The notes under the pieces: generated by a model
Told to the model about the DNA's origin: nothing
Seen by the model: the letters and a program-made list of their open reading frames with translations, nothing else
Databases searched by the model: none
Source: Planctomycetota bacterium
Lineage (GTDB): Bacteria; Planctomycetota; SZUA-567; H5-PLA8
Reading direction: 5' to 3'
Length of the DNA stretch: 22,095 nt
Assembly (NCBI GenBank): GCA_045863855.1
Contig: BTVV01000103.1
Span: forward strand, 1-22,095
Shown here: positions 1 through 22,095 of the stretch, one piece after another
Numbering within the stretch: position 1 is the first letter of the stretch
Layout: each line of letters opens with the position of its first letter
Translations under genes and position numbers: made by a program

Positions 1-1233
1 GGGCGCGCCCGAACATTGCTCCAGGCGTTTGACGTACGCTTGCGCAGAGGCCGGAAGCTCCGAGAAACGCCGGCACGCGTCCAGCGTCTCGCTCCAGCCG
101 GGCATCGTCTCGTACACCGGCTGCGCGCGTTCCACGAGCGACAGATCCGCCGGAAAACGTTCGAGCTTCCGGCCGTCCACCGTGTAATGCGTGCAGATTT
201 TCAGCTCACGCTCGCCGGTCAGCACGTCCAGCTTCGTCAGCGCCAGCGCGTCCACGCCGGAAACTTCAACCGCGTAGCGCACGGCCACCGCGTCGAACCA
301 GCCGCAGCGCCGCGGGCGGCCCGTGGTCGTTCCGAACTCGCCCCCGCGCTGCCGCAGCGCTTCGCCCTGCGCGTCCAGCAGTTCGGTGGGGAACGGTCCG
401 GCGCCCACGCGCGTCGTGTACGCCTTCACCACGCCCAGCGCCGTCTCGATCCGCTTCGGCGAAACGCCGCTGCCCGTCGCCGCGCCGCCCGCCGTCGAGT
501 TGCTGCTCGTCACATAAGGATACGTGCCGTGGTCGATGTCCAGCAGCGTCCCCTGCGCGCCTTCGAACAGGAGCCGCTTCTTGGCGTCCAGCGCCGCGTT
601 GAGGTACTGCGCCGTATCGGCGATGCACGGCTTGAGCCGCTCGGCGCTGGCCAGCACCTCGTCCGCCACGGCCTTCGGATCGAGCGGCTTTTCGCCGTAG
701 ACGTGCTGCAAGACCGCGTTCAATTCGTCCAGCCGCGCGGACACGCGCTCGCGCAGGAACTCCGGATTCAGCAAGTCCGAGACACGGATGCCCGAGCGCG
801 CGATCTTGTCCACGTACGCCGGACCGATCCCGCGTCCCGTCGTCCCGATCTTCTTCCCGCTCGCTTCCTTGCGCTTTTCGGAAAGCTGGTCGACGAGCTT
901 GTGGTACGGCATCACGATCTGCGCGCGGTCGGAGAGCTTCAGGTTGCTCCCGTCCACCTTCACGCCGCGCTGATGCAGCGCGTCGATCTCCTTCAGCAAC
1001 TGCGCCGGATCCACCACGCAGCCGTTGGCGATGACGCAGACCTTGTTTTCGTGCAGGATGCCCGACGGGACCAAGTGGAACGCATAGCGTTCCTTACCGA
1101 CGTACACGGTGTGGCCCGCGTTGGCGCCGCCTTGAAAACGCACGACGATATCGATTTCGTCGCACAGCGCGTCGAGGACCTTTGCCTTGCCCTCGTCGCC
1201 CCACTGCATGCCCACGATGACCATAGCCGGCAT
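1..1233 (-). CDS. purA: Adenylosuccinate synthetase (3' end beyond window edge)
   Basis: Manual translation from ATG at 1233: MPAMVIVGMQWGDEGKAKVLD...RFQGGANAGHTV...TGRGIGPAYVDK...FEGAQGTLLDIDHGTYPYVTSS...KAYTTRVGAGPFPTE...GEFGTTTGRPRRCGWFDAV. GGAGG SD upstream. No stop in the window, so it is missing from the ORF track. Confidence 0.97.
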   Translation of the reverse strand, partial: MPAMVIVGMQWGDEGKAKVLDALCDEIDIVVRFQGGANAGHTVYVGKERYAFHLVPSGILHENKVCVIANGCVVDPAQLLKEIDALHQRGVKVDGSNLKLSDRAQIVMPYHKLVDQLSEKRKEASGKKIGTTGRGIGPAYVDKIARSGIRVSDLLNPEFLRERVSARLDELNAVLQHVYGEKPLDPKAVADEVLASAERLKPCIADTAQYLNAALDAKKRLLFEGAQGTLLDIDHGTYPYVTSSNSTAGGAATGSGVSPKRIETALGVVKAYTTRVGAGPFPTELLDAQGEALRQRGGEFGTTTGRPRRCGWFDAVAVRYAVEVSGVDALALTKLDVLTGERELKICTHYTVDGRKLERFPADLSLVERAQPVYETMPGWSETLDACRRFSELPASAQAYVKRLEQCSGAP

Positions 1234-1355
1234 GGTCGCCTCCCTTCGCGGGCGGCGCTTGGCTGGAGCCGCCCGTTGGGCGGCCCCCTTCTTGGGAAGG
1301 CCGGAGCCGGCCGCCTTCTGGAGGGCCCCCACGAGCGCCCTGCCGATCCGCGGCC

Positions 1356-1392
1356 AAAAAAAAAACGGCCGACGCCACCTGGCGAGGCCGTT
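1356..1392 (-). terminator. Terminator-like hairpin plus U10 tract in the purA upstream region
   Basis: Minus strand reads AACGGCCTCGCCAGGTGGCGTCGGCCG followed by ten T (A-run at 1356-1365 on +). Confidence 0.55.
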
Positions 1393-1397
1393 GAACA

Positions 1398-1425
1398 AGT
1401 ATGGCGGCGACGGCCCGCGAGTCAA
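1398..1425 (-). promoter_or_regulatory. Putative sigma-70 promoter for purA
   Basis: Minus strand TTGACT-N16-CATACT. Confidence 0.55.
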
Positions 1426-1533
1426 GTCCAATCCACGCCGCATCCGCGCCTTCGCTCACGCCACGCTTCGACTGGCGCCCCCGCGCGCCAAGGGTAGATT
1501 AAGCGCCCCAACCCAACGACGAGGGCGCCCAAC

Positions 1534-2613
1534 GTGAAGCTCGAACTCCGCCAGAACTGCGCAACCGCTCTGCTGGTCCCCACCAGCATGGGCATCCGCA
1601 TCACGCCCGCGCACGGACAGCCCGTGCACTGCAGCGATACGTTCGTGATGCAGGCAACCAGCGCCGAATCGAACGTCGCGAGCATCCCCGCGTACTTGGG
1701 CCTCCCGGTCAAGATCCTGACCACGTTCGTGAAAGACAGCCCCATCGCGCGCATCATTAAGGACAATCTCGCCAGCCGCCACATCGCCTACGAAGGCAAA
1801 GACGTCGACCAAGGCGGACCGTGGGGCTTCCGGCACCAGATCAACATCGCCGACAGCGGCTTCGGCGCACGCGGCCCGCGCGTCTGGAACGACCGCGCCG
1901 GCGAAGTCGGCCGCACGCTGAACGTGAAAGACTTCGACCTCGAACGCATCTTCGGCAAGGAAGGCGTTCAGATCGTCCACCTTTCCGGCCTCGTCGGCGC
2001 CCTCTCGCCCGAGACCGGCACCTTCTGCCTCGAACTGGCCCGCGCCGCGAAGAAGCACGGGACGCGAATCAGCTTCGACCTCAATTACCGCGCCTCGTTC
2101 TGGAAGAACCGCGAAAAAGAGCTGCGCGCGATCTTCGCCGAGATCGCCGGCGTCGCGGACATCCTCATCGGCAACGAAGAAGACTTCCAACTCTGCCTGG
2201 GCATCCAGGGCCCCGAGGCCGGAGGCAAGGGCATCGCCGCCGAAATCGAGAGCTTCAAAGGCATGATCGACCGCGTGAAGAAGGCGTATCCCGGCGCGTG
2301 CGCCTTCGCCACCACCTTGCGCGAAGTGGAACACACCAATCTGCATCACTGGGGCGCCATCACCCGCGTGGGGGACGAATGGCACGTCGTCGAACCGCGC
2401 GAGATCCCGGTCCTCGACCGCATCGGCGGCGGCGACGGCTTCGTCGGCGGATTCCTCTACGGCATCCTGAAGGGCTGGCCGTCCGAGAAGTGGATTCAGT
2501 TCGGCTGGGCCAGCGGCGCGCTCGCGACGACCTTCCTCACCGATTACGCGCAGCCGGCGGATGAAGAGATGGTCTGGAGCGTCTGGTCGGGCAACGCGCG
2601 CGTGAAGCGCTGA
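1534..2613 (+). CDS. PfkB-family carbohydrate kinase (KdgK-like)
   Basis: C-terminal PfkB signature DRIGGGDGFVGG; ISFDLNYR and GNEEDF motifs typical of the KDG-kinase branch; GTG start. Confidence 0.88.
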   Translation: MKLELRQNCATALLVPTSMGIRITPAHGQPVHCSDTFVMQATSAESNVASIPAYLGLPVKILTTFVKDSPIARIIKDNLASRHIAYEGKDVDQGGPWGFRHQINIADSGFGARGPRVWNDRAGEVGRTLNVKDFDLERIFGKEGVQIVHLSGLVGALSPETGTFCLELARAAKKHGTRISFDLNYRASFWKNREKELRAIFAEIAGVADILIGNEEDFQLCLGIQGPEAGGKGIAAEIESFKGMIDRVKKAYPGACAFATTLREVEHTNLHHWGAITRVGDEWHVVEPREIPVLDRIGGGDGFVGGFLYGILKGWPSEKWIQFGWASGALATTFLTDYAQPADEEMVWSVWSGNARVKR

Positions 2614-2628
2614 GACCTATTTTCTTAA

Positions 2629-2649
2629 GCCGAAGTGGTTCGGCGTTTT
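2629..2649 (+). terminator. Putative intrinsic terminator after the kinase gene
   Basis: GCCGAA-gtgg-TTCGGC followed by GTTTT, between convergent genes. Confidence 0.45.
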
Positions 2650-2699
2650 GCGTTGGGCCTTGATTGGGTTCTTCGCATTTGCCGTTTGAAGTTCTTAGC

Positions 2700-3167
2700 C
2701 TACCCTTCCCCCATCGCCTTCAACACCTGCTCCGGGTGCGATTCCGCCTTCGGCACCTTGCGCCAGTGCTTCTTAACTTTCCCGTCCGCGCCCACCCACA
2801 CCGTGCTTCGGATCACTCCGATCTTCTTCTGACCGTACATCATCTTCTCGCCCCACGCGCCGTACTCGGCCATCATCTTCTTGTCCGGATCGCTCAACAG
2901 CGTGAAGGGCAGCTTGAACTTCTTGATGAACTTCTGGTGGCTCGCCGCGTCGTCGGGCGAAACGCCCAGCACGGCCACGCCCTTCTTCTTTAACGCCGCC
3001 CAATGGTCGCGGAATCCGCACGCTTCCTTCGTGCAGCCGGGCGTATCGTCCTTCGGGTAGAAGTAGACGATCACGTCCTTGCCCTTGAATGCCTTCAAAC
3101 TCACCGGCTTGCCGTCCTGATCAGGCAGCGTGAACGCCGGAGCCGCCTTCCCCTCTTCGATCGCCAT
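2700..3167 (-). CDS. bcp: Thioredoxin-dependent thiol peroxidase (Bcp/PrxQ)
   Basis: MAIEEGKAAPAFTLPDQDG...YFYPKDDTPGCTKEACGFRD. Only the last 155 aa of the 2700..4151 track ORF are real; the rest overlaps hisG out of frame. Confidence 0.95.
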   Translation of the reverse strand: MAIEEGKAAPAFTLPDQDGKPVSLKAFKGKDVIVYFYPKDDTPGCTKEACGFRDHWAALKKKGVAVLGVSPDDAASHQKFIKKFKLPFTLLSDPDKKMMAEYGAWGEKMMYGQKKIGVIRSTVWVGADGKVKKHWRKVPKAESHPEQVLKAMGEG

Positions 3168-3229
3168 GCCTTGCCCTTTCAACCCTTGGTCCTGATTTTC
3201 TCTGCGTTCTTCGCGAAATCCGCGGTGAG

Positions 3230-4120
3230 TTAAAGCCTGCAATTCAAGATCTGCGTCTCCAGGATCGCGCTCGCCCCCAGCGCTTCCAACTGGTCGATGA
3301 TCTCCACGCTCTTCTTCTTCGGGATCATCACCTTCACCGCGCACCACTTGGGGTCTTCCAGGTCGCTCACCGTCGGCGACTCGAAGCCCGGCGCGATCTT
3401 CTCCGCGCCCTTCAGCCGCACGCGCGGAATGTTGTATTCCAGCAGCGTGTACTGCTGCGCCGTCAGCACGCCTTTCAATCGTCGCTGCACGAGGCCGCTC
3501 AGCGCCGCGTCGCGCGGCTGTTTCGAGCCGATCAGCACCGCCTGCGAATGCGAGATCGTCTCGATCACGCTCAAACCGTTGTCGCGCAGCGTATCGCCGC
3601 TCTCCACCAGATCCACGATCGCGTCGGCCAGCCCCAGCGCCACCATCACCTCGACGCTCCCGCTTACCTCGACCAGATCGACGCGGACCTTGTGCTTCTT
3701 GAAGAACGAGCGCGCGGATTGCGGCATCGAACAGACGAGCTTCTTGCCCGCCAGATCCTTCACCTTCTTGATCCGGCTGCGGTCCGGAGCGGCCACGCAG
3801 AGCCGGCAGTGTCCGAAATCCAGATCCAGCAGCTTCTCGACGCGCTTCTCGCAGCCGTGCTCGTAAACGAGATCCTGTCCGACGATGCCCAAGTCCGCCG
3901 CGCCTTCGGCCACCAGCACCGGAATATCGTCGGGGCGCACGAAAAGAATCGCGAGGTCCAGGCTCGTGGCGTGCGCGAAGAGGCTGCGGTCGCGGCGGCG
4001 GTACTTGATCCCGGCGGCCTTGATCAGGCTCTCCGCGGGTTCCTGCAGCCGGCCCTTGCTGGGCACGGCCAGGCGCATCACGTTCGGTTCGAGGTGCACG
4101 TTCGGGCACTCCTGGGACAA
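3230..4120 (-). CDS. hisG: ATP phosphoribosyltransferase, long form (start uncertain, possibly a few codons later)
   Basis: MRLAVPSKGRL, VRPDDIP, DLGIVGQD, DLDFGHCRL, SGSVE...GLADAIVDLVESGDTLRDNGL, plus C-terminal regulatory domain (PGFESPTVS...LEALGASAIL). Confidence 0.95.
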   Translation of the reverse strand: MSQECPNVHLEPNVMRLAVPSKGRLQEPAESLIKAAGIKYRRRDRSLFAHATSLDLAILFVRPDDIPVLVAEGAADLGIVGQDLVYEHGCEKRVEKLLDLDFGHCRLCVAAPDRSRIKKVKDLAGKKLVCSMPQSARSFFKKHKVRVDLVEVSGSVEVMVALGLADAIVDLVESGDTLRDNGLSVIETISHSQAVLIGSKQPRDAALSGLVQRRLKGVLTAQQYTLLEYNIPRVRLKGAEKIAPGFESPTVSDLEDPKWCAVKVMIPKKKSVEIIDQLEALGASAILETQILNCRL

Positions 4121-4140
4121 TCGCGCTTCGGCAGGCTGGC

Positions 4141-4170
4141 GTTATACCCACCCGCCGATGCGCTTTCCAA
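4141..4170 (-). promoter_or_regulatory. Possible sigma-70 promoter for hisG-bcp
   Basis: Minus strand TTGGAA-N18-TATAAC. Confidence 0.35.
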
Positions 4171-4246
4171 TCGCTTGCGGCGGCTCGTGCGCGCGCACGA
4201 AAATCGAGTACCTTGAAGGCGTTCCGTAACGTCTGCGAGACTTGCC

Positions 4247-5128
4247 ATGCTGATGTTTCACGACGCTCAAGGCCGCCCCCTGCGCATCGAGTTCCGCCAC
4301 AGCGAGCGCATGCCGTTCATGGCCGGCGAGACCAACCAGCCGCACCACCATCGCACCAACAAAGAACAGCACGTCATCTACTATCATTCCGGCTGCGGGC
4401 GCATTCTCGTCCGCGACGACTGGTACGAGGTTTCGCCCGGCGAACTGTACCTCGTCGATGCCGAATCCCTGCACAGCTTCTCCGCCGCGCGGCGCGATCC
4501 GCACACGTACCTCGAAGCGACCTTTATCCTCCACCCGCACCGCCCGCTGACGGGCCTGATCGCCGAGCTCTCCGGCGCGCCCTGGCGCGACCCGCTTAAA
4601 CTCGACGCCCGCGGCCGCGAACTCATCGAAGGCGCGCTGGACGTCCTGCGCAGCGAGGCGCGGGAGGCCCTCGACCGCCAGAGCCCGATCGTGCAACTGC
4701 GCCTGTGGGAATTGCTGATCACTCTCGCGCAACTGCATCGCGAACACGCCGAACGCTTAACCGGTGCCGGCGGCGCGGCGGGCGCGCCCCCCAGCGGCCA
4801 GCGCCTCGTCGATCTCGTGCATATCTATCTGCGTAAAAATTTTCGCCGCCCGCTCGCGATGGAAGAACTCGCCGCCTACCTCCAGCGCAGCCCCTCCACC
4901 GTCGCGCACACCTACAAGAAGCACTCGCGCCGCAGCATCGGCGAAGAACTCCGCCTCATCCGCCTCACCCGCGCGAAGGAACTCCTGCGCAACAGCGACT
5001 ATCCGATCGGGCGCATCGCCGAACTCTGCGGCTTCGGAGACGCCGCGCATTTCTCGCGCAGCTTCAAGGCCGCCGAACGCCAGACGCCCAAAGAATACCG
5101 CGCCCAGGTCCTCGCCGAACCCAAGTAG
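4247..5128 (+). CDS. AraC-family transcriptional regulator with N-terminal cupin domain
   Basis: Cupin-like HHHR...GEL...H motif; C-terminal AraC HTH signature IAELCGFGDAAHFSRSFK...TPKEYR. Confidence 0.92.
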   Translation: MLMFHDAQGRPLRIEFRHSERMPFMAGETNQPHHHRTNKEQHVIYYHSGCGRILVRDDWYEVSPGELYLVDAESLHSFSAARRDPHTYLEATFILHPHRPLTGLIAELSGAPWRDPLKLDARGRELIEGALDVLRSEAREALDRQSPIVQLRLWELLITLAQLHREHAERLTGAGGAAGAPPSGQRLVDLVHIYLRKNFRRPLAMEELAAYLQRSPSTVAHTYKKHSRRSIGEELRLIRLTRAKELLRNSDYPIGRIAELCGFGDAAHFSRSFKAAERQTPKEYRAQVLAEPK

Positions 5129-5137
5129 AGCTTCCCG

Positions 5138-7693
5138 CTACTTCGGCGCCACCACCACCGCGAGGTCCCGCGCGAAAGGCGGAGCTTTCAGCACCAGCGG
5201 TCCGGCCGCTTGCCCGGGATCGGGCGCGGCAACTTCCAGCGCCTCCGGCGCGCGCGCCGTGCCGGCCCACGTCTCGATCCAGGTGACCGTATACGCGCCC
5301 GGTTCCAGCGCGGGGAGGCGCACGGTCAGGTCGTCGATCGCCGGCGGATCGGCTTCGCGCCGCTCCAGTTTCGCCGCCCACGTGCTGCGGCGGTCCTGAA
5401 TCCAAACGCACAGGCCCCGCGCGCCAACCCAGCCGCGCACGCTCACCGCCGCCTGCGCTTCCTGCGCGTTGCTCAACGTCCGCAGCGTCCCGGGATCCTC
5501 CCGCGTCGCAAGGTCCTCGATCGCCGCCGCGAACAGCGCCGGGCCGCGCAGCAGCGGCCACAGCTCGTGCCGTTCGACGTGCCGGTCCCACCACCACAGC
5601 ATCGGCGTACCGGCCAGTCCCGCGGACAGGCCTCCCATCAGCGAATTGTGAAACAGAATGCCGCCGCGGTCGCGCAGGTTCCGCTCGGCCGATCGCGCTT
5701 CGTCGCTCGCGCGCATCAGGTCCACATCCGCGATCCCGCGGTAACCGAATTCCCCCACCAGATACGGCCGCCGCGGCCGTCCGACTTCCCGCGACGCGCG
5801 CGCCCAGGACATCAGCAGCGCCGCTTCGTCGAAGGCCAGATCGTCCCGCGCGTCGGCCGCCTCGGGCACGTACCCGTGCACCTGCACGAAGCTCAGTCCC
5901 GGCGCGTCCTCCAATCCCAGCCACGCGTCGGCAGGCTCCAGCGCCGTGCTCACCGTGACCGGATGCGCATGCACGTCCAGCGCCTCCAGGTGCTGCGCCA
6001 TCGTCCCGCACCAGGCGACCGCCTCGCGCCGGAAGCGCCGCGCACGGTCGGCGTCCACCGGAGGCACGCCGGGATCGTCCGGATCGGCCTTCAACGCCGG
6101 CCACGCTTCGTCGATCTCGTTGAGCAGTTCCCAAGCCCACAGCGAACGGTACGCGCCGTAGCGCGCGGCGAGATAACTCAGCCGCCGCTTGAAGCAGCGG
6201 ACCGCCTCCGTGTCGCTGAAGAACTGCGGCGCAGAAACCAGCGGGCCGCCGTGCTCGCGGAAATACGGATGCTCCTTCGAACTCATCGTCAAGTCGTGGG
6301 CGTTCTCCGCGACCAGGATGATGCGAATGTCGCGCGCTTGCGCGGCCAGGAAGATCTCGTCCAGCGCCTGCGCCGCGTCCGGATCGAAGCGCCCAGCCTG
6401 CGGCCCTTCCAGCGGCAGGCCCCAGTGGCTCAGCCAGACCCGCGTCGCGTTTCCGCCGTGGCGCGCCAGTTCCACGAAGCGCCGCCGCATGCTCGACGAA
6501 TCGCGGGCTCGTTCGGGCCAGGCGAGGTTCAAACCCACCGGCATCCAGACGCGCCCGTCGTCGAAACGAAATACGCGCTCGCCCGGACGCACGCGCACGA
6601 AGCCCCGGCTCGCCGGCGGGCCGGCGCGCAGGGCCTGAGCCGGACCGCGCACCATCCCCGTCGGCGCGACGACCACGATCCGCACGCCGTAGTCGCCCGC
6701 CTTCGGCGGCGCGAACCGAAAGCGGAACTCGCCCTCCGCCGGCGCGTCGGTCGGCGCTTCCCAGTAGAAGCATGGCAGCCGCAACACCGGCGGCACCACG
6801 CCTTCCGCCGCCGGCACCGCCACTTCGGCCATCACCGTCAGTTCGTCGAAGCTGCTCGGATCCAGCCCGTTCGCGTAGACGCGCACCGCGCCCTCCAGAA
6901 AGTCGCCCGCCGGCGTCTGCAGCTTGTCGAGAGCCAGAGGCGAGAGCAGCGGCGCGCGGCCGTCGCGGTCGATCCCCACGAACAGGTCGAAGCCGCCGGG
7001 CTGGTCCACGCGCCGCGGATCGGGGCGCAGCGCTTGGGTCAGCAGCCGCCCGCCGTCGAGCTTGCGCAACATCCACTCCGCCGGCCCCGAGCGCGCCAGG
7101 TCGACCCGCCGATTGGCTTTATCACGAAAGGACAAGGCCCGCGCCGGGAACGGCCGGCCGTTTTCTTCGGGCAAATCGTCGTCGGGATCGGGTACGTCCA
7201 CCGATCCGGTGGAATTGAGCGCGAACAGGCGCAGCTTCCCGGCATCCTTCTCGTCGCGCAGTTCGAGCGCCAGTTCCAAGTTCAAGTCCGCGCGCTCGGG
7301 CGGCGGAGCGCCATCGGCCGCCTCAACCGCGCCGGGCCGCACCAGCAGGTGCAGTCCCTTTTCCAGACGCTGCACGCTCACCAGAGCCGCGGCCGTGCGC
7401 CCTTGGGGCAGCTTCCACTCGAGCGTGCGCAACACCTCCGCGCCTTGGGCCAGCGGAGCCGTCTGCCGCCACCCTTCGCCCGAAAGCGCCACGCCGTCCG
7501 TCGATCGCGCGCGCAACTGCAGCGCCGCGAGCACCCGCGGTCCGTGGCTCAGGATCAGCCGCGCGTCGGGCTCCTGGATGCGGATTTCGAGAGCTTCGAG
7601 GGCGGGCGCGTCCGCGGCCCGCAGAACCGGCGCGCTAGCGGCCAGCAGCACTGCGGCCAGCGCCAGATGCGGGATGCCGCCGCGGTGGATCAG
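5138..7693 (-). CDS. Secreted clan GH-A (GH5-like) glycoside hydrolase with DUF5060-like domain; start uncertain (CTG 7693 or GTG 7651)
   Basis: Signal-like HLALAAVLLAASAPVLRA; FRFRFAPPKAGDY (DUF5060-like); FRFDDGRVWMPVGLN, NATRVWL, WELLNEID (acid/base Glu), LVGEFG (nucleophile). The upstream part of the track ORF (to 8236) overlaps the neighbouring gene and is probably not translated. Confidence 0.75.
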   Translation of the reverse strand: MIHRGGIPHLALAAVLLAASAPVLRAADAPALEALEIRIQEPDARLILSHGPRVLAALQLRARSTDGVALSGEGWRQTAPLAQGAEVLRTLEWKLPQGRTAAALVSVQRLEKGLHLLVRPGAVEAADGAPPPERADLNLELALELRDEKDAGKLRLFALNSTGSVDVPDPDDDLPEENGRPFPARALSFRDKANRRVDLARSGPAEWMLRKLDGGRLLTQALRPDPRRVDQPGGFDLFVGIDRDGRAPLLSPLALDKLQTPAGDFLEGAVRVYANGLDPSSFDELTVMAEVAVPAAEGVVPPVLRLPCFYWEAPTDAPAEGEFRFRFAPPKAGDYGVRIVVVAPTGMVRGPAQALRAGPPASRGFVRVRPGERVFRFDDGRVWMPVGLNLAWPERARDSSSMRRRFVELARHGGNATRVWLSHWGLPLEGPQAGRFDPDAAQALDEIFLAAQARDIRIILVAENAHDLTMSSKEHPYFREHGGPLVSAPQFFSDTEAVRCFKRRLSYLAARYGAYRSLWAWELLNEIDEAWPALKADPDDPGVPPVDADRARRFRREAVAWCGTMAQHLEALDVHAHPVTVSTALEPADAWLGLEDAPGLSFVQVHGYVPEAADARDDLAFDEAALLMSWARASREVGRPRRPYLVGEFGYRGIADVDLMRASDEARSAERNLRDRGGILFHNSLMGGLSAGLAGTPMLWWWDRHVERHELWPLLRGPALFAAAIEDLATREDPGTLRTLSNAQEAQAAVSVRGWVGARGLCVWIQDRRSTWAAKLERREADPPAIDDLTVRLPALEPGAYTVTWIETWAGTARAPEALEVAAPDPGQAAGPLVLKAPPFARDLAVVVAPK

Positions 7694-8694
7694 GGGGTCT
7701 TCCCGGCGGGTGCGCCGCGGGCGGACAGGCGCGGAATGCGGATCTTCTGGGCGTCCACCTTTAACTGGTCGAACTCCCCTTCGGATCGCGTCGAGGGCAC
7801 TTTGAACTCGCCGATGTGCTTCGAACGGATCTCGATCTCGTTCTCGTCGTCGCCGCTTTTGATCAGGAACGGATCGCCCCACCCGTCCACCAGCGCCAAG
7901 TCGCTGCGCAGCCGGGCCAGCGCCTGAACGGTCGCCGGCGTCACCGCCTCCCGGCTCTGCTTTTCCTGCTCGGCCAGCTTTTCCAGTTCCGCCTGATCCG
8001 CCGCGATCTGCTCCAGCAGCCGGGCCTTGAACAACTCCGGAGATACCGGTTCGTCTTCCTCGAACGGCTTCATGCGCCGCGCCGCTGCGTCGTAGCGCGC
8101 CAACCGGTTGTTCGTCTCCATCGCGGCTACGCGCGGATCGAGCGTCTCGACGTTGGAACGCCAATACATCACCCCGCCGATCACGCACGCCGCCACCACC
8201 AGTCCCACGATGCCCAGCACTACCTTCTTGCGCCACTTCTCCCCCGTCTCGTCGACGTGGAGCGCGACGTTCAGATTCATCTTGCCGCCGGCTTTGCGCT
8301 TGGCTTCCTCGCGCGCGTGCGCCTTCTCGGCGCGCTCGGCCAGCTTGTCGAGCCCCTTGACCATTTCAGACGGCTTGATATCGGAAAGGCCCAGCGCTTT
8401 GCGGTGTTCGCCCACCGCGTTGCCGGAAACCGAACGCTGCCGCCCGCTCGAACGCCCCGGCGTGTTGCGCGTGCGGCCGCTGGGGCTCGCCGCGTCGGAA
8501 GGCCGCTTGGGCAGGATCCGCGTTTCGCCCGTGGCTTCGGCGGGCTGGGCCGCGGAGTCGGCCGGCGGCTTGGCGGCAGGCGCGGGCGAAGCCGGTTTTG
8601 GCGCCGGGCCGCGGGCCGAAGAACCCGCCGGTGTAGTTCCCGCCGCGGGCTTGCGCCCCGGCGTCCCCGGATTGCCTTGCGGTGCTGTCGCCAT
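7690..8694 (-). CDS. Hypothetical single-pass membrane protein
   Basis: Pro/Ala-rich N-terminus, one TM (VVLGIVGLVVAACVIGGVMYW) after a basic patch, helical C-domain with DGWGDPF motif; purine-rich SD-like sequence upstream of the ATG. Confidence 0.8.
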   Translation of the reverse strand: MATAPQGNPGTPGRKPAAGTTPAGSSARGPAPKPASPAPAAKPPADSAAQPAEATGETRILPKRPSDAASPSGRTRNTPGRSSGRQRSVSGNAVGEHRKALGLSDIKPSEMVKGLDKLAERAEKAHAREEAKRKAGGKMNLNVALHVDETGEKWRKKVVLGIVGLVVAACVIGGVMYWRSNVETLDPRVAAMETNNRLARYDAAARRMKPFEEDEPVSPELFKARLLEQIAADQAELEKLAEQEKQSREAVTPATVQALARLRSDLALVDGWGDPFLIKSGDDENEIEIRSKHIGEFKVPSTRSEGEFDQLKVDAQKIRIPRLSARGAPAGKTP

Positions 8695-8780
8695 GCCCTT
8701 CGCCCCCTACGGTCAATCGGCAGGGAGTATACCGCACCCGCCCCCGCGTTGCATCCGCCGGGAAGGCCGCTCTCAAAATG

Positions 8781-8799
8781 AAAAAACGCCCCCTGGGCG
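8781..8799 (-). terminator. Putative intrinsic terminator after the Clp ATPase gene
   Basis: Minus strand CGCCC-agg-GGGCG-TTTTTT. Confidence 0.45.
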
Positions 8800-8866
8800 C
8801 GGCCGGCGAACCGGAGCCCTATCCAAGTGAGATTCAGGGTGTGGGTCGGGGGGCGAAACTGAGAAA

Positions 8867-10234
8867 CTAAAGCGTGGCGGCAGGCTCGCTGGAGCGGCGC
8901 GAACGCGTACGCGCGCGGCGGCGCAGCGTGACGAAGGTCAAGCTCTCGCCCGCCACCTCCACGCGCACCTTCCCGCGCCGCGGCAGCCGGCCGTTAACCA
9001 TCTCGTGCGCCAGCGGCGTCTCGACGTGCCGCTGCAGACTCCGGCGCAGTTCCCGCGCGCCGAAGGCCGCCGAGAAGCCGCGCTCCAGCAGCCAGCCCTG
9101 CGCTTCCGGAGAGAGTTTCACTTCCAGGCCCTGCTTGCGCGCCCGGGCGTCCAACTGTGCCGCGAACTTGTCCAGAATCCGGCCCGCATCCTCGCGGCCC
9201 AGCGAACGGAAGATCACCGTTTCGTCAATGCGGTTCAAGAACTCCGGCTTGAAGCGCTTGCGCAATTCCTCGTGCGTCGCCTCCACGCGCTGCTTGTGCG
9301 GAAGCGCCTCGCGCCGCGCCGACATCCCGAAGCCCAGCCGGTGCTGCAGCGCCTCGGCTTCCTGCGCGCCCAGGTTGCTCGTCAGGACCACGATCGAGTC
9401 CGTGAAATCGATCTTCACGCCCTTCGCGTCGGTCACGAAGCCTTCGTCCATGATCTGCAGCAGCAGGTGATGCACCTTCTCGTCGGCCTTTTCGATCTCG
9501 TCGAAGAGCACCACCTCGGCATTGGCGTCGGCCATCACGCTGCTCAGGTACCCGCCCTGCTCGTGCCCGACGTATCCGGGCGGCGCGCCGATCAGCTTCG
9601 CGTATTCGTGCGGCAGGCTGTACTCGCTGCAATCGATCCGCACCATGCTGCGGCGGTCGCCGTTACCCAGCATTTCGGAAAGCGACTTGGCGAGTTCGGT
9701 CTTGCCCACCCCGGTCTGCCCGACAAAGAGGAATGTGGCCACCGGCCGGTTCGGATCGCGCAAGCCCGCGTGCGCCCGCGCCACCGCCGCCGAAACCAGA
9801 TCCACCGCCTCGTCCTGCCCGACCACCTGCTCGCGCAGCCGCCGCGCCAGTTCCTTCATGCCCATCGGCCGCTCTTCGGGCAACAAGCCCAGCGCCATCC
9901 CCAAGCCCACGCTTCCGGCTTCCATCCCCGGCTCCGTCACCGGCAGAATCACCTTGTGGATATCCAGCCCAGGATTCAGCCCGATGCAGACCTCGTAGAG
10001 CACTTCGCGCAACTGTTCGGCCTTCTCGTTCTGCTGCTCCAGCCGCGCCCGAGCCACATCCGGCAAGCTCACCACGCACTTCGCAAGCACCAAGTCCAAA
10101 TACGAACGCCGGTTCGTGATCGAAGCATCGCGCAGCACGACCTGTAACTCGTCCTGCGAGAAGATGCGAAATCGGACGAAGGCATCCAAACCCTCAACGT
10201 ACTTCATGACCAAACTGGGTTCGAGGCGTATCAT
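8867..10234 (-). CDS. Clp/Hsp100-type AAA+ ATPase with a single D2-type module (AAA_2 + ClpB_D2-small) and an unrecognised N-terminal domain
   Basis: VVGQDEAV, Walker A GQTGVGKT, IDCSEY, pore loop GAPPGYVG, Walker B VVLFDEIEKA, LTSN, PEFLNRID, sensor-2 GARELRR; ATG at 10234 preceded by AAGGA. Confidence 0.9.
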   Translation of the reverse strand: MIRLEPSLVMKYVEGLDAFVRFRIFSQDELQVVLRDASITNRRSYLDLVLAKCVVSLPDVARARLEQQNEKAEQLREVLYEVCIGLNPGLDIHKVILPVTEPGMEAGSVGLGMALGLLPEERPMGMKELARRLREQVVGQDEAVDLVSAAVARAHAGLRDPNRPVATFLFVGQTGVGKTELAKSLSEMLGNGDRRSMVRIDCSEYSLPHEYAKLIGAPPGYVGHEQGGYLSSVMADANAEVVLFDEIEKADEKVHHLLLQIMDEGFVTDAKGVKIDFTDSIVVLTSNLGAQEAEALQHRLGFGMSARREALPHKQRVEATHEELRKRFKPEFLNRIDETVIFRSLGREDAGRILDKFAAQLDARARKQGLEVKLSPEAQGWLLERGFSAAFGARELRRSLQRHVETPLAHEMVNGRLPRRGKVRVEVAGESLTFVTLRRRARTRSRRSSEPAATL

Positions 10235-10288
10235 GAGACCGTTCCTTGCTTGCACGTTGCCGCAAGCTGCGGCACCTAATCAAAATTA

Positions 10289-10305
10289 CGCATAGAGCGT
10301 GCCAA
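10289..10305 (-). promoter_or_regulatory. Putative sigma-54 (-24/-12) promoter of the Clp ATPase gene
   Basis: Minus strand TTGGCACGCTCTATGCG: TGGCACG with correct GG-N10-GC spacing, about 55 nt upstream of the ATG. Confidence 0.65.
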
Positions 10306-10637
10306 AACCCAAACACGCAGCGTGCAGAAATCAGATTGCCATTTTCTCCAAGCAAGAAGGGGCCACGAAAAAAGGTGCCTGATCATTAGCAGCCGTGATA
10401 GTGCGTATTCAGGATATAGGCTGCACCACACTACGATTCCTCCCAAGCTCCAGTGGGGACGCACAGTGCAACGCCGGCGACGCAGGATGCGGCTTCGTCC
10501 AAATGGATCCCCCGGATTCAACTTTACGGCTAATCATGCACACGTGGAACGCGCCTCCTTTTCCCCCTTCAAATTATTGATGTTGCATGCCGAACCGGTA
10601 GGCAGAAGGATGGTTTGGAGTCGCGGGAGTTCCCGGA

Positions 10638-11696
10638 ATGAGCGTTCGGCGTATCGCTTTGAAAGTTACCGAACAAGGCGGTTGTCCGCTGTTGCGGACG
10701 GGGGAACGCTGGATTTTCGAGAACGGCCGCTTGGACGCCGCCGACGGCGCCGTCTGCGCGCATGCGGTCTGTTCGGTCTTTCCCACGCTGGAGCGCATGC
10801 TGGAGTCGGGCACGCCGGGCCAAGCCCTGCCGGAAGCCACGCTGCACTGCAACGGAGCCGGTTGCTCCGTGGCCTTTAGGATTCAAGAGAGCATCGGCGC
10901 CGGCGCCGCGCCGCTCACGGCGCTCTCCGGGCGCCAAGGCGCGGCCTCCGGACCGTTTCTCGCGCGCCTCTCGCCGGTGCTCGCCGGAAAGCTCGTCGCC
11001 GCCGCCAAGCCATCCTCGTATGCGGCGGGCGACTCGATCCTCGAAGAAGGCGTCATGGGCGAAGCGCTGCATGTGATCGGCGACGGCGAAGTGGAAGTCG
11101 TGCGCAAGAACCCGCAGACCGGTCAGGAGACGCTTCTCGCGGTGCTGGGCTGGGGCGAATGCTTCGGCGAAATGTCGCTGGTCACCGGCGAGCCCACCTC
11201 GGCCGCCGTCCGCGCGCGCGGCCCCGTCAAAATCCTGGCCCTCTCGCGGAACAAGCTCGAGGATCTGCTTGCCTCCAGCCCCGAACTGAACCGCATCTTC
11301 GCGCACCTGCTGGCCGACCGCCTGCGCGCGCTGAATCTGACCCTCCAGGCCGAACGCGGGCGCGGCATTCGCGGCAAGCTCTCCATGCTCACCCTCGGCG
11401 ATCTGGTCCAAACGCTCCACGCCAGCCGCCGCACCGGCACCCTGACCATCCACAAGAAGGCCGAGGAAGCGCGGGTGTATTTCGTCGGCGGGCAGATCAA
11501 GGCCGCCGAGTTGGGCGAACACGAGAGCGACGAGGCGTTTTACGACCTCTCGCTCTGGCTCGACGGCGACTTCGCCTTCGCCGAGGGGCAGCCCGTATGG
11601 CCCGAAAGCGCCGCCGTCACGCGCGATACCATGGGTCTGCTGATGGAGTCGCTGCGCCGCTTCGACGAAACCCAGCGCATCCCCAAACGCGACTGA
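10638..11696 (+). CDS. Cys-rich N-domain + cyclic-nucleotide-binding domain + DUF4388 (PatA-N-like) protein
   Basis: N-terminal C-P...CAHAVC...HC-x4-C; cNMP fold (YAAGDSILEEG, GEVEV, GECFGEMSL); C-terminal IRGKLSMLTLGDLVQTLHASRRTGTL...WLDGDFAF...TMGLLMESLRRFDE typical of DUF4388. Confidence 0.85.
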   Translation: MSVRRIALKVTEQGGCPLLRTGERWIFENGRLDAADGAVCAHAVCSVFPTLERMLESGTPGQALPEATLHCNGAGCSVAFRIQESIGAGAAPLTALSGRQGAASGPFLARLSPVLAGKLVAAAKPSSYAAGDSILEEGVMGEALHVIGDGEVEVVRKNPQTGQETLLAVLGWGECFGEMSLVTGEPTSAAVRARGPVKILALSRNKLEDLLASSPELNRIFAHLLADRLRALNLTLQAERGRGIRGKLSMLTLGDLVQTLHASRRTGTLTIHKKAEEARVYFVGGQIKAAELGEHESDEAFYDLSLWLDGDFAFAEGQPVWPESAAVTRDTMGLLMESLRRFDETQRIPKRD

Positions 11697-11702
11697 CTCC
11701 TC

Positions 11703-12581
11703 TTACCTCTCGTTCGGCCGCACGCTGCGCGCGTAATCCCGTGGCGCATACCCGGTCGCCTTTTTGAACGCCCGGCTGAACGCGTGGAGCGACTCGAACC
11801 CGCAGCGCGCGGCGATATCGCCGATCGTTAGCGCCGAATCGCGGAGCAGTTCCTGCGCAAGCGTCGTGCGCCGGGCCCGGGCGTAAGCCATGACGCTGGT
11901 CCCGCTGGCCGCTCGAAACGTGTGCGCCAGGTGGCTGGAGCTGACCGCCAGCGCTCGCGCCAGATCCGAAACGCTCACGTCCAGGCGCGCGGCCAGCCGC
12001 CGCTCGATCTCGGCGCGCGCTTCGTCTACCAGCAGGTGCTGAAAGCGGAGCACATTATCGGCCACGCCGGGGCCTTGCCCCCCCGAGGGTTTCGAACGCG
12101 CACGGCGGATCACGGGAACCAAAAGCGCCACGAGCAGCGCGCTTTGCAGTGCCGCCGTGGCCGTACCGCCGCGGGTGTGTTCGTCGATCAGGCTTTTGAG
12201 CAACGCGCGCTCGTCAGGCTCCAACGTGTACGCGCGCTTGGAGAGTACCGCGGTACCTTCGGGCAGCGGACCCAGTGCGTGAACGGTCACGATGTTCGGC
12301 GCGGGCCCGGGCGCGGCGTAGAGGCTGTGGAATTCGCCGGGCAGCCACGCCAGAAGAGTCCCGGCTTCGGCCAGCAGATCGACCGCCGGTCCGCGCCCGC
12401 CGGAAACGTGGGCATGCACCGCGCCACGGTCAACGTAGCAGAGTTCCAGGCCCGGGTGGCGTTCGCCCGGGAATACGTAATCGGTGCGCTTCTCTTTGAA
12501 GGCCACGCCGCGCACCCACGGCAAGGCGACGCCGGCTTCGTCCGGTCCGGCTACCGACCCTCGCGGCGCGCGGCGTGCCAT
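11703..12581 (-). CDS. AraC-family transcriptional regulator
   Basis: Cupin-like GERHPGLELCYVDRG...PGEFHSL; HTH IAARCGFESLHAFSRAFKKATGYAPRDY. Start taken at ATG 12581 to avoid overlap with the upstream gene. Confidence 0.9.
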   Translation of the reverse strand: MARRAPRGSVAGPDEAGVALPWVRGVAFKEKRTDYVFPGERHPGLELCYVDRGAVHAHVSGGRGPAVDLLAEAGTLLAWLPGEFHSLYAAPGPAPNIVTVHALGPLPEGTAVLSKRAYTLEPDERALLKSLIDEHTRGGTATAALQSALLVALLVPVIRRARSKPSGGQGPGVADNVLRFQHLLVDEARAEIERRLAARLDVSVSDLARALAVSSSHLAHTFRAASGTSVMAYARARRTTLAQELLRDSALTIGDIAARCGFESLHAFSRAFKKATGYAPRDYARSVRPNER

Positions 12582-12603
12582 CGGCAATCGCGTCCGACTC
12601 CGC

Positions 12604-13008
12604 TTACTGCACGACCTTCCAGCGCCCGCCCATGTTCTGCATGCGCAGCTCTTTCTCGCCCCCGTTGGCATCGGCGTAGGTCACCATCGCGATCCCGGCC
12701 ATCGCCATCTTCTGGTGCTTGATGATCTGCGCGCCCTTGTACGACGAGAGTGCCTTGATGAACGACTCTTTATCGGCCGGCTTGTTCAGATCCAGCTTGG
12801 CCAAGTGGGCCGGAACCTCCGCCAGAAACGCCTTGGCCAGCTTCGCATTCCCTTCGCCGATAGCCGCCACGAACGTCTGGAAGCAATAGCCCACGTCAAC
12901 CAAATCCTCTTCCTTCAATGCGTCCAGCGGATCCTTCTCCTGGGCCTGCGCCGCCAGCGGAGCCAGCATCGCACAGCCCACGATCAACAACATCCACATG
13001 CGCAGCAT
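12604..13008 (-). CDS. Small secreted hypothetical protein (possibly NTF2-like)
   Basis: AAGGAGG SD; Sec signal peptide ending LAAQA; C-terminal GGRWKV strand as in NTF2-like/DUF4878-type proteins. Confidence 0.75.
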   Translation of the reverse strand: MLRMWMLLIVGCAMLAPLAAQAQEKDPLDALKEEDLVDVGYCFQTFVAAIGEGNAKLAKAFLAEVPAHLAKLDLNKPADKESFIKALSSYKGAQIIKHQKMAMAGIAMVTYADANGGEKELRMQNMGGRWKVVQ

Positions 13009-13054
13009 CGAACGCCCTCCTTTTGATTGCAGCCGTTTTTCCCGTACCGCCCCG

Positions 13055-13855
13055 CTACGACCCTAACCCGATCCCGCCGTCCACGTTCACGCGCGCACCG
13101 GTAATCCACGCGGCCGCCGGCGAGCTGAGGAATACCGCCATCTCCGCGATCTCCTCCACACTGCCGATCCGGCCCAGCGGGTGCATCTTCGCGCCGCTTT
13201 CCAGCATCGGCTTCACCGCCGCCTTGGGCATCGCCGTCTCGAAGATCGGCGTCTCCACCATCCCCGGCAGGATCGCGTTGACCCGAATCCGTTCGGCGGC
13301 ATGGTCCAACGCCAAGCAACGCGTCAACTGGTCCAGCCCCGCCTTGGCCGCCGAGTACACCGCGAATGCGCGTACCGCGAGGGACGTCACCGAGCTGGAG
13401 ATATTCAAGATGCTCGATCCACCGGCGCCGGCCTGCTTGCGCAATTCGGGCAACGCAGCCTTACTGAGATACAGCGGCCCTTTGAGATCGATGTCGATCA
13501 TTCGTTCTATGGCGTCGCCGGACGTATCCTCCAGCTTGCCGAAGTTCGCGACGCCGGCGTTGTTAACCAGGATGGTCAGCTTGCCGAAGGCTTGAGCGGT
13601 CTCGGCGACCATCCGAGCCGCGTCGGCCGGATTCGAGACATCGCCGGCCACGGCCCTCGCGGAACCACCGGCACGTTCCAATTCGGCCACCGCTTCGGCG
13701 AGCTTCTCCAAACGCCGGCCGGTCAACGCCACCTTCGCACCTTCGCGCACAAAGGCCCGCGCGATGCCCAGTCCGATGCCCGTCCCGCCCCCGGAAATGA
13801 GCGCGACCTGACCCTGCAACGCTTTGCCGTGCGTGCCCGTTATGGCGAACGCCAT
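13055..13855 (-). CDS. Short-chain dehydrogenase/reductase (SDR)
   Basis: SGGGTGIG Rossmann motif, LVNNAG, NISS, YSAAK catalytic motif, IRVNAILPG, VDGG. Confidence 0.95.
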   Translation of the reverse strand: MAFAITGTHGKALQGQVALISGGGTGIGLGIARAFVREGAKVALTGRRLEKLAEAVAELERAGGSARAVAGDVSNPADAARMVAETAQAFGKLTILVNNAGVANFGKLEDTSGDAIERMIDIDLKGPLYLSKAALPELRKQAGAGGSSILNISSSVTSLAVRAFAVYSAAKAGLDQLTRCLALDHAAERIRVNAILPGMVETPIFETAMPKAAVKPMLESGAKMHPLGRIGSVEEIAEMAVFLSSPAAAWITGARVNVDGGIGLGS

Positions 13856-14036
13856 GTCCCGAACCCCCATGCAGCGGATGCATTCAAGCGCGTGGTTTAT
13901 AGCCTTCCCGAGCGCCAAATGCGAGAACCGGTCCAGGCTTGTAAGCCTGATGTAAAGTCTTTCCGGAACGCTCATTTCATGAGAACCGCGGCGCGCTTCA
14001 ACCGTCCTTAGGCATATGGATTATGGAGGACGGCGC

Positions 14037-14948
14037 ATGCACGTGAGCACGAGGGCGCTACTGGCGGTATGGGCTACGGTGAGTTTTTCGGCGGCCGCTT
14101 TAGACGCCGCCGCGCCTGCCGTGCTGGCGGTAACGCTGCGCCGGGATAGCCCCTGGAAGGCGCCGGCGCCGGAAGCGTCCCAAAAGCTGATCGACGAACT
14201 GAAAAAGGACCTTCCGGGCGACCGCTTCCGCATCTACCCGGTGGGACCGTGGGTGGTTGCCACCGACTTGCCGGCCGACGAAGCGCGCGGGTTCGTCGAC
14301 AGCACGCTCCAGATTTACGCCGCCAAAATCCAGCAGCAGCTTTTCAAAACGCCGCGCAGCAGTCCGGTCAAGGTCATGCTCTTCGCCGATGCCGACAGCT
14401 ACACCACGTGGAACGTGAAGCTCTTCGGCGAACGCCCTTCTACGCCCTTCGGCTACTACAGCCGCGCGCGCAACGCGATGGTCATGAACATCGGCACCGG
14501 CGGCGGTACGCTGCTCCACGAGATGGTCCACGCCATGGCCGAAGCCGACTGGCCCGGCATCCCCTCGTGGCTCAACGAAGGCATCGGCAGTCTATTCGAA
14601 GCGAGCACCTGCATGCCTTCGGGAAAAGTCTTCGGCGTGACCAACTGGCGCCTGCGCGGCTTGCAAAAGGATCTGGAAGCCGGCACCGCCACCAAACTCG
14701 CCGACTTGCTCGCGATGGACACGGCGGCCTTTTACGGCGAGCGCAGCGGCGCGAATTACGCCACTTCACGGTATCTGATGCAGTGGCTCCAGGCGCACGG
14801 GAAGTTCGAGGCGTTCTATACCGGCGTGCGCGACCGCGAGGACCACGACGCCGCCGCGGTACTGCGGCAGGTTTTCGAAGATAAGTTCAGCATCGCGGAG
14901 ATCGAAAAGCAGCTCTTCGCCTGGGTCCGCGCGCTCAAGCAGCCTTGA
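14037..14948 (+). CDS. Secreted zinc metallopeptidase-like protein (peptidase MA / DUF1570-like)
   Basis: GGAGG SD before ATG 14037; signal peptide; LLHEMVH (HExxH) followed by PSWLNEGIG. Confidence 0.8.
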   Translation: MHVSTRALLAVWATVSFSAAALDAAAPAVLAVTLRRDSPWKAPAPEASQKLIDELKKDLPGDRFRIYPVGPWVVATDLPADEARGFVDSTLQIYAAKIQQQLFKTPRSSPVKVMLFADADSYTTWNVKLFGERPSTPFGYYSRARNAMVMNIGTGGGTLLHEMVHAMAEADWPGIPSWLNEGIGSLFEASTCMPSGKVFGVTNWRLRGLQKDLEAGTATKLADLLAMDTAAFYGERSGANYATSRYLMQWLQAHGKFEAFYTGVRDREDHDAAAVLRQVFEDKFSIAEIEKQLFAWVRALKQP

Positions 14949-14962
14949 TGGCGCGCGCCGGC

Positions 14963-15250
14963 TCAAACCCCTTCGACGATGAACGCCCGGTAATCCGCGC
15001 CCAGAAAGCGGTGCTCGCGCGCTTCGCGGTACGCCGGACTCTCGTACCAGGCTTTTGCCGCCTCCAGGGTCGGGAATTCCAGGATCACGGCCCCTTCCAT
15101 CGGTGGACCTTCCAGAACCTCCTGGCGGCCGTAGACCGCCAACACCTTCAAGTCGCGGCCCTCGATCGAGGCTCCGGCCTTGGGCGTGTACGTCGCCAGA
15201 TGCTTCGGATCGCGCGTGCGTTCGCGGATAAAGATGGCGTAAGCGGGCAT
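14963..15250 (-). CDS. DUF1330 domain protein
   Basis: MPAYAIF...EVLEG...VILEFPTLEAAKAWYESPAYREAR...IVEG; GGAGG SD. Confidence 0.92.
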   Translation of the reverse strand: MPAYAIFIRERTRDPKHLATYTPKAGASIEGRDLKVLAVYGRQEVLEGPPMEGAVILEFPTLEAAKAWYESPAYREAREHRFLGADYRAFIVEGV

Positions 15251-15380
15251 GGGTGGCGCCTCCTGGAGTTCCCCTGACTCTACGACCCCGCCGCGCGTTC
15301 GCCAACAGGCTAGGAGCCGGCCGAGACGCCGGCGTCTGCTCGTTGTGAGGGTTTAATGCAGATTGATTTAAGCGTGCAGG

Positions 15381-15409
15381 TTGACCCTGTGCGGCGCGTC
15401 CCTCATAAT
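15381..15409 (+). promoter_or_regulatory. Putative sigma-70 promoter for the NifU-hemerythrin gene
   Basis: TTGACC-N17-CATAAT, followed by AGGAGG SD and ATG at 15431. Confidence 0.65.
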
Positions 15410-15430
15410 GAGCGGGCCGAAGGAGGAACG

Positions 15431-16240
15431 ATGCGAGCCAAGGTTCAAGCGGCGCTGGACGAGATCCGGCCCTACATTCAAGCCGATGGCGGCGATGTGG
15501 AACTGGTCAAAGTCGAGGACACCGTCGTGACGGTGCGCCTGATGGGCCATTGCGTCGGCTGCTCGTCGTCCACGGTGACTCTGAAGTCGGGCATCGAAAC
15601 GCATCTCAAGAAGCGCGTGCCCGAAGTGACCGAAGTCGTCCAGTCCATGCCCGCCGAGCCGGTGGCGACGCATCCGCCGCCGACGCCGGGGCAAGTGCAG
15701 CCGTTGCAGAGCCCCTTCGCGCCGCCGCCTTCCGCACCCGCGACGAACGCCGCCGTCACCGCCAACCTGCGCGCCGATCACCGCAAAGCGGAAGAAGTGC
15801 TCCAGGAACTCGACGCCCTCGTCGAGGTCTTGCAGGCGCATCCCGTCAACGCCGAGCAGCTTCGCACGCTCCGCCGCATCAACCAGTTTCTCAGCGTCGA
15901 ACTGGCCGCGCACATGCGCCAGGAAGACGAGGTCCTCTTCCCCGCTCTGGTTCCGTTCATCTCCTGGGGCAGCCCGATGTCGATGATGGCCAAAGAGCAC
16001 CGGCTGCTGCACGAGGAACTCGACCAATTCGGCAAGCTGGTCAACGTCTTGAAGCCCGGCGAGGACGGCAAGGAGCTGGCGCGGCTGGGCAAGCGCATCG
16101 CCCAGCGCCTGCGCGACGATTTCTATCAGGAAGAGAACGTGCTCTTCGTCGAAGCCGACGAGTCGCTGGTCGGCCAGCGCGCCGACGCGCTGCGCGAAGC
16201 GATGAGCCGCATCGCTCAGGCCGAAGCCCGAGCGCACTGA
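15431..16240 (+). CDS. NifU/Nfu domain - hemerythrin-like domain fusion
   Basis: LDEIRPYIQADGGDVEL...LMGHCVGCSSSTVTLKSGIE (Nfu CxxC); Pro-rich linker; DHR / HMRQEDEVLFP / EHR / QEENVLF hemerythrin repeats. Confidence 0.88.
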   Translation: MRAKVQAALDEIRPYIQADGGDVELVKVEDTVVTVRLMGHCVGCSSSTVTLKSGIETHLKKRVPEVTEVVQSMPAEPVATHPPPTPGQVQPLQSPFAPPPSAPATNAAVTANLRADHRKAEEVLQELDALVEVLQAHPVNAEQLRTLRRINQFLSVELAAHMRQEDEVLFPALVPFISWGSPMSMMAKEHRLLHEELDQFGKLVNVLKPGEDGKELARLGKRIAQRLRDDFYQEENVLFVEADESLVGQRADALREAMSRIAQAEARAH

Positions 16241-16265
16241 TTCGCAATCACTTCCGCATGCAAGA

Positions 16266-16294
16266 AAGCGGGCAGCCCCTTGGGCTGCCCGCTT
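16266..16294. terminator. Hairpin terminator between convergent genes
   Basis: Perfect 13-bp stem AAGCGGGCAGCCC-ctt-GGGCTGCCCGCTT with pyrimidine-rich tails on both strands. Confidence 0.75.
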
Positions 16295-16322
16295 CCGTTC
16301 CAGCCTCAGCCCGGAGCTTTTC

Positions 16323-18062
16323 TTAACTCGGATCGGCGATGCGGCCCATAAACAGGATCGCGCCGGACACTTCATCCCGGAGCAGCAACAGGTACGGCTG
16401 ATCGGCGTAGAATTCGGCCGAGATTTCTTCTTCCTTCAGTTCGAATAGGGTCGCGGCGGCCGCGCGGGTGCCCACTTCGTCCATTTCCAGCACGGCTTCG
16501 TGCAATGCGCGGCTTAAAAACAGCTTCCCGTCCGCAACGATGCCCGTGAAATCGGCCCGACCGAGCTTGAACGCGTCGGGCATGCCCAGCACGCCCAGCG
16601 GAGGAATCAGGTCGGCGCGAGCGCGCAGTTTGAGCCGCGGAAGGAGCACGCTGGCCTTTTTCTTCCGCAAGCTCTTCCGCCATGCGTCGAAATCCGCCTG
16701 ATTCAGGCCGGCCTCGACCGCGCCGAGGCCGTGGCGGGCCGCGGGCAGGATGAAATAAGCCGCCACCGTCGCGCCCTTGTAGGGCAACCGCAGAACCTTG
16801 ACCTTCGCGTTCTCGCAGAAGGACACGTCCTCGTGCTTCCACATCATGGGGACCGTGACGCGGTCGCCGGCCTTGCGCTCGAACGCCCGGTCTTCGGTGT
16901 GCTTCTTCTCGAAGGGTTTCGCCCAATCGCCTTTGAAGTAGATGGCATTGACGAGCAGCAGCCGAGTCTCCGCATCGATCTCGCCCTGCCTGAGCATCTC
17001 GGGGATCATGCGCTCGGTCCGTTCGGCGATCCATGCGTTGACGGCCGTGCGCGCGTCCTCCGGTTGCCGGTTGAAGTCCAGCCACTCGGTCGGCGCGCCA
17101 AAATACTGCCGCGTCGCCGCGACATAACGCGGCTCAATCGGCAAGCCCTGCTGCGCCCAGATTCGATTGGCCACGCGCAGCACATACGGCTTGGCCTCGC
17201 CGTCGATGGTGTTCTGCTCGGACAGCAGCGCGGCGTAAGACCCCGCAAGCCGCTCCCCGCCAAAAGGCGCATGCAGCACCTTTCCGATCTGCTCGGCCGT
17301 CGCCCCGCGCGCGCCGGGATGCAGCATGCCCAGCGCCGTGCTGACGCTGTACGGGCTGAAGAAAAGGTTGCCCTCTTGTTGGCGGAACTGCCCGAAGAGG
17401 TCCATCGCGAACGCGTTGCCGGCCCGCGCGAGCGCGTCCTTGTCCGCGGCGTTCAACTTTTCCACCGGAGGCAGCGACGGCTCTTCACCGCGCGTATCGG
17501 CCACCGGCCCGGGGTTCGCGGTCCGTACGTTCGGGTCCGCGCCTTCGCTCCGATTCGAAACGATCAGCGTGCCTAAGGCCATCAGCAGCGCGATCGCAGT
17601 CAGGCTTACCTTCTGCATGGTCGTCCATCCTCCCGTATCGGGCGGCGGGGCCGGAAGCGGCTTACGCGCGCTGTCCAGCAACTCCCGCCAACCCTGTTTT
17701 TGGGAGGCACTCGGCAAAGCGGCCGGCTCGGCGGCTTCGGCGGACGATCCGCCGAAGAGCGCGCCAAGTTGCTCGAACGTAAGGAAGAGACCCAGGACCG
17801 CCAGCCGCCGGCGCAGCGTCTCGAGCCCGCGGTGCGCGCGGGCCTTCGCCGTGCCGACGGGGACGTCGAGCTGCGCGGCCACCTGCGCGTACTCGAGCCC
17901 GCCGAAATAGTGGAGCATCAGCGGCTGGCGCTGTTCGTCGGGCAGGCGGGCCAGTTCGGCCAGCGCGGCATCGCGTTGAGCCTCGTCGGCCGGTTCCTGC
18001 CCTCCGCGTTCCGCGCCGGCACGCTCGTCGCGAGCTTGGGCGCGTTTACGCGAACGCAGCAT
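16323..18062 (-). CDS. ECF sigma region 4 + hydrophobic helix + serpin (downstream part of a sigma-serpin fusion)
   Basis: LARLPDEQRQPLMLHYFGGLEYAQVAAQLDVPVGTAKARAHRG (sigma4); serpin motifs NLFFSPYSVSTALGM, GARGATAEQI, LLLVNAIYFKGDW, VTVPMM, LRLPY, EVGTRAAAAT hinge, FYADQPY, ILFMGRI. Confidence 0.9.
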   Translation of the reverse strand: MLRSRKRAQARDERAGAERGGQEPADEAQRDAALAELARLPDEQRQPLMLHYFGGLEYAQVAAQLDVPVGTAKARAHRGLETLRRRLAVLGLFLTFEQLGALFGGSSAEAAEPAALPSASQKQGWRELLDSARKPLPAPPPDTGGWTTMQKVSLTAIALLMALGTLIVSNRSEGADPNVRTANPGPVADTRGEEPSLPPVEKLNAADKDALARAGNAFAMDLFGQFRQQEGNLFFSPYSVSTALGMLHPGARGATAEQIGKVLHAPFGGERLAGSYAALLSEQNTIDGEAKPYVLRVANRIWAQQGLPIEPRYVAATRQYFGAPTEWLDFNRQPEDARTAVNAWIAERTERMIPEMLRQGEIDAETRLLLVNAIYFKGDWAKPFEKKHTEDRAFERKAGDRVTVPMMWKHEDVSFCENAKVKVLRLPYKGATVAAYFILPAARHGLGAVEAGLNQADFDAWRKSLRKKKASVLLPRLKLRARADLIPPLGVLGMPDAFKLGRADFTGIVADGKLFLSRALHEAVLEMDEVGTRAAAATLFELKEEEISAEFYADQPYLLLLRDEVSGAILFMGRIADPS

Positions 18063-18353
18063 CTACAGCGCCGCGTTGCACGCCAGCTTCAGCAGCCAGC
18101 CGCGGGCGGCCGTGTCGGCCTCCGCTTCCGGCGGTTTGAATTGGCCGGCGTGATCGCGCACGAGCAGCAGCGCCTCCTGGGTCGCATCCTCGGCCAGCCC
18201 CTCGTCGCGCAGGATCTGCCGCGCGACGGCGAAGATCTCGCCGCCGTGCCGCTCGACCAGCACCGTCCACGCCTCGGGGTCGCGCCGCTGCGCGAGCCGC
18301 CGGAGCGCTTCGGCCGTACCGAGCGCGAAAGGGGTTTCCACCGGGTGCCTCAT
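18063..18353 (-). CDS. ECF sigma factor region 2, ending at an in-frame TAG directly followed by the sigma4-serpin ORF
   Basis: RDPEAWTVLVERHGGEIFAVARQILRDEGLAEDATQEALL...RGWLLKLACNAAL*; junction reads CTG TAG ATG CTG CGT. Confidence 0.8.
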   Translation of the reverse strand: MRHPVETPFALGTAEALRRLAQRRDPEAWTVLVERHGGEIFAVARQILRDEGLAEDATQEALLLVRDHAGQFKPPEAEADTAARGWLLKLACNAAL

Positions 18354-18426
18354 CTCGTACCTGACCCAGGAATGCCGCCGAGCCGGAGGGAGTTGCAAAA
18401 ATCCGGATATTTTTCGAACCGGCTCC

Positions 18427-18957
18427 CTACTTTACGACTTCCAGAACCGCCTTAAGGTTGCGCGCGCGCCAGATGAAGCAGAAGTGCTTTTCCCATAGAT
18501 TCGGCCAAAGCGCATAGTGCACCTTGCCCATCAAATCCCAAAGCCCGCTGCCGAAGGTCAGATCCACCTGCCGGGTTTTCATGCAGCGGTCGGTGTAATG
18601 ATGCTTTTTCGACGTATCGAAAAACTCGAAGCTGCGCCGTGCGAAGTGGCGCGTATGCGTCGGATCTTCCCACGAATTGAGGCTCGAAAAATGGGGCGTC
18701 AGCAGTTCGACGCTCGCACCGTGCCGCGAGACGCGGTGAATCTCGTTCATCACGCCGACCAGATCGTTCAGATGCTCCAGCACGTGGCTGCAGACGATCC
18801 GGTCGAAGCGGTTCTCTTCCAGCGGCCAGGGCAGCTTGTTCAGATCGTGGACGATATCCACCTGCGGGCCGGGCAGGATATCGATACCCACCGCGCCGGG
18901 GGTTTTGGAATTTCCGCAGCCGATATCGAGGATGGAGCCTGCCGGAAGCGTGGACAT
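18427..18957 (-). CDS. Class I SAM-dependent methyltransferase
   Basis: ILDIGCG, VGID, DIVHDLNKLPWP, FDRIVCSHVLEHL, EIHRV, DPTH. Confidence 0.9.
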   Translation of the reverse strand: MSTLPAGSILDIGCGNSKTPGAVGIDILPGPQVDIVHDLNKLPWPLEENRFDRIVCSHVLEHLNDLVGVMNEIHRVSRHGASVELLTPHFSSLNSWEDPTHTRHFARRSFEFFDTSKKHHYTDRCMKTRQVDLTFGSGLWDLMGKVHYALWPNLWEKHFCFIWRARNLKAVLEVVK

Positions 18958-18964
18958 GGGCGAG

Positions 18965-18993
18965 AGTGTGCGGAGCGTTCGCATGCTTGTCAA
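18965..18993 (-). promoter_or_regulatory. Putative sigma-70 promoter of the methyltransferase gene (leaderless geometry)
   Basis: Minus strand TTGACA-N17-CACACT-N7-ATG. Confidence 0.6.
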
Positions 18994-19025
18994 GGCGAGT
19001 CGAGTGCACGAATCTTCGACTGTCC

Positions 19026-19054
19026 TTGACGCGTTCGCACGGGTGCCCTACACT
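19026..19054 (+). promoter_or_regulatory. Putative sigma-70 promoter of the isomerase/epimerase gene
   Basis: TTGACG-N17-TACACT. Confidence 0.65.
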
Positions 19055-19155
19055 TCTTGCTTCCCTTCGGCGCACGAAGGCTCAAGGGAAGCCCTGGGAT
19101 CCTGGGATTCCGGCGGCTCCGGTTGGGCATTACCTTTTTGGGGGTGAGCCGACAA

Positions 19156-20007
19156 ATGGCCACCATTGCTGCGAATACGTACAACTTTAAACTCAGCTTC
19201 TCGACGACACTCTGTCCGGAGTGGACGGCGGCGGCGATCATCGACGGCATGCAGTCGTACGGCTTCGAGGGCGTGGAGTTCTGCCTCGGGAAGAGCCACC
19301 TGCACGGCGTGGAACTGGACAGCCCGGCCGATCTGCTTGCCGACGTACGCAAGCAGTTCGACGAAGCCGGCACCGCGATCTCCTGCTTGGCCACGCATAA
19401 CGTGATCTCGCATCCGGAGCACGATACCCGGGTCAAGATCGTCGAAGGCCTCAAGCAGTGCCTGCGCGTGGCCGATCAGTTGGGCGCGCCGTTCGTGCGC
19501 GTCTTCGGCGGCGAAGTCCCGGCCGGCTTCGAAGTCACCGGCGTAGTCGATTACATCGCCGAAAGCTTGGGCGAAGTTGCCGAGTTCGCCGAAAGCCAGA
19601 AGGTCCGCAGCATGATTCTCGTCGAGACCCAGGGGCTGCTCAGCCATTCCAAGTTCATTACCGAAGTCCTCGATCAGGTCTACAGCCCCAAAATCGGCGT
19701 GCTCTGGAATACGCTCAACCCTGTGCGCATGCTGGAGAAAGTCGAACAGACCTACGACCGCATCGGTTCCAACGTGCGGTTCGTGCACCTCGCCGACGGC
19801 CAGTTCAACGAAGACCGCACCAAGATCTCCCTATGCGATCCGGGCGAAGGCATGGTGCCCATGGAGCGCGTGGTGGATCTGCTGCGCGCGGGCCTGTACC
19901 GCGGCTACCTCTCCATCGAGTCGATGCATGCGGAGCCCGATCCGGACGAGTTGCTCCCGAAGTATTCCGGTTATTTGAAACAGATCGCAGGACAACAGGA
20001 AGAGTAA
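19156..20007 (+). CDS. Sugar-phosphate isomerase/epimerase family TIM-barrel protein (AP endonuclease 2-like)
   Basis: LSFSTTLCPEW, GFEGVE, LGAPFVRVFGG, ILVETQG, FVHLADG, PGEGMVP, YRGYLSIE. Confidence 0.85.
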   Translation: MATIAANTYNFKLSFSTTLCPEWTAAAIIDGMQSYGFEGVEFCLGKSHLHGVELDSPADLLADVRKQFDEAGTAISCLATHNVISHPEHDTRVKIVEGLKQCLRVADQLGAPFVRVFGGEVPAGFEVTGVVDYIAESLGEVAEFAESQKVRSMILVETQGLLSHSKFITEVLDQVYSPKIGVLWNTLNPVRMLEKVEQTYDRIGSNVRFVHLADGQFNEDRTKISLCDPGEGMVPMERVVDLLRAGLYRGYLSIESMHAEPDPDELLPKYSGYLKQIAGQQEE

Positions 20008-20137
20008 TCGGCCGGACCGCGGGAATCAGACCTCCCCGAGTCCTGTTTACAACCTCGCGCCCTTCCCGTAGGGTGATGCCCGGTTCGCCGCGTGGCGAGA
20101 CGTTTATCCGGGCAACCCTGGAGCGTACCAACCCGAG

Positions 20138-21547
20138 ATGAGCACCCCCGTGGCACGCCCGCTGAGCGTGGCCATCGTCGGCGCCGGCCCCAGCGGCTTT
20201 TACGCTGCCGAAGCGCTGCTCGCATCGGGCCGCGAAGTCCGCTGCGATGTCTTCGACCGCCTCCCCACACCCTACGGGCTCGTGCGCGGCGGCGTGGCGC
20301 CCGATCACCAAAACATCAAGAAGGTCGTGGCGCTGTACGAGAAGATTGCGCGCAAATCCGGCTTCCGCTTTTTCGGCAACGTCCGCCTGGGCCGCGACCT
20401 GCAGACCGCCGACCTCTTCGCCGCTTACGACGCCGTCGTCTACGCCGTCGGCAACGAAGACGACCGCCCGTTGGGCATTCCCGGCGAAGAACTGGCCGGG
20501 AGCCATTCGGCCACCGAATTCGTCTTCTGGTACAACGGGCATCCCGACTACAAGCACCTGCGCTTCGACCTGAACGTCGAGAACGCCGTGGTGGTCGGCA
20601 TCGGCAACGTGGCGATGGACGTCGCCCGCGTGCTCGCGCAAGATCCCGAAGACCTCGCCAAGACCGATATGCCGCGCTACGCCGTCGATGCGCTTCGCGC
20701 AGCCACGAAACTCAAACGTATTTACGTCCTGGGGCGCCGCGGCCCCGCGCAGGCGGCCTTCACGCCCAAGGAAATCAAGGAATTGGGCGAACTGAAGCAC
20801 GCCGACTTGCTCTTCGAGCCCAACGAAGCCGCTCTCGATCCGCTCAGCGCCGCGTGGCTCGAGCAGTCCAAGGATCCCAACGCGCTCAAGAACATGGAGT
20901 ACGTGCGCGAACACGCCCACGACGCGGCCGAAGGCAAGCCGCGGCGGATCCACATGCGCTTTCTGGTCTCGCCCACCGAATTTGTGGGCGATCCCGACGG
21001 GAGGCTGGCGCAGGTCCGGATCGAGCGCAACGTGCTCCAGGAAGACGGCAAGGGCGGGCTGCGCCCGCGCGGCACCGGTACCTTCGAACTCCTCGATGCC
21101 GGGCTGGCCTTCCGCGCCGTGGGCTACCGCGGAATCCCGATTCCGGGCGTACCCTTCGACGCGCGCAGCGGCACCGTACCCAATCGCGAAGGGCGCGTCC
21201 TGGTCGAAGCCGGCAAGCAGGAGGCCGTCCCCGGCGCCTATGTCGTCGGCTGGGCCAAGCGCGGGCCTTCGGGGCTGATCGGGACCAATAAGCTCGATTC
21301 GGCGGCGACCGTAAAGGCTTTGCTGGACGACTTCCCTGTCGGCGCAGCCGGACCAAGTGCGTCCGAACAGAAACAGCCCGAGGCCATCGTGAGACGGTTG
21401 CGCGAACGCGCCGTCCGCTATGTGACGTTCGAAGATTGGCTGCGTCTGGATGCCGAAGAACTCCGCCGCGGCGCGGCCGCGGGCAAGCTGCGCGAGAAGT
21501 TCACCGATATCGCCGAGATGCTGGCGTTTCTGGACCGGCAGGGCTAA
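20138..21547 (+). CDS. Ferredoxin-NADP+ reductase, adrenodoxin-reductase/FprA type
   Basis: VAIVGAGPSGFYAA, PTPYGLVRGGVAPDH, FVFWYNGHPD, VGIGNVAMDVAR, GRRGPAQAAFT, GWAKRGPSGLIGTN. Confidence 0.93.
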   Translation: MSTPVARPLSVAIVGAGPSGFYAAEALLASGREVRCDVFDRLPTPYGLVRGGVAPDHQNIKKVVALYEKIARKSGFRFFGNVRLGRDLQTADLFAAYDAVVYAVGNEDDRPLGIPGEELAGSHSATEFVFWYNGHPDYKHLRFDLNVENAVVVGIGNVAMDVARVLAQDPEDLAKTDMPRYAVDALRAATKLKRIYVLGRRGPAQAAFTPKEIKELGELKHADLLFEPNEAALDPLSAAWLEQSKDPNALKNMEYVREHAHDAAEGKPRRIHMRFLVSPTEFVGDPDGRLAQVRIERNVLQEDGKGGLRPRGTGTFELLDAGLAFRAVGYRGIPIPGVPFDARSGTVPNREGRVLVEAGKQEAVPGAYVVGWAKRGPSGLIGTNKLDSAATVKALLDDFPVGAAGPSASEQKQPEAIVRRLRERAVRYVTFEDWLRLDAEELRRGAAAGKLREKFTDIAEMLAFLDRQG

Positions 21548-21552
21548 AGCCC

Positions 21553-21682
21553 AATCGCCAAGCACGCAAGCAGGGGAACGGTTCTAAGATCGGTCGCTCG
21601 CACCCTTGCCTCGCCGGTACGGCTACCGAGCTCGTACTACCATTCGCCAGTTGGCGTGCTTTATCTTGGCGTCTTGGCGGTT
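21553..21682. repeat. Imperfect inverted repeat built from short 9-nt-period units
   Basis: AATCGCCAAGCACGCAAG (21553-21570) versus CTTGGCGTCTTGGCGGTT (21665-21682), in the gap between convergent genes. Confidence 0.45.
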
Positions 21683-21692
21683 AACGGCGCGC

Positions 21693-22095
21693 TTATTGCC
21701 CGCGCACCTGCGGTAGTTCGATCGTCTTGGTGCCTTTCACGATCAGGACGAACGGGCCGCTTTCGGTGATCTGATACGAGGTCTTCTTCTCTTTCTTCCC
21801 GTTCACCTGGATCTCCAGGTTGTTCTTCATCACCGAGACCACGATAGCGTCCTTCGGATAACCATCGGGCATCGGGCTGGTGTGCGCCTTGTACGGCTCC
21901 CAGTTGCTCCCGCCGCCCATCGTCCACATCTCCGAAGGCGCGTAGATATCGACCTTGTTGCCCTTCACGAGCGCGCCGAAGCCGGATGCCGAGCCGCTGA
22001 ACGAACTGCTGTAACCGGGAAAGCGCCGCATCTCGGCGGCCTCGGATTCGGACTGTTTGTTGTTGCGGCAGAAGAGCGACACCTGCCCGTCCGCG
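21693..22095 (-). CDS. Hypothetical protein, C-terminal part (probably starts beyond the right edge)
   Basis: Frame is open to the window edge, has GC3-rich codons and ends in TAA at 21693; no recognisable motif. Confidence 0.65.
   Translation of the reverse strand, partial: ADGQVSLFCRNNKQSESEAAEMRRFPGYSSSFSGSASGFGALVKGNKVDIYAPSEMWTMGGGSNWEPYKAHTSPMPDGYPKDAIVVSVMKNNLEIQVNGKKEKKTSYQITESGPFVLIVKGTKTIELPQVRGQ

Follow-up and report, generated by a model that had tools for sequence, protein, structure and literature searches.

Organisation of the locus

The window, by which we mean the entire stretch of 22,095 nucleotides that was analysed, carries on its minus strand, between positions 18353 and 16323, a gene in which the parts of an ECF sigma factor, a membrane helix and a serpin all lie in a single frame, and this frame is interrupted by a stop codon. 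The features of the locus, in the order in which they would be transcribed, are as follows:

18369..18396, minus strand: promoter-like motif GCAAC-N17-CATTCC, whose spacer has CGGCGG at its 3' end; the motif ends 15 nt before the ATG at 18353
18063..18353, minus strand: ORF A, the sigma region 2 piece of an ECF sigma factor, from the ATG at 18353 to an in-frame TAG; 97 codons
18063..18065, minus strand: TAG nonsense codon within sigma region 2.4 (NAAL-stop-MLRSRKR); CAG (Gln) in other strains and in most relatives
16323..18062, minus strand: ORF B, comprising sigma-4, linker, transmembrane helix, tether and serpin; 579 aa followed by TAA, with its ATG directly after the TAG
17811..17969, minus strand: sigma region 4, the -35-binding helix-turn-helix (Pfam, ORF B residues 32-84)
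17613..17810, minus strand: conserved juxtamembrane linker of ~65 aa, predicted to be cytoplasmic, with motifs RLAxLGL..., WRxLLxSxRxP and GGxSxMxK
17553..17612, minus strand: predicted single transmembrane helix KVSLTAIALLMALGTLIVSN (hydropathy and the AlphaFold model of a relative)
17421..17552, minus strand: predicted disordered, Pro/Ala-rich periplasmic tether, which in the alignment starts with a conserved [NS]GAD motif
16329..17420, minus strand: complete serpin domain (PF00079, E=5.4e-103, profile 3-370 of 370, ORF B residues 215-578)
16404..16472, minus strand: hinge and reactive-centre loop of the serpin, GTRAAAAT followed by LFELKEEEISAEF

Pfam detects Sigma70_r2 in the open frame 18398..18066 (E=5.5e-7), and both Sigma70_r4_2 (E=4.1e-14, residues 32-83) and Sigma70_r4 (E=4.1e-11) in ORF B (18062..16326). 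Regions 2 and 4 are the only sigma domains that Pfam finds, in the window gene and in its relatives alike; this is the layout of an ECF (group 4) factor, without sigma-3 or sigma-1.1. The NCBIfam ECF models match ORF A in part, all far under their cut-offs. In Foldseek comparisons, a model of the N-terminal part matches the ECF sigma factors SigK, SigW, AlgU and RpoE. ORF A matches residues 1-96 of intact relatives in a gap-free alignment, and in these relatives the sigma factor is a single unbroken chain; in the window this chain is broken by the TAG, which stands between region 2.4 and the sigma-2/sigma-4 linker.

An earlier sequence-only reading of this DNA had proposed that sigma2, sigma4, a linker, a hydrophobic segment and a complete serpin of roughly 370 aa are fused in one reading frame. 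The individual parts were found where that reading placed them, by Pfam on two minus-strand ORFs together with hydropathy, and the serpin is complete to within two residues of its profile. As for their fusion in one frame, the claim holds for the ancestral gene and for the relatives; it fails for the window DNA itself, because of the in-frame TAG at 18065-18063, a nonsense codon absent from other strains that had been overlooked.

A nonsense codon in sigma region 2.4

On the plus strand, position 18065 reads A in a single contig, that of the probable source run (depth ~11); the contigs of three other studies have G there. Contig pieces from two of these three studies, covering 16300-18168 and 17917-18500, differ from the window at this base and nowhere else. 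The stop is also absent from a 90%-identical protein of 672 aa encoded in a genome of the same genus, and in an alignment of nine full-length relatives the corresponding column holds Q in six, with H, N and K in one each. Since the stop is lacking in near-identical strains and most relatives have Gln at this site, the window copy is, judging from these alignments, a very recent, strain-specific nonsense allele (CAG>TAG) of an intact gene for a protein of ~676 aa.

It is conceivable, and in our view quite unlikely, that the TAG is a consensus-level error of sequencing or assembly, so that the gene is intact in the window organism too. A single transition would account for the difference, the probable source run is shallow, and all three of the other runs compared have C at that base of the gene. 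Yet an independent Logan assembly of the probable source run yields a 15-kb contig with the same base; this contig shows no difference from the window over 16300-18500 and lists no minority letter at a 10% threshold, with the proviso that the window assembly and the Logan contig share the same reads and that contigs drop rare variants.

Recoding of TAG as a sense codon was considered and rejected. TAG is an ordinary stop in this genome: it terminates 5 of the 13 neighbouring genes in the window, and none of the 78 tRNAs found in the assembly, which is 94% complete, has a CUA anticodon.

The TAGATG junction raises a further question, namely whether the gene has been split to good purpose, into a sigma-2 polypeptide and a sigma-4/membrane-helix/serpin polypeptide that reassemble as a two-piece sigma factor. 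Two-subunit sigma factors do exist, and the ATG directly adjoins the TAG. This Met, however, is ancestral rather than a new start, as relatives read QMLR here; the stop is missing in near-identical strains, and in none of the other members seen does a split occur here. The ancestral Met and the strain-specific stop therefore give no sign of selection for a split, and we regard a functional one as exceedingly improbable.

If the TAG is a genuine nonsense mutation, then translation in the window strain would end after sigma-2, leaving at best a sigma-2 fragment and a re-initiated fragment with sigma-4, the membrane helix and the serpin; expression of ORF B through re-initiation is conjecture. 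A sigma factor, a membrane helix and an extracytoplasmic domain are joined in one polypeptide across the family, and in the window genome such a one-polypeptide sensor cannot form unless the stop is read through. The sigma-serpin switch is most likely dead in this strain, and much of what follows concerns the intact family.

Linker, membrane helix and tether

Between sigma-4 and the serpin, hydropathy peaks most strongly at a segment with a mean Kyte-Doolittle value of 1.94 over 19 residues. AlphaFold models this segment of the 90%-identical relative as one 22-residue helix (residues 241-262), and 38 of 39 fusions have a comparable segment whose hydropathy reaches 1.8 or more. The peak and the modelled helix together confirm that the hydrophobic stretch noted earlier has the character of a transmembrane segment. 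A weaker hydrophobic stretch follows sigma-4 (hydropathy 1.3-2.0), and we considered whether it might be a second transmembrane helix, which would place the serpin in the cytoplasm. AlphaFold models it with high confidence as short broken helices that do not span a membrane, and in distant members it is far less hydrophobic; a second helix is thus unlikely.

Beyond the transmembrane helix, the tether is predicted to be disordered (pLDDT 32-40 over residues 263-290 of the relative's model), and its length ranges from 21 to 76 aa among the 39 fusions. We propose it as a candidate region for site-1 cleavage. Among the 46 free serpins nearest to the fused domain, 37 have N-termini resembling signal peptides, and this clade of serpins is therefore taken to be exported. 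The best-supported topology, from hydropathy, modelling and these relatives, is N-in/C-out with the serpin predicted to lie outside the cytoplasm.

On the other side of the membrane, the linker is conserved in alignments across the sigma-serpin fusions. No Pfam anti-sigma domain (ZAS, RskA or FecR) is found in it even at E-values up to 10, nor anywhere in the whole ORF at E<=0.1. For the W-R-x-L-L helix of the linker, AlphaFold gives a pLDDT of 95 when the 90%-identical relative is modelled at full length, and of 87-97 in a 275-aa N-terminal model that lacks the serpin (pTM 0.80). We compared the arrangement of sigma-2 and sigma-4 in this serpin-less model with solved structures, using Foldseek and the target-normalised TM-score (TMt). 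Against the anti-sigma-bound complexes SigW-RsiW and CnrH-CnrY the rmsd is 5.9-7.1 with TMt ~0.6, whereas the fit to ECF sigma factors bound to RNA polymerase is far poorer (rmsd 21-28, TMt 0.30-0.41), although AlphaFold tends to give free ECF sigma factors a compact shape anyway. The pLDDT and pTM values suggest that the linker may dock on the sigma domains.

The serpin and its reactive loop

When the AlphaFold model is compared with solved serpins, namely PAI-2, serpinB1, antithrombin, the bacterial chloropin and miropin, TMt ranges from 0.85 to 0.94. The hinge of the window serpin, GTRAAAAT, fits the inhibitory consensus G-T-x-A-A-A-A-T, in which P14 is Thr and the positions P12-P9 hold small residues. 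Counting against the numbering of alpha-1-antitrypsin, P1 of the window serpin is presumably about Glu. The reactive loop is modelled as exposed in the relative, with pLDDT below 50 (residues 627-637).

Most fusions keep a hinge of the inhibitory type, GTEAAAAT. The hinge is strictly canonical in 29 of the 39, and inspection by eye places five more as near-canonical and one as divergent, with four lacking a pattern match; one member (P0121) and one locus (L057) have deviant hinges. By its hinge and its fold match, the domain is predicted to be a serpin of the inhibitory type. The sequence and the length of the loop vary widely between members, and therefore no common protease specificity is evident.

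A family of sigma-serpin fusions in the Planctomycetota

Several searches recovered the same architecture elsewhere. Sigma regions 2 and 4 occur together with a serpin in 9 of 120 listed matches of a protein search, and a sample of 401 Planctomycetota genomes includes 9 with colinear sigma and serpin matches. Purpose-built sigma and serpin HMMs confirmed 11 loci besides that of the window. Fusions make up 38 of the best 150 representative clusters, and all 32 that were newly checked with Pfam carry both domains. On this sequence evidence, the sigma-serpin fusion is a real, conserved protein family of the Planctomycetota. A hidden sigma part was also sought in 20 other long open frames with a serpin at their end, and none of them has one; these are GC-rich read-through of upstream sequence or else have N-termini of no known kind.

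In a quick-search tree of the serpin domain (64 rows), the 18 fused rows cluster: the tree requires 6 changes, compared with 15.8 in shuffles, and none of 500 shuffles was as low. The backbone is weak, and the fusion may have had one origin or several. The nearest relatives of the sigma part carry the same sigma-linker-helix module with other ectodomains, among them STN, HEAT, LRR, WD40 and AhpC/TSA. These relatives, with their variable ectodomains, agree with the earlier statement that planctomycete ECF sigma factors often bear transmembrane helices and C-terminal domains, and by such comparisons the sigma module belongs to a planctomycetal ECF class whose ectodomains appear to be swappable.

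These distributions bear on what the serpin is for. It might act chiefly as an effector, a periplasmic protease inhibitor held at the membrane to protect the envelope, with the fusion coupling its synthesis or turnover to the sigma factor; the serpin would then not be the input of the system. Free serpins, many of them apparently exported, are indeed common in the phylum (153 of the 401 genomes match at E<=1e-20, mostly over the serpin part alone), and the fused domain is the only serpin match in the window genome. Nevertheless, the many unrelated ectodomains carried by the sigma-linker-helix module make this slot look more like a place for sensors than for effectors; no fewer than 38 representative clusters have kept linker and helix along with the serpin; and a sigma factor locked to the membrane would be functionless unless released. 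We thus consider a pure effector role very unlikely.

In the openly searchable literature we found no paper that links serpins to ECF or other sigma factors, and no description of a sigma-serpin fusion, in agreement with the earlier statement that no characterised example is known. Databases name these proteins either 'sigma-70 family' or 'serpin B'.

A promoter-like motif and the gene neighbourhood

A regular expression for G[CGT]AAC-N17/18-C[AC]TT[CT]C finds a match 11-25 nt upstream of the start in six of the eight sigma-serpin genes of the window's family, and the remaining two have variants recognisable by eye (GAAAC-N17-CATCTT and AGAAC-N17-CATTCT). Paralogues that lie in unrelated contexts are among these genes. 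The motif is a candidate ECF-type, autoregulated promoter. The strict motif has three matches in the window genome, of which one is the gene's own promoter, one lies inside a long ORF at 5680, and one falls inside a coding region on another contig. Five relatives together give 21 matches, compared with 10 for a reversed-pattern control, and apart from their own promoters these matches fall mostly in one conserved coding stretch. Strict motif scans of the window genome and of the five relatives thus found no regulon.

Synteny is conserved only within the window's family, where the genes nearby are a small methyltransferase upstream, a xylose-isomerase-like TIM-barrel gene, and a NifU-hemerythrin gene in convergent orientation. 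This context is absent from paralogues and distant members, which have no protease neighbour either, and across the sigma-serpin loci compared there is no conserved neighbouring gene for a protease or for a receptor. The M50 site-2 protease family is present in the window genome, and this family is universal.

Discussion

We lean, with slightly more belief than doubt, towards the following account: in the window, a nonsense mutation has recently interrupted a conserved gene for an ECF sigma factor that acts as a one-component system tethered to the membrane, bears an inhibitory-type serpin as its ectodomain, is released by regulated proteolysis, and takes the serpin-protease reaction as its input. 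In the intact protein of ~676 aa, sigma-2 and sigma-4 would be cytoplasmic, and the conserved juxtamembrane segment of 65 aa would fold against them; this segment and the membrane anchor would jointly keep the sigma factor off RNA polymerase. Beyond the transmembrane helix would follow the disordered tether and then the serpin, in the periplasm. Regulated intramembrane proteolysis would free the sigma factor, through a site-1 cut in the tether or ectodomain followed by a site-2 cut of the RseP type, along the lines of IutY and the ECF48/52/53 groups discussed below. The trigger would be the reaction of the serpin with an active serine protease, in which the loop is cleaved and inserted and the protease is covalently trapped, and the cell would receive a protease signal that is irreversible and based on activity. 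Once released, the sigma factor would probably drive its own promoter, GCAAC-N17-CATTCC, along with a further regulon. We know of no precedent for a serpin whose loop insertion exposes a site-1 cut.

A more specific version of this account makes the serpin the receptor of a trans-envelope switch, in which covalent capture of an active serine protease, whether from prey, from competitors or from the cell's own secretome, leads to cleavage of the tether and release of the sigma factor. We advance it tentatively, as a possibility that may well prove wrong. If it is true, molecules of active protease would be counted irreversibly, one-for-one; the protein would be the first transcription factor with a suicide-substrate inhibitor as its sensor domain; and prokaryotic serpins would have their first defined signalling role.

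The serpin could instead be a guard rather than a bait, inhibiting a site-1 protease of the Prc, CtpA or DegS kind so that the sigma factor stays tethered. The signal would then be a loss of inhibition, through excess protease or through oxidation or polymerisation of the serpin, and not the capture of a foreign protease. The architecture, the topology and the inhibitory hinge apply equally to such a guard; the modelled disorder of the tether beside the serpin makes it look accessible to proteases; no link to a foreign protease and no partner gene was seen at the loci compared; and fused sigma/anti-sigma proteins are known to be released by periplasmic site-1 proteases (PMC8999054). On the other hand, serpins are consumed one-for-one, which would make them poor long-term guards against a housekeeping protease, and the wide variation of the loop among orthologues is unexpected for one conserved endogenous target. 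We judge the guard unlikely.

The tethered, protease-sensing sigma factor that we favour has partial parallels. The closest is IutY of Pseudomonas putida, a sigma/anti-sigma hybrid that is inactive while tethered, is released by Prc and then RseP, and is constitutively active when its extension is truncated (PMC8999054). Like the window family, IutY combines its ECF sigma factor with a membrane-spanning segment and a periplasmic domain in one polypeptide. Its extension, as described there, is an anti-sigma domain of the FecR type and responds to a TonB-dependent receptor and a siderophore, whereas the window family belongs to the phylum Planctomycetota and has a serpin ectodomain, no FecR or other anti-sigma domain detectable by Pfam, and no conserved receptor neighbour. 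Proteolytic control is likewise expected for ECF48, ECF52 and ECF53 of Actinobacteria, for example SCO4117, in which the sigma factor is joined by one or two transmembrane helices and a Pro-rich region to an extracytoplasmic domain (PMC8999054). These groups are there credited with a zinc-finger anti-sigma domain, and SCO4117 with a carbohydrate-binding ectodomain as well; neither was found in the window protein.

Extra C-terminal domains are also reported for other groups, ECF01-Gob among them (PMC5766207), and ECF57 averages 5.3 copies per planctomycetal genome (PMC7826278). The planctomycetal ECF sigma factors with long C-terminal extensions resemble the window family in phylum and in combining a transmembrane helix with large C-terminal domains; the main text of PMC7826278 and one of its supplementary files make no mention of serpins.

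On the side of the serpins, miropin (5ncs) and chloropin (8gxv) have the full serpin fold (TMt 0.87-0.91) and an inhibitory-type hinge. They are stand-alone exported proteins or lipoproteins, whereas the window serpin has, in place of a signal peptide, a membrane anchor that leads into a transcription factor. A comparable logic is found in the RsiV/sigma-V system of Firmicutes, in which the anti-sigma factor is itself the lysozyme receptor: once this hostile host enzyme has bound, the site-1 cut is permitted and an ECF sigma factor is set free. That system differs in that sigma and anti-sigma are separate proteins, the enzyme is bound reversibly and without a covalent link, and the receptor has an unrelated fold.

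The fusion of sensor domains to membrane-tethered ECF sigma factors is a known design that has barely been tested, and most prokaryotic serpins are without an assigned role. The names 'sigma-70 family' and 'serpin B' each hide half of the proteins described here. As the window copy is apparently a recent nonsense allele, the intact allele of its sister strains would be the better starting point for work, and the design could serve as a natural template for engineered protease biosensors. The conserved sigma-serpin family turns activity-based protease sensing across the bacterial envelope into a testable hypothesis: the design recurs in many Planctomycetota, and these bacteria may use it to sense active proteases.

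Layout of the gene

The sequence-only reading had placed a sigma-2 region, a sigma-4 region, a linker, a hydrophobic segment and a complete serpin in one reading frame at 16323..18353. The ORF listing of the window gives two adjoining ORFs in the same frame on the minus strand:

18398..18063, minus strand: ORF A, likely start ATG 18353, reading MRHPVETP
18065-18063, minus strand: TAG stop, the sole separator of ORF A and ORF B; the next codon is ATG
18062..16323, minus strand: ORF B, 579 aa

The Pfam run proposed for both ORFs recovers all three expected domains: Sigma70_r2 in ORF A (5.5e-7), and in ORF B both Sigma70_r4_2 (residues 32-83, 4.1e-14) and a complete Serpin domain, which spans residues 215-578 and covers profile positions 3-370 of 370 (5.4e-103). 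Many ECF sigma models of NCBIfam also match the gene, partially and all below threshold. Hydropathy between sigma-4 and the serpin has its main peak at the hydrophobic segment quoted in the sequence-only reading. All parts therefore lie where they had been placed, but the frame is not open: it is closed by the TAG, which falls inside sigma region 2.4 (WLLKLACNAAL-stop-MLRSRKR).

Age and reality of the stop codon

TAG terminates five of the 13 neighbouring genes in the window, and is thus a normal stop; ARAGORN reports no CUA anticodon among the 78 tRNAs of this 94%-complete genome. In the corresponding column of alignment A1, six of nine full-length relatives have Gln and the remaining three have His, Asn and Lys. 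A same-genus genome encodes an uninterrupted protein of 672 aa, 90% identical, to which we refer as the relative.

We compared Logan contigs of four public runs with the window over 16300-18500. Contigs of X1, the run that is probably the source (depth about 11), show no difference from the window. The runs X2, X3 and X5, from three other studies, have G at plus-strand position 18065, so that the coding strand reads CAG there, and base 18065 is the sole difference from the window in the X2 piece (16300-18168) and the X3 piece (17917-18500). Since these contigs read CAG, with no other difference in the X2 and X3 pieces, and since the relatives are uninterrupted, the comparison identifies the window copy as a recent, strain-specific nonsense allele that arose by a one-base change; the rest of the gene is intact, as was its ancestral state, and the allele is too young to have decayed further. 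Both assemblies were built on the same reads, however, and contigs conceal minority variants, so that the TAG could still be a consensus-level read error in a gene that is intact in the organism, an explanation we consider quite unlikely.

Given the nonsense allele, translation in this genome would end after sigma-2. Because the ATG after the TAG is ancestral, re-initiation there could possibly yield a sigma-4/TM/serpin product; this is conjectural, and such a product would not function as a sigma factor. By its sequence, then, the window copy is most likely a recent null allele. Two database entries, P0009 (556 aa) and P0169 (576 aa), have their first residue within sigma-4 or shortly ahead of it and run on through a TM helix and a serpin; gene calls cut short or additional broken alleles may explain them.

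Conservation of the sigma-serpin fusion

In a word-index search with ORF B, nine proteins of 672-725 aa among the 120 matches listed carry precomputed Pfam assignments to both Sigma70_r2/r4 and Serpin, and the NCBI names of five assign them to a Planctomycetes/Planctomycetota MAG. When the relative is used as query against 401 Planctomycetota genomes, 153 match at E<=1e-20, mostly through the serpin part alone; among the matches listed, besides which there are 64 weaker ones, sigma and serpin are colinear in at least nine of the 401 genomes, this one included. Six of these nine belong to the window's family, one to another family of the same class and two to other families. The sequence-only reading had proposed looking for the architecture in other genomes, and there it is indeed found.

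Purpose-built HMMs for sigma, linker and serpin find a sigma and a serpin part sharing one open frame at 11 loci other than the window's. None of 20 other long serpin-ending open frames has a sigma part. A search of 1.84 billion cluster representatives with a profile built from 17 fusions returns 38 full- or near-full-length fusions in the best 150 matches, below which further fusions may lie. Six of the 38 were previously known, and Pfam finds both domain types in all 32 newly checked. From these searches we conclude that the sigma-serpin fusion is a real, conserved family. Of ten fusions, the source databases name one, from a Planctomycetota MAG, 'sigma-70 family RNA polymerase sigma factor' and call five others 'serpin B'; four are nameless.

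Two or possibly three of the six same-family genomes hold two fusion copies. The family duplicates within genomes, as seen from paralogue pairs in G268 (locus L055, contig 12, 478-2652 and 7646-9904, 5 kb apart) and in G313 and G009, with two copies each. Common among the hits, too, are adjacent pairs of free serpin genes, seen in Planctomycetota genomes at loci L020 and L027, and proteins with two or three tandem serpin domains, which measure 775-1154 aa and match the profile in 2-3 stretches.

Predicted anatomy

AlphaFold2, run on the relative with an 84-row alignment (mean pLDDT 87.8), predicts the following order of parts:

Residues 9-182: sigma helices, high confidence
Residues 189-220: three short linker helices (pLDDT 95 for 211-230)
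Residues 241-262: one TM helix (pLDDT about 76-81)
Residues 263-290: disordered stretch (pLDDT 32-40)
Residues 291-672: serpin, high confidence except the loop 627-637 (below 50)

Of 39 fusions, 38 have a TM-like segment (hydropathy at least 1.8), and the tether measures 21-76 aa across the 39. A weaker second hydrophobic stretch lies right after sigma-4 (hydropathy 1.3-2.0); neither AlphaFold run models it as a membrane span. By a simple hydropathy rule, 37 of the 46 nearest free serpins have signal-peptide-like N-termini, which marks the clade as exported and fits an exported ectodomain.

In Foldseek the serpin model matches inhibitory serpins of solved structure, the bacterial miropin and chloropin among them (target-normalised TM-score, TMt, 0.85-0.94). 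The window's hinge reads GTRAAAAT, and 29 of 39 fusions have a strictly canonical hinge; several more are near-canonical, one clearly deviates and four were missed by the search pattern. Judged by these residues, the hinge is of the inhibitory type. The loop that follows varies greatly in sequence and length among fusions. In the window it is acidic (LFELKEEEISAEF), with a P1 that we take to be Glu, counting as in alpha-1-antitrypsin.

The sigma module and its linker

Residues 1-290 of the relative match 30 proteins, four of which are serpin fusions. The closest non-serpin relatives (40-50% identity, 56-90% coverage) keep the linker and TM helix and bear other C-terminal sequences, and more distant ones carry HEAT, LRR, WD40, AhpC/TSA, DUF1559 or BFN domains. 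Since its relatives bear these other C-terminal domains, the module points to ectodomain swapping on a fixed sigma-linker-TM unit, and on this comparison the serpin takes the place of the interchangeable ectodomain in a planctomycetal sigma-TM-X class. In alignment A5, the closest non-serpin relatives P0122, P0123 and P0124 keep the sigma and linker motifs; one has an STN domain and two are without a Pfam ectodomain. The fused serpins cluster in the serpin-domain tree (6 changes vs 15.8 in shuffles, 0 of 500 as low), a pattern that would be compatible with one fusion event or several.

The linker is conserved across fusions (WRxLLxSxRxP, GGxSxMxK), and no anti-sigma domain in Pfam matches it even at E up to 10. 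A second AlphaFold run, on the N-terminal 275 residues with the serpin left out, models the W-R-x-L-L helix at pLDDT 87-97 (pTM 0.80). Its sigma-2/sigma-4 arrangement superposes at rmsd 5.9-7.1 on SigW-RsiW, CnrH-CnrY, SigG1 and SigJ, which are sigma chains from anti-sigma complexes or ECFs with regulatory extensions, and much more poorly, at rmsd 21-28, on RNA polymerase-bound ECF sigmas. AlphaFold often gives compact models for free ECF sigmas. The confidence of the linker helix without the serpin, together with the better fit to anti-sigma-type chains, weakly suggests a compact, self-inhibited sigma held by its juxtamembrane segment.

Neighbourhood and putative promoter

Within the window's family the neighbours are kept. 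Upstream, on the gene's own strand, lies a small methyltransferase; the NifU-hemerythrin gene is convergent, and a gene for a xylose-isomerase-like TIM barrel is the third neighbour. The contexts of paralogues and of distant members differ, and no conserved protease neighbour is found across family, paralogues and distant members. All eight family genes have the motif G[CGT]AAC-N17/18-C[AC]TT[CT]C, whose spacer includes CGGC[GT]G, directly 5' of the start (six by regex, two variants by eye):

18396-18369, minus strand: promoter-like motif just before the start codon; also at orthologues L052, L053, L055, L056 and L060

ECF promoters typically have an 'AAC' -35 box. Since the motif is kept in unrelated contexts, autoregulation through this conserved putative promoter would fit; genome scans reveal no further targets. 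Some 45 nt farther upstream, L056 and L055:478 have a second box, TGCAAC-N15-CGTCTAA, which is canonical and ECF-like.

Elsewhere in the window, two ORFs overlap on opposite strands (5138-8236, minus, 1032 aa; 5210-7927, plus, 905 aa; 71% GC). Neither has a Pfam match, and GC3 is 0.78 in both and does not discriminate between them; one match to the strict promoter pattern falls within them, at 5680, and the same-genus genome keeps it. A gene with a cyclic-nucleotide-binding domain and DUF4388 (10638-11696, plus) is likewise conserved in that genome. On two contigs of this genome ARAGORN predicts two tRNA-Sec genes with a TCA anticodon, as well as one unusual tRNA to which it assigns an anticodon of four bases. 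This suggests selenocysteine use, and the duplicate tRNA-Sec could reflect strain heterogeneity in the bin.

Proposed mechanism and relation to known systems

The fusion belongs to a known kind, the ECF sigma factor with a fused membrane-spanning sensor extension. Planctomycetal ECFs are reportedly the subject of a study by Jogler et al. in 2012. Full-text literature searches found no relevant paper joining serpins with ECF or sigma factors or with Planctomycetes, and for the transmembrane or domain architecture of prokaryotic serpins gave only irrelevant papers; the main text and one supplementary file of the ECF re-classification paper (PMC7826278) do not contain the word 'serpin'.

As described in PMC8999054, IutY is released by Prc and then RseP, and release by proteolysis is proposed for ECF48/52/53. 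By analogy, the anchored sigma factor of the fusion would be inactive, possibly also clamped by its linker, and would be freed by regulated proteolysis. The IutY/ECF52 type has a recognisable anti-sigma domain, whereas Pfam finds none in the fusion. The input would be the reaction of the serpin with an active serine protease. The serpin might instead guard against the site-1 protease, which we think unlikely, or be a mere effector, which we think very unlikely. With the serpin as sensor, the mechanism is attractive, and the fusion is a real, conserved and apparently undescribed variant of a known design.
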